A stretch of DNA of 63,509 nucleotides, the filler included. It is 9 parts of 9 records of this genome, joined end to end, with 100 filler letters (N's around TTAATTAATTAA, not from the genome) between each part and the next. Parts side by side here need not be neighbours in the genome. Positions count along the whole stretch, not along the records: positions 51,126 to 58,177 come from DRR723986_26206; 8 more parts are not named here. The stretch is one strand, 5' to 3'. Made by a program: the position numbers and the translations under genes. Position 1 is the first letter of the stretch, and every line of letters starts with the position of its first letter. Of this stretch, positions 1-63,509 are shown in pieces. The notes under the pieces were generated by a model. That model searched no databases and was not told the origin of the DNA. It was given only the letters and a program-made list of their open reading frames with translations.

Positions 1-799
1 CCAGCCAGTCGCGGTTGGCTGCATCGGCAGCGTCGACGGCGGCATCCACGGTGGCGCGATCGGCATCGGACAGGCCGTCATACCACCCCTTCGACATGAT
101 TACGGCCCGCATCGGAATGATCACCCCGGCATCGGAAAAGTTGCGGACGAAGTCGGTCTGACCAAACATGACCGGCACGAAGGGCGAATTGAGATAGCCA
201 TCGATCACGCCGGTTTGCAGACCGGCTGGCACTTCGCCCCATGGCACGACCGTTCCGCTGGACCCCCAAGCTTGATACATGGCGATCTGCGCATCATCCA
301 ATGCCCTCATACGCAGGCTGGCCATGTCCGCGGGGCTGCGCACCGCCTGCGTGGTGGTGATGATGCCCGACGACGGACCAATCGGGACCAGCGCCACGAC
401 GCGCACATCCTGCGCGGCAAGGGTTTCGTTCAGGCGGTCGAACACCTGTCCCGCGGCCACCGCGCGATCCATGTGGGCCGCGTCGTCAAAGATGTAGGGC
501 AGACGCACGCCATAGATGAACGGGTCCACCTGTGCCACGGCACGCACATCCGACAGCGACACTTCGAGCAGCCCGGTCGAGACCTGATCGAATTTCTCGG
601 CCTCGTTGCCGACAGAGCCCGCAGGCATTTCGCGCGGTTCCATGCCACCGGCCTTCAGCGCGTTGCCAAAGGCAAAGGCCCAGTTGTAGGAACCGGATTG
701 CTCCATGTCCGGCTTGCCGTCGAGGGCGATCTTCACTTCGGCCGAGGCGGCCGTCGACATTGCCAGCAGGGCTGCCATCGTCAGGGCTTTGAGTTTCAT
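1..799 (-). CDS. dctP: TRAP transporter substrate-binding protein (DctP family), 3' end outside window
   Basis: Not in the ORF track. My translation from ATG at 799 (GGAGG RBS upstream) gives MKLKALTMAALLAMSTAASAEVKIAL...GNEAEKFDQVSTGLLEV...RLPYIFDDAAHMDRAV: a signal peptide plus the DctP LPY(I/L)F motif, directly downstream of dctM. Confidence 0.85.
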   Translation of the reverse strand, partial: MKLKALTMAALLAMSTAASAEVKIALDGKPDMEQSGSYNWAFAFGNALKAGGMEPREMPAGSVGNEAEKFDQVSTGLLEVSLSDVRAVAQVDPFIYGVRLPYIFDDAAHMDRAVAAGQVFDRLNETLAAQDVRVVALVPIGPSSGIITTTQAVRSPADMASLRMRALDDAQIAMYQAWGSSGTVVPWGEVPAGLQTGVIDGYLNSPFVPVMFGQTDFVRNFSDAGVIIPMRAVIMSKGWYDGLSDADRATVDAAVDAADAANRDWL

Positions 800-827
800 C
801 AGGTACCTCCCAGTTCCCAGTTCGTTG

Positions 828-2111
828 TCAATTCACGGAGAATCCGAACATGCCCGGCAATGCGAGACTGAGGGCCGGCCAATAGACCAGCACCAGCAAC
901 ACGATTACCTGCACGATGATGAAAGGCAGCGACGCATAGGCCAGCCGCCAGTAATTCAGGTTGGTCAGAGCCGAGACGACGACCAGACATTTGCCTAGCG
1001 GCGGCGTGATCAAACCGACGCATAGGTTGAAACACAACACGATGCCCAGATGCACGGGGCTGATGCCTTGCTCCAATGCCTGTGGGGCGAACAACGGGAT
1101 CAACAAGGTCAAGGCGACCGGCGTGTCCATGAACATGCCTGCGATCAGGAAAATCCCCACAAGGAAAAACAGGTATTTCGTCCCGGTCAGGCCAAAGCTC
1201 TCGACCCAGTTGGCCAAAGCCTGCGACCAGCCCAACTGGCCGGCGAGGTAGCCCAGCACCGATATCGCCGCGAGGATGATGAAAATCGTGCCAGTCATCT
1301 TGGCCGTTGCCTCAACCGCGTCGAATATCATCCGAAGGGACAACCCCTTGTAGAATTGCCCCGCAACCAGTGCGAACAGGACGGCGATGGCCGAGCCTTC
1401 TGTGGGCGTAGCCAGCCCAAAGACCAGCGCGCCCAATATGATGACGGGCAGGCACAAGGCCGGGGCCGCATTCCACAGGCTGGGCCAGAAACGCGGCAGG
1501 TCGTCGGACCTGCCGCCTGGATGGTCCCGCACGACGGCGATGCCGGCATTCAGCAGTATGAGGCTGGCCGCAAGCAGCAAACCGGGGACCACCCCCGCGA
1601 TGAACAGGGCCGCGACCGATGTTCCGGTCAGGCCTCCGTAGATAATCATGATGATCGACGGTGGGATGATTGGCCCGATCATCGACGAGGCAGCGGTGAT
1701 CGCACCGGCGTAGTACGGATCGTATCCGCGCGCGGTCATCTCGGGGACGAAGGTGCGCGACAGAGCCGCGCTGTCCGCGATGGCAGACCCCGAGATCCCG
1801 GCAAAGAACACGCTGGTCAGGATGTTCACATGCCCCAGCCCGCCCTTGAACCGCCCCACGATGGACATGGCAAAATCGATCAGGCTGCGGGTCACGCCAG
1901 CGCGGCTCATGATTTCGGCGGTCAGTATGAACAGCGGCATCGCCATAAAGGCGAAGACGTCGAGCTGCGCAAAGATCCGCTGTGGCAGAACCGACAGGTA
2001 TTGCGTCTTGTCGGTCGCAACGAAGGCCAGAACCGACACGGCCCCCATTAGGTAGGCAAAGGCCGTGCCAGAGATCAGAAGGACGATGAAGACGACGGGA
2101 ATGTAATACAT
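828..2111 (-). CDS. dctM: TRAP transporter large permease (DctM)
   Basis: 427 aa and hydrophobic, with motifs AMPLFIL, GGLGHVN, FAGISGSAIAD, IIPPSI, ATPTE and GLITPPLG. Confidence 0.93.
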   Translation of the reverse strand: MYYIPVVFIVLLISGTAFAYLMGAVSVLAFVATDKTQYLSVLPQRIFAQLDVFAFMAMPLFILTAEIMSRAGVTRSLIDFAMSIVGRFKGGLGHVNILTSVFFAGISGSAIADSAALSRTFVPEMTARGYDPYYAGAITAASSMIGPIIPPSIIMIIYGGLTGTSVAALFIAGVVPGLLLAASLILLNAGIAVVRDHPGGRSDDLPRFWPSLWNAAPALCLPVIILGALVFGLATPTEGSAIAVLFALVAGQFYKGLSLRMIFDAVEATAKMTGTIFIILAAISVLGYLAGQLGWSQALANWVESFGLTGTKYLFFLVGIFLIAGMFMDTPVALTLLIPLFAPQALEQGISPVHLGIVLCFNLCVGLITPPLGKCLVVVSALTNLNYWRLAYASLPFIIVQVIVLLVLVYWPALSLALPGMFGFSVN

Positions 2112-2114
2112 GGA

Positions 2115-3647
2115 TCAGACCGCCGTGTTCATCGAATTGGCACTGCGCGCGTCATCACCGCTCAGCATCGGCGGATGTGTCACGATCGAGCGCGGATCGA
2201 TCCCCGGGGGCGCGGTGGCCTCCAGATCCGCGCGCGGGCGGGCCGTCACCTCGGAGTGTGCGAACAGGGTTTCGAACGCCCGGGCCTGGTCCAGCAGCGC
2301 GGCATCGCCGCGTACGGCCCCCAGCATCTGCATGCCAAAGGGCATGCCGTGTGGATCACGCCCGCAGGGCAGCGTGATCGCCGGTCCACCGGCCAGCGAG
2401 CCGCGATAGGCCAGCGCAAGCCAGCGATAGTAGATATCCATCTCTTGCCCGTCGATGACCTGTGCATGGGACTGCGTCCAGGGAAAGGGCGAAACCGGCG
2501 AAGTCGGCAGCAAGATGACGTCGAAGTCCTGCATCAGCGCATTGAACCTGCGCAGGATGCGGGTCTGTTCCAGGTGGGCCCAGGCCCGGTCGGACAGTGT
2601 CATGTTCAAGCCAAGGCCGACATTCTCCGCGATGTGCGGCCCGAGCGTTTCGGGTGCGGTCCGAAAGGTCTCTGCAAAGGCTGCGACAAAGCTCTCGGCG
2701 CGCAGGATATCGAAACATCTGTCCATATCGCCCAGGGACAGGTCCGCAGGGCGACATTCCCTGACATGCGGTGCAATCAGATCGATCCGGGACAGGAAAG
2801 ACTGCCGTATTCCGGGATCGACAGCCGCACCCCCGAAATCCGCGCTGTAGCCAACCCGCAGGTCCTTCAGGTCGACCTCTGCCGGGGTCGCAAATCGGTC
2901 CGGCGAGGCGGCACATGACAACGGATCGTCCGCGTCATGCCCTTGGCAAACCCGCAGCATCAGGACCAGATCATCCATGCTGCGCGCCATCGGGCCCAGC
3001 ACCGACAGGCCGGACCACCCAAGCGGCCGCGTGGGGTGCGCAATCACATCGACCGAGGGGCGATACCCCACGACGCCGCAGAGCGCGGCGGGAATTCGCA
3101 GCGATCCCCCGGTATCGGACCCGGTACAAAGCGGCAGCAAGTCTGCTGCAAGCGCTGCGGCCGAACCCCCCGATGACCCGCCTGCTATCAGGTTGGGATC
3201 GAACGGATTGCCCGTCGCGCCCCAGACCGGATTGCGGCTGTTGCCGCCTGCGCCCAGTTCAGGGACATTGGTCTTGGCCAGAACGATGGCCCCCGCGTCC
3301 CGCAGGCGCGCCACCATCGGCAAGTCCGTCGTAGACACATTGCCGCGCGCGCGGATGCTGCCGTGGGTTGTCAAAAGGCCCTTGGCATCCTGCAAGTCCT
3401 TGACCCCGATGGGAAGACCGTCCAGTGGCCCCTTGGGTTGCGCGGCCTGCCAGCGCGCCGTTGCCTGCTCGGCTTCGGCTCGTGCGGTCTCGAAATCCGT
3501 TGCGGCCAAAGCGTTGATCTTTGGATTGACCTGCTGGATACGCGCAATACAGGACGCCAGATACTCGGTTGGCGTCAGTGTCTTGTTCCTGAATGCTGCC
3601 AACACGTCGCAGGCGGACCATGCCGTCAGGGACAAGACAGAGTCCAA
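2115..3647 (-). CDS. Amidase (amidase-signature family)
   Basis: Motifs GPLDGLPIGVKD, AGGSSGGSAAA and GSDTGGSLRIPA (Lys-cisSer-Ser triad). TTG start is uncertain. Confidence 0.92.
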   Translation of the reverse strand: MDSVLSLTAWSACDVLAAFRNKTLTPTEYLASCIARIQQVNPKINALAATDFETARAEAEQATARWQAAQPKGPLDGLPIGVKDLQDAKGLLTTHGSIRARGNVSTTDLPMVARLRDAGAIVLAKTNVPELGAGGNSRNPVWGATGNPFDPNLIAGGSSGGSAAALAADLLPLCTGSDTGGSLRIPAALCGVVGYRPSVDVIAHPTRPLGWSGLSVLGPMARSMDDLVLMLRVCQGHDADDPLSCAASPDRFATPAEVDLKDLRVGYSADFGGAAVDPGIRQSFLSRIDLIAPHVRECRPADLSLGDMDRCFDILRAESFVAAFAETFRTAPETLGPHIAENVGLGLNMTLSDRAWAHLEQTRILRRFNALMQDFDVILLPTSPVSPFPWTQSHAQVIDGQEMDIYYRWLALAYRGSLAGGPAITLPCGRDPHGMPFGMQMLGAVRGDAALLDQARAFETLFAHSEVTARPRADLEATAPPGIDPRSIVTHPPMLSGDDARSANSMNTAV

Positions 3648-3753
3648 GCCAAGGATTTAATGCGAATCGACACCACTGCCCTCCCAAACAACGTGCTGAC
3701 TTAAGGTAAAATTATAGTCTGCCGGAAAATAGAGGCTAATATCGCATCAAACC

Positions 3754-4701
3754 TTAACCAAACGGAATGGTTTTCGGATCACTCGGCCCTTGTCGGAGGC
3801 ATTTCAGGAACAGCGACACCGTGCCGTTCTGCATCGCCTGGCTGCCCCGCCAAAAGCACCGTACTTCAGACAACAGACCCTGCGTGTCGAGGGGCAGCGT
3901 CGCCAGTTCGCCGCGCGCGGTATGGGTCTGGGCTAGACGCTGCGGCATGAAGCAGAGCGCGGGCATGACCTGCAAAAGTTCGATGTTCAGCGCCAGCGAC
4001 AGCGAGGCAATCGAGTTGCCGGGCGGCGGCAACCCGTGCCTTGCGAACAGCGCATCTATGGCCTGCCGCGCGACGGAATGCGCCTGCGGAAGGATCCAGG
4101 GGACCGCACCCACGTCCTGCCATTCCACGGCCGGCGTCTGTGCCAAAGGATGATCCCGACTGGCAACCACCTGGATCGGTTCAGAAAACAGCGCCATTTG
4201 TTCAATGCCGGGAATTTCCTGCGGTTGCCAGATCCGCGCGATCAGGACGTCGATCCGCCCGGCTTCCAACTCTGGGTACAGCTCGACGAAGTGTCCCTCC
4301 ATGACCGACAGGCTGGCCTGCGGCGCACTGCGCTTGAACATCGCTATCGCCCCCGGCAAGAGCGTCGGCGCGACCGAGCTGACAACCCCGATCGACACCG
4401 ATCCAGACAGACCACTGGCCATCGCTTCCATATCGAACGCCGCCCGATCCAATTGGACCAAGACCTGACGGGCATGGTCTGCCAGCCTGCGCCCGATCGG
4501 GGTCAGGTGCAGCCTGTTGCGCTCTCGCGTGACCACGGGCACGCCGACGATCCGTTCCAGCTCGGCGATCTGCTTGGAAACGGCGGGCTGCGAGACATCC
4601 AGCGCCTCGGACACACGCGCGACCAGTTTCAGATCGGCCAGGGCGGCGATCACCCGAAGGTGTCGCAGGGTCATGGATTGCAGAAAATCACTGGCCGACA
4701 T
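3754..4701 (-). CDS. LysR-family transcriptional regulator
   Basis: HTH TLRHLRVIAAL...LDVSQPAVSKQIAELE plus a substrate-binding domain. Start trimmed to the ATG at 4701. Confidence 0.92.
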   Translation of the reverse strand: MSASDFLQSMTLRHLRVIAALADLKLVARVSEALDVSQPAVSKQIAELERIVGVPVVTRERNRLHLTPIGRRLADHARQVLVQLDRAAFDMEAMASGLSGSVSIGVVSSVAPTLLPGAIAMFKRSAPQASLSVMEGHFVELYPELEAGRIDVLIARIWQPQEIPGIEQMALFSEPIQVVASRDHPLAQTPAVEWQDVGAVPWILPQAHSVARQAIDALFARHGLPPPGNSIASLSLALNIELLQVMPALCFMPQRLAQTHTARGELATLPLDTQGLLSEVRCFWRGSQAMQNGTVSLFLKCLRQGPSDPKTIPFG

Positions 4702-4817
4702 TGCCCCGCCCCCCCCCCGAACTGTCGTGCCCATTGATCTGTCACAATTGGCGGGCCGGGACCAGCTTTGGGCGCGCGGTGAACCGCCGTTTCTCAGCCG
4801 AGGGGCCAACCGGCAAC

Positions 4818-5003
4818 TCAGCCATTCGGGGCCGGATGCAGGAAGGTCGAGGGCGATGTCTCGGACCCGCGTTCGACCGGCACCTCGATCAGGGCCGGGT
4901 CACCGCTGGCGATGACCCTGTCCGGGGCTTCGGCCAAGGCGGCGGGCGTTTCAGCCCGTTCGGCAGCCATGCCCGAACTGCGCGCCAAGGCCACGAACCG
5001 GTC
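4818..5003 (-). pseudogene. C-terminal remnant of a thiamine-pyrophosphate-dependent (acetolactate synthase-like) enzyme
   Basis: DRFVALARSSGMAAERAETPAALAEAPDRVIASGDPALIEVPV resembles the PDFVxLAxSFG...GPALIEV tail of TPP enzymes. No upstream body of the gene is present. Confidence 0.65.
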
Positions 5004-5523
5004 AAACAGCGCAGGTTGCGCCTCCTGTCGCGGTCCCATCATCGCCGATCCTCCCACCCGTTGCGGAAATTGAATCAGCCAACAGCCCTTCGATCGAGGA
5101 CGCGTTTTTTAACAAAATAAGCCCTTCCTGCCCCGGACGACGCGATCGGCCCAAAGCAGTCATCCACTGTTTCCCGCAACGCTGCGGTGTGGCTTCACCG
5201 AACCGGCCATGCGCAACGCGCATCATTTCCCCCTCCCAGATGACCGCAGAGCGGACATTCCTGCCGTTCGCTGCGTGCGCTCGCTTTCGGCCGCGGTGCC
5301 GAGCGCCCGAAAAATTTAGAAGAGAAGCCACCTTTCGCCATTGGCGGATCGTGCCTCCAAAGCGCCGTGGCGGAGGCGGCCCGCACCTCGGTCGCGCCAG
5401 ATCAAACTCGTTGGCCGCCACGCCAGTGCGTGCCGGATGCGCGCTGCCGGTCAGAAGAGGCCGGTAAAACCGGACCCTCTCAAGTATTTCGGGAAATCAC
5501 CCTTGGTTTTCACCTTGCGGGGC

Positions 5524-6186
5524 TCAGCCCGCTCTCGCCGCAAGACCCATGAACTCCTCCACGGTCGGCGTCACCCGTTCGAACTGGTCGAGTTGGCGCG
5601 CGTAGAAATGCCCACCGAGACGCCCGACGGCGTCGATGCCGATCTGATCGACGTAATGGGTTTCCGGGTCCACAAGTGTCTCGCGCACGAACATGCGCTT
5701 GACCTCGCCCAGCACGATGGTGCGCGCGGGGCTGACCGGGACCGTCTGCACCAGATGGCACTCGAAGGCGGCAGGGGCGGCGAGGATGCGCGGGCTGCGC
5801 ACGGTCTCGCCGGCTGCGGTTTCGAGCCCCGCAAGGGCGAGCTCGTCGACGTCCGCCGGGAACTTGATCGAGCATATCTCCATCTGGTCGACGAGCGCAT
5901 GATCCGAGATGTGGACGGTGAACTCGCCGGTGGCGAGGATGTTCGCCGCCGTGTCCTTGGGGGTGCCGTCGGGCTTGTGCTCGATCCCCACGGCCATGAT
6001 CGCCGGATCATGGGTGAGGATGTTGAAGAAGCTGAAGGAGCCCGCATTGGGCGTACCGCCCTCCGACAGGGTGGTGATCAGCGCGATGGGGCGCGGGATC
6101 ACCGTGCCGATCAGCAGCTTGTAGCGCTGCTTCGGCGTCAGCCCGGCGAAGTCGAAGGCGAGGCTGGTCATGGGCTGATCTTTCAT
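5524..6186 (-). CDS. Flavin reductase-like FMN-binding protein
   Basis: Motifs RYKLLIGTVIPRPIALITT, NAGSFSFFN, KDTAANILATGEFTV and GRLGG. ATGA overlap with the upstream gene. Confidence 0.9.
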   Translation of the reverse strand: MKDQPMTSLAFDFAGLTPKQRYKLLIGTVIPRPIALITTLSEGGTPNAGSFSFFNILTHDPAIMAVGIEHKPDGTPKDTAANILATGEFTVHISDHALVDQMEICSIKFPADVDELALAGLETAAGETVRSPRILAAPAAFECHLVQTVPVSPARTIVLGEVKRMFVRETLVDPETHYVDQIGIDAVGRLGGHFYARQLDQFERVTPTVEEFMGLAARAG

Positions 6187-7592
6187 GCGGGGATCCGGTG
6201 CGTCTCGAGGGGCGTGTGGCGCGAGAGGTTCTCGAAGCCGTCGGCGGTCACGACATACATGTCACCGATGTTGCAGCCCGCCGACATGGGCTCGAGCCAT
6301 TGCGTGTGCAGGACGAAGACCATGCCCTCTTCGAGGCAGTCATAGTTGTGCGAGGAGATGTTGAAGGCATTCTGCCCGCCCGCCATGCCGACCGAATGGC
6401 CGAGGTTGGGGTTATGCGGGCCGAAGGTTGCCGGGTAAACGTGCATCAGCTTGCGGCCCTGCGCCTCGTAGTCGGCATCGGGGACATACTGGCGCGGGAT
6501 CTCGCGCGGGCCGCCATCGTCGGCGGTGCGCCAGTTGTAGGGCATGGTGCGGGCCTCTGCGTCCTTCAGCAAGCCGGCCTCGATATAGCTGTCGAAAGCG
6601 GCGTTGTTCAGGTCGCGGATCAACGTGCCGGGGCGGATCAGCTTCTCGGCGGCCTTTACGCCGCGGGTGCAGGTGTCCAGCACCAGTTCCTGCCGGTCGG
6701 TCAACTCGCCGAAGGCGAACATGCGCGCGGTCTGGGCGGTGTAGCCTTGATAGGTGACGTTCGACACATAGAGGTTCGCCAGATCTCCCTTGCGCATGAC
6801 ATGGCCGTAGGGCTTGCCGCAATGGGTGCCCCATTCGTTGGCGCCGATCTGGTAGCCGTCGCCGGTCTCGCCGCCGCGGGCCATCTGAGCGAGGGTGAAG
6901 GCGGCGTAGATCTCGTAGTCGGTCACGCCGGGACGGGCGACGTGATAGGCCGCCTGTGTCGCGATGCTGATGAGCTGCGCCGCAGTGCGGAACTGAGCGA
7001 TCTCGGCGGGCGTGCGGTTGCGCTGCATCCGGTCGAGAATTCCCTGCTGGTCCGAGAATTTCGCCTTGGGCATCTCGGACACCAGCGCGGCACGGAACCC
7101 GGCCGAGCGCTTGTCACCGATGAAGCCGATATTGTCGGCCTTCAGCTCACGCAGGATACCAATCAGCGCCTGCATCGTCTTGGCATCGCTGTCACCGGGG
7201 ATATCGGCGTATTCGCGGCCCACGGCGCCGATCTGCAGGATGCGGTCCACGCCGACCGGCTCGCCGCCGGGCGGCAGGATCACCGACTGGGTGAAGAACG
7301 ACAGCAGCGTGGGCGCCTTGTCCTCGTCCATCGGCACGATCAGCACGCCCTCGCGCATCCAGTCGCAGAGGTAGCGCAGGTAGGCATGGGCCGCGTGGAA
7401 CCAGCCGACGCTGTCGCAATGCACGACCACCGCGTCGAGCCCGGCAGAAACCGCCTCGCGCTTCAGCTTGCGCATCCGCTCGGCGTATTCCTCCGGCGGG
7501 ATCGGCATTGCGGGGGTGAAGTCGAAGTCGGGGGCGAAATCGCCGAGCAGGCTTTCGATGGACGGCCGGGCGCCGGAGCTGTGCGCGTTCAT
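6183..7592 (-). CDS. M24 (pita-bread fold) hydrolase, creatinase/ectoine-hydrolase-like, non-canonical metal site
   Basis: Creatinase-type N domain (EEYAERMRKL...LRYL), then R..RTPAEIAQFR, ARPGVTDYEI, LGHSVGM and EGMVF...VVTADGFENLS. Start chosen at ATG 7592 after AAGGA. Confidence 0.82.
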   Translation of the reverse strand: MNAHSSGARPSIESLLGDFAPDFDFTPAMPIPPEEYAERMRKLKREAVSAGLDAVVVHCDSVGWFHAAHAYLRYLCDWMREGVLIVPMDEDKAPTLLSFFTQSVILPPGGEPVGVDRILQIGAVGREYADIPGDSDAKTMQALIGILRELKADNIGFIGDKRSAGFRAALVSEMPKAKFSDQQGILDRMQRNRTPAEIAQFRTAAQLISIATQAAYHVARPGVTDYEIYAAFTLAQMARGGETGDGYQIGANEWGTHCGKPYGHVMRKGDLANLYVSNVTYQGYTAQTARMFAFGELTDRQELVLDTCTRGVKAAEKLIRPGTLIRDLNNAAFDSYIEAGLLKDAEARTMPYNWRTADDGGPREIPRQYVPDADYEAQGRKLMHVYPATFGPHNPNLGHSVGMAGGQNAFNISSHNYDCLEEGMVFVLHTQWLEPMSAGCNIGDMYVVTADGFENLSRHTPLETHRIPA

Positions 7593-7623
7593 GGGATTGT
7601 CCTTTGCGTGAGTGAGTGCGGGG

Positions 7624-8439
7624 TCAGCGGGCATCGCGCCCGCCGAAGCGTTGCAGGGTGACCAGCAGGAGGGCCGCGGCGAGGATCAGCACGCCCGAGA
7701 CCGCAGCGACACGTCCGTCGAGGCTTTCCTCGAGCATGGCGAAGAGGCGCAGCGGCAGCATGGTCCGGCCGGGATCGCCGAGGAAGAGCGTCACCGACAC
7801 GTTGTCGAGCGACTGCATGAAGACGAGGAAGGCGCCCGCGAGGATACCAGGAAGAATGCCCGGCAGGCTGATCCGCAGGAAGGTGCGGGCGCGGCTGGCG
7901 CCGAGCGTGGCCGAGGCTTCCTCGAGCGCCGGGTTCATGCGCTGCGCGAGCCCCAGCACGGTGCGGAACATCAGCGGCGCGAAGACAGCCGCGTGGCCGA
8001 TCAGCACCGCGACGAAGGACGGGCCGAGGCCCAGAAGGCTCAGGGTCAGCAGCGCTGCGAGCGCGTAGACGAGGCTTGGCAGCACCAGCGGTGCCAGCAG
8101 CACCGGCTCGACCGACCCGGCGAAGCGCTTCGGCGCGCGCGCCAGCGCCCAGGCGGCAGGGGCGGTGATCAGCGTGACCACGACGACCGTGGAGAGCGCC
8201 ACCTTGATCGAGTTCTTCGCGGCGGTGTGAATCGGCTCGGAGGCGATCGGGTCGAACAGCTTCTCGTACCAACGCAGCGAGAAGCCCTCGGGCGGGAAGC
8301 GCAGCGTCGTGCCGGAGTTGAAGGACATCAGCAGCGCCAGCAGGATCGGGCTGATCATGAAGGCCAGCACCGCGAGGCCGCAGCCCCAGACGAAGGCCCA
8401 GTAGAGCGCAGTTAAAATCTTCGAACGTGTCTCACGCAT
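7624..8439 (-). CDS. ABC transporter permease (PotC-like)
   Basis: FPPEGFSLRWY and the EAA motif LEEASATLGAS. Confidence 0.9.
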   Translation of the reverse strand: MRETRSKILTALYWAFVWGCGLAVLAFMISPILLALLMSFNSGTTLRFPPEGFSLRWYEKLFDPIASEPIHTAAKNSIKVALSTVVVVTLITAPAAWALARAPKRFAGSVEPVLLAPLVLPSLVYALAALLTLSLLGLGPSFVAVLIGHAAVFAPLMFRTVLGLAQRMNPALEEASATLGASRARTFLRISLPGILPGILAGAFLVFMQSLDNVSVTLFLGDPGRTMLPLRLFAMLEESLDGRVAAVSGVLILAAALLLVTLQRFGGRDAR

Positions 8440-9262
8440 GGCCTTGGAGCCTTTCGTGACGCGCGAGCATGGTCAGGCCCAGCATGATGACGCCGGTGGA
8501 CGCCAGAAGAAGGATCGAGATCGCGGCGGCCATCGGCCATTGGAAGAGGACACCGACCTCGCGGTAGACGAATTGCGGAAGATAGATCAGCCGCGCACCG
8601 CCGATGACGCTCTGCGTCACGTAAGAGGTGGTGGCGGAGGCGAAGACCAGCACCCAGCCCGCCAGCACGGCGGGGATGATCTGCGGGAAGATCGCCGAGA
8701 ACCAGGCGCGCCAGCGGCCTGCTCCCAGCACCTCGGCAGCCTCCAGCGTCTTGCGGTCGGCGCGGTTGAGTACGGCGAAGACCGGCAGCAGCAGCAGCGG
8801 CAGTTCGATCTGCACCAGCGCAATGATCAGCCCGGTCTCGGAGAAGAGCAGCGAGACCGGACGCTCGGTGAGGCCGAGCCCCAGCAGCGACTGGCTGATC
8901 GGCCCGTTGCGGCCGAGCAGCACCACCCAGGCGAAGGTGCGCACCACGTTGGCGGTCAGCATCGGCAGCAGCGTGCAGATCAGGATCAGCCCGCGGAGAC
9001 GTTTCCCCGCGTGCCAATAGAGCATGACCAGCGGCAGCGCCGCCAGCGAGACGAAGAAGGTCACCTTCGCCCCCAGCGCCAGCGTGCCGGTGAGCACGCC
9101 GCGCGCGAAGGGGTCGGAAAGGAAGGCCGCGAAGTTCCCAAGGCCCCAACTCCCATCCTCCCCGCGCAGGCTGATGCCGGCGAGCAGCAGCAGCGGCGCG
9201 ATGAAGAACAGCACCATGAAGGCGATCATGGGCCACGACAGTAAGGTTTCCTTGCGGATCAT
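8432..9262 (-). CDS. ABC transporter permease (PotB-like)
   Basis: LLPMLTANVVRTFAWVVLLGRNG and the EAA motif LEAAEVLGAG. Start trimmed to the ATG at 9262. Confidence 0.9.
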   Translation of the reverse strand: MIRKETLLSWPMIAFMVLFFIAPLLLLAGISLRGEDGSWGLGNFAAFLSDPFARGVLTGTLALGAKVTFFVSLAALPLVMLYWHAGKRLRGLILICTLLPMLTANVVRTFAWVVLLGRNGPISQSLLGLGLTERPVSLLFSETGLIIALVQIELPLLLLPVFAVLNRADRKTLEAAEVLGAGRWRAWFSAIFPQIIPAVLAGWVLVFASATTSYVTQSVIGGARLIYLPQFVYREVGVLFQWPMAAAISILLLASTGVIMLGLTMLARHERLQGHA

Positions 9263-9276
9263 CGCGGCTCTCCCGA

Positions 9277-10314
9277 TCAGCGGACGACGAGGCGGTCGAA
9301 GGTTTCCGTCCACTCGGCGCGGTGCTTGTTGATCGCCTGCCAGTCCGGGTAGACGGCGTTGGCGACCTGCTCGGGCGTGACGAACTGCGAGACGACCTCG
9401 GAGTAGGGCACATCCACGTTGGTCGGGATCATCGCGGTCGGCGGCTCGGCCAGCTGGGTCTGCGCGGCGGCGTCGATGGCGGCATCCATATAGGCATAGA
9501 CGCCATCGGGGTTGGACGCGCCCTTCACCAAATGGATCGCGACGGGCACTGAGGGCGAGCCGGTTTCGGGGTGGGCGAACTCGCAGGGCATACCCAGCTC
9601 GCGCAGCTTGGCGACGTTGCCGGTCGACGCCATGAACACGGCGATCTCGCCCTGCTGGTACATGGTCATCTGGTTCGAGCCCGAGGTCGCGATGGCGCCG
9701 ATCTTCGGCAGGTAGGCCTCGAGCAGGTCGAACAGCGGCTGCATGGTGTCATAGGTGCCGCCGTAGGCCTTGTTGATCTCGGTATAGGCCATGGTCGCGG
9801 TGTTCGAGCCGAAGCCGATGAGCGCGAGATTGCCCTCGTACTGCGGGTCTTCGAAGAGCGCCTTGTAGCCGGCGGGCTTGTCGACCACCTCGGGGTTGTA
9901 GGCGATGCCGTTGACCTCGATCGTGACGTAGGGCCCCCACTCGTTCTGCGCGGCCGGGCTCAGCTTGTCCCAGTTCTTCAGGCGCGTGGGGTCGATCTTC
10001 TCGATCAGCCCTTGCTGGATCAGGATGTCGCTCTGGCCCGGCGAGACGAGCAGCGCGTCATAGGGCGGCTGGCCGGGGCTGGCCATCAGACGGGCGATCT
10101 GGTCCTGCGCCAGCGACGGCGCGACGGTCAGATCAAAGCCCGCGTCCTGGACCATCGGCCCGACGATCGAGCGGTAGGCGTCTTCCCAACTGCCCGGGAA
10201 GGTGGCGGCGACGACCTTGCCGCCGGAGGCAAGGGCGGGACGGATCAGCGCCGGCGCGGCAAGGGCCGAGAGGCCGGCCATGGTAAAGGCGCGGCGGGTC
10301 ATATTTATGGTCAT
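9277..10314 (-). CDS. ABC transporter substrate-binding protein (PotD-like), Tat-type signal
   Basis: MTRRAFTM twin-arginine leader, GIAYNP, and position in the operon. Confidence 0.88.
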   Translation of the reverse strand: MTINMTRRAFTMAGLSALAAPALIRPALASGGKVVAATFPGSWEDAYRSIVGPMVQDAGFDLTVAPSLAQDQIARLMASPGQPPYDALLVSPGQSDILIQQGLIEKIDPTRLKNWDKLSPAAQNEWGPYVTIEVNGIAYNPEVVDKPAGYKALFEDPQYEGNLALIGFGSNTATMAYTEINKAYGGTYDTMQPLFDLLEAYLPKIGAIATSGSNQMTMYQQGEIAVFMASTGNVAKLRELGMPCEFAHPETGSPSVPVAIHLVKGASNPDGVYAYMDAAIDAAAQTQLAEPPTAMIPTNVDVPYSEVVSQFVTPEQVANAVYPDWQAINKHRAEWTETFDRLVVR

Positions 10315-10335
10315 GTCATTTTCCTCATTGGGTTT

Positions 10336-11403
10336 TCAGTTGATCTGGTCGTTGGCGGGAAAGACGTGCAGGCGGGACGTGTCCGGGATCAGCCAGATGG
10401 CATCTCCCTTTCCGGGACGGGGGCCGCCGTCGCGCAGCACCTGCGCCTTGATCGCGGTGCCGTCGGGAAGCGTGGCGTCGATGGTGAGGAAGCGTCCCAT
10501 CACCACGGCGCGGTCGAAGCGCGCTGCGATGGCGCCGGGCTGCTCGGTGAGCGAGAGGCTCAGGTCTTCGGGGCGAGAAGTGACGATCACCTCGGCGCCG
10601 GGGATGAAATTGAGCGCGCGGTTCATCGTGATCTCGGCGCCATCGGCGGACTTCAGGCGGTCGGCACCGCACACCGTGGCGTGCTGCTGGTTGGCATGGC
10701 CGATGAAGCCATTGACGAAAAGGCTGGCGGGATGGTCGTAGATGTCTTCCGGCAAGCCGACCTGTTCGACGCGACCCTCGTTCATCACCACGAGCTGGCC
10801 CGCGACGGCCTGCGCCTCTTCCTGGTCGTGGGTCACCATGACCGTGGTAATGCCCACATTATCCTGCATCCGCACCAGCTCGGCCTGAAGCTCGGAGCGC
10901 AGCGCCCGGTCGAGCGCGCCGAAGGGTTCATCCATCAGCAGCGCCGAGGGATCGGTCGCCAGGGCGCGGGCCACGGCGACGCGCTGCTGCTGACCGCCCG
11001 AAAGGCTTGGCGGGAAGCGGTTCGCAAAGGCGGTCAGCCGGACCAGTTCGAGTAGCCGGGCGACGCGCTCCTTGCGCTCCTGCCGCGGCCGATGGGCGAG
11101 GCCATAGGCGACGTTCTCGGCCACCGTCATATGCGAGAAGAGCGCGAAGTTCTGGAAAACCATCCCCAGCTTGCGGTTGCGCACCTGCACCTTGGTCAGG
11201 TCACGCCCCTGCAGCGAGATGCGGCCGCGGTCGGGGGTGATGAGCCCGGCGATGGCCCGCAGGATCGTCGACTTGCCACAGCCCGAGGGGCCCAGCAGGG
11301 CAACGACCTTGCCGTCGGGAACGTCGAAATTCACGTCGTAGAGGACTTGCTTGTCCTCGTAGCTGTGATCCACGTTGCTGATCTGCAAACCGGTGTCGGC
11401 CAT
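10336..11403 (-). CDS. ABC transporter ATP-binding protein (PotA-like)
   Basis: Walker A GPSGCGKS, signature LSGGQQQR, LLMDEP, VTHDQEEA and a TOBE-like tail. Confidence 0.95.
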   Translation of the reverse strand: MADTGLQISNVDHSYEDKQVLYDVNFDVPDGKVVALLGPSGCGKSTILRAIAGLITPDRGRISLQGRDLTKVQVRNRKLGMVFQNFALFSHMTVAENVAYGLAHRPRQERKERVARLLELVRLTAFANRFPPSLSGGQQQRVAVARALATDPSALLMDEPFGALDRALRSELQAELVRMQDNVGITTVMVTHDQEEAQAVAGQLVVMNEGRVEQVGLPEDIYDHPASLFVNGFIGHANQQHATVCGADRLKSADGAEITMNRALNFIPGAEVIVTSRPEDLSLSLTEQPGAIAARFDRAVVMGRFLTIDATLPDGTAIKAQVLRDGGPRPGKGDAIWLIPDTSRLHVFPANDQIN

Positions 11404-11473
11404 GATACGGGTGCTCCGCTGTTTGCGAGTAGTGATGACCTGACTGTTGCGTCACATCATGTTCGCAGATCAA

Positions 11474-11495
11474 TGCGAAAGTTCTTGCGAAAGTT
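11474..11495. promoter_or_regulatory. Candidate GntR operator in the divergent promoter
   Basis: TGCGAAAGTT is directly repeated at 11474 and 11486. The reverse complement of 11474-11490 matches 12498-12514 at 16/17 positions. Confidence 0.55.
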
Positions 11496-11642
11496 TATTC
11501 GATGGTGTTGTGCAAATGTTTTGCGCAGATATACTCAAGGTGCGCCCCTTCTGGGCGCCCTAAGAACGCATTCTCTGTATCTTTGCTGCGCGGACCGCTA
11601 AATCTCGGTCATTCCGAGAGGCAGGGCTGTGGAGCGTTTCCA

Positions 11643-12347
11643 ATGAAAGACAGCATGATTCTATCTGACGACATCTCCGAGGTGATTTGCGCAACTTTGC
11701 GCGCGGCGATCTTCGAAGGCGCGCTGAAGCCGGGCGACAAGCTGAAGGAAGACATCCTGGCCAAGCATTTTGGCGCCTCCCGTACGGTGGTGCGCGGCGC
11801 GCTGACCATGCTGGCGCAGCAGCATCTCGCGGAGCGCCGGCGCAACCATGGCTCCTTCGTGGCCACCCCCACCCCGGCCGAGGCGAAGAATCTGCTCGCC
11901 TCCCGCCGCGTGCTGGAAATGGCGGTGATGGACGCGCTGCCCGGTCGCCTGAACAAGAAGGAATTCGACGTTCTCGCGCGGACCATAGAGAATGAAACGA
12001 AGGTCCACTCTGGCAGCGACGCAACCGAGAAGAAGCGGATTGCTGGCGATTTTCACCATATATTGGCGGAATACGCGGGCAATCACGTGCTGCTCGAGAT
12101 GCTGGAGAACGTCATCACCCGGCTGTCCCTGGTCAACGCTCTCTATGAACGCGCCAGCGACTGCACCTGCGGCACGTCCCATCACGCGCTGATCCTCGAT
12201 CACCTGAAGGCCGGGGACTATGACGCAGCCCGCACGGCCATGGCCGTGCATCTCGAAGACATGGAAGGCAACATCGCCTTCGAGCGTGTCGACGGCGAAA
12301 AGGACGAGTTCCTCGCCATCCTCGAACGGATGACCGGTAAGCCCTGA
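11643..12347 (+). CDS. GntR-family (FCD/FadR-type) transcriptional regulator
   Basis: HTH AIFEGALKPGDKLKEDILAKHFGASRTVVRGAL and FCD motifs FHHILAEYAGN and H..I...L...D...A...M..HL. Start trimmed to ATG 11643. Confidence 0.9.
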   Translation: MKDSMILSDDISEVICATLRAAIFEGALKPGDKLKEDILAKHFGASRTVVRGALTMLAQQHLAERRRNHGSFVATPTPAEAKNLLASRRVLEMAVMDALPGRLNKKEFDVLARTIENETKVHSGSDATEKKRIAGDFHHILAEYAGNHVLLEMLENVITRLSLVNALYERASDCTCGTSHHALILDHLKAGDYDAARTAMAVHLEDMEGNIAFERVDGEKDEFLAILERMTGKP

Positions 12348-12497
12348 ACCCGACGCAGCGCCCGGCAGAGGCCGGGACGAATCGCGCCTCGCGTTCGCAT
12401 TTCGCCCAAGAATGCGCCGAGATGTCCCTCGAAGTTGCGTTTTGCCCGCACATGCGGCGCTCGACGGCATTTTTCACGCTGCGGTTCGTCAAGATTA

Positions 12498-12520
12498 TCG
12501 CAAGAACTTGCGCAAGTTCT
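12498..12520. promoter_or_regulatory. Candidate GntR operator (18-bp perfect palindrome)
   Basis: AGAACTTGCGCAAGTTCT at 12503-12520, about 65 bp upstream of the ATG at 12586. Confidence 0.6.
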
Positions 12521-12585
12521 GTCGTGCGGAGAGTTTGAGGGTGTAGCGTCGAGCAACGGCGCGCCCGACAACAGAGACCCTCCTC

Positions 12586-13088
12586 ATGAACATGCTCGTC
12601 CAGATGGCACTCGGCCTGGCGCTCGCCGCCACCCTCGCCACCTCCGCCCTCGGGCAGGGCATGACCGAGGTAATGCACGCGTCTGATGACATCACCGCGC
12701 TGCCCGGCGTCACCGCCAATCCCGATCTCGCCGCCGGCCTGCCGCAGGCAATCCGCGATGCCGGCGTGCTACGGGTCGCCACCGACCTCACGCCACCGAT
12801 CAGCTTCCACGATGATGCGGGCAAGCTCATCGGCATCGACGCCGATATTGCCGCGTCCATGGGCGTGATCCTCGGTGTCGAGGTGCAGATGACCGATCTC
12901 GGCGCAGGCGCGGGCATCGTCCCGGCGATCCTGTCCCGGCGCTTCGACATGACCCTCTCGGGCATCAGCGACGATCCCGAGCTGGAAAAGCAGGTCGACG
13001 TGATCGACTGCATGTATGACGCTACGACGATCATGCTGCTCGACGGCAACCCGCTGAACTTCGCCTCTATGGACGATCTCTGCGGCTT
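12586..13088 (+). CDS. Polar amino-acid-type ABC substrate-binding protein (SBP family 3), truncated by contig end
   Basis: Signal peptide, then LPQAIRDAGVLRVAT...GKLIGIDADIA...IVPAILSRRFD. Confidence 0.82.
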
Positions 13089-13188
13089 NNNNNNNNNNNN
13101 NNNNNNNNNNNNNNNNNNNNNNNNNNNNNNNNTTAATTAATTAANNNNNNNNNNNNNNNNNNNNNNNNNNNNNNNNNNNNNNNNNNNN
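13089..13188. other. Artificial contig-joining spacer (N44-TTAATTAATTAA-N44)
   Basis: The identical 100-bp block occurs eight times, has stop codons in all six frames, and interrupts genes on both sides. Confidence 0.98.
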
Positions 13189-13264
13189 ACCCCTTCGCCA
13201 GCGTCAGCGCCCGCGACAGATGCCCGGTGCCAAGCAGGTGCGTAACGACGATCATAACCTTCAT
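13189..13264 (-). CDS. Glycosyltransferase, N-terminal fragment (cut by contig end)
   Basis: My translation MKVMIVVTHLLGTGHLSRALTLAKG parallels the SHDTFGLGHLRR motif of 16156-17376. ATGA overlap with the phosphatase stop. Confidence 0.75.
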
Positions 13265-13848
13265 GGTGCGGCCTCAATCAGGAGAACGGGGTCGCCTTTG
13301 ACGGTCCAATTGCCGTCGTCAATCTCTATCACAAAAAGCCGGTTCCGCTTGACCGCAAAGGGGGCCGGTCGGTCAAAATTCCATCCCGTTGCATGGGCCA
13401 AGAGCACCCGCATCACGCCGATATGGCACACCGCCACATGATCTCCGCGCAGGGCCTCGGCCCATGGCACCAGACGATCCCTGAGGGCGGCGGGGCTTTC
13501 ACCATTGGGCGGGGTGTAATCCCAACCCCATTGCTCAATATCCAAATAGGCGACGTCCGGGTCAGCCTTGAGATCCGCGCCCTTAAGACCTTCCCAATCG
13601 CCCCAATTCATCTCGATCAGCGCCGCATCTGTCTGCGCAGCACGGCCCGCCACCAACGCAGCGGTATCAGCGGCCCGTGACAACGGGCTGGACCAAAGGT
13701 GCGCGGCGTCCCATGGCGGCGGCAAACGCAAGCGGGACAGCTGCGCCACGGCTTCGGGATCGAGGGCGATATCCGTGCGGCCCTGAATTTGGCCTGCACG
13801 GTTCCATGGTGTGTGGCCGTGGCGCAAAAGGGCAAGGCGGGCGGTCAT
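13261..13848 (-). CDS. Histidine phosphatase (phosphoglycerate mutase family)
   Basis: Motifs LLRHGHT, SSPLSRA, EMNWGDWEG, PPNGES and VCHIGVMR. Confidence 0.9.
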   Translation of the reverse strand: MTARLALLRHGHTPWNRAGQIQGRTDIALDPEAVAQLSRLRLPPPWDAAHLWSSPLSRAADTAALVAGRAAQTDAALIEMNWGDWEGLKGADLKADPDVAYLDIEQWGWDYTPPNGESPAALRDRLVPWAEALRGDHVAVCHIGVMRVLLAHATGWNFDRPAPFAVKRNRLFVIEIDDGNWTVKGDPVLLIEAAP

Positions 13849-14918
13849 TGGACACCTGCCTCTGCCAAGCCGCTGCGCAGCACCTGTGCGGCGGCGGGCA
13901 ACAGGTGATGTTGGGTGATCATGTTGCGTGCCTCCGTTGCGGCTTTGTGGCGTTTGGCCGGGTTTTTCATCAAGTCGGTGATCCGCGCGGCCAATGCGGC
14001 GGGTCCGTCCTGAACTGCCGCTTGGGAGGCACCTGCCAGAACCTCGCGCACTCCGGGACGATCTTGCGCAACAACGGGCAAGCCTGCGGCTTGGGCTTCA
14101 AGGTAGACCATACCAAAGGCTTCATCGACGCCGGGCCAGAACAGCAGGTTGGATGTGCGATACACCTGTTGCAGCGCGGCTTCGTCCAATGCACCAAGGC
14201 AGCGGACTTTGTCCCCGAACGGGACCATCATGGCCTCCACCTCGGCGCGGGCGGGCCCGTCACCGGCGATCTGAAGGGACCAGCCCGTGTCCGGCAACAC
14301 CGCCAATGTCTCGGCGATGATCCGGTATGACGGCAATTTGGCCGCGCTGCGCATCATGCCGACGCTGAGCATCGGTCCGGTCAAATCCGAGGCGGCGGGC
14401 AAGCTGTCCCGGTTCAGGAATGGCGGCAGGTGGATCAAGACCTGTGATTGTGGCGCATCGCGGTGCAGGGTCTCTGCGTCATGTTTGGTAAAGTAAAAGA
14501 TCACCCGTGCCGCGTCTGAGGCCGCTTCAGCGGCCTTGGCAAAGGCGGCCCATGGCCCGTCAAGACGTTTGCGGGCGCGGGTGGATTCGATCTGCAAATA
14601 TGGAATGCCTAGCGCTGCGGCCACATGCGGGCCGATCAGATCCGGCGCTTTGTAGTAGTTGTGATAGGTCAGCCAAGCCTGCCAGCCCGCGCGTTTCCCT
14701 GCCTCTAAAACACGGGAAATTTCCTTTGCGGCCTGCGCGATCAGATCGGCCTGCACTTCTGCGTTGCCCATACCGTCCCGGCTGCGAAAGCGGCTGGCCA
14801 AGGTGACCTCAGCGCCGAGATGTTCCAATGCGGCCACCAGCCCGCGTGCGATGCTGCGATCCCCTGATGGCACAGGATCATCCGGCGGTTTCATCGGCGC
14901 ATAGAACGCAAGCCGCAT
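13845..14918 (-). CDS. Glycosyltransferase family 4
   Basis: GT-B motif DEAFGMVYLEAQAAGLPVV. Confidence 0.9.
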   Translation of the reverse strand: MRLAFYAPMKPPDDPVPSGDRSIARGLVAALEHLGAEVTLASRFRSRDGMGNAEVQADLIAQAAKEISRVLEAGKRAGWQAWLTYHNYYKAPDLIGPHVAAALGIPYLQIESTRARKRLDGPWAAFAKAAEAASDAARVIFYFTKHDAETLHRDAPQSQVLIHLPPFLNRDSLPAASDLTGPMLSVGMMRSAAKLPSYRIIAETLAVLPDTGWSLQIAGDGPARAEVEAMMVPFGDKVRCLGALDEAALQQVYRTSNLLFWPGVDEAFGMVYLEAQAAGLPVVAQDRPGVREVLAGASQAAVQDGPAALAARITDLMKNPAKRHKAATEARNMITQHHLLPAAAQVLRSGLAEAGVQ

Positions 14919-16159
14919 CAGTCCGCCTGCGCCAGCATCGCCAGCAGCCGCTGTTTAAGGTGTTCAATCCCCGGATGCATCAGGAAATCCTGTGTGAGCC
15001 GCGCATAAGCAGCCTCGGCCATCGCGGCCCCTTGTGTGGGGTCGGAGGCAAAATCCTGCATCGCCTCTGCCAGTGCGGCGGGCGCGTCATCGCTGAGAAC
15101 ACCATGCTTGCCGCTGTCGATAAATTCGGGGATGGCAGAGACCGGTGTGCTGAGGATCGGCAGTTTCTGGCTGGCCGCTTCCATCAACACATTGGGCAGC
15201 CCGTCACGGTCACCATCTGCGGCAATCCGCGAGGGCAGCACAAAGAGATCCGCCGCCCGCATCGCGTCGATCACCTCCGGTTGATCACAGGCGCCCCGCC
15301 AAGTGATCCGCTCAGCAATGCCATAGGCCGCCGCACGGTCCCGCATCACCGCATCCAAGGCACCGCCGCCGATGTGGGTCCAGTGCCAGTTGAGCGACGC
15401 GGGCAGCAACGCCAGCGCATCAATGAGATTGTCAAAGCCCTTCTTCTCCACCAGACGCCCGACAGACATCATGTGAAACGGCGCACCGGCGTTGCGCAAG
15501 GTCCGCTCAGGCGGCGCAGGAAACCGCGACAGGTCAAGCCCGTGATACACCAGATCGACCCGACTGGGCGTGTCGGCCAGCCCTTGCAAATGCTCTGCGC
15601 CAAATCCGGTGCAAGTGGCCCCAAAGGCCGCGCCATGGGTGGTTGCAGACAGCTTCTCGCGCAGCTCCCATTCCGGTGATGTCCAGATGTCTTTGGCATG
15701 GGCAGAAAATGACCACGGCATGCCCCGCAAGATCGCGGCATAGCGGGCAACAGAAGACGGCGTATGCAGGAAATGTGCATAGATGCCCGCCACGTTATGA
15801 GGCATTTCTGCGGCCATAACGCAAGCCTGCCCCCAACGGCGGCGGCGGTTGGCCGTGTCGTCCCGCGCTACATCTTCGGCAAAGGCCGCTGCGGCGGCAT
15901 CAAACCCGGCCATCTGGGCAGCCGCCCCCATGGCGGTGGCCACGCGGCGCGGTTCATTGCGCAGGTATTCCGGCAGATACCGGATCTTGGCCTGCAACCG
16001 ATCATGCAGTGGATGGGTCTTTTTGTCGGTCGGATGGCGCAGCGACCAGATGTCAAACTCCAGCCCGGCCTCTTCCAGCGCGACAAGTTCCTGCGCGATG
16101 AAGGTTTCGGACAGGCGCGGCCAGCCCTTGACCACGACAGCAAGTTTGGGATGGCTCAT
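14918..16159 (-). CDS. Glycosyltransferase family 4 (WcaL-like)
   Basis: Motifs WPRLSETFI, VGRLVEKKG and RDGLPNVLMEA. Confidence 0.9.
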   Translation of the reverse strand: MSHPKLAVVVKGWPRLSETFIAQELVALEEAGLEFDIWSLRHPTDKKTHPLHDRLQAKIRYLPEYLRNEPRRVATAMGAAAQMAGFDAAAAAFAEDVARDDTANRRRRWGQACVMAAEMPHNVAGIYAHFLHTPSSVARYAAILRGMPWSFSAHAKDIWTSPEWELREKLSATTHGAAFGATCTGFGAEHLQGLADTPSRVDLVYHGLDLSRFPAPPERTLRNAGAPFHMMSVGRLVEKKGFDNLIDALALLPASLNWHWTHIGGGALDAVMRDRAAAYGIAERITWRGACDQPEVIDAMRAADLFVLPSRIAADGDRDGLPNVLMEAASQKLPILSTPVSAIPEFIDSGKHGVLSDDAPAALAEAMQDFASDPTQGAAMAEAAYARLTQDFLMHPGIEHLKQRLLAMLAQAD

Positions 16160-17376
16160 GAGTTATCGTCTTTCTGCATCAGCGCCCGTGCGCGTTCCAC
16201 CACCACGTCCAAACCATCCAGCAGCCCGTCTGCACCGGCGTCCGATGGTTTGCCCTGCTTCGGCACGTTGCGAATGGCGCGGATCATGGCATCAGTGGTC
16301 ATGCCGTCGCGGGTTTCGTCCAGCATCCGCACAAGGCCCAACTGCTCGGCCCGGCTGGCTCTGATCCATTGCTCGAGCCGCGGCTTGGTGCGCGGCACAA
16401 TCACCGCGGGCCGGTCAAAGGACAGAACTTCACAAAATGTGTTATACCCGCCCATGCAAATCACGCCCTCAGCCCCGGCAAACAGCGCTTCGATCCGGCT
16501 GTCAAAACCCATGGCGGTCACGCGGCCATCGAGCTTGGCCACCCGCGCGTCAAAGGCCTCGCGCACCTCGCCAGACAGGAACGGCCCGTAGATCAGAACT
16601 GCTTTGGGTGACAGATAAGGATCTTGTTCATAGGCCGACAACACCAGCGACACCATCGCCGCCCCGTCACCGCCACCACCGGGCGTGATCAACACATAAG
16701 GATGATCGGGCGTGTCCGTGGCATCGGTCACTTCGCGGCGCAGGTATCCCGTCCAATGCATGCGGGCGCGGGCCGCCTCTGACAACGGCAGACCTTCGGA
16801 TGGGTCATAAACATCGCGCACACCGTAAACCCAGATTTCATCGTAATAGCGTTCGGTCGCTTCAACCGCGCCTTTGCGGTCCCATTCGGCGGCCAGCACC
16901 TCGGGCTCGTCCAGCACATCCCGCAGGCCAAGAACAACACGGGTGCGCCCCTCTTTGCGCAGCCACTCCAACGTGGTCAAAAGCTCACCGCGAAAGCCAG
17001 TTGGCTCCTTGTCCACGACCAACAGGTCGGGCTGGTATTGTTCGACCGCACTTTGGATCAAACCGGCCCTGAGCGCGGTGGTGCGGTCGATATCAAGGCC
17101 AAGGGTCTGGCTGATGTAGCTGCCATCGGGCAGTTTGGTCACACCGGGCAGGCGGATGTGGTCAACACGTTCAGGAAAGGTAAATCGACCGGCAACGGGT
17201 GATCCGGTCAGGATGATGGCCGAGGCGTTGTCGTCCCCTTCGGTTAGGGCAGAGGCCAGCGCCCGCGACCGGCGCAGATGCCCAAGGCCAAATGTGTCGT
17301 GGCTGTAAAACATCACCCTGCGTGAGGCCGCGCTGCCGCTGATCGGCCCGTCTTCGGTTTGCGCCATAAAATTCAC
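16156..17376 (-). CDS. Predicted glycosyltransferase (GT28-C-like)
   Basis: Motifs YSHDTFGLGHLRR, TPGGGGDG, MGGYNTFCE and PRTKPRLEQ. Confidence 0.85.
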   Translation of the reverse strand: MNFMAQTEDGPISGSAASRRVMFYSHDTFGLGHLRRSRALASALTEGDDNASAIILTGSPVAGRFTFPERVDHIRLPGVTKLPDGSYISQTLGLDIDRTTALRAGLIQSAVEQYQPDLLVVDKEPTGFRGELLTTLEWLRKEGRTRVVLGLRDVLDEPEVLAAEWDRKGAVEATERYYDEIWVYGVRDVYDPSEGLPLSEAARARMHWTGYLRREVTDATDTPDHPYVLITPGGGGDGAAMVSLVLSAYEQDPYLSPKAVLIYGPFLSGEVREAFDARVAKLDGRVTAMGFDSRIEALFAGAEGVICMGGYNTFCEVLSFDRPAVIVPRTKPRLEQWIRASRAEQLGLVRMLDETRDGMTTDAMIRAIRNVPKQGKPSDAGADGLLDGLDVVVERARALMQKDDNS

Positions 17377-17390
17377 CTGCCGATATCCGT

Positions 17391-18671
17391 TCAGAGCCTC
17401 AGATCACTGCCTGATTTACCAAAAATTCCCTTGATGTCATAGAGCACCGCCCCCGGTTTGCCCAAGGCGCGGATTGCATCCGGGCCAAGAGTGACAAATT
17501 CCCGGTGACCGACCGCCACAATGATCGCGTCATAGGTGCCTTGTTGTGGCTCTGCAATGCCTGCGACCGCGTGTTCGCCCTGCAACCTGTCCACGCCAAC
17601 CCATGGGTCATGCACATCGGCTTGTACCGAATAGGACGCCAACTCTGTCACAATGTCCGCGACCCGCGTGTTGCGTGTATCGGCGCAGTTTTCCTTGAAG
17701 GTATAGCCAAGGATCAGCACCTTTGCCCCGCGCACACCAATGTCGCGGGCCAGCATCGCCTTGATCAGGGTCTGCGCCACATGCGCCCCCATGTGATCAT
17801 TGATGCGGCGCCCGGCGAGGATCACCTCGGGATGATAGCCAAGCTGTTCGGCGCGGTAGGTGAGGTAATAGGGATCGACCCCGATACAATGCCCGCCAAC
17901 AAGGCCGGGGCGGAAGGGCAGGAAATTCCATTTGGTCCCTGCTGCCTCCAGAACCTCAAGCGTATCAAGGCCAAGCCGGGCAAAGATCAGGGCAAATTCA
18001 TTGACCAAAGCAATGTTGAGATCACGCTGGGTGTTTTCGATCACTTTCGCGGCCTCCGCGGTCATGATCGAGGACGCGCGGTGCAACCCCGCCTTGACCA
18101 CCGGGGCATAGATCGCCTCAACACGGGTGAGGGTTTCATCATCCTGCGCGGCGATGATTTTCACCACGTTTTCCATCGAATGTTCGGCATCGCCGGGGTT
18201 CACCCGTTCGGGGCTATAGGCCAGCTTGATCTGCGCTCCGGCCACAAGCCCGCTGCCCGCGGCCAAGGCTGGGCCGCAAACCTCTTCGGTGACGCCGGGA
18301 TAGACCGTGCTTTCCAAGATCACCAAGGCGCCGTCGGTCAGATGCGGCGCGATGGTGGCACAGGCCCCGAGCACCGGACCAAGGTCAGGTGTTTTTGCGT
18401 CCGTGATCGGTGTTGGCACCGCAATGATAAACGCGGTGCAGCCTGCCAAATCAGCAGCGTCATGGGTAAACAGCGCCGATGATCCCGCAACCGACGCATC
18501 AGACACTTCGCCGTTTGGATCGCGCCCCGCTCGCAGCGCGGCAACCGCAGGCGCGTGGGTATCAAGGCCAACAACGTCAAACCCTTCCCGCGCCAAGGCA
18601 ACCGTCAAAGGCAGGCCGACATAGCCAAGACCCAGCACAGCAATGCGTTCGGATTTGTCGGGATTTGCCAT
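17391..18671 (-). CDS. UDP-N-acetylhexosamine dehydrogenase (WbpO/TviB family)
   Basis: Motifs GLGYVGLP, ESTVYPG, YSPERVNPG, AKVIENTQRD, GGHCIGVDP and FKENCADTRN. Confidence 0.93.
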   Translation of the reverse strand: MANPDKSERIAVLGLGYVGLPLTVALAREGFDVVGLDTHAPAVAALRAGRDPNGEVSDASVAGSSALFTHDAADLAGCTAFIIAVPTPITDAKTPDLGPVLGACATIAPHLTDGALVILESTVYPGVTEEVCGPALAAGSGLVAGAQIKLAYSPERVNPGDAEHSMENVVKIIAAQDDETLTRVEAIYAPVVKAGLHRASSIMTAEAAKVIENTQRDLNIALVNEFALIFARLGLDTLEVLEAAGTKWNFLPFRPGLVGGHCIGVDPYYLTYRAEQLGYHPEVILAGRRINDHMGAHVAQTLIKAMLARDIGVRGAKVLILGYTFKENCADTRNTRVADIVTELASYSVQADVHDPWVGVDRLQGEHAVAGIAEPQQGTYDAIIVAVGHREFVTLGPDAIRALGKPGAVLYDIKGIFGKSGSDLRL

Positions 18672-18844
18672 GGGTCGTTCCTTGGTTTTGTCTTGGTGTT
18701 TCGGCCCAAAGGCATGTCACTGCTATGGCATAGTTTGATCCGTCATGCAAAACGCCGCAGGGACTGGACGCACAATCGTGACTTGGGGCGATCACCCTTT
18801 AATTGCAATGGGCTGGTCGCTGACTTAGCGTGAGGTAAGGCCAA

Positions 18845-20043
18845 ATGGCCAGTGGGGGATTTATGCGCGTTCTGATTTTGCTTTCGATGGTTCTGGGCCT
18901 GCTTTTGGGCGGATTGTCCTTGCCCGCATCGGCGCAGGTTCTGGGATCTCTGATGCCCACGAAGACCGAAACACAAGATGCGCCGACCATCGACGAAATC
19001 ATGCAAAAAGCAGCCGAGAATGGCGTCGGTGTGGTTGTGATCGACCGCGAGGGCAATTTGCTGAGCCAAGACAGTGCGGATACGGCAGCATCTGCAGGCG
19101 AGGGCGAGGCAGGATCCTCCGCGTTGATGGAAACCCAGGACCAGATCGTCAAGTTCCGCTCTGCCCTGATTGATCGCCTGCTGGAGCTGCCCGATGCCTT
19201 TGCCGAGGTTGGATATATCCTGCGCGCGGCCAGCCCGGACGGGACCATCGCCGCCTTTGGCAAAGCGGTGCTTTATAGCCTGTTGTTGTTTGCAGCCGGT
19301 GCCTTTGTCGAGGCGCAGGTCTTTGGCAGACGCATCGCCCGCAGTTTTGTCGTCGCCCGCATTCAGGAAAACCCGGTCGGCTATGTCGAAAAAATGCCGT
19401 TCCTGATTTTCCGGTTCCTGATGGGCGTTGTCGGGATTCTGGTGTCGATGCTGGTGGCCTATATTTTGGGCTTTGTCATTTTTGGTCAACTCACCGACAC
19501 TGCGATGCAATTCACCGCAGCCTTGATCAACATCGCCTATTTCACCTGCCGGTTCGTTGCGGGCCTATGGCGGATGATCCTGTCGCCGTTCCTGTCGCAA
19601 TACCGCATACCCGCTCTGACTGACGCCGAGGCAAAGCGTTTGCATCGCTGGCTTTGGATTTTGGCCTCGCTGGACATTTGCAGCATCCTGTTTGGCGTCT
19701 GGATTGGCGAGTTGGGGCTGAACTACGATGTTTATGCCTTCCTGTTCTCGGTCATGTCCGCGGTGATCGTGCTGTTGAATATTCTGCTGGTCCTCGTCAA
19801 CCGGCGGGCCATCTCCAACGCGATGCGCAACGGCCGTGCGCCATCGGACAGCAGTTTCATCATTCGCACGCTGGCCCGTCTCTGGGCACCGGCGGTGATC
19901 GTCTATGTTATTTTGGCATGGTTCGACCTGACTTTTGATCTGGTGCTCGCCAACCCCAGCAGCTTCCCGTTGATTGCGGGGGCCTATGGCATCCTGATCT
20001 CGATCATCGTGGTCTATGGTGTGATCAACTACCTGATCGAACG
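18845..20043 (+). CDS. Large integral membrane protein, probably the N-terminal part of an MscS-family channel (truncated)
   Basis: Signal peptide, periplasmic segment, then many TM helices. The MscS core is not visible, so that call is inferred from context. Confidence 0.55.
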
Positions 20044-20143
20044 NNNNNNNNNNNNNNNNNNNNNNNNNNNNNNNNNNNNNNNNNNNNTTAATTAATTAAN
20101 NNNNNNNNNNNNNNNNNNNNNNNNNNNNNNNNNNNNNNNNNNN
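20044..20143. other. Artificial contig-joining spacer
   Basis: N44-TTAATTAATTAA-N44. Confidence 0.98.
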
Positions 20144-20381
20144 AGGCCGGGATTTTGCGACTCATAATGTCGACCAGATAACGATCGGTGAGACGACCCG
20201 CGCCGAGATACAGGAGATGTTCGGTGAGCCCTGGCGCACCGGTATTGAAGACGGCAAGCGCACCTGGACTTACGGCAAGTATCGCTGGTCCGCCTTTGGT
20301 GACGATGAAACCACGGATCTGGTGGTCCGTTTCAATAACGACGGCACCGTATCCTCTTACGTATACAACACCACCGAATAA
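20144..20381 (+). CDS. SmpA/OmlA (BamE-domain) outer-membrane lipoprotein, C-terminal part
   Basis: Not in the ORF track. My translation: GRDFATHNVDQITIGETTRAEIQEMFGEPWRTGIEDGKRTWTYGKY...DLVVRFNNDGTVSSY..stop. Confidence 0.7.
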
Positions 20382-20405
20382 AAGCTCCCGGGCGCCGGCC
20401 TGACC

Positions 20406-21044
20406 TCAATCAGCGGCCGGCGCCTGTTTCAGCGCCAGAACCTGCCCGGAATCCAGTTCCTCGATTAATGCCCCCCGGAACTGCCGGTTGATGAACCGCT
20501 CCGTTTCTACCTGAATCCGCTCCCGCTGCTCGGGCTTCTCGATATAGTCCATGGCCCGGAACAGGATGTAGCGGATGGTCATGTTGGAAATCTCCTGTAC
20601 CACCACCTCATCGACGCCGGGCACCAGCCCGCGCTCCAGAATATCCTCGGCCATTTCCCGGGCGCTGGCGTCCAGCTGTGCTTCGAGAGCCCGGCGTAAC
20701 ACGGGCGACGGGCCATGCAGTTCCCTGACCGCCACCGTGGTTGCCGCGGGGTTGGCCAGGAAGTAGTGGTACACAAAGGTGACGGTGTCGTGGGAGGCCT
20801 GTTCAGAGGAATCCGCCATCTGCCGCAGCTGCCGCACGCCGGCTTTCATGTCCTCGGCGATATACCCCAGCACCTGCAAACCGAATTCGTCCAGATTGCG
20901 GAAGTGCCGGTAAAAGGTGTTCGGATTTAACCCCGCCTCCCGGGCCAGTTCCCGCAGGCCCAGAGAGGTCAGGCTACGGCTTTGGGTAATCAGCCGTAGA
21001 GCAGCCTGGACCAGTTTCAGTTTTCCGCCGGCAAGTCGTTGCAT
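20406..21044 (-). CDS. TetR-family regulator, FabR/DesT-like
   Basis: SLGLRELAREAGLNPNTFYRHFRNLDEFGL resembles the FabR/DesT HTH. Start trimmed to ATG 21044. Confidence 0.88.
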   Translation of the reverse strand: MQRLAGGKLKLVQAALRLITQSRSLTSLGLRELAREAGLNPNTFYRHFRNLDEFGLQVLGYIAEDMKAGVRQLRQMADSSEQASHDTVTFVYHYFLANPAATTVAVRELHGPSPVLRRALEAQLDASAREMAEDILERGLVPGVDEVVVQEISNMTIRYILFRAMDYIEKPEQRERIQVETERFINRQFRGALIEELDSGQVLALKQAPAAD

Positions 21045-21109
21045 CGAGTCGTGTTTCCTTTGGGCGTTGGGCCAACAACCTGTCACTCAGGGCCATTCCT
21101 GTGCGAGTG

Positions 21110-21151
21110 GGTATACAGGTGTCTACTTTGACCGGTATACAGATGTCTACT
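21110..21151. promoter_or_regulatory. Tandem pair of 18-bp FabR/DesT-type operators
   Basis: GGTATACAGGTGTCTACT (21110-21127) and GGTATACAGATGTCTACT (21134-21151) are imperfect palindromes between the divergent genes. Confidence 0.75.
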
Positions 21152-21213
21152 GGTCATGATGACCACACCGACAACAACAGGCAAGGCCCTTCAGGCCACA
21201 CAGGAGTGCAGCA

Positions 21214-22797
21214 ATGAAACAAACCGCCAAGATCGCCATTATCGGCACCGGATTTTCCGGCCTGGGCATGGCCATCAAGTTGAAAGAGGCCGGCTTTGAC
21301 GACTTCGTGATTCTGGAGCAGAGCGACAATGTCGGGGGCACCTGGCACGATAACCACTACCCGGGTTGCGCCTGTGATGTTCAATCTGCGCTGTACTCCT
21401 TCTCTTTTGAGCAGAATCCGAACTGGACCCGCATGTTTGCTCCCCAGCCGGAGATTCAGGCGTACCTGCGGCATTGCTCCGAGAAATACGGCCTGATGGA
21501 TCACATTCGTTTCAATACCCACGTGGCGGGTGCCCGTTGGGATGAGGCCACCTCGGGCTGGGTTGTGGAAACCTGCAACAGTGCAAAACTCTGGGACTAC
21601 ATGGAAAAGAAAGGTTTGAAGCCCGGGGATGAGCTGGATCGCAGCGACAAGGCCCTGCCGCCAATCCGCAAGCTGCGAAGTGAGATTCTGGTGTCCGGCA
21701 TGGGCGGCCTGAGCACCCCCGCGTATCCGGAGATCAAGGGCATAGACACGTTCACAGGGGCCAGTTTCCATTCCCAGAACTGGGACCATGACTACGATTT
21801 TCGTGGCAAGCGGGTGGCGGTTATCGGCACCGGTGCCTCGGCCATCCAGTTCGTGCCGGAAATTGCCAAAGACGCCGCCCATCTGGACCTTTACCAGCGT
21901 ACGCCGCCCTGGATCATGCCCAAGCCTGACCGGGAAATCCGGCCACTGGAGCGGGCCATGTTCCGCAGGTTCCCGCAAACTCTGAATGCGTTCCGCCAGA
22001 GCATTTACTGGATGCTGGAAGCCCGGGTGCTTGGCTTCGTGGGTAACCCGCGCATTCTGAAAGTCGGTGAGTTGCAGGCCCGTCGACACATCCGCAACCA
22101 GATCAAGGACAAGGAACTGCGCAAGAAAGTGACGCCGGATTTCCACTTCGGCTGCAAGCGGGTGCTGATCTCCAACAACTACTACCCGGCCCTGGACCAG
22201 GAACACGTGGACGTACTGACAGACGGCGTTCGCGAAGTGAAAGGTAACACCATCATCGACAACAATGGCACCGAGCGCCCGGTGGATTGCATTGTCTATG
22301 GCACCGGCTTTAAGGCCCAGGAACCCATCCCCCGGGGCATGATCTTCGGCCGTGGTGGCCAGGATCTGCTCGACGCCTGGCGCGAGGGTGCGGAAGCCTA
22401 CAAAGGCACCACCGTGGCCGGCTTTCCAAACTTCTTCATGCTGATGGGTCCCAACACCGGGCTGGGCCACAGCTCCATGGTGTACATGATCGAGTCCCAG
22501 GTGCAGTACGTGCTGGATGCCATCAAGAAGATGGACCACCGAGGCTGGAAGAGCGTGGAAGTGAAAGAGGATGCCTACAGCCAGTACAACGCCTCTATAC
22601 ACGCCAAACTGGGCGACTCCGTGTGGCAGACCGGTTGCAAGAGCTGGTATGTGAACGAGAACGGCAAGAACACCACCTTGTGGCCGGGCTTCACCTGGCA
22701 GTTCCGACAGCAGACCCGGCGGTTTGATGCCGAGCAGTATGTGTGTGAATCGGCGGAGGTGATGGAGCAGGGTGGGGAGCCGGCATTGGCTGGTTAA
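21214..22797 (+). CDS. Baeyer-Villiger-type flavin monooxygenase
   Basis: Two Rossmann motifs (GTGFSG, GTGASA), GGTWHDNHYPG, and the BVMO fingerprint FTGASFHSQNWD. Confidence 0.93.
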   Translation: MKQTAKIAIIGTGFSGLGMAIKLKEAGFDDFVILEQSDNVGGTWHDNHYPGCACDVQSALYSFSFEQNPNWTRMFAPQPEIQAYLRHCSEKYGLMDHIRFNTHVAGARWDEATSGWVVETCNSAKLWDYMEKKGLKPGDELDRSDKALPPIRKLRSEILVSGMGGLSTPAYPEIKGIDTFTGASFHSQNWDHDYDFRGKRVAVIGTGASAIQFVPEIAKDAAHLDLYQRTPPWIMPKPDREIRPLERAMFRRFPQTLNAFRQSIYWMLEARVLGFVGNPRILKVGELQARRHIRNQIKDKELRKKVTPDFHFGCKRVLISNNYYPALDQEHVDVLTDGVREVKGNTIIDNNGTERPVDCIVYGTGFKAQEPIPRGMIFGRGGQDLLDAWREGAEAYKGTTVAGFPNFFMLMGPNTGLGHSSMVYMIESQVQYVLDAIKKMDHRGWKSVEVKEDAYSQYNASIHAKLGDSVWQTGCKSWYVNENGKNTTLWPGFTWQFRQQTRRFDAEQYVCESAEVMEQGGEPALAG

Positions 22798-22813
22798 AAC
22801 GGTAGATAATGAT

Positions 22814-22840
22814 GCGCCCGAGTCAGGATGCTTCGGGCGC
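22814..22840 (+). terminator. Stem-loop after the monooxygenase
   Basis: GCGCCCGAG...CTTCGGGCGC hairpin, with no clear U-tract. Confidence 0.45.
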
Positions 22841-23000
22841 TATGAGGTTGATGTAAGCCACACCACCCCAACGAGTGGTTGGTAGTTTTCGCGTTCCTGA
22901 AATACCATAAGCACCCCGATCCACTGGAACACGGATCATGAACTGGCGCCCTTGGTTATTCGGCGCTTGTTGCTAAGCCTGAAATTTCAGCAGGGAACGC

Positions 23001-24143
23001 ATGAATACGGAACAGGATACCGATTACCAGTACCGCGAGCGGGTGGTAGTGCCCCGCCCGGAAAAAGAACTTCGCTTTCGGAATGGACGAATCCCCGGGT
23101 ATTTTTCGATATTTCTCGGAGGCTTGAGCCTGGCGGCGGTGCTCGCCTACCTGTTCCCTTCCTATCTGACCACCACTGATCTTCGTGCCGCGTATGATGC
23201 CGAGGCGCTTCAGGATGTCCTGAAGCACGGTATGTGGTTCTCCCTGTTTTTCGGCATTACCACCTTCATTCTTGATCGGCGCAAACGGCTTGGCGCTGCA
23301 GGTATTGCCATGACGCTGATCGCGTTTGGCCTGGGTGGCTACAACGTCCCGGTCGGGCCGGTGGAGCCGAAACCATTGTCGCTCGGCGTGGACTGGCTGA
23401 TTCTGGCCTTTCTGGGTTCCACCATTGTCTTTACCAGCCTGGAGAAGCTCTTTCCGAAGTATCGGGAGCAGGTCATCTTGCGGGATCAGTGGGGGCTGGA
23501 TTTCTTTTACTTCTGCCTGAATCACCTGCTGATCTCAGCGGTTCTGCTGTTTGGCAACTTCCTGGTAACGCGCTTTGAATGGGTGGCCAGCGACAGTCTT
23601 CAGGCGGCTATCCAGAGCACGCCGCTATGGCTGCAGGTGGTTCTGCTGATTCTGGTGGCCGACTTCGTGCTGTATTGGGAGCATCGGGTATTCCATGAAG
23701 TCCGGCGGCTGTGGCTGTTCCATGCCGTCCACCATTCGGTGGAAACCATGGACTGGCTGGCCGGTTCCCGTGCGCATGTGGTTCAGATATTTATTGAGCG
23801 TGGGTTGGTTATGCTGGCCCTGTATCTGCTCGGGGCCAGCAAGGAAGCGCTGGATATCTACGTCACGTTTGCCGCGCTGCAGGCCATCATCATCCACAGC
23901 AATCTCAATGTGCCATGGGGGCCGCTCAAGTACCTGTTGGTAACGCCGCAGTTCCACCACTGGCACCACAGCTCAGAGAAGCCGGCCATCGATACCAATT
24001 ACTCGGCACACACGGTGCTCTTTGACCGGCTGTTCGGCACCTATCATTTCCCGAAAGCGTACTGGCCAGCGGAGTATGGCACAGCCCAGAAACTGCCGGG
24101 TTCCTATCTGGGGCAGCTGTTCTACCCGTTCCGCAGGCGGTGA
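23001..24143 (+). CDS. Sterol desaturase / fatty-acid hydroxylase family protein
   Basis: His boxes YWEHRVFH, FHAVHHS, IIHSN and FHHWHHS, plus TM segments. Confidence 0.9.
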   Translation: MNTEQDTDYQYRERVVVPRPEKELRFRNGRIPGYFSIFLGGLSLAAVLAYLFPSYLTTTDLRAAYDAEALQDVLKHGMWFSLFFGITTFILDRRKRLGAAGIAMTLIAFGLGGYNVPVGPVEPKPLSLGVDWLILAFLGSTIVFTSLEKLFPKYREQVILRDQWGLDFFYFCLNHLLISAVLLFGNFLVTRFEWVASDSLQAAIQSTPLWLQVVLLILVADFVLYWEHRVFHEVRRLWLFHAVHHSVETMDWLAGSRAHVVQIFIERGLVMLALYLLGASKEALDIYVTFAALQAIIIHSNLNVPWGPLKYLLVTPQFHHWHHSSEKPAIDTNYSAHTVLFDRLFGTYHFPKAYWPAEYGTAQKLPGSYLGQLFYPFRRR

Positions 24144-24238
24144 CCGGCAGTTGCCGTCACGGTGATGCAATGGGATGATGCGCGGGTTGCGTGCTGCCCG
24201 GCACGCATTCACCCATCATCTGAAACCGGCAGGATGTC

Positions 24239-25237
24239 ATGGCCAACCGAACTTCAACCCGACTGAACAAATACATCAGCGAGAGCGGTATGTGCTCCCG
24301 TCGGGATGCCGACCGGTTCATCGAGCAGGGCAACGTGCACATCAACGGTCGCCGGGCCCAGGTGGGCGATCAGGTGTTGCCCGGAGATGTGGTGAAGGTC
24401 AATGGCCAGGTGGTGGAGCCGAGAGACGAAGAAGATCTGGTGTTCATTGCCCTGAATAAACCGGTGGGTATTGTCAGCACCACCGACAGCGCGGAGAAAG
24501 ACAACATCCAGCGTTTTGTCGGCCACAGTGAACGGATTTTTCCCATTGGCCGGCTCGACAAGGATTCCCAGGGGCTGATTTTCCTGACCAGCAATGGCGA
24601 TCTGGTGAACAAGATCCTGCGCGCCGGCAATAATCACGAGAAGGAATACTTGGTCACGGTCGACAAGCCGGTCACCCGGGAATTCGTAGAGGGAATGAGC
24701 AACGGAGTGCCGATTCTGGGGACCATGACCAAGCGCTGCAAGGTCGAAAAGGTGTCCCGGTTTGTGTTCCGCATTACCCTGGTTCAGGGCCTGAATCGCC
24801 AGATTCGCCGTATGGCGGAGTACTTTGGCTACGAGGTGGCCAGGCTGGAGCGGGTGCGCATCATGAACGTCAGTCTGCAGGGGTTGCCGGTGGGTGCCTG
24901 GCGGGATCTGACGGAGAAGGAACTGGCGGTACTGTTCGATGCCATCCGGGATTCCTCGTCCGAGGCCACGGAGCCTGCTGGCAGCAAGCCCCGGAAGAAG
25001 CCGGCGGGTGCGAGGGGCGCTCGCCCGGGGCCCGGAGGCAAACCGGCGCGGGCTGGCGCAAAAGCTGGCGGGAAGTCACCGGCTGGTAAAGGGCGAAAAG
25101 GCCCCGGTTCCGGGCCCGGTAAACGGCCCTCTGGTAAACCCGGTGGCGGCCCAAAGCCGGGTGGTCGTGGGCCGGGGTCCAAGGGTAAGCCATCGAAACC
25201 GGGCAAGCCCCGCAAGCCGTCCATCAAGAAACGTTGA
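24239..25237 (+). CDS. rluF: 23S rRNA pseudouridine synthase RluF
   Basis: S4 domain [15 protein letters not shown], catalytic [18 protein letters not shown], and a K/P/G-rich tail. Confidence 0.9.
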
Positions 25238-25322
25238 GTACCCATAGGTTCTCTTCCTTACGGCAAAAAAGCCTTTCGGACGCTATGCTTACCGGCTTTA
25301 ACCCTGTGCCGGATTTGCCCGA

Positions 25323-25955
25323 ATGTTTGAAACGTTTTTCTCTACCTATCTCAGCAGCACCATCCGATTCCTGTTCCTGCTGGCGCCATTTTTCGTGGTC
25401 ACCATGTTCCTGGCCCTCACTCGGGGGCTCTCGATGGCGGAGAAAACCTCCATCATTCGTCGGGCGTGTGTCTCTGCCTTTATTCTGGGTGTGATCCTGT
25501 TCTTCGCCGGCCCGCTGTTGTTCAACGCCATTGGCATCACCCTGAACTCCTTCCGCATCGGTGCCGGCAGCCTGCTGTTCCTCACCGCCATCAGTCTGGT
25601 GAACAGTGGCACCCGTAACCACGCCACCGGGTTGCCCGAAGAGGATCGGGATGACATCGCGGTGGTGCCCTTGGCCATTCCTGTCATGATTGGCCCGGCG
25701 ACCATTGGTGCCATCATGGTTTACGGCGCCGAGCTTAAAGCGGTGCCGGAAGTGGCCGGTGGTCTGCTGGGCCTGGTGTCGGGCTTGCTGATTCTGGCGG
25801 GATTGCTTCGCTTGTCCGGTTATCTGGAGAAAGCGTTGGGCAAGACCGGCCTGAACATTATGTCGAAGATCAGCGGCCTGATTCTTTCCGCGATGGCGGC
25901 AGAAATCGTGCTGACCGGTATTGCCGGCTTCATTGCCAGTACCTCGGACGCCTGA
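25323..25955 (+). CDS. MarC-family membrane protein
   Basis: Motifs GITLNSFRIGAG, DIAVVPLAIP and GPATI. Confidence 0.88.
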   Translation: MFETFFSTYLSSTIRFLFLLAPFFVVTMFLALTRGLSMAEKTSIIRRACVSAFILGVILFFAGPLLFNAIGITLNSFRIGAGSLLFLTAISLVNSGTRNHATGLPEEDRDDIAVVPLAIPVMIGPATIGAIMVYGAELKAVPEVAGGLLGLVSGLLILAGLLRLSGYLEKALGKTGLNIMSKISGLILSAMAAEIVLTGIAGFIASTSDA

Positions 25956-25990
25956 GACAATCCGGTCGTTATATCTGGATGGGATGAGTC

Positions 25991-26566
25991 ATGCCCGCGA
26001 ACACCATTGAGCATAATCGCAGCCGGTTCAATTTTGATGGCATCGAGGCCATCTGGCTCTTCGGCTATGGCTCGCTGATCTACAAAGTGGATTTCCCGTT
26101 CCTGGAGCAGCGCCCGGCAGCCATTCGCGGTTGGGCTCGTCGGTTCTGGCAGGGTTCTCATGATCACCGTGGCACCCCCGAAGCGCCCGGGCGGGTGGTC
26201 ACGCTGATTGAGCAGCCCGATGCCGTATGCAAGGGCGTAGCCTATCGGGTGTCACCCAAGGTCTTCGAGTATCTGGATGTGCGGGAAAAGAACGGCTATC
26301 TGCGCTTCAGTACCACCATGACCTTTGACGATGGCAGTCATGCCGAGGGGCTGGTGTACATCGCTACGGAAGACAATGAGGCCTTTCTGGGCGAGGCACC
26401 GGAAGCGGACATTGCGCGGCAGATTGCCCTCGCCACGGGGCCTAGCGGCCCCAATTCGGAGTATTTGCTCAGGCTGGCCGATTCGCTGCGTCAGCTGGGT
26501 GATGATTGTTCACACACCTTTGCCATCGAGGCCTGTCTTCGGGCGGAAGAACGGCTACCCCGTTGA
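25991..26566 (+). CDS. ChaC-family gamma-glutamylcyclotransferase
   Basis: Motifs WLFGYGSLI, RRFWQGSHDHRGTPEAPGRVVTL and GPSGPNSEYL. Confidence 0.9.
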   Translation: MPANTIEHNRSRFNFDGIEAIWLFGYGSLIYKVDFPFLEQRPAAIRGWARRFWQGSHDHRGTPEAPGRVVTLIEQPDAVCKGVAYRVSPKVFEYLDVREKNGYLRFSTTMTFDDGSHAEGLVYIATEDNEAFLGEAPEADIARQIALATGPSGPNSEYLLRLADSLRQLGDDCSHTFAIEACLRAEERLPR

Positions 26567-26599
26567 TTTGTCTCCCCGGCGGTCTCCCGCTCCGCCGGG

Positions 26600-26699
26600 N
26601 NNNNNNNNNNNNNNNNNNNNNNNNNNNNNNNNNNNNNNNNNNNTTAATTAATTAANNNNNNNNNNNNNNNNNNNNNNNNNNNNNNNNNNNNNNNNNNNN
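26600..26699. other. Artificial contig-joining spacer
   Basis: N44-TTAATTAATTAA-N44. Confidence 0.98.
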
Positions 26700-27069
26700 C
26701 CAGGTCGCCATCGTTATCCAGGTCGGCAAAAGTGACCAACTCAGACAGGCGGCCGTCTTCACCTTCTACGCGGCCCTCGTTGATATTTGACTCGGCGGTG
26801 ACGTCCACGAACATGCGCCCGCCGGCCGGATTTCTAAGGTTGAGCCAAAGAGAGAGCTGGTTGCGGCCATTGATACTGCCATTGTGCAGGATCACGTCGG
26901 GGTAAAAATCACCGTTCAGGTCGGCAATTGAAATGCGGAAACCGCGCTGGTCGTCCAGGCCGACTTCAGCAGTAACATCGGTCATCCAGGAGTCGTCCTG
27001 CGCCATGGCCGGCAGCGTCAGGGTGAGTGCCAGAAGTAGCAGTAGTGGAAGCTGTAACAAACGTTGCAT
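26700..27069 (-). CDS. Secreted FG-GAP/VCBS-repeat protein (CRTAC1/ASPIC-like), N-terminal part
   Basis: Signal peptide from ATG 27069, with ADLNGDFYPD, FVDVT and ADLDNDGDL repeats. Confidence 0.8.
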
Positions 27070-27342
27070 ACCAAGAACCTTTCGTTGATCAATTGACCTA
27101 GGGGAGAGAATTGACTGTAGAGTCAGTAAGCTACTGAATTTTTGCCCCTCGGAAAAGATAGTAGCGCCATTATCGGCCTTGTGGTGCTGGGGCCGGCGCG
27201 CAGGCAGGCAACTGCCGCCTGAAATCAAATCGCTGGGATGTGCTGCCGGTGTGTTGCACCGGCACAATCTATCCATGCCGGGAATATCGCTAAAAAAACG
27301 AAGCGGAGCTGCAACCAAGCGCGCAATTCAGGTTTGATATTG

Positions 27343-27457
27343 ACACCCGCGACCTCAGCAGGTTGGCGGGCGTACGAAACCAAAAAGCCCGGTTTAGTCT
27401 GTGCCTTCGGGCACACAACGAGAGCAGCCGTCCGCACCGGCGCTCTCGTTTTTTTTT
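27343..27457 (+). ncRNA. Candidate structured small RNA ending in an intrinsic terminator
   Basis: Three consecutive hairpins including TGTGCC-TTCG-GGCACA, then an AACGAGAGC/GCTCTCGTT stem with a T-run. No ORF ends here and the family is not recognised. Confidence 0.4.
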
Positions 27458-27578
27458 GCGTCGTTTTTACACTGCAGGCTGGATATTTTTGCTTGTCCCG
27501 CCTACAATCGAAATGCAGTGATTCGTCGTTGCTCACATCACAATCCGGCTGTGCGTGAGAATCCAGGAGATAGGAATT

Positions 27579-28304
27579 ATGCGAAAATTAAGCGCGCTCA
27601 GCGCCCTCTTTCTGATCGTGGCTGTGGCGCTCGTCAATGCCCAGCTCTTCGACAAGTTCAAGAAAAAAATTGGTGATGTGGTCGGTGGTGGTGACCTAAA
27701 TATTAGCGAAGAAGATGCCGTTGCCGGACTCAGGGAAGCCCTCATCAAAGGCACCAACGAAAGCGTCGATGTCCTCTCTGTTGCCGATGGCTATTTTGCG
27801 AATGACCTCGTCAAAATTCCCTTCCCCGAAGACGCCGCCAAAGTCGAAAAAACGCTGCGCCGCGTCGGCCTGGGCAAACAAGTCGATGACGCCGTCCTCG
27901 CCATGAACCGCGCCGCCGAAGACGCCGCATCCGAAGCCGCCGCTGTATTTGTCAAAGCTGTCAAAGAAATGACAGTCAAAGATGCGCTCGGCATCGTGCA
28001 GGGCGACTCAACCGCCGCAACCCGTTACCTTGAAAAACGTACCGGCGCTGTACTGACAGAGAGATTCCGTCCAATTATTGACAAGTCGCTTGAAAAAGTA
28101 GATGCAACACGCTACTGGGAAACGGCGATCAACAGCTACAACAAAGTCCCATTTGTGCAGGACGTCAACCCCGATCTTTCGGCCTATGTCACCCAAAAAG
28201 CACTCGAAGGCATGTTCACGCTGATCGCCGCCGAAGAAGCTGAGATTCGCCGCGATCCGCTGGCGCGCACATCCGAAATCCTCAAGAAGGTTTTCGGCTC
28301 CTAA
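27579..28304 (+). CDS. DUF4197-family secreted protein
   Basis: Motifs GLREAL..G, VKIPFP, MNRAAEDA, TAATRYL and EEAEIRRDPLART. Confidence 0.85.
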   Translation: MRKLSALSALFLIVAVALVNAQLFDKFKKKIGDVVGGGDLNISEEDAVAGLREALIKGTNESVDVLSVADGYFANDLVKIPFPEDAAKVEKTLRRVGLGKQVDDAVLAMNRAAEDAASEAAAVFVKAVKEMTVKDALGIVQGDSTAATRYLEKRTGAVLTERFRPIIDKSLEKVDATRYWETAINSYNKVPFVQDVNPDLSAYVTQKALEGMFTLIAAEEAEIRRDPLARTSEILKKVFGS

Positions 28305-28381
28305 GCGGCAATTCTCTGCCGGGAGATTGAACTTTTCAGACAGAAGTTCCGCCGGCCACTCAGTGCCCAATAATAAAATAG

Positions 28382-28419
28382 AAGTCGCGCTGCGGAACAG
28401 ATTCTGCGGCGCGACTTTT
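28382..28419. terminator. Probable bidirectional terminator between convergent genes
   Basis: AAGTCGCGCTGCGGAA-caga-TTCTGCGGCGCGACTT stem with A/T-rich flanks. Confidence 0.7.
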
Positions 28420-28432
28420 GTTATTAGTACAC

Positions 28433-28849
28433 TCATTTGGCAAAGTTGAGCATCACGTTTACGATCTGCCACTTGCCCTTGTTCTTGACCAGACTTATAT
28501 GCTGTTCGAACTTCATGGCACCGCCGCCAAAGTGGACATTAGCCACAGCCAGGTCGCCCATGACTTCGAGTGACTGAATCGATTGTGTGCGCGCCTCGCC
28601 GCCAATGATTTCCTTTTTAAGCATGTCCAGATAACCCTGTTTGTCCAGGCGGCTGAGCTCACCTTTATAGACATAGAAGTTCTGGAAATCGGCGTGCAGC
28701 ACAGCACCCGCCAAATCCAGGTCGCGATTATCGGCACATAAACGGAAATCAGTTACGGCCTGGCGCACCGCTTGGTCGTCACCGGCATGCAAGGCCGGAA
28801 CCAAAGTGAGCGCCAATAATAGAATGCAGAAACGAGCTTGATAAGACAT
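28433..28849 (-). CDS. Secreted NTF2-like (lumazine-binding-2-like) protein
   Basis: Signal peptide, VLHADF, IQSLEVMGDLAVA and SLVKNKGKWQIVN. Confidence 0.75.
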   Translation of the reverse strand: MSYQARFCILLLALTLVPALHAGDDQAVRQAVTDFRLCADNRDLDLAGAVLHADFQNFYVYKGELSRLDKQGYLDMLKKEIIGGEARTQSIQSLEVMGDLAVANVHFGGGAMKFEQHISLVKNKGKWQIVNVMLNFAK

Positions 28850-28880
28850 GGTAAATCCTCTGGAAATTGATGTGAGTTTT

Positions 28881-28926
28881 GTTGCTTAGGCAACGATTAT
28901 TTACTGTTTTTAGTTGCTTAGGCAAC
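28881..28926. promoter_or_regulatory. Two MarR-type operators upstream of the NTF2-like gene
   Basis: GTTGCTTAGGCAAC at 28881-28894 and at 28913-28926. Confidence 0.75.
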
Positions 28927-29000
28927 AATAATACACTGCGTTACACGCGCCAAAAGTCATCGGCGCGTCAACAGCAGTTGCTAAAAGTCCAAGGCTGGAA

Positions 29001-29510
29001 TCAGCCGCGAATACGCGTCAGGTTGGCCTCGATCTTGGACATCACCGTCCGCATCGTCAACAGGTCCGCATCCGAGATGCCATCAAAAATATCCTGGCGC
29101 GAAGCCTGAATCAGCGGCGCCATTTGTGCCAGAACCTCTTTGCCGGAATCCGTCAGGTAGACCAGCTTTTGGCGGCCATCCTCGGCATCGGCACGACGTT
29201 CGACCAGTTCGGCGCGCTGCAGCGCATTAACAATCCGCGTGATATTGGGGCGATCCTCAAAGATGCGACTGGAAAGCTCAACCTGTGGCTGGCCGTCGCG
29301 CTCCCAAAGGCGGTAAAGCACAAACCACTGCTCCGGCGTGATTTCGCGATCAATCTGCCGGAACGTCTGCAGCAGATTAAAACGCAGCATGCGCGCCACG
29401 TGATACAGCCGGTACGCGATTGCCGCGTCCAGCGGTCCCGGCGCCGCGCCCGGATCACTTGAGTCTGGATCTGTTGCTCCCGCATCTGTCGGGCCAATTC
29501 GCTGTACCAT
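29001..29510 (-). CDS. MarR-family transcriptional regulator
   Basis: Motifs ITPEQWFVL, DRPNITRIV, ELVERR and DGRQKLVYLTDSG. Confidence 0.92.
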   Translation of the reverse strand: MVQRIGPTDAGATDPDSSDPGAAPGPLDAAIAYRLYHVARMLRFNLLQTFRQIDREITPEQWFVLYRLWERDGQPQVELSSRIFEDRPNITRIVNALQRAELVERRADAEDGRQKLVYLTDSGKEVLAQMAPLIQASRQDIFDGISDADLLTMRTVMSKIEANLTRIRG

Positions 29511-29526
29511 ATCACCTTCAATTTTA

Positions 29527-29540
29527 GTTGCCTAGGCAAC
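29527..29540. promoter_or_regulatory. MarR autoregulatory operator
   Basis: Perfect palindrome GTTGCCTAGGCAAC, 16 bp upstream of the marR ATG. Confidence 0.75.
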
Positions 29541-29582
29541 AATATTAGGGCTTTTTACTGAACGATGCAAATCTTTTGGCCC

Positions 29583-30035
29583 TCAGCGCCGCCGCCCGCT
29601 CAGAAAAAAGTCTCTGATCTTGCCGGTGCGAATGTAGTAGACCAGAATCTGCGCATTCAGCCGCGCATCCTCCTGCGCCATCAACTCCAGCGTATAACAG
29701 TCCACGCTAAAGCGCTGCGGCTGACCGCCGACCTCGCGCAGAATGCGATAGCCATACGACTGGAAGTCACCCGGCAGCGGCGGCGAAGTCTCGAGCGCCG
29801 TGGGTGAATCGCGCAGCAAATTCTCGCGGCTGTGCAGCACAAAAAACTGGCGCGCACGTTCCCAGGCGGCATTCGACTCGGCACTGTCAACGTCAAACTT
29901 CAGCTCCTGCTGCTTAACGGCGGCCAGATAAACTTCATCTTCGCCACTCAATCGCGGCTGACAGGCGGCCAGAGTCACGATAAATATCCCGGCGGCAAAT
30001 GCCGCAGCCACCAATTGACGCACGCCGATCCACAT
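29583..30035 (-). CDS. Hypothetical lipoprotein
   Basis: Hydrophobic leader with lipobox LAAC. Confidence 0.65.
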   Translation of the reverse strand: MWIGVRQLVAAAFAAGIFIVTLAACQPRLSGEDEVYLAAVKQQELKFDVDSAESNAAWERARQFFVLHSRENLLRDSPTALETSPPLPGDFQSYGYRILREVGGQPQRFSVDCYTLELMAQEDARLNAQILVYYIRTGKIRDFFLSGRRR

Positions 30036-30163
30036 AACACCAATCCCACATCCATTTTAACTGTTGTTTACATGTGTTCGCAGACGCCGGCGGGGCTGCA
30101 TGCATTGTTGCCCAGCTCAATTACCGTTATATTTGAGGCTTCCACAACAAAACCGGGGTTCGC

Positions 30164-32107
30164 ATGCGTGAAGGTTATTTCTCGACACTAGGACGCCAGA
30201 TGCGCGAAGCATTTGTGCGCTTTCCTTTGCCACTGGTTGTAGCATCCATCACAGCATTAGCACTCGCAGCAATTCCCTGGTTCCATGAGGACTCAAACGA
30301 ATTCGCTGTCATCATTAACATTATCATGGTCGGCGGCCCGCTGTTTCTGCTGATTCTAAGTCGCACCATCGTCGGCCAATATCGCGGTGGCAACAGAGCC
30401 TGGGGCAGCCTGCTGGACATCATTCTGCTGTCGGCCGGCATCGGCGTCTTCTGGGCATTACCCCTCGTCATAAACTTCCAACTTGGCCTGGAAGCATTCG
30501 TTTGGTTCATTGCCTTGCATGGCCTCGTCGCCATCACTCCGGTACTCGGGCGTTTGACACATGACGGCCTGTGGTTGTTTAACTGGAAATTATTTACGCG
30601 CATATTAACGGCATTTCTGTTTTCGCATGTACTCTATGGCGGAATTCTGATCCTGCTGGTGACACTCAATGAAATCTTCGGGCTTGACTGGGAGATGAAC
30701 AAGCTCTCACTTTCCCTCTACAGCCTGATACTCGGCATCTTTAATTCCTGGTTCCTCTGTGGCGGCATTCCGCACCGCAGTGCACTGGAAGGTGAAAAGC
30801 TTGAGTTTCCGGCCTCGCTCAAAGTCTTTAACTTTTACATTCTCTTGCCCGTCACTCTACTCTCGGTACTTGTCTGCCTCTTATTCTTTGTCGACTGGCT
30901 CAGCACGGATGCGTTCAGCTCAGACCAGAACTTCCTGACCAGGATGCTGGACAACGATTTAAACATTGGGGTCGTAATTGGCACCAGTATCTTTTCAAGT
31001 ATCGTTGCCATGCTTTTTGTTTTGCTGGCCTACCCCGCCGAACGCGAGAACATTTTCCCCTGGTCAAAACCGATGTCACAATCGGTTGTCCTGCTGCTAC
31101 TCCCGGCAACGCTTGTTTGTTTACTGCCGAGCATAAACTCGACTTTTAGCTCAGACACTGAAACCGGCTACTACTACCTGGCATTAACTCTCCTGTTAAG
31201 TAGTATCGCACTGATCGTCACAGCCATTCCGGCGCTACATCAGCGCAAACTTTTCATCGTCCCTGCGGCACTTTTTGCCCTCGGAATTATCTCAGTCCTG
31301 GGGCCATTCAGTAGCCGTTCAATTGTTGGCGGCATCCACATGCAGCAGTTCCGGGATACTCTCATACAGAAAAACATGCTTAACGAAGTCGGGCTGATAC
31401 AACACGGCGATACACTCGACTACAAAAGCTTGTACTACCAGGTTAACAACTATTACAGGGACTATGGCTACAGTTGGTTTCAGGAGTTAACAGAGACGGA
31501 CCTCGATGATGCGCTCGCCGACTATAGCGGCAGCCAGCTGACAGTGGACGGGCAAACACACAACTTCAAACCCGTCGATTCGCTGCGCGCCATACTTCTG
31601 TTTCCGTACAAACACAGTCTACCGCAACTAAGTACCGAGAAGCCAGGTTTAAGTAAACGCCACTTTAATCTCAGCAGGAGCAGTTCACACGGAGCAGGCA
31701 GGTTCCCGTATATCGTACCACAGAATCACAAACTTACACTTCCGGTTCACGTCGACGTTTATAGCAGCCGCCGCAGTGACACTGTGATTGTTGACGGTGT
31801 TAGGCAGGTACTCAGATTTGAGTACATAGCTACGAATGGCACACTCCTTGTTAAACGCAACAATGGCCCGGAGTTAACAATGTCAATTGTAAGCGACAGC
31901 TTAAGGGCAGTATTACAAGCGGATGATGCTCCATATATGACGGCCATAGAAAGCCCGTACAATATGTACGCTGAGACGAGTAATCTACGCGTCACGGCCG
32001 ATATTTTTGCCATCTCGGGCGCCTACACTAGATACTACGACAAACCGAAAAAACAGGACGGAATTTCAGTCAAACACATCTCAATGTTCCTTCACCTGGA
32101 CTGGTAA
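30164..32107 (+). CDS. Multi-pass membrane protein, DUF4153-like N-terminus
   Basis: RFP start motif, WLFN..LF.R...AFLFS and GPFSS, with many TM helices followed by a soluble C-terminal region. Confidence 0.65.
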   Translation: MREGYFSTLGRQMREAFVRFPLPLVVASITALALAAIPWFHEDSNEFAVIINIIMVGGPLFLLILSRTIVGQYRGGNRAWGSLLDIILLSAGIGVFWALPLVINFQLGLEAFVWFIALHGLVAITPVLGRLTHDGLWLFNWKLFTRILTAFLFSHVLYGGILILLVTLNEIFGLDWEMNKLSLSLYSLILGIFNSWFLCGGIPHRSALEGEKLEFPASLKVFNFYILLPVTLLSVLVCLLFFVDWLSTDAFSSDQNFLTRMLDNDLNIGVVIGTSIFSSIVAMLFVLLAYPAERENIFPWSKPMSQSVVLLLLPATLVCLLPSINSTFSSDTETGYYYLALTLLLSSIALIVTAIPALHQRKLFIVPAALFALGIISVLGPFSSRSIVGGIHMQQFRDTLIQKNMLNEVGLIQHGDTLDYKSLYYQVNNYYRDYGYSWFQELTETDLDDALADYSGSQLTVDGQTHNFKPVDSLRAILLFPYKHSLPQLSTEKPGLSKRHFNLSRSSSHGAGRFPYIVPQNHKLTLPVHVDVYSSRRSDTVIVDGVRQVLRFEYIATNGTLLVKRNNGPELTMSIVSDSLRAVLQADDAPYMTAIESPYNMYAETSNLRVTADIFAISGAYTRYYDKPKKQDGISVKHISMFLHLDW

Positions 32108-32351
32108 ACTCTTGGGGGTCTTGTCATTGAGGCATTTGTGGGCAATAAATACTGGGGCGGAACTGTGCAATATTTCTGCAGGTGAATTGTTATCTGCGGC
32201 TTGAACATCTTGAGCGCTTCGCCCTTGCACCTGCGGTTTAATGGCTTGCTTTTTCTTCATGTTAGTCGCTGAGATTAAAGTCTCAAGTCTCAGAGTTTTC
32301 AGCCTTTTAACATTCAATTCGCCGGCCCCGCAGCCCAACGTCAGTCTACAG

Positions 32352-32384
32352 ACTGTGAAAAAACAGTGAAAAAACTGTGAAGAG
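32352..32384. repeat. 3 x 11-bp tandem repeat
   Basis: ACTGTGAAAAA / ACAGTGAAAAA / ACTGTGAAGAG. Confidence 0.65.
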
Positions 32385-32986
32385 TCTGGGCCCTTAAAGC
32401 ATGCAGTACGGCAGCGCCGCAAGGCCGTGTCTGGACTTAAGCATTCTGGCCCTCTACTGCCGGTTTAACTCTCAGAGGCAGGCAATTCTCGCTGCATTGT
32501 TTTTACGCCTGGAAGTTCTTATCATCAGCACCTGTGGCCGGCGAGTTCGCTGCGCCATCTTCCACCAAATCAGTAGCTCGGTATGGCACCGCGGATCACG
32601 ACTCTGCGACCCGCCTGACACTGTAGACCTACTAGCCGCGATTTGACGAGTAATCAATTAACAAACAGACCAACGGTAGTTTAACTGCCCTGAAATCTCC
32701 ATGGCCCGGCAACGATGCAACAAATTGCTGCTGCCGACCTGCATTCCAAGATCGCTGACAGCTCATTTGCAGAACGTGAGTCTTGCGGCTCAGGAGTTTG
32801 ACGGCGGGCTAAAACCTGTGTAACAACCGGCTGAACATTCGGGCTTCTCGGATATTCAACAATTCCTAGGCATTTTGGATGAATGCGCTGAAATTGCGAC
32901 TCAAGGGCCAAGACTTCGGGTTTTGGCTTCAAGTTTTTTGAACTCACGCCAATCAGCACCCGGGTCGAGCCCTTAGGGCTGGACCC

Positions 32987-33086
32987 NNNNNNNNNNNNNN
33001 NNNNNNNNNNNNNNNNNNNNNNNNNNNNNNTTAATTAATTAANNNNNNNNNNNNNNNNNNNNNNNNNNNNNNNNNNNNNNNNNNNN
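32987..33086. other. Artificial contig-joining spacer
   Basis: N44-TTAATTAATTAA-N44. Confidence 0.98.
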
Positions 33087-36000
33087 GCCACCACCAGGCT
33101 CCCCGCCACGTCCAGCGCGTCCGTGGTGGTCAGCCCGCTCGCCTGCAGCGTGGTCGTCGTCACCGCCTGGAGCGCCTGCACCGTGGACCGCAGCACCGCC
33201 GCGCCCGAGAGCGACGCCGACGACGGCGCGCCCGCGAGCGTCGCCGCGCCCGCGGCCTCCAGCCCGTCCACCGCCGTGGTGCCCTGCGCGAACAAGGTCC
33301 CCTGCACGGCGAGCGCGCCGCTGGTGGTCGCCGTCGCCAGCAGCGTGCCGGACCCTCCCTGGACGTCCAGCGCGCCCGACGCGGCAACGTCCACGTGCCC
33401 CGACGCCGCCACCGCGCCGTTGGCCACCGCGCCGTTGGCCACCGTGAGCTGCGCCGTGTCCACGAGCTGCGCGCTGCGCAGGTTCTCAAAGTCGACCACG
33501 CCGTCGATCGTCAGGTTGCCGCCCACCAGCACGATCCCCGACGTGCCCAGCGCGGGCACGGTCAGCCCCGCCTGCGAGTCGAGGCCGCCCGCAAGGTCCA
33601 GCGCCTGCGCGACGGTCAGCGTGGCCAGCGACGTGCCGCCGCCGCCGCCGCCGCCCGTCACCGCGACGTTCGCCTGCGCGCTGACGTTCAGCTGCGCGTC
33701 GACGGCCGCCTGCAGGTCGGTGTGCCCCGCCACGGAGAGCGTTTGCTGCAGCCCGGCGGTCGTGCGGCACAGCAGGGCGGAGGCGAGCGTGGTGGCGCCG
33801 GCGACCGCGAGGTCGCCCGTGGTGGCGAGCGACGTTGCCGCGGACGCCGTGCCCGCGGTGGCCGTCCCGAGCACGGTCAGCCCCGCCTGCGCGTCCAGCG
33901 CGGTCTGCGCCACGAGCGTGTCCACGAGCGTGGAGCCCGCGGTGGTGAGGCACACCTCGGTCCCCGAGCACGCGCCCGGCGCCGCAGCGCACCGCTCCGC
34001 GCACACGCCAAAGTGTTCCAGCACCTCGAACGCGCCTAGCGCGGCGACGTCGCCGACGGCGAGCCCCTGCGCCAGCGCCACCGCGCCCGTGACGCCGAGG
34101 CCCGGGAGCGTGGAGAGCCCCGCCACGCCCAGCGTGTCGGTGGTCAGCAGCTGCGCCGCCTGCACGGGGAGCGCCGCCGTCGCGGTCTCCGCCGCGTCCA
34201 GGTTGGCCGACGCGAGGAACAGCCCCGAGGCGGTGGTGGTGGCCCCGGGCGAGAGCATCGTGGTGAAGCTGCCGCCGCCGCCGCCGCCGCCGCCCTGCGC
34301 CACGGTCACGCCCGCCAGCGCGTCGACGGTCAGCAGCGAGTCGAGCGTGGTGGTGGTGGTGGCCGCCGCCGGCACGACGACGTCCAGGCCCACCGTTTCC
34401 ACCAGCCCCGACGCGGTCAGCCCTTGCACCTGCGTGGTCCCCACGACGTCCAGCAGCGTCTGCACGGTCACGAGCGCGCCCGCCGACGCCACGGCGCCCT
34501 GGGTGGTGAGCGTGTTCGTCACGCGCAGCGTGCTCGCCGCCAGCGCGTCCTCGCAAGCCACCGCCGCGGCGGTGACAAAGTTGCCGAACACCGCGAGGCG
34601 CGACGCGTTGGCGTTCTGGGCCGTGCACGGCCCGCCCAGTTCGAGCGCCCCCGCGACGTCCAGTCGCTGCGCCGCGGCGGTGGTCTGCGCCAGGAGCGCG
34701 GCCTGGGCGGTCAGCCCGCCCGTCACCTCCAGGGCCACCGCCGCAACGGACTGCGCGTCCAGCGCCTGCACGCTGGCGTGGCCGCCCGCGCCCCCGCCCC
34801 CGCCACCGTCCGCCACGTCCAGGTTGCCCCGCACGCTCGCCGCGGTGCCGGTCACTGCCAGCGGGGTCGCCACGGTGGCGGGCACCCCGTCGCTCACGAA
34901 CAGGCCGTTGGTGGCCTGCGCCGCGGCGTCCGCGACCACCAACGCAGGGCCCGCTCCCGCGCCCGCCAGGGTCGTGTGGCCGTCCACGCGCAGGCTCGCG
35001 GCGGCCGCCGAGTCCCCGCGCACCCGCAGCGAGGCCGCCAGGGCGGTGTGTCCCGTGACGTTCGCGTCCCCGGCAAGCTCCACCAGCCGCGACGCGTTGA
35101 GCGTGCCGTGGGTCAGCAGGTTCCCCGCGACGACGTCCAGGCCCGCCTGGGCCAGCGCGTCGCCCGCGGCCACGTCCAGCGCCTGCACGGACGTGCTGCC
35201 GGCCACACCGGCGGTCCCTTGCACGTCGACGTCGCCCGCGGCGAGCAGCGTGCCCGTGGCCCTGGCATCGCCGGCCACCAGGAGCGCCTGGTCCAGCACG
35301 GCGCGCGTCTCCCCGAGCAGCCGCTCCAGGCGCGCGGGCGACTGGTCGAGCATGGCGAGCGTCTGCTGCAGCACCGCGGCGTCGGCGCCGCTGGTGGACA
35401 GCACGCCGTCGTCCACCGAGGCGAGGCCGGCCAGGACGTCGAGCGTCGTCGCGGCGTCGAGCAGGCCCTGCGCCGTGGTGGTGGCCAGCGTGCCCCCGAC
35501 GACGGTGCTGCCCGTCACGTCCAGCGCCGCCTGCAGCACGACCGCGTCCTGCGCCGTGGCCGAGTCCAGCTGGGTGGCCTGCAGCGCGGCCAGCCCCGTC
35601 AGGAGGGCGCCGGCGGACACGTCCAAGTCCCCGAGCAGCGTCGTGCGCCCGGCGGAGACGGTGAGGGCGCCGGCGACCTCCGCCGGGGCGCCCGTCACCT
35701 CGGCGCGCTCCAGCGCGACGCCGCCCGTCGCCGTCGCCCCGTTCTCGGCGCTCAGCAGGCCGGCCACGTCCACCGCGCCCTGCGCGTGCGCGCCGTTGGC
35801 GACCTCGAGGTTGGCTTGGAACAGCGCGTCCTGCTGGGCGACGAGGCGCTGCGGCTCGAACAGCCCCTGCAGGTCCGCGTCCACGAGCGCGACGGCGCCC
35901 CCGCTCGCCTCCGCCGTCGCGGCCAGCGTGGTGTCGCCGCCGCCGAGGGCGGTGGACAGGTCGGTCTGCACCACGGCGGCCCCCGCGACGCTCGCGGTGG

Positions 36001-38677
36001 AAAGGGTCCGCAGCGTGCCTGCGACGGTGGTGCCGTCGCCGCCTACCACCTCGGTGGCGCCGGACGCGTCGAGGCCCTGCGCGAGCAGGTGCGCCTCCAC
36101 CACCAGGCCCTCCTCGGCGTCGACGCGGCCGGCCACCACGGTGCGCTGCGTCGCCACGCCGAAGCTCTCGACGTTGACGAACCGCACGGCGTCGAGGATG
36201 TTGACGTTGGCCTGCGTGTCCATGCGCACGGCGCTCGCGGGCCCCAGGGCGAAGGTGCCCAGGAGGTTCCACCGCGAGCCCAGCGTCTGCAGGTTGACGG
36301 TCACCACCACCTCCGCGCCGCTGGCCGTGGTGATCGTCAGGGGCACGGCGGACGCGCCCACGGCGCCCAGCGGCACGGACCACAGCGACACCGAGTAGTT
36401 GCCGCTGGGGAGGCCGGGCTGGAACGTCGCGGACGCGCCGGCGCCGAAAAAGTACAGGTACGCGCCGTTGTACGCGTTGGCGATGGTGGACGTGCTCCAG
36501 CTGCCCTGCAGCGACAGGCGCGCCGAGGTGAGCGTGGCGTCGATGATGCTCTCGCCCACGAGCACGTCGCCCTGCGCCTGCATCTGCTGCTCCACGACGA
36601 GCGTGCCCCGCGGGAACAGCCCGTTGGTGACCGTCGCGTTGGCGAACACCGAGGCGGCGCCCCGGGTGGCCAGCGTGGTAACCTCGGCGGTGGTCGCGAC
36701 GAGCTGCGCGTCGGCGCCCGCGCTCCCGACCTCCGCCAGGCCCGACACCGTCACTCCCACGCCCAGGCCCACGGCGGCGGTGATCTCCACGCCGTTGGTC
36801 GCCTCCAGGCCGACCGTGGCGGCGGCGCCGACCACGCCCACCGCCTCGGCGGTCAGCCCGCCGCCCACCGCCGCGTCCGCGGCCGCCTGGAACACGCCCG
36901 CGACGGCCGCCGTGGGGCCCTGCGCCAGGCTGTGGCCCGGCGACACGCGCAGCGGGCCGGCGACCGAGGCCGACGCGGCCTGGGCGCTGCCTGCGAGCTC
37001 GAGCGGCCCGCCGGTGACGTTCAGGTCGGCGTCCAGCGTGGCGAGCCCCGTCGCGCGCAGCGAGCCCACGAGCGCGTCGGCGACGGCCTGCAGGTCCAGC
37101 TGCGCCACCAGCGCCCCGGCCGTCTCCGCGGTGCCAAGTGTGGTGGCGCCGCCCGCAACGTCGGCGTTGCCCCCCAGCGTCGCGCGGGCGTGCACGGCGA
37201 GGCCCTGCGCCGCGGTCGTGGGGTCCTGCAGCACAGTGGACGTGCCCGCCAACACGCTCAGGGCCTGCACGGCCTCGGTGGACAGCACGCTCTGCACGTC
37301 GAGCGCGCGGGCGGAGGAGCTGGGCGGCGGGCCCGGGCCGACCACGAACAGCGCGTTGTTGGCCTGCAGCGTGTTGAGCAGCGCGGCGTCGGTGACGGTG
37401 AGCGTGGACTGCAGCGCGAGGGGCCCGCTGGTGAGCAGCGCCGCCGTGTCCGTCTGGCCGGTGACGTTGACCGCCGCCAGGTGCGCGTCGCCCGCGACGA
37501 GCAGCAGGTCCGCGAGCACGGCGTGGGCCGCGAGCGCGGCGCCGGAGCCCACCGTGGTGGCGCCCGACACGTTGAACCGCCCCGTGGTGTCGCGCGTTTG
37601 GTTGGGCTGCAGCTGCGGCTGCAGGGGCACGAACACGAGGTGGGCGGCCTCGAGGCTGGCGGCCGCCCGCGCGTCCCCGAGCACCACCGTCTCGGTGAGG
37701 TTGCTGGGCGCGGTGGCGTTGGGGGCGAGCAGCAGCGGCACGTCGGCGTGGCCGTCCACGGCGAACACGAAGCCGCACTCGATCCCCCCTTGCACGGTGA
37801 GGCCGGCAAGGCACGCGATCTCCGCCAGCGCCTGCGCGTTGGACAGGACGAGCTGCAGGCCGCTGGTGAACTGCCCCAGCACGTCCACGTTGCTCGTCGC
37901 GCGCGCCCGGGCGACCACGGACTGCGCCAGCGCCTGCAGCTCGCCGAACGTCGCGGGCTGGCTCGCGTCCAGCGTGGAGGTGCGCACCAGCCCCGACTCG
38001 ACGCTGAGGACCACCGCGCCCGTCGCTTGCTTCTTGCTGCTGCCGCCACCGTCCACCGTCGCGCTCGCTTGCACCACGGCCGCGTTTTGCACCGTCAGCG
38101 GGACGTCCGCGCGGGCGAGTGTGCGCACGTCGACGCCGTGCTCAAAGTCCACCTGCGAGGCCAGCACGTGCAGCTCGGACAGGCGCGCGACGTCCGCCGG
38201 GACCTGGAGGGAGCCCGCGGCCAGGCTCAGCGCCGAGACCTTCTCCACGAACGTCTCCAGCGCGGACAGGGTGATCGTGGCGTTGCTGGCCGGGCTCACG
38301 GGCGCCATCGTCACCGAGCCCTCGAAGCGCGTGTCGTTGTGCACGATGATGCCGCCGCCGACCTGCTGCTCGTTGATGTACGTGATGAGCTGGCCCTGGA
38401 AGTCCACCACCGCGGAGGTGGGCGACGCCTCGGACCCGAGCACGAGGTGGCGCCCCGCGATCGTGGTGTTGGTGTCGGGCAGCGTGTCCACCAGGAAATT
38501 TTGCGCCTCGTCGGTCCGGAAGGTGAGCACGTCTCCCTCCGGGTCGGTGAAGCTCACGGTGCTGATGAACCCGTCGCGCGAGCTCAGCTGCACCGAGCTC
38601 TGCTGCGATTCGACCGCCAGCTCCAACCATCCCGTGTTGGACTTGAGCACCAGGTCAACGTCGTCGGCGTCCTCCAC
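33087..38677 (-). CDS. Probable eukaryotic exon of a giant A/G/V/T/L-rich repeat protein containing a Golvesin/xanthan-lyase CBD-like domain (partial at both ends)
   Basis: About 1860 codons open with strong G/C third positions and recurrent LxVxG strands. The frame starts immediately after CAG, preceded by a CA-rich tract. Confidence 0.75.
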
Positions 38678-38728
38678 CTGTGTTGTGCACGCGCGCGTTT
38701 GTGTTGTGCGTTGTGTGTGTGTGTGTGT
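38678..38728 (-). repeat. (CA)n microsatellite and probable intron 3' end with splice acceptor
   Basis: The minus strand reads (AC)n...gcacaacaCAG|GTGGAG, and the contig breaks inside the microsatellite. Confidence 0.7.
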
Positions 38729-38828
38729 NNNNNNNNNNNNNNNNNNNNNNNNNNNNNNNNNNNNNNNNNNNNTTAATTAATTAANNNNNNNNNNNNNNNN
38801 NNNNNNNNNNNNNNNNNNNNNNNNNNNN
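38729..38828. other. Artificial contig-joining spacer
   Basis: N44-TTAATTAATTAA-N44. Confidence 0.98.
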
Positions 38829-39569
38829 AAAGACATCGTTTCCGGCCTCGATATCATGATCGTGCGCGAATTGACCTCTGGCGTTTATTTTGGTGAGCCC
38901 CGCGGTATCATCGAAGAAGGCAACGAACGCGTGGGCATCAACACCCAACGCTACACCGAAAGCGAGATCGACCGGGTTGCCCGCTCTGCCTTCGAACTGG
39001 CCCGCCGCCGTGGCAACAAAGTCTGTTCCATGGAAAAAGCCAACGTGATGGAAAGCGGCATCTTGTGGCGCGAGGTTGTTCAGCGTGTCCATGACACCGA
39101 TTACCCCGATGTCGAGCTGAGCCATATGTACGCCGACAATGGCGCGATGCAGCTGGTGCGTGCGCCAAAGCAGTTTGACGTCATCCTGACCGACAACCTC
39201 TTTGGTGACATCCTGTCTGATTGCGCCGCGATGCTGACCGGTTCGCTTGGTATGTTGCCATCTGCCTCGCTTGGTGCGCCCAATGCCGATGGTCGTCCAA
39301 AGGCGCTCTATGAGCCGGTCCATGGTTCTGCCCCTGACATCACTGGTCAGGGTAAGGCCAACCCGATTGCCTGCATTCTCAGTTTTGCGATGGCGCTGCG
39401 TTACTCCTTTGATCAGGGTGACGAGGCCGCGCGTCTGGAGAAAGCGATTGAAAAGGTACTCGCCGATGGCGCCCGCACGGCGGACCTGATGGGCGAAGAG
39501 GGCGGCACACCGATCAGCACCTCTGACATGGGTGACGCCATTCTGGCCGCACTGGACGCCAGCCTCTAA
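38829..39569 (+). CDS. leuB: 3-isopropylmalate dehydrogenase (5' truncated)
   Basis: Motifs [34 protein letters not shown] and [11 protein letters not shown]. Confidence 0.95.
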
Positions 39570-39592
39570 ACCGTCTCTAAGCCAAAACTTCG

Positions 39593-39621
39593 AAAGGCAG
39601 CGCTTTTGGCGCTGCTTTTTT
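39593..39621 (+). terminator. Intrinsic terminator after leuB
   Basis: GCAGCGC-TTTTG-GCGCTGC followed by a T-run. Confidence 0.7.
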
Positions 39622-39688
39622 GTGCCTGCTATTTGGGGGTTGCAGGAATTCCATGCTATCTTGACCACCTCAATCCAAGGAGGTCGCA

Positions 39689-40069
39689 ATGCGCTGGAAA
39701 CCCGATGGATACTCAAGCGTCAGCCCATATCTGATTGTCCCAGATGCCGAAGCAACGCTTGCCTTTGCCCAAGCCGTTTTTGATGCCGAGCGCTTGCGCC
39801 TGCACCACCGCGAGGACGGCGGGATCAAACATGCCGAGTTTCGGATAGACGACACCGTTGTCATGGTGGGCGAAATGCCCGGCGGCGCTGCGGCCCACAT
39901 TCACGTCTATGTGCCAGATGCCGATGCGGCCTTTGCCCTTGCGTTGGCAACCGGAGGCAATACCGTTCAGGAAATGACCCGCGCTGGCGACGGGGATTAT
40001 CGCGGCGGCGTGGCGGATGCCAACGGCACTGTTTGGTGGATTTCCCAACAGGAAGAATACCGCGAATAA
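39689..40069 (+). CDS. VOC/glyoxalase (PhnB-like) protein
   Basis: KPDGYSSVSPYLIV, HAEFRIDD and GGVADANGTVWWI, with a GGAGG RBS. Confidence 0.85.
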   Translation: MRWKPDGYSSVSPYLIVPDAEATLAFAQAVFDAERLRLHHREDGGIKHAEFRIDDTVVMVGEMPGGAAAHIHVYVPDADAAFALALATGGNTVQEMTRAGDGDYRGGVADANGTVWWISQQEEYRE

Positions 40070-40141
40070 CCCATATTTCGTGACGCATCGGCACTTTGGC
40101 TTGCGCCCCTGCAATGATTGCTTGCGCCCTGTTTTTAAGGT

Positions 40142-41761
40142 ATGTCAGCGGTAACATTTCTGGATAAGAGAACACCCTTGAACCAAGCGCAAAAAACCGA
40201 CGCCCCTTTGGATCTTTTTGTGATCGGCGGCGGCATCAATGGCTGCGGGATTGCTCGCGATGCGGCGGGGCGCGGCATGTCTGTTGCCTTGGCGGAAATG
40301 AACGATCTGGCCTCGGCCACGTCATCCGCTTCGACCAAATTGTTCCATGGTGGACTGCGCTATCTTGAGTATTTCGAGATCGCGCTGGTCCGTCATGCCT
40401 TGGGCGAGCGCGAGACATTGCTGAGGGCGATGCCGCATATCTCCTGGCCGATGCGGTTTGTTTTGCCTTACCACAAGGACATGCGGTTTGAGGCCGACAC
40501 GCCAGCCTCGAAGATCCTGAATTTCGCGATGCCCTGGACCAAGGGCCGCCGCCCCGCGTGGCTGATCCGGTTTGGACTGTTTCTTTATGACCATCTGGGT
40601 GGTCGCAAGATTTTGCCCGCAACACGAACCCTGTCACTGAACGGCACACCTGAGGGCGCACCGCTGCAACCGCAGTTCAGCAAGGCGTTTGAGTATTCCG
40701 ATTGCTGGGTCGAAGATGCGCGGCTCGTCGTTCTGAACGCCCGCGATGCCGAGGCGCGGGGCGCCAAGATCATGACCCGCACCAACGTTATCAGCGCCGC
40801 CCGTAAAGGTGATCTTTGGGAGATCACAACCGAAGACACAGGCACGGGCACGCAGCAGTGTCATCACGCCAGGATGCTGGTCAACGCAGGCGGTCCATGG
40901 GTGGGCGACATCATCCAAAGCAAGGTCCGCATCAATTCCCGCGAAGGCGTGCGGCTGGTGCGGGGCAGTCATATCGTCACCAAACGGCTATATGATCACG
41001 ACAAATGCTATTTCTTCCAAGGCACAGATGGGCGGATCATTTTTGCGATCCCATATGAGACCGATTTCACCCTGATCGGCACCACCGATATGGATCACCC
41101 TGATCCTTCGGTGCGCCCCGAATGCACGCCAGAGGAACGGGACTATCTGATCAATTTCGCCAACGGTTATTTCCGGCGGGATCTGAGCGCTGATGACGTG
41201 GTCTGGACATACTCAGGCGTGCGGCCGCTTTATGACGATGGTGCCAGTTCTGCCGCCGCAGCCACCCGCGACTATACCCTCAAGGTCGATGCAAATGGCG
41301 GTGCGCCGATCATGAATATCTTTGGCGGGAAAATCACGACCTACCGAAAGCTCGCCGAAGACGCGATGGAAAAGATTGCGCCGTTTTTTGAAGAGACCGC
41401 AGATCATTGGACCGCAGGCGCCCCTCTGCCCGGCGGTGATTTCCCGGTGGGTGATGTGCAGAAACTGATCGACCTGTTGCTGTCCGATTACCCATTCCTT
41501 GACCGCACGTGGGCCACGCGCCTGATCCGCGCCTACGGGACCGAAGCCCGGCACATTCTGGGCGATGCCAAGGCTGCAACCGATCTAGGCGAAACCTTCG
41601 GTTTTAACCTGACCGAGGCCGAGGTGCGCTGGTTGATGCAGCGTGAATATGCCCAGACCGCCGATGATGTTTTGTGGCGGCGCAGCAAACTGGGTTTGCG
41701 GTTGTCCCAAACCGAGGCAAAAGCGCTGGATCACTGGATGCAACAACCTCCGGCATCTTGA
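40142..41761 (+). CDS. glpD: FAD-dependent glycerol-3-phosphate dehydrogenase
   Basis: Motifs IGGGINGCGIARDAAGRG, TSSASTKLFHGGLRYLE and GGKITTYR. The true start may be TTG 40178. Confidence 0.95.
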   Translation: MSAVTFLDKRTPLNQAQKTDAPLDLFVIGGGINGCGIARDAAGRGMSVALAEMNDLASATSSASTKLFHGGLRYLEYFEIALVRHALGERETLLRAMPHISWPMRFVLPYHKDMRFEADTPASKILNFAMPWTKGRRPAWLIRFGLFLYDHLGGRKILPATRTLSLNGTPEGAPLQPQFSKAFEYSDCWVEDARLVVLNARDAEARGAKIMTRTNVISAARKGDLWEITTEDTGTGTQQCHHARMLVNAGGPWVGDIIQSKVRINSREGVRLVRGSHIVTKRLYDHDKCYFFQGTDGRIIFAIPYETDFTLIGTTDMDHPDPSVRPECTPEERDYLINFANGYFRRDLSADDVVWTYSGVRPLYDDGASSAAAATRDYTLKVDANGGAPIMNIFGGKITTYRKLAEDAMEKIAPFFEETADHWTAGAPLPGGDFPVGDVQKLIDLLLSDYPFLDRTWATRLIRAYGTEARHILGDAKAATDLGETFGFNLTEAEVRWLMQREYAQTADDVLWRRSKLGLRLSQTEAKALDHWMQQPPAS

Positions 41762-41812
41762 CAACTTTGCCCCTGAAAGAAACCATTCTGCAACCCAACC
41801 CAAAGGCCCGTT

Positions 41813-43300
41813 ATGACCCATATTCTTGCTATTGATCAGGGCACAACGTCCTCCCGCGCGTTGGTGTTTGATGGCGCTTTGAGCATCACCGCCACGGCCC
41901 AGCAAGAGTTTGCGCAGCACTTTCCGCACAGTGGTTGGGTCGAGCATGATCCATCTGACCTTTGGTCCACGACCCTGCAAACCTGCCGCGATGCGATAGC
42001 GCAGGCCGGTTTGAACGCATCAGACATCACCGCGATTGGCATCACGAACCAGCGAGAGACGACCGTGGTTTGGGATCGTGAAACCGGCGAGCCGGTTTAC
42101 AACGCCATTGTTTGGCAAGACCGCCGCACCGCCAAATACTGCGCCGAGCTTCGCGCAGATGGCCATGACAAGATGATCACAGCCAAGACCGGCCTTCTGG
42201 CTGATCCGTATTTTTCCGGCACCAAGCTTAAGTGGATTCTGGATACTGTTGACGGCGCAAGGGACCGTGCCCGCGCTGGCAAGTTGTTGTTTGGAACGGT
42301 CGATAGCTTCCTGATCTGGAAGCTGACCAATGGCGCATCCCATGTGACCGATGCCACCAATGCCGCCCGCACCCTGCTTTATGACATCCACAATGGCCGT
42401 TGGAGCAAAAGCATCTGTGATCTGTTCGACATTCCGATGGAGATGCTGCCCAAGGTAAAGGACTGCGCCGCTGATTTTGGCGTGACGGACCCTGCGCATC
42501 TGGGCGCGGCACTGCCCATTCTTGGTGTTGCGGGCGACCAGCAGGCCGCAACCATCGGGCAGGCATGTTTTGAACCGGGCATGTTGAAATCCACCTATGG
42601 TACGGGGTGTTTTGCGCTGCTCAACACCGGCGAAAATGCGGTGGTCTCCAACAATCGCTTGCTGACCACGATCGCCTATCAATTGGACGGCAAGACGACA
42701 TATGCGCTTGAAGGGTCGATCTTTGTGGCGGGCGCCGTTGTGCAATGGCTGCGCGATGGATTGCGGATCATCAAAGGCGCGGCGGAAACGCAAGCTTTGG
42801 CCGAAACAGCGGATGACCAGCAAAACGTGATCATCGTGCCCGCCTTTACCGGCCTTGGGGCACCTTATTGGAACGCCGAATGCCGGGGTGCGGTTTATGG
42901 GCTGACCCGCGGATCAGGACCGGCCGAATTTGCCCGTGCCGCATTGGAAAGTGTCGGATTTCAGACCCGCGATCTGATGGAGGCCATGCATGCCGATTGG
43001 CAGGACGAAGGGGCCGCCCCAACCCTGCGCGTGGATGGTGGGATGAGTGCCAGCAATTGGGCCATGCAGTTTTTGTCGGACATCATCAATGCACCGGTGG
43101 ACCGCCCGCATGTTCTGGAAACCACCGCAATGGGCGCGGCATGGCTGGCCGGACAGCGGGCTGGCATCTATCCGGGTATGGATGAGTTTGCAAAAAGCTG
43201 GGCCAAGGAGCGCAGTTTTGCACCCTCTATGGACGAAGAGGTCCGCGCGGAAAAATACGCCGGTTGGCAACGTGCGGTTGCTGCAACTCTGTCGGTCTAA
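41813..43300 (+). CDS. glpK: Glycerol kinase
   Basis: Motifs [30 protein letters not shown] and KSTYGTGCF. Confidence 0.96.
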
Positions 43301-43309
43301 AACGGAGGC

Positions 43310-44290
43310 TCAGTTGCGGACACGGCCAAAGGTAGACAGGCGGTTGATCTCGTCCAACCGCTCCAGATTGACCACAGTAGACAGCATCAACCTGTCATGG
43401 CTCCAGTCACCGGGGCGCTGAATTGAGATCGCCGTCAGGGTTGTCACCGCAAACAATGGCAGGATGACCGCAGCCAGGATCAAGCGCGGATGATTGACGC
43501 GCCGTGCATCCAGCAGCGACCTGATCCGATGCTCAAGAAAGCTGGCTTTGCCTTCGCGCAGGGTTGCACGGTCAGCGGTGACCAAGGCGACCTTGGGCAC
43601 AGCAATCACAAAGGTCCGGTCCTTGCGCAATGTCTTTTGGCAGACCGACAACAAAGTATCGCAATAGGTTTTCACACAGATGCTGCCACGGGTCAGCACC
43701 GCACTGTCGCAGCTGAGCTCGCGCAGGTGCTCCACCTGCCGCTTCCATGCGTGATACGCCGGGTTGAGAAAAAACAGCGGTTTGAGCGCCTCAAGCAGGA
43801 TTTCCCATTCAAGATCGCCCTGACGAATGTGTTGGAACTCATGCGCCAGCGACACTTTAAGCTCATTACCTTGGCTCAACATATGTGTCGGGATCACCAC
43901 ATAGTAGTTGCGAATGCCGCGTGTGGAAAACGGCACCAGCGTCCGGTCCGACAGCAACAGGCGCATCCGGCCAAACCGCCGCCAGGTAAAGCTGTTGCCG
44001 ACGATCTTGTGCAGACAGAACATCGAATAAACCAGCCGCACCGCACCCAGTATCAGCCCCGCAAGAAAGGCAACAATCACCGCCTGCGCGACAATCCCCG
44101 CACCACTCAGGACATTGGCCGATAGATTTTCGCGGATCTGGATCAAGCTTTCAAAGCGGGTCGCTTTCATCTCGAACCCGCCATTCAGGTAGTGAGACAC
44201 CACCATATCCGACAGATTCAGGTTCACCCCCGTTGCGATGCCGTTGCTTTGTAGACCGTTGAACAGAAGAACAAGAAAGGGCGCAAAAAC
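43310..44290 (-). CDS. M56 (BlaR1/MecR1-like) metallopeptidase (5' truncated)
   Basis: HEXXH in AHEFQHIRQGD, FFLNP and RELSCD. The frame stays open to the contig end. Confidence 0.85.
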   Translation of the reverse strand, partial: VFAPFLVLLFNGLQSNGIATGVNLNLSDMVVSHYLNGGFEMKATRFESLIQIRENLSANVLSGAGIVAQAVIVAFLAGLILGAVRLVYSMFCLHKIVGNSFTWRRFGRMRLLLSDRTLVPFSTRGIRNYYVVIPTHMLSQGNELKVSLAHEFQHIRQGDLEWEILLEALKPLFFLNPAYHAWKRQVEHLRELSCDSAVLTRGSICVKTYCDTLLSVCQKTLRKDRTFVIAVPKVALVTADRATLREGKASFLEHRIRSLLDARRVNHPRLILAAVILPLFAVTTLTAISIQRPGDWSHDRLMLSTVVNLERLDEINRLSTFGRVRN

Positions 44291-44390
44291 NNNNNNNNNN
44301 NNNNNNNNNNNNNNNNNNNNNNNNNNNNNNNNNNTTAATTAATTAANNNNNNNNNNNNNNNNNNNNNNNNNNNNNNNNNNNNNNNNNNNN
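44291..44390. other. Artificial contig-joining spacer
   Basis: N44-TTAATTAATTAA-N44. Confidence 0.98.
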
Positions 44391-47300
44391 TATTGCTCCA
44401 GTGTTGACCAACGATAATTGCAGCATTATTACACAAACTTGGGCTTTAACAGGTGCTACAACAGCAAATTCTGCTGCAATTGGTATCAATGATGCTTCCG
44501 GGCAAACCTTTAACGTGGGTGTCACAACGGTAACTTATACCGTGACAGATGCAGCCGGAAATACGTTTAATTGTAGTTTTGATGTTACCATTACTGATAC
44601 TGAGGATCCAACTTTGGTTTGTCCAGCAGATATAACGGTAAACAATACGGTTGGCTTATGTGGTGCGATTGTAAATTATACTGCACCTATTGGTAATGAT
44701 AACTGTCCTGGTCAAGTGACAACACTGTTTAGTGGTCAAGCTTCAGGTTCATTTTTTACAGTTGGTACTACAACTGTAACCTATGAAGTGGTAGATGCTG
44801 CGGGAAATTCAGTGCAATGTTCGTTTGACGTAACTGTCGTAGATGCTGAAAATCCTACAATTACTTGCCCAGCAGACATTAATCAAAATAATGATCCGGG
44901 GCTTTGTGGAGGAGTTGTGAATTACGTAGCTCCGGTAGGAAACGATAATTGCCCTGGTGCATCTACAAATCTAATTGCAGGATTGGCTCCTGGTTCTATA
45001 TTCCCAGTAGGAACAACAGTTGTGACATATGAAGTTCAGGATGCTGCCGGAAATACCGTTCAATGTTCGTTTAATGTTACGATTACGGATACAGAACCTC
45101 CAGGAATGATATGCCCTCCGGATCAAACAGAATATTTAGATGCAGCTTGTCAGCACATTCTTGGAGATTATCTGACGCCAATGTTAATTACTGATAATTG
45201 TAACTTAGCAAGTTCTTCACAAACTCCAGTAGCAGGTACAATTATTACCGCAGATCAGGTCGTAACAATAACAGCGACTGATATTTATGGTAATATTAAT
45301 TCGTGTAACTTCACAGTATTTGTTTCAGACAGCACAAGCCCTGCATTAACTTGTCCTGCAGATCAAAACGTATTCTTTGATGCAAGTTGTCAATATACAC
45401 TTCTAGACTACACAGGAATGGCAATAACATCTGATAATTGCGGGTCTACTACTGTGACGCAGCTTCCACTGCCTGGGACTGTTATTTTTGCCAATCAAAC
45501 TGTAACCCTAACTTCTGATGACGGTAATGGCAATACAACAGTTTGTGCATTTGATGTATTACCAACGGATAATACGGCACCTACTATAAATTGCCCTGTA
45601 GATCAAAATGTATCATTTGATGCTAATTGTCAGTACACCTTGTTAGATTATACAGGCCTTGCTGCAACTAACGACAATTGTGGAGCAGTAGTAGTAACAC
45701 AATCACCAGCAGCGGGAACTATTATTTCAGGCACAACGACCATTACTTTAACTGCCACAGATGGTTCGGGTAACTCAACTTCATGTACTTTTGATGTAAT
45801 TCCAAGTGATAATAGCAATCCTACGGTAACTTGTCCTGGAAATCAAAATGTATTCTTTGATGCAGCTTGTACATATACCTTACTAGATTATATTCCAATG
45901 GTTACTGCAGCTGATAACTGTGGAATTGCGACTATAGATCAATCTCCTATAGCAGGGACAGTAATTTCAGTGAATACTAACGTTACCATTACTGTTACTG
46001 ATTTATCTGGAAATGTTAGTACGTGTTCATTTAGCGTTAATCCTACAGATAATATTTTACCAACTATCACATGCCCTGGAGATCAAGTTGTTTCGCTAAG
46101 CGCAACATGTGATTATACAATGAATGACTTTACAGGTTTGCTTGTGACTGGAGACAATTGTGCGGTTGCATCTATAACGCAATCACCTATTCCAGGTACG
46201 GTAATAACCTCAACCACAACAGTAACATTTACGGTGACTGATGGTGCTGGAAACACTTCAAATTGTTCAATAGATGTCATTCCAGTTGATGACACTCCAC
46301 CTTCGCTAACGTGTCCACCTGATCAGAATGTATTCTTTAATTCTATGTGCAGCTATGTATTGTTGGACTACACTGGAATGGCAGCAACGGCGGACAATTG
46401 TGGAGCACCTGTAATTACTCAAAATCCTCTACCAGGAACATTGATTGTTGGTAACCAAACAGTAACACTAACATCTATAGATGGTGCCGGTAATGTAACC
46501 ACATGTTCATTTGATGTGCTTCCGACAGATAACACACCGCCAATTATCTCATCATGTCCTCCGGATCAAAATGAGTACGTTGGTTCAAGCTGTAAATACA
46601 CGATTCCAGATTATACAGGTATGTTAGTTGGAACGGATAACTGCGGAGGTTTTGTAGTTACTCAATCACCTGTTGGAGGAACAGATATTTCCACAAATTC
46701 AATAATTACGTTGACTGCCACTGACGGATCTGGGAATACCAGTACATGTAGCTTCAATATCTTTTTATCTGACACAATTTCACCAACTATATCATGTCCG
46801 CCAAGTGCGCTGAATGTCTTCTTTGATGCTAACTGTGAGTACATATTGACCGATTATTCTGCTTTAGGTTCTCCATTTGATAATTGTGGATCAACGGTGA
46901 TAAGTCAAAGTCCACCGATCGGAACTGCTATTATCGCCAATCAAGTGTTAACCTTAATAGTTACTGACCCTTCTGGGAATACAGGACAGTGTGATTTTGA
47001 CATTATCCCTCAAGATACTATTCCGCCTAACATAGTTTGTCCTGGGCCTCAAGTATCCTTTTTAAATGATACGTGTTATTCTGAGATGCCTGACTTCACT
47101 AGTTTAGCAAATACTTCCGCGAATTGTGAAGCGGTAATTGTTACCCAATCGCCCGTTCCTGGAACAGTTTTTAACGGGCCACAAACAGTTACTTTATTTG
47201 GCCAAGATGCAAGTGGAAATATTTCATCTTGTTCATTCAATGTGACACTAGATGATACAATTAATCCGCAAATTCAATGTCCTCCAGATATAAACCTTTG

Positions 47301-48459
47301 TAGTAATATTGTTACATATTCAACACCGACAGCAACAGACAATTGTGGTGTGCCAACAGTAACAAGAATTTCAGGCTTGCCTTCGGGTTCAACATTCCCA
47401 GATGGTTTAACTGTAATGACTTTCGTTGCCACAGATGGATACGGAAATACGGACACGTGCTCATTTAATATTAATGTGTATGAAAAACCGGCAGGTTCGG
47501 CAACAGTTACTGATATTAGTTGTTACGGTGAAGTTGATGGTTCAATTGACCTTTCTGTAAGTGGTGGAAATCCACCTTATAATTATGTGTGGTCAACTAC
47601 TGCGACAACTGAGGATATTTTTGGATTAGCCGAAGGTAATTATCAAGTGATTATTACTGACAGTCAAGGATGTGTAGATACCCTAGATGCTGATGTCGTT
47701 GAGCCTGATTCATTGTGGTTAGAAGCAGTTGTAGATAATATAAGTTGTTATGGAGAGGTTGATGGAAATGTATTTGTTACTGTAAATGGTGGAACATTCC
47801 CATATACCTATACTTGGGCAACAGCTGGAGCTGGTAATACAGCGAGTAACTTGGCGGAGGGCACTTATGGTTTAAATGTAGTTGATGGAAGAGGTTGTTC
47901 AATTGATGCTTCATTCAACATTATTGAACCAGATTCAATTTCATTAATTGCGGATATATCACAATACAGTAACGGATGGCAAATCTCAGTTGAAAATGGT
48001 TCAGATGGACATATTGATTTAACCGTAGTCGGAGGAACTGGGCCGTTTAATTATTCATGGGATAATGGTGATATGACATCTTATATTGATAATTTGACCG
48101 CTGGAACATATACCGTTATTGTAACGGATACAATGGGATGTGAATATGAAGAAACTTATATTTTAGATCAACCTTTAGCTGTAGTATTGTCAAATGCGTT
48201 TAGCCCGAATGGTGACGGATTAAACGATTATTTTGTAATTAAGAATATTGATAGATATCCAGAAAACACATTAGTTGTGATGAACCGTTGGGGTGATGTT
48301 GTTTACGAAAAAGCTGGGTACATGAACGAATGGGATGGAACTCCTAATAAAGGAATTGTGATGTATGGAAATAAAGTGCCAGAGGGCTCTTATTTCTTCA
48401 TGCTGAACTTAGGTAAGGATCAAGGTAAGTTGACGGGATATATTGTGATAAATAGATGA
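44391..48459 (+). CDS. T9SS-secreted adhesin with HYR and SprB repeats and a gliding-motility (type B) C-terminal domain (5' truncated)
   Basis: Repeats P.I.CP...DNC...D..GN...CSF.V, then ISCYG..DG.I...V.GG repeats, then C-terminal NAFSPNGDGLNDYF...NRWG...WDG...GSYF...GYI. Confidence 0.92.
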
Positions 48460-48463
48460 TAAT

Positions 48464-49414
48464 ATGAGAGGAATAATTATAGTGTTATTGTGTTGCGTAG
48501 GGTTGATCGGGTTTGGACAAAACCGGGTGAATTACTCTCAGTATATGCATAATCATCAAATTTTTAACCCTGCTTATGTTGAAGAATCAAATACTGTGGG
48601 GGGATCAATTCTTTATAGAAATCAATGGATGGGTATTGAAGGAACTCCTTCATCATTCATTGGAGATGCCTATTATGGTTTTAGAAATCACAATTTGAAC
48701 CTACAATTTTTATACGATAAAATTACAGTGTTTAAACACTTAGAAGCCGGTTTATCCTACAGTTATTCTGTTAAGTTAGACAGAAATACCAGAATGTCTT
48801 TTGGCTTAAAAGCAACCTATAATCAGCAAACTGCTAATTACAATACCTTGTCCTATTTTGATGGTGGAGATCCAAGTTTATCAGGTACGATTAAAAAAAT
48901 TGGAGTGAATTTTGGAGCCGGCTTATTTGTTAGAAGTAAGCATTGGCATGTTGGCTTAGGTGCTCCCTATATCTTTAATAATAACAATGTTGATTTTACA
49001 AGCACCATGTTTGGAGATTTGTCATATCAACATTTCTTTTTAACTGGTGGATATCGCATCATTGATGAACCTGGAGTTCAGTTTTATCCCACTGCAATGA
49101 TGAAATGGACCAAGGGAAGTCCGTTGGCGATTTCGGCAGATTTAAATTTTGTATTAAGACAAAAGTTTTGGCTTTCTGCTGGATATCGTATTGATAATAC
49201 GGTTGTGCTTTCTGCAGGTTTGATATTATGGAAAAACTTTAAAGTGATTTATTCTTATGATTTAGGATTAGGGAAAGTAAATAGATTTGGTGGGATGACA
49301 CATGAATTGTCTTTGGGTTATGGAATGTCAATGTATAAGAGCTCATTCCAGAAACGGAAGTATGTCAATAAAAAAGGTGGCAGAATGAAGACTAGGAGAA
49401 GAAGATGGAGATAA
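48464..49414 (+). CDS. PorP/SprF-family T9SS membrane protein
   Basis: Motifs YSQYM.N....NPAY, YRNQWMGIEGTP, YSYD and GMTHE, directly after a type B CTD gene. Confidence 0.9.
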   Translation: MRGIIIVLLCCVGLIGFGQNRVNYSQYMHNHQIFNPAYVEESNTVGGSILYRNQWMGIEGTPSSFIGDAYYGFRNHNLNLQFLYDKITVFKHLEAGLSYSYSVKLDRNTRMSFGLKATYNQQTANYNTLSYFDGGDPSLSGTIKKIGVNFGAGLFVRSKHWHVGLGAPYIFNNNNVDFTSTMFGDLSYQHFFLTGGYRIIDEPGVQFYPTAMMKWTKGSPLAISADLNFVLRQKFWLSAGYRIDNTVVLSAGLILWKNFKVIYSYDLGLGKVNRFGGMTHELSLGYGMSMYKSSFQKRKYVNKKGGRMKTRRRRWR

Positions 49415-49444
49415 ATTCTCTACTCAACCAACATTTATTTTAGG

Positions 49445-50170
49445 ATGAAAGTTTTAGGAATTATTCCATCTCGTTATGATTCAAGTAGATTTCCGGGCAA
49501 GCCTTTGGTGGACATTAACGGTAAATCAATGATCCAAAGGGTTTATGAACAAGCTTTAAAATCCGATTTAATTCAAGATTTAATTGTTGCCACGGACGAT
49601 CAAAGAATTTTGGATCATGTAATTGATTTTGGAGGCAAGGCCATGATGACTTCAACAAGTCATGAGAATGGTACTCAGCGTTGTGGAGAAGTTATTCAGC
49701 AGTACTCAAATTATGATGTGGTCATAAATATTCAAGGAGATGAACCACTAATTCAGGCCCAGCAGTTGGACAAAGTTCTACAATTATTCAATGATTCTTC
49801 AGTTAAAATTGGGACTTTAGTGAAACCTATAAAGGATATTTCAGAAGTAGAAAATTCCAATCGAATTAAGGTAGTTGTTGATCATCAAAAAAACGCATTA
49901 TATTTTTCGAGAAGTGTGCTGCCATTTACGCGAAATAAAGGTGAAAATGCCAGCTATTTAAAACATATAGGGATTTACGCCTGGCGATTATCGGTGCTGA
50001 AAGAATTGATTGTATTGCCAGTTTGTGAATTAGAGGAAAGAGAATCATTGGAGCAGCTTAGATGGTTGTATAACGGCTATTCAATTAGGACGGCAGAGAC
50101 CACTATTGAAACACCAAATATTGACACTCCAGAAGATTTAGAAGCAGTATTGCGTGTTCTAAAATCTTAA
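49445..50170 (+). CDS. kdsB: 3-deoxy-manno-octulosonate cytidylyltransferase
   Basis: Motifs IPSRYDSSRFPGKPL, VATDD, NIQGDEP, ALYFSRS, HIGIY and ESLEQLR. Confidence 0.93.
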   Translation: MKVLGIIPSRYDSSRFPGKPLVDINGKSMIQRVYEQALKSDLIQDLIVATDDQRILDHVIDFGGKAMMTSTSHENGTQRCGEVIQQYSNYDVVINIQGDEPLIQAQQLDKVLQLFNDSSVKIGTLVKPIKDISEVENSNRIKVVVDHQKNALYFSRSVLPFTRNKGENASYLKHIGIYAWRLSVLKELIVLPVCELEERESLEQLRWLYNGYSIRTAETTIETPNIDTPEDLEAVLRVLKS

Positions 50171-50205
50171 TACAGTACCTTTGCACTTTAAAATCAATCA
50201 GTAAG

Positions 50206-51025
50206 ATGTCAAGTAGAGGAGAAAACGGGGGTAAAAAACCCAATAAGCGATTATCGAATAAAAAATTCAATAAAAGGCCAGATGATAAATTCAAAAAGAG
50301 AAAAGGAGATCCATTACCGTCTTTTAGTGAAAATATCCGATTGAATAAATTTATTGCCAATGCAGGAATTTGTTCAAGACGTGAGGCTGATGTTTTAATC
50401 GCAACTGGTGTTGTCGAAGTGAACGGAAAAATTATCACTGAAATGGGTTATAAAGTTAAGCCCGGTGATGAAGTGAAATATGACGGCGCTACTATTCGCT
50501 CAGAGAAAAAACAATATGTCTTATTAAATAAGCCAAAGAACTTCATCACCACCATGATGGATCCTCAAGGCAGAAAGACAGCTTATCAATTGGTTGCAAA
50601 TGCTTGTAAAGAAAGAATTTATCCAGTAGGTAGATTAGACAGAAATACGACAGGTTTGTTATTGTTCACCAATGATGGAGATTTAGCGAAAAGACTTACT
50701 CATCCGAGATATGAAGTAGCGAAATTGTACCATGTTGAAACCGACAAACCCATTAAGCAAGAACACATTGAAGCATTGAAATCTGGAGTTGAATTAGATG
50801 ATGGAGCTTTTGTTAAGGCTGACCAGGTTGAATTTATATCCGAGTCTAAAAATCGAGAGGTCGGTATCGAAATCCATTCAGGTAAAAACAGGGTAATTAG
50901 AAGAATGTTTGAGTCAATTGGCTACGAAGTAATCAAGTTGGATAGAGTGAAGTTCGCTGGCCTTACTAAGAAAGATTTACCAAGGGGTACTTGGAGACAT
51001 TTAGAAGAAAATGAGATCTCATTTT
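50206..51025 (+). CDS. rluB: RsuA/RluB-family 23S rRNA pseudouridine synthase (3' truncated)
   Basis: Motifs RLNKFIANAGICSRR, GRLDRNTTGLL and GKNRVIRRMF. A Bacteroidota TAnnTTTG promoter motif lies at 50176-50183. Confidence 0.85.
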
Positions 51026-51125
51026 NNNNNNNNNNNNNNNNNNNNNNNNNNNNNNNNNNNNNNNNNNNNTTAATTAATTAANNNNNNNNNNNNNNNNNNN
51101 NNNNNNNNNNNNNNNNNNNNNNNNN
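51026..51125. other. Artificial contig-joining spacer
   Basis: N44-TTAATTAATTAA-N44. Confidence 0.98.
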
Positions 51126-51325
51126 ACTACCATCACCTTCTTTCCTTTAAAGGAACTAAAATCAACCATTTCACCATTTAGGTCTTTCATGGAGAATTCA
51201 TAGAATGATGGAGCCATAACTTCTTTATCAATAGAGGTGTTTTTAGCTTTTAAAACAGAAGTTTCGCTTATAGAGTAGGCACTCATGAGCAACAAAAAAC
51301 AGCCTAGAAATAGTAAATTCTTCAT
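51126..51325 (-). CDS. Glutathione peroxidase-family protein, N-terminal fragment
   Basis: Signal-like leader followed by SFYEFSMKDLNGEMVDFSSFKGKKVMV. Confidence 0.7.
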
Positions 51326-51327
51326 AG

Positions 51328-53118
51328 TTACATTCGTTCGGGTACTGCGATTCCAAGTAATTGCATTCCTTTCCTGAGGGTCTTTGCGGTATGAGCCGAA
51401 AGCGCCACTCGGAAAGCAAGAATGGTTGGATCATTTTCAAGAAATATAGGAAGATCCGCATAGAATCTATTGTATTCCTTCGCCAAATCGAAAAGGTATT
51501 GTGCTAAAATGGCAGGGGAATAATCCAATCCAGCCTGGGATATTTTCTTTTCAAAATCATTCAATAGGTAAATCAAGCTTGATTCTGACTCTTCTACTTT
51601 ATTAACTTTAGAGAAGTCCGCTTGTTTGTATTCGACACCAATTTGTTCAGCTTTTCTTAGTATTGAAGCAATTCGAGCATGCGAATATTGGATAAATGGT
51701 CCAGTGTTGCCCTGAAATTCTATGGATTCCTGAGGATTGAAGAGCATTCGTTTTTTAGGATCCACTTTTAGCAAGAAGTATTTCAAAGCACCCATTCCTA
51801 GTGTTTCATAGAGTTCAGCTGCCTGTTCCTCATTGAAGCCGTCAATTTTACCAAGTTCTTTGGTATGCTGTGCGGCAGTGTCCACCATCTCTTGCATCAA
51901 GTCATCAGCATCTACTACGGTTCCCTCTCGGGACTTCATTTTACCTGTTGGCAAATCTACCATGCCATATGATAAATGGTAAAGTCCTTCTCCATATGGA
52001 CGGCCTAGTTTACGCATAATCTTAAACAAAACATCAAAGTGGTAATCTTGCTCATTACCAACTACATATACTGACTTGCTTATTCCAAAATCATCGTACT
52101 TCAAATCAGCTGTACCCATATCTTGGGTGATGTAAACAGAGGTTCCATCACCGCGAAGAACCAGTTTTTCGTCCAGTCCCTCATCAGTTAAATCCACCCA
52201 AACCGAGCCGTTTTCTTTTTTGAAGAATACTCCTTTTTCTAATCCTTCGCTAACTATGTCTTTTCCTAGAAGGTATGTATCAGACTCATAGTAATATTTG
52301 TCAAAGCTAACTCCCATGCGCTGGTAAGTCTTTTCAAAACCAGCGTAAACCCAGGTATTCATTTGCTTCCAAAGCGAGACAACTTCCTCGTCATTTGCCT
52401 CCCATTTGCGAAGCATTTCCTGCGCTTCAAGGAATAGAGGAGCATTCTTTTTAGCCTCATCTTCAGATTGACCTTTCTCCTTCAATTCAGCAATTTGCTC
52501 TTTGTATTTCTGGTCAAAAATCACATAATATTTTCCAGCCAAGTGGTCACCTTTCAATCCGGAGGATTCTGGAGTTTCGTCATTCCCGAAATGCTGGTAT
52601 GCTACCATAGACTTACAAATGTGAATTCCTCGGTCATTTACCAAATTGGCTTTTATGACTTCGTACCCATTTGCCTCCAGGATGTTTGCGACCGAAAATC
52701 CCAAAAAGTTATTTCTGAGGTGACCAAGGTGAAGAGGTTTATTGGTATTAGGAGAAGAATATTCCACCATCACCTTTTGACCGTTCGCAGGAAGTTGGCC
52801 TATGTTTTCGTTGGCAAATAGCTTTTGGAAAACATCCACCCAGATCATGTTGTTCAGTTCTAGATTCAGGAAGCCTTTCACTACATTGAAACCAGCAACT
52901 TCAGCCACGTTTTCTTTCAAGTATTCACCGATTAGATTTGCTGTGACCTCAGGAGTTGCTTTGGACACTTTCAGGTAGGGAAAAACCACGAAGGTGTAAG
53001 TTCCTTCAAATTCCTTCCGCGTAGGAGCGAGGCTGATCTGATCTATTGGTAGATCGTGATTGAAGATATTCTGAAAGGCAAGCTGTATGCCGTTATGTAT
53101 TGATTCTTGTATGTTCAT
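51328..53118 (-). CDS. argS: Arginine--tRNA ligase
   Basis: Motifs VEYSSPNTNKPLHLGHLRN, KMKSREG, GNTGPFIQY and the terminal PERM. Confidence 0.96.
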   Translation of the reverse strand: MNIQESIHNGIQLAFQNIFNHDLPIDQISLAPTRKEFEGTYTFVVFPYLKVSKATPEVTANLIGEYLKENVAEVAGFNVVKGFLNLELNNMIWVDVFQKLFANENIGQLPANGQKVMVEYSSPNTNKPLHLGHLRNNFLGFSVANILEANGYEVIKANLVNDRGIHICKSMVAYQHFGNDETPESSGLKGDHLAGKYYVIFDQKYKEQIAELKEKGQSEDEAKKNAPLFLEAQEMLRKWEANDEEVVSLWKQMNTWVYAGFEKTYQRMGVSFDKYYYESDTYLLGKDIVSEGLEKGVFFKKENGSVWVDLTDEGLDEKLVLRGDGTSVYITQDMGTADLKYDDFGISKSVYVVGNEQDYHFDVLFKIMRKLGRPYGEGLYHLSYGMVDLPTGKMKSREGTVVDADDLMQEMVDTAAQHTKELGKIDGFNEEQAAELYETLGMGALKYFLLKVDPKKRMLFNPQESIEFQGNTGPFIQYSHARIASILRKAEQIGVEYKQADFSKVNKVEESESSLIYLLNDFEKKISQAGLDYSPAILAQYLFDLAKEYNRFYADLPIFLENDPTILAFRVALSAHTAKTLRKGMQLLGIAVPERM

Positions 53119-53124
53119 ATTTTT

Positions 53125-53642
53125 TTAACCGCAGAGCACGCAAAGATTTCGCAGAGGGCGCAATTGATTCATTTTATGTTTTTATTTATATTCTGGGTTT
53201 CGTATTTGCAACTCTTTGAATTCCATATTTTAGTTGGGAAACATTAAAGTTAATAAGCAGACCCAATTTGTATTTTCCGATTTTTACGTAGTTAAGCGTT
53301 TGGGCAAAATGAACGTCGTTGAGTATATCAACTGATTTCAATTCCAAAACTAATTTCCTTTCCACCAAAATATCAATTATGTAGCCAACGTCTAAGTTAA
53401 TTCCATCAATTACTAATGGCATTTTTTTCTCTACTTCTACAAAAATACCAGCTTTCTGGAGTTAAAAGGTAAAACTTGCTTATATGCATTTTCTAAAAGT
53501 CCAGGCCCTAATTGACGATGGACATCTATTGCTATGCCAATAACCCGTGTGGCAATTTCATTTTCAAGTATGAGATCTTCGTCAATCATAAGTGTTTTTA
53601 CTCAGTGTACTCTGCGCAAAACTCCGTGCACTTTGCGGTTAA
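53125..53642. mobile_element. Candidate inverted-repeat-bounded GxxExxY cassette
   Basis: Left arm 53125-53163 TTAACCGCAGAGCACGCAAAGATTTCGCAGAGGGCGCAA. Right arm 53601-53642 reverse-complements to TTAACCGCAAAGTGCACGGAGTTTTGCGCAGAGTACACTGAG. The arms enclose only the GxxExxY gene. Mobility is inferred. Confidence 0.55.
53186..53589 (-). pseudogene. GxxExxY protein (PD-(D/E)XK nuclease-like), frameshifted
   Basis: From ATG 53589 the frame reads MIDEDLILENEIATRVIGIAIDVHRQLGPGLLENAYKQVL. A one-base loss near 53462 shifts it to ...LQKAGIFVEVEKKMPLV...YIIDILVERKLVLELKS...HFAQTLNY...GLLINF. Total length is 404 nt (3n-1). Confidence 0.85.
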
Positions 53643-53647
53643 TAAAC

Positions 53648-54598
53648 CTAGAAATTATCTACCAAAGACTTTACTGTTGCTTCTAGAACTTCGAATGCGT
53701 TTTCGGCCATCAGATTCTCCGAGTCAAGGGTAGGATTCACTTCTACGATTTCCCAGCAGCATACTCGCTTATCCTGAATCAGTTTGACATTAAGTTCTAT
53801 CGCTTCCTGTACAGTCAAGCCATCTGGCACTGGAGTACCAGTACCCACAGAGATGGAGCTATCCAAACTATCCACATCAAAGGAAATATAGATTTGATCG
53901 CAATCTTTCAGCGCTTCCAACGCTTCAGCAGAGATTTGATCAATCCCCTTTGAACGGACTTCCTGAGTACTGAAGTTTTTGATGCCGTAATTTTTGATCA
54001 GATGATCTTCCGGTGCTTCGGTATCGCGTACTGTGATGAATACGATATCCTTGGGATCAATTTTTGGAGATTCACCGCCGATAGCCTTGATTCGTTTCCA
54101 TAGAGCCAAAGTCTCTTCTGAGGGTTCATTCACCTGACAATCCAAATTATCCAATTGAGAAACCATCGCCAAGGGCATTCCATGCATATTTCCGGAAGGA
54201 GTGGTGAATGGTGTGTGTAAATCAGCATGTGCATCAATCCAAATCACTCCTAAACGCTTATCAGGATCGGCAGCTTTGATGCCCATGATAGTGCCTGCCG
54301 CAGTGCTGTGGTCTCCCGCCAAAACGATAGGAAATTTTTTCTCCATACGTAAAGATTCGATCGTGGAATAGACATTTTTCAAAACCTGATAAACGCCATC
54401 GATGTATTTAGCATGTGGGAAATTGTTGCCTTTCCATAGGTAGTTATTCGCGTCAGGAACGTTGATAGGGTCAAACTGTGTGAAGAAGTCAGACTTCTTA
54501 TCTAAGCTGGCAATTTTCAAAGCATCTATACCCATGCTTGCTCCACGGGTTCCGGCGGCAATCTCTGACCGTACTTCTACTAATTTAATATCACGCAT
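53648..54598 (-). CDS. rocF: Arginase
   Basis: Motifs LAGDHS, WIDAHAD, SGNMHGMP, SFDVDSLD, GTGTPV and EIVEVNP. Confidence 0.93.
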   Translation of the reverse strand: MRDIKLVEVRSEIAAGTRGASMGIDALKIASLDKKSDFFTQFDPINVPDANNYLWKGNNFPHAKYIDGVYQVLKNVYSTIESLRMEKKFPIVLAGDHSTAAGTIMGIKAADPDKRLGVIWIDAHADLHTPFTTPSGNMHGMPLAMVSQLDNLDCQVNEPSEETLALWKRIKAIGGESPKIDPKDIVFITVRDTEAPEDHLIKNYGIKNFSTQEVRSKGIDQISAEALEALKDCDQIYISFDVDSLDSSISVGTGTPVPDGLTVQEAIELNVKLIQDKRVCCWEIVEVNPTLDSENLMAENAFEVLEATVKSLVDNF

Positions 54599-54667
54599 TC
54601 TAAGAGGAATTTAAAGTTATAGTGGGTTGGGTAATGGAAGGCAAAAGTAGTTAAAAATGCCTTTAAA

Positions 54668-54709
54668 TGATCAATAATCAAAGTTCAATTGACAATGGAC
54701 AAAGTTCAA
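54668..54709. repeat. 6 x degenerate 7-bp tandem repeat (NNNWCAA)
   Basis: TGATCAA TAATCAA AGTTCAA TTGACAA TGGACAA AGTTCAA. Confidence 0.65.
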
Positions 54710-54750
54710 ATTTTGAAATTATAGAAATGCCAATTTGTTAGAGTCTAGTT

Positions 54751-54877
54751 TTTCCCGCAGATTCCCGCGGAGAAGGGTAGAAGATTTCTGCAGATCTGAT
54801 AATCTAGTAAGTGTGAATTTTCCATTAGTTAAATCGGCGTAAATCTGCGGTATTTAGTTGCGCACATCGGCGGGAAA
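54751..54877. repeat. Gene-less REPIN/MITE-like inverted repeat
   Basis: TTTCCCGCAGAT... at the left end and ...ATCGGCGGGAAA at the right end. Each arm carries several CGC(A/C)GAT units around a spacer of about 35 bp. Confidence 0.65.
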
Positions 54878-54924
54878 TCAAGACGAATTATAAGATTTTA
54901 CTTCAAAATCAATAGTTTTGAACT

Positions 54925-56073
54925 ATGCCTATTTTATCTAAACTTCCCAACGTAGGGACCACAATTTTTACAGTAATGTCCAAGCTTGCAAGTGATTGTG
55001 GAGCTATTAATCTTTCGCAGGGGTTCCCTGGTTTTGATTGTGATCCCGAATTACTCGACTTGGTAAATAAATACATGAAGGCGGGTTTTAACCAGTATGC
55101 GCCGATGAGTGGGATACCTGTTTTGCGTGAGCGGATTGCTGATAAAACTAAGCTGGTCTATGACGTTGACTTGAATTCAGAAAATGAAGTGACCGTTGTT
55201 TCTGGAGCTACTGAAGCACTTTATGCGGCGGTGACGGCTGTTGTGAGGCGGGGAGATGAAGTTATATTATTTGATCCAGCCTATGATTCTTATGCTCCAG
55301 CTATAGCATTGAACGGAGGAATTCCAGTTTATGTCCCGCTTGAAATGCCTGATTTTTCTGTGGATTGGGAAAAGGTGAAATCAGCAATCTCAGATACAAC
55401 ACGCCTGATCATGGTGAATACCCCGCATAATCCAAGTGGCTACGTTTGGACACAAGAGGATTTGGATACCCTTGCAGATTTGATTCAGGACACAGATATT
55501 TTAGTTGTTAGTGATGAAGTGTATGAGCATATCACCTTTGATGGAAGAAAGCATTTGTCACTAGTAACCCATCCTACTTTGATAGACCGAACTTTCGTAT
55601 GTGGCTCTTTCGGGAAGACTTTTCATGTGACGGGCTGGAAGATTGGTTATTGTTTGGCCCCACCGCAACTCACAGCAGAATTCCGAAAGGTTCATCAGTT
55701 TTTGACTTTCAGCACTGCTACTCCATTACAATATGCTTTGGCAGATTACTTGGCTGAGCCATCTCGTTATTTGACTCTTCCTGATTTTTACCAGCAGAAA
55801 CGGGATTTGTTCTGTGAAGGACTTAAGGAAAGCCCTTTTAAGTTTACCCCAGCCCAAGGAAGCTTCTTCCAAATGGTGTCCTATGGACATCTTTCCAAAG
55901 AATCAGATTATGATTTGGCTGTTCGCCTTACCAAGGAAATAGGAGTGGCGAGCATCCCTATCTCCGTGTTTTTCTCTAATAAGAAAGATCACAAAATTCT
56001 TAGATTTTGCTTCGCAAAGAAGGATTCAGAGCTTTATGTGGCTTTGGATAAACTTAAAGAAATTAAATTATAG
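54925..56073 (+). CDS. Class I PLP aminotransferase, YbdL (methionine aminotransferase)-like
   Basis: Motifs SKLPNVGTTIFTVMS, INLSQGFP, NTPHNPSG, SDEVYEH, SFGKTFHVTGWKIGY and RFCFAK. Confidence 0.9.
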   Translation: MPILSKLPNVGTTIFTVMSKLASDCGAINLSQGFPGFDCDPELLDLVNKYMKAGFNQYAPMSGIPVLRERIADKTKLVYDVDLNSENEVTVVSGATEALYAAVTAVVRRGDEVILFDPAYDSYAPAIALNGGIPVYVPLEMPDFSVDWEKVKSAISDTTRLIMVNTPHNPSGYVWTQEDLDTLADLIQDTDILVVSDEVYEHITFDGRKHLSLVTHPTLIDRTFVCGSFGKTFHVTGWKIGYCLAPPQLTAEFRKVHQFLTFSTATPLQYALADYLAEPSRYLTLPDFYQQKRDLFCEGLKESPFKFTPAQGSFFQMVSYGHLSKESDYDLAVRLTKEIGVASIPISVFFSNKKDHKILRFCFAKKDSELYVALDKLKEIKL

Positions 56074-56205
56074 TCTAATAATCAGTCTGTTATGTGAAAA
56101 TAAATTTCATTTATTTAATAACCCTATAAATATTATAGGGAATATAGGATAATATAAAAATCACTTCTATATTTGGCTTATAGTTTAATTCTAAAACTCA
56201 AAACA

Positions 56206-56640
56206 ATGAGCGCATTACCACAAATAAAACCTTCATCAATAGAACAGGTGAATGTATTGGCCAATGGATTTTCTAAAGTATCAGCTAATCAGAAGGAAAT
56301 CGTGAAGATTTTCAATCAAAAAGCTGGAATGGTAATGCAAGGGATGTGCAGCTTTGAGCAGGATTTTGAGTATTTATACCCGTTATTTAGGGGCTTAAGT
56401 GAGGCGGGAAAGCCAGCAAGTTTGAATTTACGGTTCTCTTCTTCTGAAAAATCGGTTTATTTTCACTATCCAATATCCAGTCAGACTGAGGTGTCTCTTT
56501 TCTTTTCACAGTTGATTTTGCATTTGCAAAATGAAGTGAAATTCAAAAAAGTACTGAAAGAGGTGATTGTGAACAGAAATCAATTTAAATCCGAACAATT
56601 TTTGCTACAAAATGCGATGATGGATTCAGCAGTAAATTAA
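56206..56640 (+). CDS. Hypothetical protein
   Basis: 144-aa ORF between a TAnnTTTG promoter motif (56168-56175) and a terminator-like hairpin. Confidence 0.65.
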   Translation: MSALPQIKPSSIEQVNVLANGFSKVSANQKEIVKIFNQKAGMVMQGMCSFEQDFEYLYPLFRGLSEAGKPASLNLRFSSSEKSVYFHYPISSQTEVSLFFSQLILHLQNEVKFKKVLKEVIVNRNQFKSEQFLLQNAMMDSAVN

Positions 56641-56666
56641 GAAATCATTACAATTCATTAATAATA

Positions 56667-56696
56667 GGGACAGTCTTCAGGGATTTGTCCCTTTTT
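56667..56696 (+). terminator. Intrinsic terminator
   Basis: AGGGACA...TGTCCCT followed by a T-run. Confidence 0.6.
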
Positions 56697-56758
56697 CATT
56701 TGAATTCATCCGATAAAAAGCAATTTTTGTAGGGCTTTAACACCAATTATTTTTGCAA

Positions 56759-58144
56759 ATGAATACATACAAGGATCTGATTGAGCAGACATTTGATTTT
56801 CCAACCAAGGAATTTAAAGTTGAAAACAATGAACTGCATTTCAATGGAGTGAATATGATGGAGATCATAGAAACCTATGGTACTCCGCTCAAACTTTCTT
56901 ATTTGCCCAAAATCTCTGAAAGTATTCAGAACGCAAAGACGTATTTTAAGAATGCAATGGAGCAGCACGATTATAAGGGTAATTATACTTATTGCTATTG
57001 CACCAAGTCTTCTCACTTCAGCTTTGTGCTGAATGAAGCGCTAAAAAATGACATTCATATCGAGACTTCCTCGACTTTTGATATCCCTTTGGTAAGAAGT
57101 CTTTATGCTCAGGGTAAAATCACTAAGAATACGTTTATCGTTTGCAACGGTTTCAAGCGTGAGCTTTATAAGCAATACATCACGGAGTTGCTCAATGACG
57201 GTTTCGTGAACTGCGTGCCTGTTTTGGATAATTTGACAGAGATCGATTATTACTTGGAGCATGTGAAAGTGCCTTTCCAGGTGGGGATCAGAATCGCAGC
57301 AGATGAGGAGCCAAAGTTTGGTTTTTATACTTCTAGATTAGGTGTGAGATACAATGATATCATCAAGCTTTACGAAGATAAAATCAAGGATAATCCGAAT
57401 GTAAGCCTGAAAATGCTGCATTTCTTTATCAATTCTGGAATTAGGGATACCGCCTATTACTGGTCTGAACTGACGCGTTTTATCCAGAAATATGTGGATT
57501 TGAAAAAGATCTCACCAACATTGGATTCCATGGATATTGGAGGCGGTTGGCCGATCAAGACGAATGTCTTTTTCGATTATGACTACCAATACATGGCGGA
57601 GCAAATCGTGAAGAATATCAAGTGGATGTGTGGAAAAAACAACACAGACGAACCTAATATTTTCACGGAATTTGGAAGCTATACAGTAGGAGAGAGTGGG
57701 GCTGTGCTCTATTCAGTTTTGGAAGAAAAGCTGCAAAATGACAAGGAGCTTTGGTATATGATAGATGGCTCATTTATTACGCAATTGCCTGATAGCTGGG
57801 GTCTTAACCAGAAATACATCATGTTAGCCGTAAATAACTGGGATGCTGAGTATCATAACATCAATCTCGGTGGCTTGACTTGTGATAGCATGGATTATTA
57901 TAATTCAGAAGCTCACCAATTCAATATTTACCTCCCAAAACCTGAGAAGAAAGTTCAGTATTTAGGCTTCTTCCATACAGGTGCTTATCAAGAATCTCTC
58001 GGTGGATATGGTGGAATCCAGCATTGTTTGATTCCAGCACCAAAACATGTGTTGATTGATAGAGATGAGGACGGAAATGTTACCCATCGACTTTTCGCAG
58101 AAGACCAAACTGAGGAGAGTATGTTAAAAACTCTGGGATACTAA
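56759..58144 (+). CDS. speA: Arginine decarboxylase (short Bacteroidota type)
   Basis: PLP lysine in YCYCTKSSH, plus CNGFK, LHFF, DIGGG, TEFG, GGLTCDS and FFHTGAYQE. Confidence 0.85.
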   Translation: MNTYKDLIEQTFDFPTKEFKVENNELHFNGVNMMEIIETYGTPLKLSYLPKISESIQNAKTYFKNAMEQHDYKGNYTYCYCTKSSHFSFVLNEALKNDIHIETSSTFDIPLVRSLYAQGKITKNTFIVCNGFKRELYKQYITELLNDGFVNCVPVLDNLTEIDYYLEHVKVPFQVGIRIAADEEPKFGFYTSRLGVRYNDIIKLYEDKIKDNPNVSLKMLHFFINSGIRDTAYYWSELTRFIQKYVDLKKISPTLDSMDIGGGWPIKTNVFFDYDYQYMAEQIVKNIKWMCGKNNTDEPNIFTEFGSYTVGESGAVLYSVLEEKLQNDKELWYMIDGSFITQLPDSWGLNQKYIMLAVNNWDAEYHNINLGGLTCDSMDYYNSEAHQFNIYLPKPEKKVQYLGFFHTGAYQESLGGYGGIQHCLIPAPKHVLIDRDEDGNVTHRLFAEDQTEESMLKTLGY

Positions 58145-58177
58145 AACTAAGATTTAATGGTCAAAAATAGTTGGTAA

Positions 58178-58277
58178 NNNNNNNNNNNNNNNNNNNNNNN
58201 NNNNNNNNNNNNNNNNNNNNNTTAATTAATTAANNNNNNNNNNNNNNNNNNNNNNNNNNNNNNNNNNNNNNNNNNNN
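58178..58277. other. Artificial contig-joining spacer
   Basis: N44-TTAATTAATTAA-N44. Confidence 0.98.
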
Positions 58278-59461
58278 ACGAAGTTGCGGCCCTGGATAAT
58301 CCCTCGGAAGAGGAGGTGGCTCGCATGAAGGCGGAGTGGACTGAGCGCCACAACCAGGTACTGGACGCCGGTGGCCTGCACATCATCGGTACCGAGCGCC
58401 ACGAGTCCCGCCGGATTGATAACCAGCTCCGGGGTCGTGCCGGTCGTCAAGGGGATCCGGGCTCTTCCCGATTCTTCCTCTCGCTGGAGGACAACCTGAT
58501 GCGGATCTTTGCGCCGGAGCGCGTGAAGAATCTGATGCAGGCCATGGGCATGAAGAAAGGTGAAGCCATCGAGCACCGGATGGTCACCAATGCCATTGAA
58601 AAGTCGCAGCGCAAGGTCGAAGGCCGCAACTTCGATATGCGTAAAACGCTGCTTGAATACGACGATGTGGCCAACGATCAGCGTACGGTCATTTACGAGC
58701 AGCGCAACGAGGTGATGGCGTCCAACGACGTTTCCGAGATGATCGATACCATCCGCGAAGACGTGGTGGATTCGGTGGTCAGTGAGTTTATTCCGCCGCA
58801 AAGCATGCCCGAACAGTGGGATGTGCAGGGGCTGGAGGCTCAGTTGCAGTCCGAGATGGCGATTGAACTGCCCATCCAGCAGTGGCTGAAGGACGACAAT
58901 AAACTGTATGAAGACAATCTTCGCCAGAAGATTCTCGACGCCATTGTGGCTGAGTACAAGGCCAAGGAAGAAGTGGCCGGTTCCGAGGCCCTGCGCAAGT
59001 TTGAGAAGCAGGTGTTCCTGCAGGTGCTGGATACCCTGTGGAAGGAGCATTTGTCCAACATGGATCACCTGCGCCGGGGTATCCATCTGCGTGGCTACGC
59101 TCAGAAGAACCCGAAGCAGGAATACAAGCGCGAGGCGTTTAACCTGTTCGAAACCATGCTCGATACCATGAAGCGTGACGTTACCCGGGTTTTGTGCCAT
59201 GTGCGGGTTCAGAGCCAGGAGGAAATGGCGGAAATCGAACGTCGACGCAAGGAAGAGCTGGAGCGGGAAATGGCGCGCGCCAAACTCCGCCACGAGCAGG
59301 CCAGTGCCGCCCAGGCAGAAGGTGAGGGTGACGATGGCCAGCAGGCCCAGCAGGCAACCCCGGAGACCTTTGTCCGCCAGGAGCGCAAGGTCGGTCGTAA
59401 CGAGCCTTGCCCCTGCGGGTCTGGCAAAAAGTACAAGCAATGCTGCGGAAAGGTGAGCTGA
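58278..59461 (+). CDS. secA: Preprotein translocase SecA (5' truncated)
   Basis: [31 protein letters not shown] and the SEC-C motif [19 protein letters not shown]. Confidence 0.97.
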
Positions 59462-59484
59462 TCAGCCACTGAGTAGCCGGAAAC

Positions 59485-59527
59485 CAGAACCCGCAATTCG
59501 CCAGTGCGCTGGCGCTTGCGGGTTCTG
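59485..59527 (+). terminator. Long stem-loop between secA and argJ
   Basis: CAGAACCCGCAA..CGCCAG-tgcg-CTGGCG.TTGCGGGTTCTG. Confidence 0.6.
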
Positions 59528-59562
59528 TCGTTTGAAGATCAGGAAAATTCAAGGAGACAGGC

Positions 59563-60780
59563 ATGGCGGTAGGTCCAGGAACCTTACCCGATTTCTTCCC
59601 GTTGGCGGGAATCAAGCTGGGCATAGCCAGTGCGGGGATCAAAAAGCCCGGCAGAAAAGACATCGTGGTGTTTGAACTGGCGCCGGAAACCCGGGTAGCG
59701 GGTATTTTTACCCGCAACCAGTTCTGTGCGGCTCCAGTGGTCCTCAGTCGCCGCCACCTGTCCCAGGATGCTCCGCGCTATCTGTTGATCAATACCGGCA
59801 ATGCCAACGCCGGTACCGGCGAACGGGGCCTGACGGACGCCGCGGCCTGCTGCGAGGCGCTGGCGAAAGAGGCGGGCATTTCTGCCAGCCAGGTATTGCC
59901 GTTCTCTACCGGGGTGATTGGCGAGCCATTGCCGGTCGCCAAGATCGTCAGTGCGCTGCCGGAGGCTCTGGCCGACACCCGGGAAGACCGCTGGGCAGAG
60001 GCAGCATCCGGCATCATGACCACCGATACCCGCCCTAAAGGCGCGTCGCGGCAGCTGGATCTGGATGGCCATCGGGTGACCATTTCCGGAATCAGCAAGG
60101 GCGCGGGCATGATTCGCCCCAACATGGCCACCATGCTCGGCTTCATCGCTACCGATGCCCGTCTTGCGCCGGAGGTACTGCAAACGCTGGCTTCTGAGCT
60201 CGGCGAGAAGTCGTTCAACCGCATTACCATTGACGGCGACACCTCCACCAACGATGCCTGCATGCTGATGGCCAGTGGCCAGTATGGCGGGCCTGAGATT
60301 ACCGCCGACAGCCCGCTGCTGCCGGAACTGCGGGCGGCCTTGCAGGACGTGTACCTGGAGCTGGCCCACGCCATTGTCCGGGATGGCGAGGGGGCTACCA
60401 AATTCGTCACCATTGATGTCAGCGGCGCAGCCAGCCAGCAAGAAGCGCTTGATGTAGCCTATACCGTGGCGCACTCCCCGCTGGTGAAAACCGCCCTGTT
60501 TGCGTCAGACCCGAACTGGGGGCGTATCCTGGCGGCCGTTGGTCGTGCCGGTGTGGAGAATCTGGACCTCAATGCCCTTGAAATCTACCTGGGCGATGTC
60601 TGCCTGGTGCGCAACGGTGGCCGTGCCGACGACTACTCCGAGGCTCGGGGTCAGGCGGTGATGGATCAGGAAGAGATCACTATTGCGATTGATCTGAAAC
60701 GGGGCAATGTCCGGGAAACGGTCTGGACCTGTGATTTTTCCCATGATTACGTGACCATCAATGCCGAATACCGTACCTGA
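59563..60780 (+). CDS. argJ: Bifunctional ornithine acetyltransferase / N-acetylglutamate synthase
   Basis: Motifs IMTTDT, KGAGMIRPNMATML, DGDTSTND, DGEGATK and DPNWGRI. Confidence 0.96.
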   Translation: MAVGPGTLPDFFPLAGIKLGIASAGIKKPGRKDIVVFELAPETRVAGIFTRNQFCAAPVVLSRRHLSQDAPRYLLINTGNANAGTGERGLTDAAACCEALAKEAGISASQVLPFSTGVIGEPLPVAKIVSALPEALADTREDRWAEAASGIMTTDTRPKGASRQLDLDGHRVTISGISKGAGMIRPNMATMLGFIATDARLAPEVLQTLASELGEKSFNRITIDGDTSTNDACMLMASGQYGGPEITADSPLLPELRAALQDVYLELAHAIVRDGEGATKFVTIDVSGAASQQEALDVAYTVAHSPLVKTALFASDPNWGRILAAVGRAGVENLDLNALEIYLGDVCLVRNGGRADDYSEARGQAVMDQEEITIAIDLKRGNVRETVWTCDFSHDYVTINAEYRT

Positions 60781-61750
60781 GTCTGTCGAGGGTCTTTCCG
60801 CTAACCGTAAGACTGTTCATGTAGCGGTGGGCGTGATCGTTCGCGATGGTCGTGTCCTGATTGCAAGGCGCCCGGACACAGCCCATCAGGGCGGTTTGCT
60901 GGAGTTTCCGGGTGGTAAGGTCGAGCCCGGAGAAACCGTCCAGCAGGCACTGTGTCGGGAAATCGCCGAAGAGACCGGGCTGGTTCTGACTGAGGACAGC
61001 CTGGAGCCGGTGATTGGCATACGTCACGACTACGGCGACAAGTGTGTGTTTCTTGATGTCTGGTCAAGCCACTCGGCTCAGGGCGAGCCAGAGGGTAAAG
61101 AAGGTCAGCCGGTCAGCTGGCTGGCTCCTGAGGCGCTCAAGGACGAAGAGTTTCCTGCCGCTAACCGGCCCATCATCAGGGCGCTGCGATTGCCCCATCG
61201 GCTGGCGGTTACCGGAACAATTGAGGATGCGCCGGCAGGCCTGGCCAGACTCGGTGCCGCTCTCGACCGGGGGCAGCCGGATTCACTGGTGGTGCTTCGC
61301 GCTCCGACCCTCTCAGGGGCTGCGTACCTTGAGCTGGCCGCAGCGGCTCTGGGCGGGTGCCGGGAAAGGGGCGTCGGGTTGATTCTGCATGGGGCAGCAG
61401 ACCTGTGTCGGGCCGTTCCAGATGTCCAGGGCGTTCACCTGCCCTGGCGCGAGGCGCAGCAGTATTCAGAACGCCCTTTCAGCGACGATTACTGGTTGGG
61501 TGTGTCCTGCCATAGTGCTGAGCAATTGCGCCATGCAGAGCGCCTGGGGGCGGATTACGTGGTCCTGGGAAATGTACTGGAGACGCCCAGCCATCCGGGG
61601 CAGCCCGGAATCGGGTGGGCTGCTTTTCAGGCGTTGGCCGCAACGGCAAATGTGCCGGTTTACGGTATCGGAGGTCTCGGACCTGAGCACCAGTCCCGGG
61701 CCCGCGCGCTTGGTGGCCAGGGCGTGGCTGGTATCGGTTTCTGGTGGTAG
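60761..61750 (+). CDS. mutT: Nudix hydrolase MutT fused to a thiamine-phosphate-synthase-like domain
   Basis: Nudix box EFPGGKVEPGETVQQALCREIAEETG, and a C-terminal region with GVSCH, GADYV, TPSHP and PVYGIGG. Confidence 0.88.
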   Translation: MPNTVPESVEGLSANRKTVHVAVGVIVRDGRVLIARRPDTAHQGGLLEFPGGKVEPGETVQQALCREIAEETGLVLTEDSLEPVIGIRHDYGDKCVFLDVWSSHSAQGEPEGKEGQPVSWLAPEALKDEEFPAANRPIIRALRLPHRLAVTGTIEDAPAGLARLGAALDRGQPDSLVVLRAPTLSGAAYLELAAAALGGCRERGVGLILHGAADLCRAVPDVQGVHLPWREAQQYSERPFSDDYWLGVSCHSAEQLRHAERLGADYVVLGNVLETPSHPGQPGIGWAAFQALAATANVPVYGIGGLGPEHQSRARALGGQGVAGIGFWW

Positions 61751-61837
61751 GCATCTGTGGCCCGGGGCGATTACGGATTTCAACCAGGCCCGGGCCATGC
61801 CAAAGTAACCTCTTCAACAGATCAATCGGAGTTTTCT

Positions 61838-62320
61838 GTGACAAAACTGACCCATCTGGATGACAAGGGTGAAGCCCGAATGGTGGATGTCACCGACAAA
61901 GCGGTGACGGAACGTGAGGCCAGAGCCGAAGCCTGTGTCCGGATGGCTCCGGAAACCCTGAGAATGATCCTGGAAGGTGAGCACCCCAAGGGGGATGTGC
62001 TGGCGACGGCCAGAATAGCAGGCATCATGGCTGCGAAACGAACCCACGACCTGATTCCCCTGTGCCATGCGCTTAACCTGACCTCCGTGAAAGTCGAACT
62101 GAGGGCTGGCAATGATGGCGCCTCCGTGGCGATCGAGACCCGGTGCAAACTGGCCGGTCAGACCGGTGTTGAAATGGAAGCGCTGACGGCCGCGAGTGTG
62201 GCCGCCCTGACCATTTACGATATGTGTAAGGCGGTCGACAAAGGTATGGTGATCGATAATCTGCGTCTGCTTGAAAAGAAAGGCGGCCGCTCCGGCCACT
62301 GGCAGGCCCGGGAGCAATGA
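61838..62320 (+). CDS. moaC: Cyclic pyranopterin monophosphate synthase
   Basis: Motifs [31 protein letters not shown] and [12 protein letters not shown] start after GGAG. Confidence 0.95.
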
Positions 62321-62452
62321 TCTGAAGCCTGGCGGCGACCGTAACCTTTCGGGTACTGCATAATCCGGAGGGGAACTGTGTCGACACTACGCCAGGCAAG
62401 CAGCCGCATGATAGAATGCCCGCCCAATTTGTCCGAACCACGAGGAAACACA

Positions 62453-63064
62453 GTGGCTGTTCGTTACATTGAAACCTGCCGTTTGCCCACCCCCTTTGGT
62501 GTGTTTGATATGCACGGCTTTGAGGAGCCGGACACCGGGAAGGAGCATGTGGCGCTGACGTTGGGGGACATTGATAGGGCAGAACCACTGCTGGCACGAA
62601 CCCACTCAGAGTGTCTGACGGGCGATGCCCTGTACAGCATGCGTTGTGACTGTGGTTATCAGCTGGAAGAAGCGTTGCGCAGTATCGCCCGGGAGGGTCG
62701 GGGTATTCTGATGTACTTGCGTCAGGAAGGCCGCGGTATCGGATTGCTGAACAAGATCCGGGCCTACCGTCTGCAGGACCAGGGCGCCGACACCGTGGAA
62801 GCGAATGAGCGTCTGGGCTTTGGCGCAGATCTCCGGGATTACAGCATGTGCAAGGACATGCTTGAGCACCTGGGCATCAAAAGCCTGCGATTGATGACCA
62901 ACAATCCGCGCAAGGTGAAGGCGCTGGAATCCTACGGCATCAACATTGCCGAGCGCGTGCCTCTGCATGTGGGCCGCAATCCGCACAACGAGCACTACCT
63001 GAATACCAAGCAGAGCAAACTGGGCCACTGGCTGGAAACCCACCAGGATGACGACCCGGTCTGA
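62453..63064 (+). CDS. ribA: GTP cyclohydrolase II
   Basis: Motifs [27 protein letters not shown] and [11 protein letters not shown] start after GAGG. Confidence 0.95.
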
Positions 63065-63107
63065 TCGACCTCTGGCGGATCAGTTGTGATCCGCCTTCGT
63101 TCCCGAG

Positions 63108-63509
63108 TTATTTAGCCGCCACCACTGTTGGGTATCCGAGCTGCTCCATTCGCGTGGCAATGCTGCGAAGAATGCCTTCGGCATCCAGCCCACAGTCCCG
63201 CAGTAATTCCTTATGCTGACCGTGTTCAACGAACGCATCCGGCAGTCCCAGTTGTAATACCGGCATGGAAACCTGGCGGGCATTCAGGAATTCCGTCACC
63301 GCGCTGCCGGCGCCACCGGCAATAACATTTTCTTCCAGGGTGACCAGCAGGTCGTGGGTTTCCGCCAGTTCCAGTACCAGGGCCTCATCCAGAGGCTTGA
63401 CGAAGCGCATGTCGGCGACCGTGGCGCCCAAGGCTTCTGCTGCCTCCAGTCCCGGCGCCAACAGAGTGCCGAAATTAAGGATGGCAATACCGCTCCCGTC
63501 GCGTACGCG
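63108..63509 (-). CDS. dxs: 1-deoxy-D-xylulose-5-phosphate synthase, C-terminal part
   Basis: Motifs [31 protein letters not shown] and GLDAEGI. Confidence 0.92.

Follow-up and report, generated by a model that had tools for sequence, protein, structure and literature searches.

A frameshifted GxxExxY nuclease gene between inverted word arrays at the arginase-argS junction of Algoriphagus: a possible selfish cassette tied to one chromosomal site

A block of DNA lying between an arginase-family gene and argS is best explained as an old cassette of gene plus arms, bound to one chromosomal site and present here as a decaying copy. The unit comprises a PD-(D/E)XK nuclease gene of the GxxExxY family placed between two inverted arrays of three to four phased heptamer words, and it is passed on, exchanged, broken and lost as a whole, together with its arms. 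We infer a selfish cassette that is both homing-endonuclease-like and rRNA-intervening-sequence-like, with arms that would be the putative binding sites of the nuclease, and assign this reading a probability of roughly 0.4. The locus offers a natural experiment, as a single site in one genus exhibits intact, broken, gutted, arm-only and empty states together with at least three deep alleles and recent swaps. It lets one ask, in a bacterium that is harmless and can be cultivated, whether the nuclease recognizes its words, whether the unit drives its own copying, and whether it is kin to the ORF-bearing rRNA intervening sequences.

The window, which is the whole 63,509-nucleotide stretch of DNA that was analysed, is a chain of about nine unrelated contigs with G+C contents from 35% to 77%, of which only the piece at 51126-58177 belongs with the cassette. 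The contigs are joined by N44 + ttaattaattaa + N44, so that 16 N runs of 44 bases are paired around a 12-base linker. The host piece is 7 kb long with ~38% G+C, and carries three co-oriented minus-strand genes in the order arginase-family gene, broken PF13366 gene and argS (Table 1).

Table 1 Features of the window; positions count along the whole stretch.
Feature	Position	Strand	Description
Contig joints	13089-13188, 20044-20143, 26600-26699, 32987-33086, 38729-38828, 44291-44390, 51026-51125, 58178-58277		
argS (arginyl-tRNA synthetase, 596 aa), downstream neighbour	51328..53118	-	PF00750, PF05746
Cassette block	53125-53642		gene on minus strand; between arginase-family gene and argS
argS-proximal arm (3' relative to GxxExxY gene)	53125..53166		TTAACC + CGCAGAG (53130), CGCAAAG (53139), CGCAGAG (53150), CGCAA.. 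(53159); 9-11-nt spacing
GxxExxY / PDDEXK_3 gene, frameshifted	53186..53589	-	PF13366; 1-bp deletion near 53461
GxxExxY gene, N-terminal piece	53437-53589	-	matches PF13366
GxxExxY gene, C-terminal piece	53186-53422	-	matches PF13366
Arginase-proximal arm (5' relative to GxxExxY gene)	53601..53642		minus-strand reading TTAACC + CGCAAAG, CACGGAG, CGCAGAG, CACTGAG; plus-strand word starts 53631, 53622, 53610, 53601
Arginase-family gene (316 aa), upstream neighbour	53648..54598	-	PF00491, 9.3e-56

The coordinates and letters on which the original prediction was based match the sequence, as do the short distances that it gave from the arms to the neighbouring genes, 5 bases to the arginase stop codon (53648-53650) and 6 bases to the argS ATG (53116-53118). 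The inverted arms are ~40 nt each and contain 3-4 CRCRRAG words apiece. The 12-mer at their outer ends, TTAACCGCAGAG at 53125-53136 on the plus strand and TTAACCGCAAAG at 53631-53642 on the minus strand, has no other exact copy in the window. The proposal that the units are conserved and the spacers are not holds roughly, with an arm-to-arm identity of 83% within words and 67% outside, a count that is partly circular because the words were chosen by pattern. A repeat search recovers the arms as a 29-nt inverted pair with 72% complementarity, a modest figure that would also fit an ordinary small gene whose flanks resemble each other by chance. The arms are identical to those of the orthologous locus of Algoriphagus winogradskyi DSM 15360 (L001), whose inverted-repeat score exceeds those of 200 out of 200 shuffles (z 6.6).

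The contig aligns with L001 at 98.5% identity over 7027 bp. L001 encodes an intact 134-residue homologue (L001:5010-5411), relative to which the window copy is frameshifted by a 1-bp deletion. Both forms of position 53461 are found among public contigs, with the extra base present in runs X1 and X4, and the frameshift may therefore be a genuine allele; alternatively, it may be a product of the window's own source. None of the contigs of four public runs joins across the cassette, and the sole joint (X5) is that of a diverged relative with 573 other letters.

The passenger is a GxxExxY gene with a nuclease motif, as predicted. Its two pieces match PF13366 with E-values of 8e-19 and 3.7e-7 (68.6 and 30.9 bits; cut-off 22), and the intact L001 homologue matches TIGR04256 with 125.3 bits (cut-off 35). 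The family includes 13,852 representative clusters (50% identity) at E <= 0.001. Gly28, Gly30, Tyr36 and Asp73 are invariant across 72 sequences, and Glu33, Glu83, Lys85, Gln97 and Tyr101 are at least 90% conserved; we take Gln97 and Tyr101 to be a QxxxY-like pair. Both the GxxExxY motif and the PD-(D/E)XK core (E...D...ExK) are complete in the family, and the frame is broken in the window copy. The structure model (pLDDT 94) adopts a restriction-endonuclease-like fold, and the nearest chains are BpuSI (Z score of 8.0), Cas4 SSO0001 (Z score of 7.6) and Hjc (Z score of 5.8). Among solved folds, Foldseek places Cas4 4r5q and 4ic1 nearest (E 1.5e-3 to 1e-2; Z score of 7.6 for 4ic1). The protein thus resembles the Cas4/RecB-type enzymes in its nearest folds and in the Gln97...Tyr101 pair, but at ~130 residues it is without the Fe-S cluster domain or a CRISPR context, and the Z scores are in the common-fold range. 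As judged from the model, the resemblance to Cas4, to restriction-enzyme nuclease domains and to Hjc is at the common-fold level only. Searches of PDB sequences with the protein and its profile gave no match even at E up to 10, and the ESM Atlas gave no usable match for the protein. Entries P0002-P0004 and P0056 comprise natural two-domain GxxExxY proteins of ~280-295 residues, in which the second domain lacks the Asp and the ExK, and one protein with an RNase H-like domain fused ahead of the GxxExxY domain. The two-domain forms hint at a dimer as the working unit.

One Cas4 gene was labelled GxxExxY by an annotation pipeline, according to a published account (PMC8934634), and the function of PF13366 is listed as 'Unknown' in a 2012 superfamily survey (PMC3424549). 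The open-access literature searched, supplementary files aside, yielded neither a known function for the GxxExxY family nor a published account of the gene-plus-arms unit.

Comparison of the arginase-argS junction across relatives, which the original prediction had proposed, revealed filled, decayed, arm-only and empty sites and bears out the view of gene plus arms as a discrete, dispensable unit. A search with the arginase protein yielded 80 Cyclobacteriaceae loci, 78 of them with argS downstream on the same strand; L060 and L074, for which no argS N-terminus was obtained, are outside these 78 junctions. The arginase-argS gaps range from 21 to 883 bp. Forty-five gaps of at least 300 bp hold a GxxExxY gene or its wreck with word arrays at both ends, and 31 of these 45 cassettes retain an ORF of at least 115 residues, the other 14 copies being broken. 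The host tree comprises 77 rows because the argS of L044 is cut short, and its junction states are cassette (44), arm-only (9), other sequence (18) and empty (6). The cassette label changes at least 8 times on this tree, and 6 of the changes are forced by well-supported branches. Arm-only junctions retain the argS-side arm. The six empty junctions, with gaps of 21-36 bp, are all in more distant species, so the exact insertion borders are unreadable; no clean empty site was found in any close relative among the junctions compared. Four loci on the tree bear the titles 'uncultured Limnohabitans' or 'Planctomycetota bacterium' (L032, L052, L059 and L061). They are Algoriphagus-like arginase-argS loci with 82-85% identity, nest inside Algoriphagus, and are probably mis-binned.

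The arms of 29 of the 45 cassettes have an inverted-repeat score above all 200 shuffles, as opposed to 0 of 210 arbitrary 350-bp windows of the same loci. The same design surrounds paralogous genes that use other words. Inverted arrays beating all 200 shuffles flank 5 of 6 other PF13366 genes in three Algoriphagus genomes; in two Belliella genomes they flank 4 of 9. The control windows again give 0/210, in line with the expectation that other GxxExxY genes have such arms. Fortuitous flanking similarity is thus scarcely credible as the source of the inverted arms, notwithstanding the modest complementarity of the window pair.

The cassette lineage of the window occupies a single site. The best matches to the L001 protein in 81 genomes of the genus, one per genome and 63-100% identical, are located at the arginase-argS junction in 28 out of 28 cases, and occupancy of a single site across genomes is a property looked for in homing genes; the next two matches fetched, with 50% and 48% identity, are not at this junction. 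Thus, no transposition of this GxxExxY lineage was seen among the 28 close homologues of the 81 Algoriphagus genomes. The junction harbours several deep alleles, at least three, each with arm words of its own (CGCAGAG/CACGGAG, CACAAAG and CACAGAG types). Pairwise comparison of flanks and cassettes indicates that related hosts may hold different alleles and distant hosts the same one. L001 and L002 share 94% identity in the flanks and 69% in the cassette, and two strains of one named species, L003 and L010, share 94% and 63%, respectively. The opposite relation is exhibited by L001 and L012 (flanks 83%, cassette 93%) and by L016 and L017, the latter a metagenome bin (flanks 86%, cassette 100%). 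The divergent stretch between alleles stops at the outermost arm words. The 100% tract of L016 and L017 spans positions -56 to +573, fading out in argS, and the high-identity tract of L001 and L012 likewise continues into argS, with an overrun of ~100 bp in the shared alleles of the two pairs examined. The hypothesis that the proteins of the window's host clade form one clade was rejected by an AU test (p 0.0004), the group having been named after the gene tree was seen. Synonymous divergence in the cassette is lower than in the arginase gene of the same genomes (dS of 0.22 versus 3.2, and 0.95 versus 2.2).

The cassette of L013 (junction 4952-5479) is a broken chimera of two lineages joined within the gene. 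Its left arm and N-terminus are those of the window's lineage, its C-terminus and right arm are those of the CACAGAG lineage, and its left end keeps one outer word of the latter. Judged from these alignments, whole cassettes with their arms look as though they have been exchanged between Algoriphagus species by homologous recombination. As traced by sequence identity, exchanged cassettes end up at one and the same arginase|argS junction, with high-identity tracts that can extend into the flanking genes.

In REP/BIME elements associated with RAYT genes (REPtrons, REPINs), inverted copies of a repeat lie on either side of a gene; the repeat also occurs dispersed, away from the gene, and forms mosaic clusters. 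The original prediction classed the cassette as a transposase-free selfish element of this kind, in which case the GxxExxY nuclease would mobilise dispersed AACC-word arms, moving itself and the arms by transposition. The anatomy agrees, with a gene flanked by inverted arms, gene-less arms elsewhere and mosaic clusters. The A. winogradskyi genome contains 21 three-word arrays, two of which are the cassette arms, compared with 0 for the reversed-pattern control; single AACC-arms number 15. Dispersed arms of the same consensus occur at 5-30 per genome in 16 of the 17 genomes of the window's clade (reversed-pattern controls 0-1), and the sole exception, L009, has a gutted cassette and 0 arms. Most gene-less arrays are single arms that start with (T)TTAACC, several of them followed by a small hairpin. 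One locus, L165 (G007:C1:50800-51900), carries at ~360-840 a BIME-like mosaic of six ~85-bp tandem units, each combining one TTTAACC-word arm with a spacer and a small hairpin (cctgcttctccggaagctgg). Another, L167 (G009:C2:304300-306100), has at ~770-1090 two AACC-word arms that face each other in inverted orientation ~290 bp apart, with no gene and no detectable GxxExxY remnant between them.

Several observations oppose transposition by such a nuclease. Besides the single locus of the 28 close homologues, outside the window's clade the arm counts do not track the gene (median ~3 arms in 22 cassette-bearing genomes versus ~2 in 29 others), and genomes with broken GxxExxY genes still have 22-29 arms. 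Juxtaposed inverted doublets resembling REPINs hardly occur, being found by a strict pattern in 1 of 81 genomes. The protein, whose sole Pfam/NCBIfam matches are PF13366 and TIGR04256, is a PD-(D/E)XK enzyme, in contrast to the HUH/Y1 (IS200/IS605-like) enzymes of RAYT systems. The cassette arm is a word array rather than the small palindrome of a REP, its copy number is low, and no movement between loci was seen. The suggestion of TTAA as a target duplication fails as well. Only 3 of 45 cassettes have TTAAC(C/T) and its mirror at both ends; another 10 have it at the left end alone, 16 at the right end alone, and 16 lack it altogether. TTAA is therefore not a conserved target duplication, in contrast to the duplicated target of a piggyBac-like transposon. 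TTAACC also heads the solitary arms and is therefore part of the arm. The REP/RAYT analogy fits the anatomy and fails on the enzyme, the doublets and the movement. What remains of the initial proposal is a discrete, dispensable unit with inverted arms that also occur dispersed and gene-less, and a REP/RAYT-like transposing system is unlikely.

Other repeats accompany the arms in these genomes. The array at L166 is looser than that at L165 and includes other modules. The arm pair of L167 is downstream of a gene whose product contains the peptide PENHPAREMQDTFF, and encloses other repeat modules. Further intergenic repeat families form small hairpins of 30-50 nt (L096, 256-287; L089, 139-171 and 267-317), each with many occurrences in every Algoriphagus genome searched. 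At L115 (G004:C5), the orthologue of the L096 site, a ~150-bp unit with two hairpin modules is present as a tandem triplicate beside a solitary arm. A reading of the arms alone as promoters, based on TTTG motifs in CTTTGCG words, was dropped as the words of other lineages are without TTTG.

Intact GxxExxY genes are under strong purifying selection, with dN/dS of 0.04-0.12 in four lineages, though about a third of the copies are dead. The arms may serve a use of their own, because one solitary arm situated 10-14 nt upstream of the start of an unrelated gene is kept in 5 of 6 genomes, its words preserved and its spacers changed, and because the argS-side arm outlives the gene at the 9 arm-only junctions. 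These features, together with the maintenance of deep alleles at one locus and the several other small repeat families, would suit a host-useful accessory nuclease, with a role in defence or repair and situated at a hot spot of recombination, its gene being lodged among ordinary regulatory or structural intergenic repeats. Against this are the 14 broken copies among 45, the 6 empty and 18 otherwise filled junctions, the change of the arms along with the gene lineage, and the association of inverted arm pairing with small ORFs, with none in the 210 control windows. We consider a host-useful nuclease of this type rather unlikely.

The layout is not confined to nuclease genes. In A. winogradskyi, 7 of 11 genes of PF05635 (23S_rRNA_IVP), a four-helix-bundle family, are flanked by inverted arrays beating all 200 shuffles, and the word is particular to each copy at loci L104-L113 (among them GAAGACGG, ATTTGAAA and TTGGAAAA). 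These genes share the layout without the nuclease fold, and the architecture therefore needs no GxxExxY enzyme. The ORFs of the 23S rRNA intervening sequences, such as the helix-45 intervening sequence of Coxiella burnetii and those of Leptospira and others, belong to PF05635 (S23p). These sequences have terminal inverted repeats, and RNase III excises them at their 28-bp terminal stem, as described in PMC4990558. As characterized there, an intervening sequence is, like the cassette, a dispensable block of ~0.43-0.5 kb with one small, decay-prone ORF and terminal inverted repeats, and the PF05635 genes of A. winogradskyi have the inverted-array layout of the cassette. The two differ in that the cassette is located between protein genes, arginase and argS, instead of in rRNA, and encodes a PD-(D/E)XK nuclease instead of a four-helix bundle. 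Moreover, the cassette arms are imperfect arrays of phased words that are ~75% complementary (1203 matches and 234 transversion mismatches in 38 cassettes), whereas the intervening sequence has a near-perfect 28-bp stem. The usual arm comprises three words, and the spacing between word starts is mostly 9 nt (56 cases), followed by 12 (25), 10 (16) and 21 nt (16).

By analogy with the rRNA-borne relatives, the arms could act at the RNA level: by pairing with each other in the arginase-argS transcript they would form a closing stem for cleavage by RNase III, with the ORF looped out and the neighbouring genes uncoupled or tuned. The gene is co-directional with both neighbours in 45 of 45 cassettes, the minimum-energy and centroid structures of the folded L001 cassette are both closed by a stem of the paired arms, and the PF05635 cassettes share the layout. 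The imperfect complementarity opposes this reading, as do the solitary arms, which have no pairing partner, and a whole-cassette fold of L001 with a z of only -1.1. An excess of G.U-type mismatches, expected of an RNA stem, is absent from the 38 cassettes, which on the sense strand have 68 G.U-type versus 106 A.C-type mismatches; as the rows are related, no formal test applies, yet the preponderance of A.C-type mismatches is evidence against a maintained RNA helix. An Rfam scan of the L001 region identified no family at threshold and no rRNA match, the best hit being rteR with 22 bits against a gathering score of 72. A strict RNA reading is physically possible, yet without the expected mismatch pattern, and is distinctly improbable.

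The reading that we prefer, that of a selfish homing-like cassette, draws on a second known system. PD-(D/E)XK is one of six named families of homing endonucleases, and the seg and mob genes of phage T4 are free-standing, according to PMC2988022 and PMC6083498. In the terms of these accounts, the cassette resembles a free-standing homing gene as a nuclease gene between conserved genes at a fixed site, patchy in distribution and often degenerate, which appears to move between genomes to the same site with tracts that reach the flanks, a picture that ordinary recombination leaves as well. It differs in that its hosts are cellular chromosomes, not phages or introns. Homing genes are not known to be surrounded by inverted word arrays.

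The selfish cassette could operate as follows. The GxxExxY protein, as a dimer, would bind the phased words of its own arms, and the gene may split a pseudo-palindromic site of which each arm is one half. If DNA were broken or recombination intermediates were formed at cognate arms, copying of the cassette into that site could be promoted. Spread and replacement would then be homing-like and recombination-dependent, rather than cut-and-paste transposition, and the reading of its own words by the nuclease would help the unit to persist and to displace rivals at its site. The design would be that of the ORF-bearing 23S rRNA intervening sequences, moved to an mRNA operon, with a nuclease in place of the four-helix-bundle ORF. 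The homing component is weakened because plain allelic replacement after DNA uptake leaves equal tracts, because the four-helix-bundle cassettes exhibit the same design without a nuclease, because some arms look useful on their own, because very low dN/dS also fits a host-useful gene, and because some PF13366 paralogues (L086, L161-L163) sit between two complete hairpins, not inside a split pair.

A more general proposal, which we regard as doubtful, is that the GxxExxY cassettes, the PF05635 cassettes and the ORF-bearing 23S rRNA intervening sequences constitute one large, undescribed class of minimal selfish elements. In such elements a small dimeric protein would read arrays of phased 7-base words, its gene would lie in the middle of its own pseudo-palindromic site, the single arms and arm-hairpin mosaics would be half-sites and debris, and spread would proceed by break-induced copying into cognate arms. 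If true, a shared class would give a function to the GxxExxY family and an origin to the rRNA intervening sequences.

At a second site, L087 (G003:C1:4003800-4007200), a newer GxxExxY cassette with CGCGGCG-type arms follows a gene ending in EEWVLPEID. It adjoins what is left of an older, L081/L085-type cassette, namely its final 16 codons and its right arm, an arrangement that is either nested or a partial replacement.
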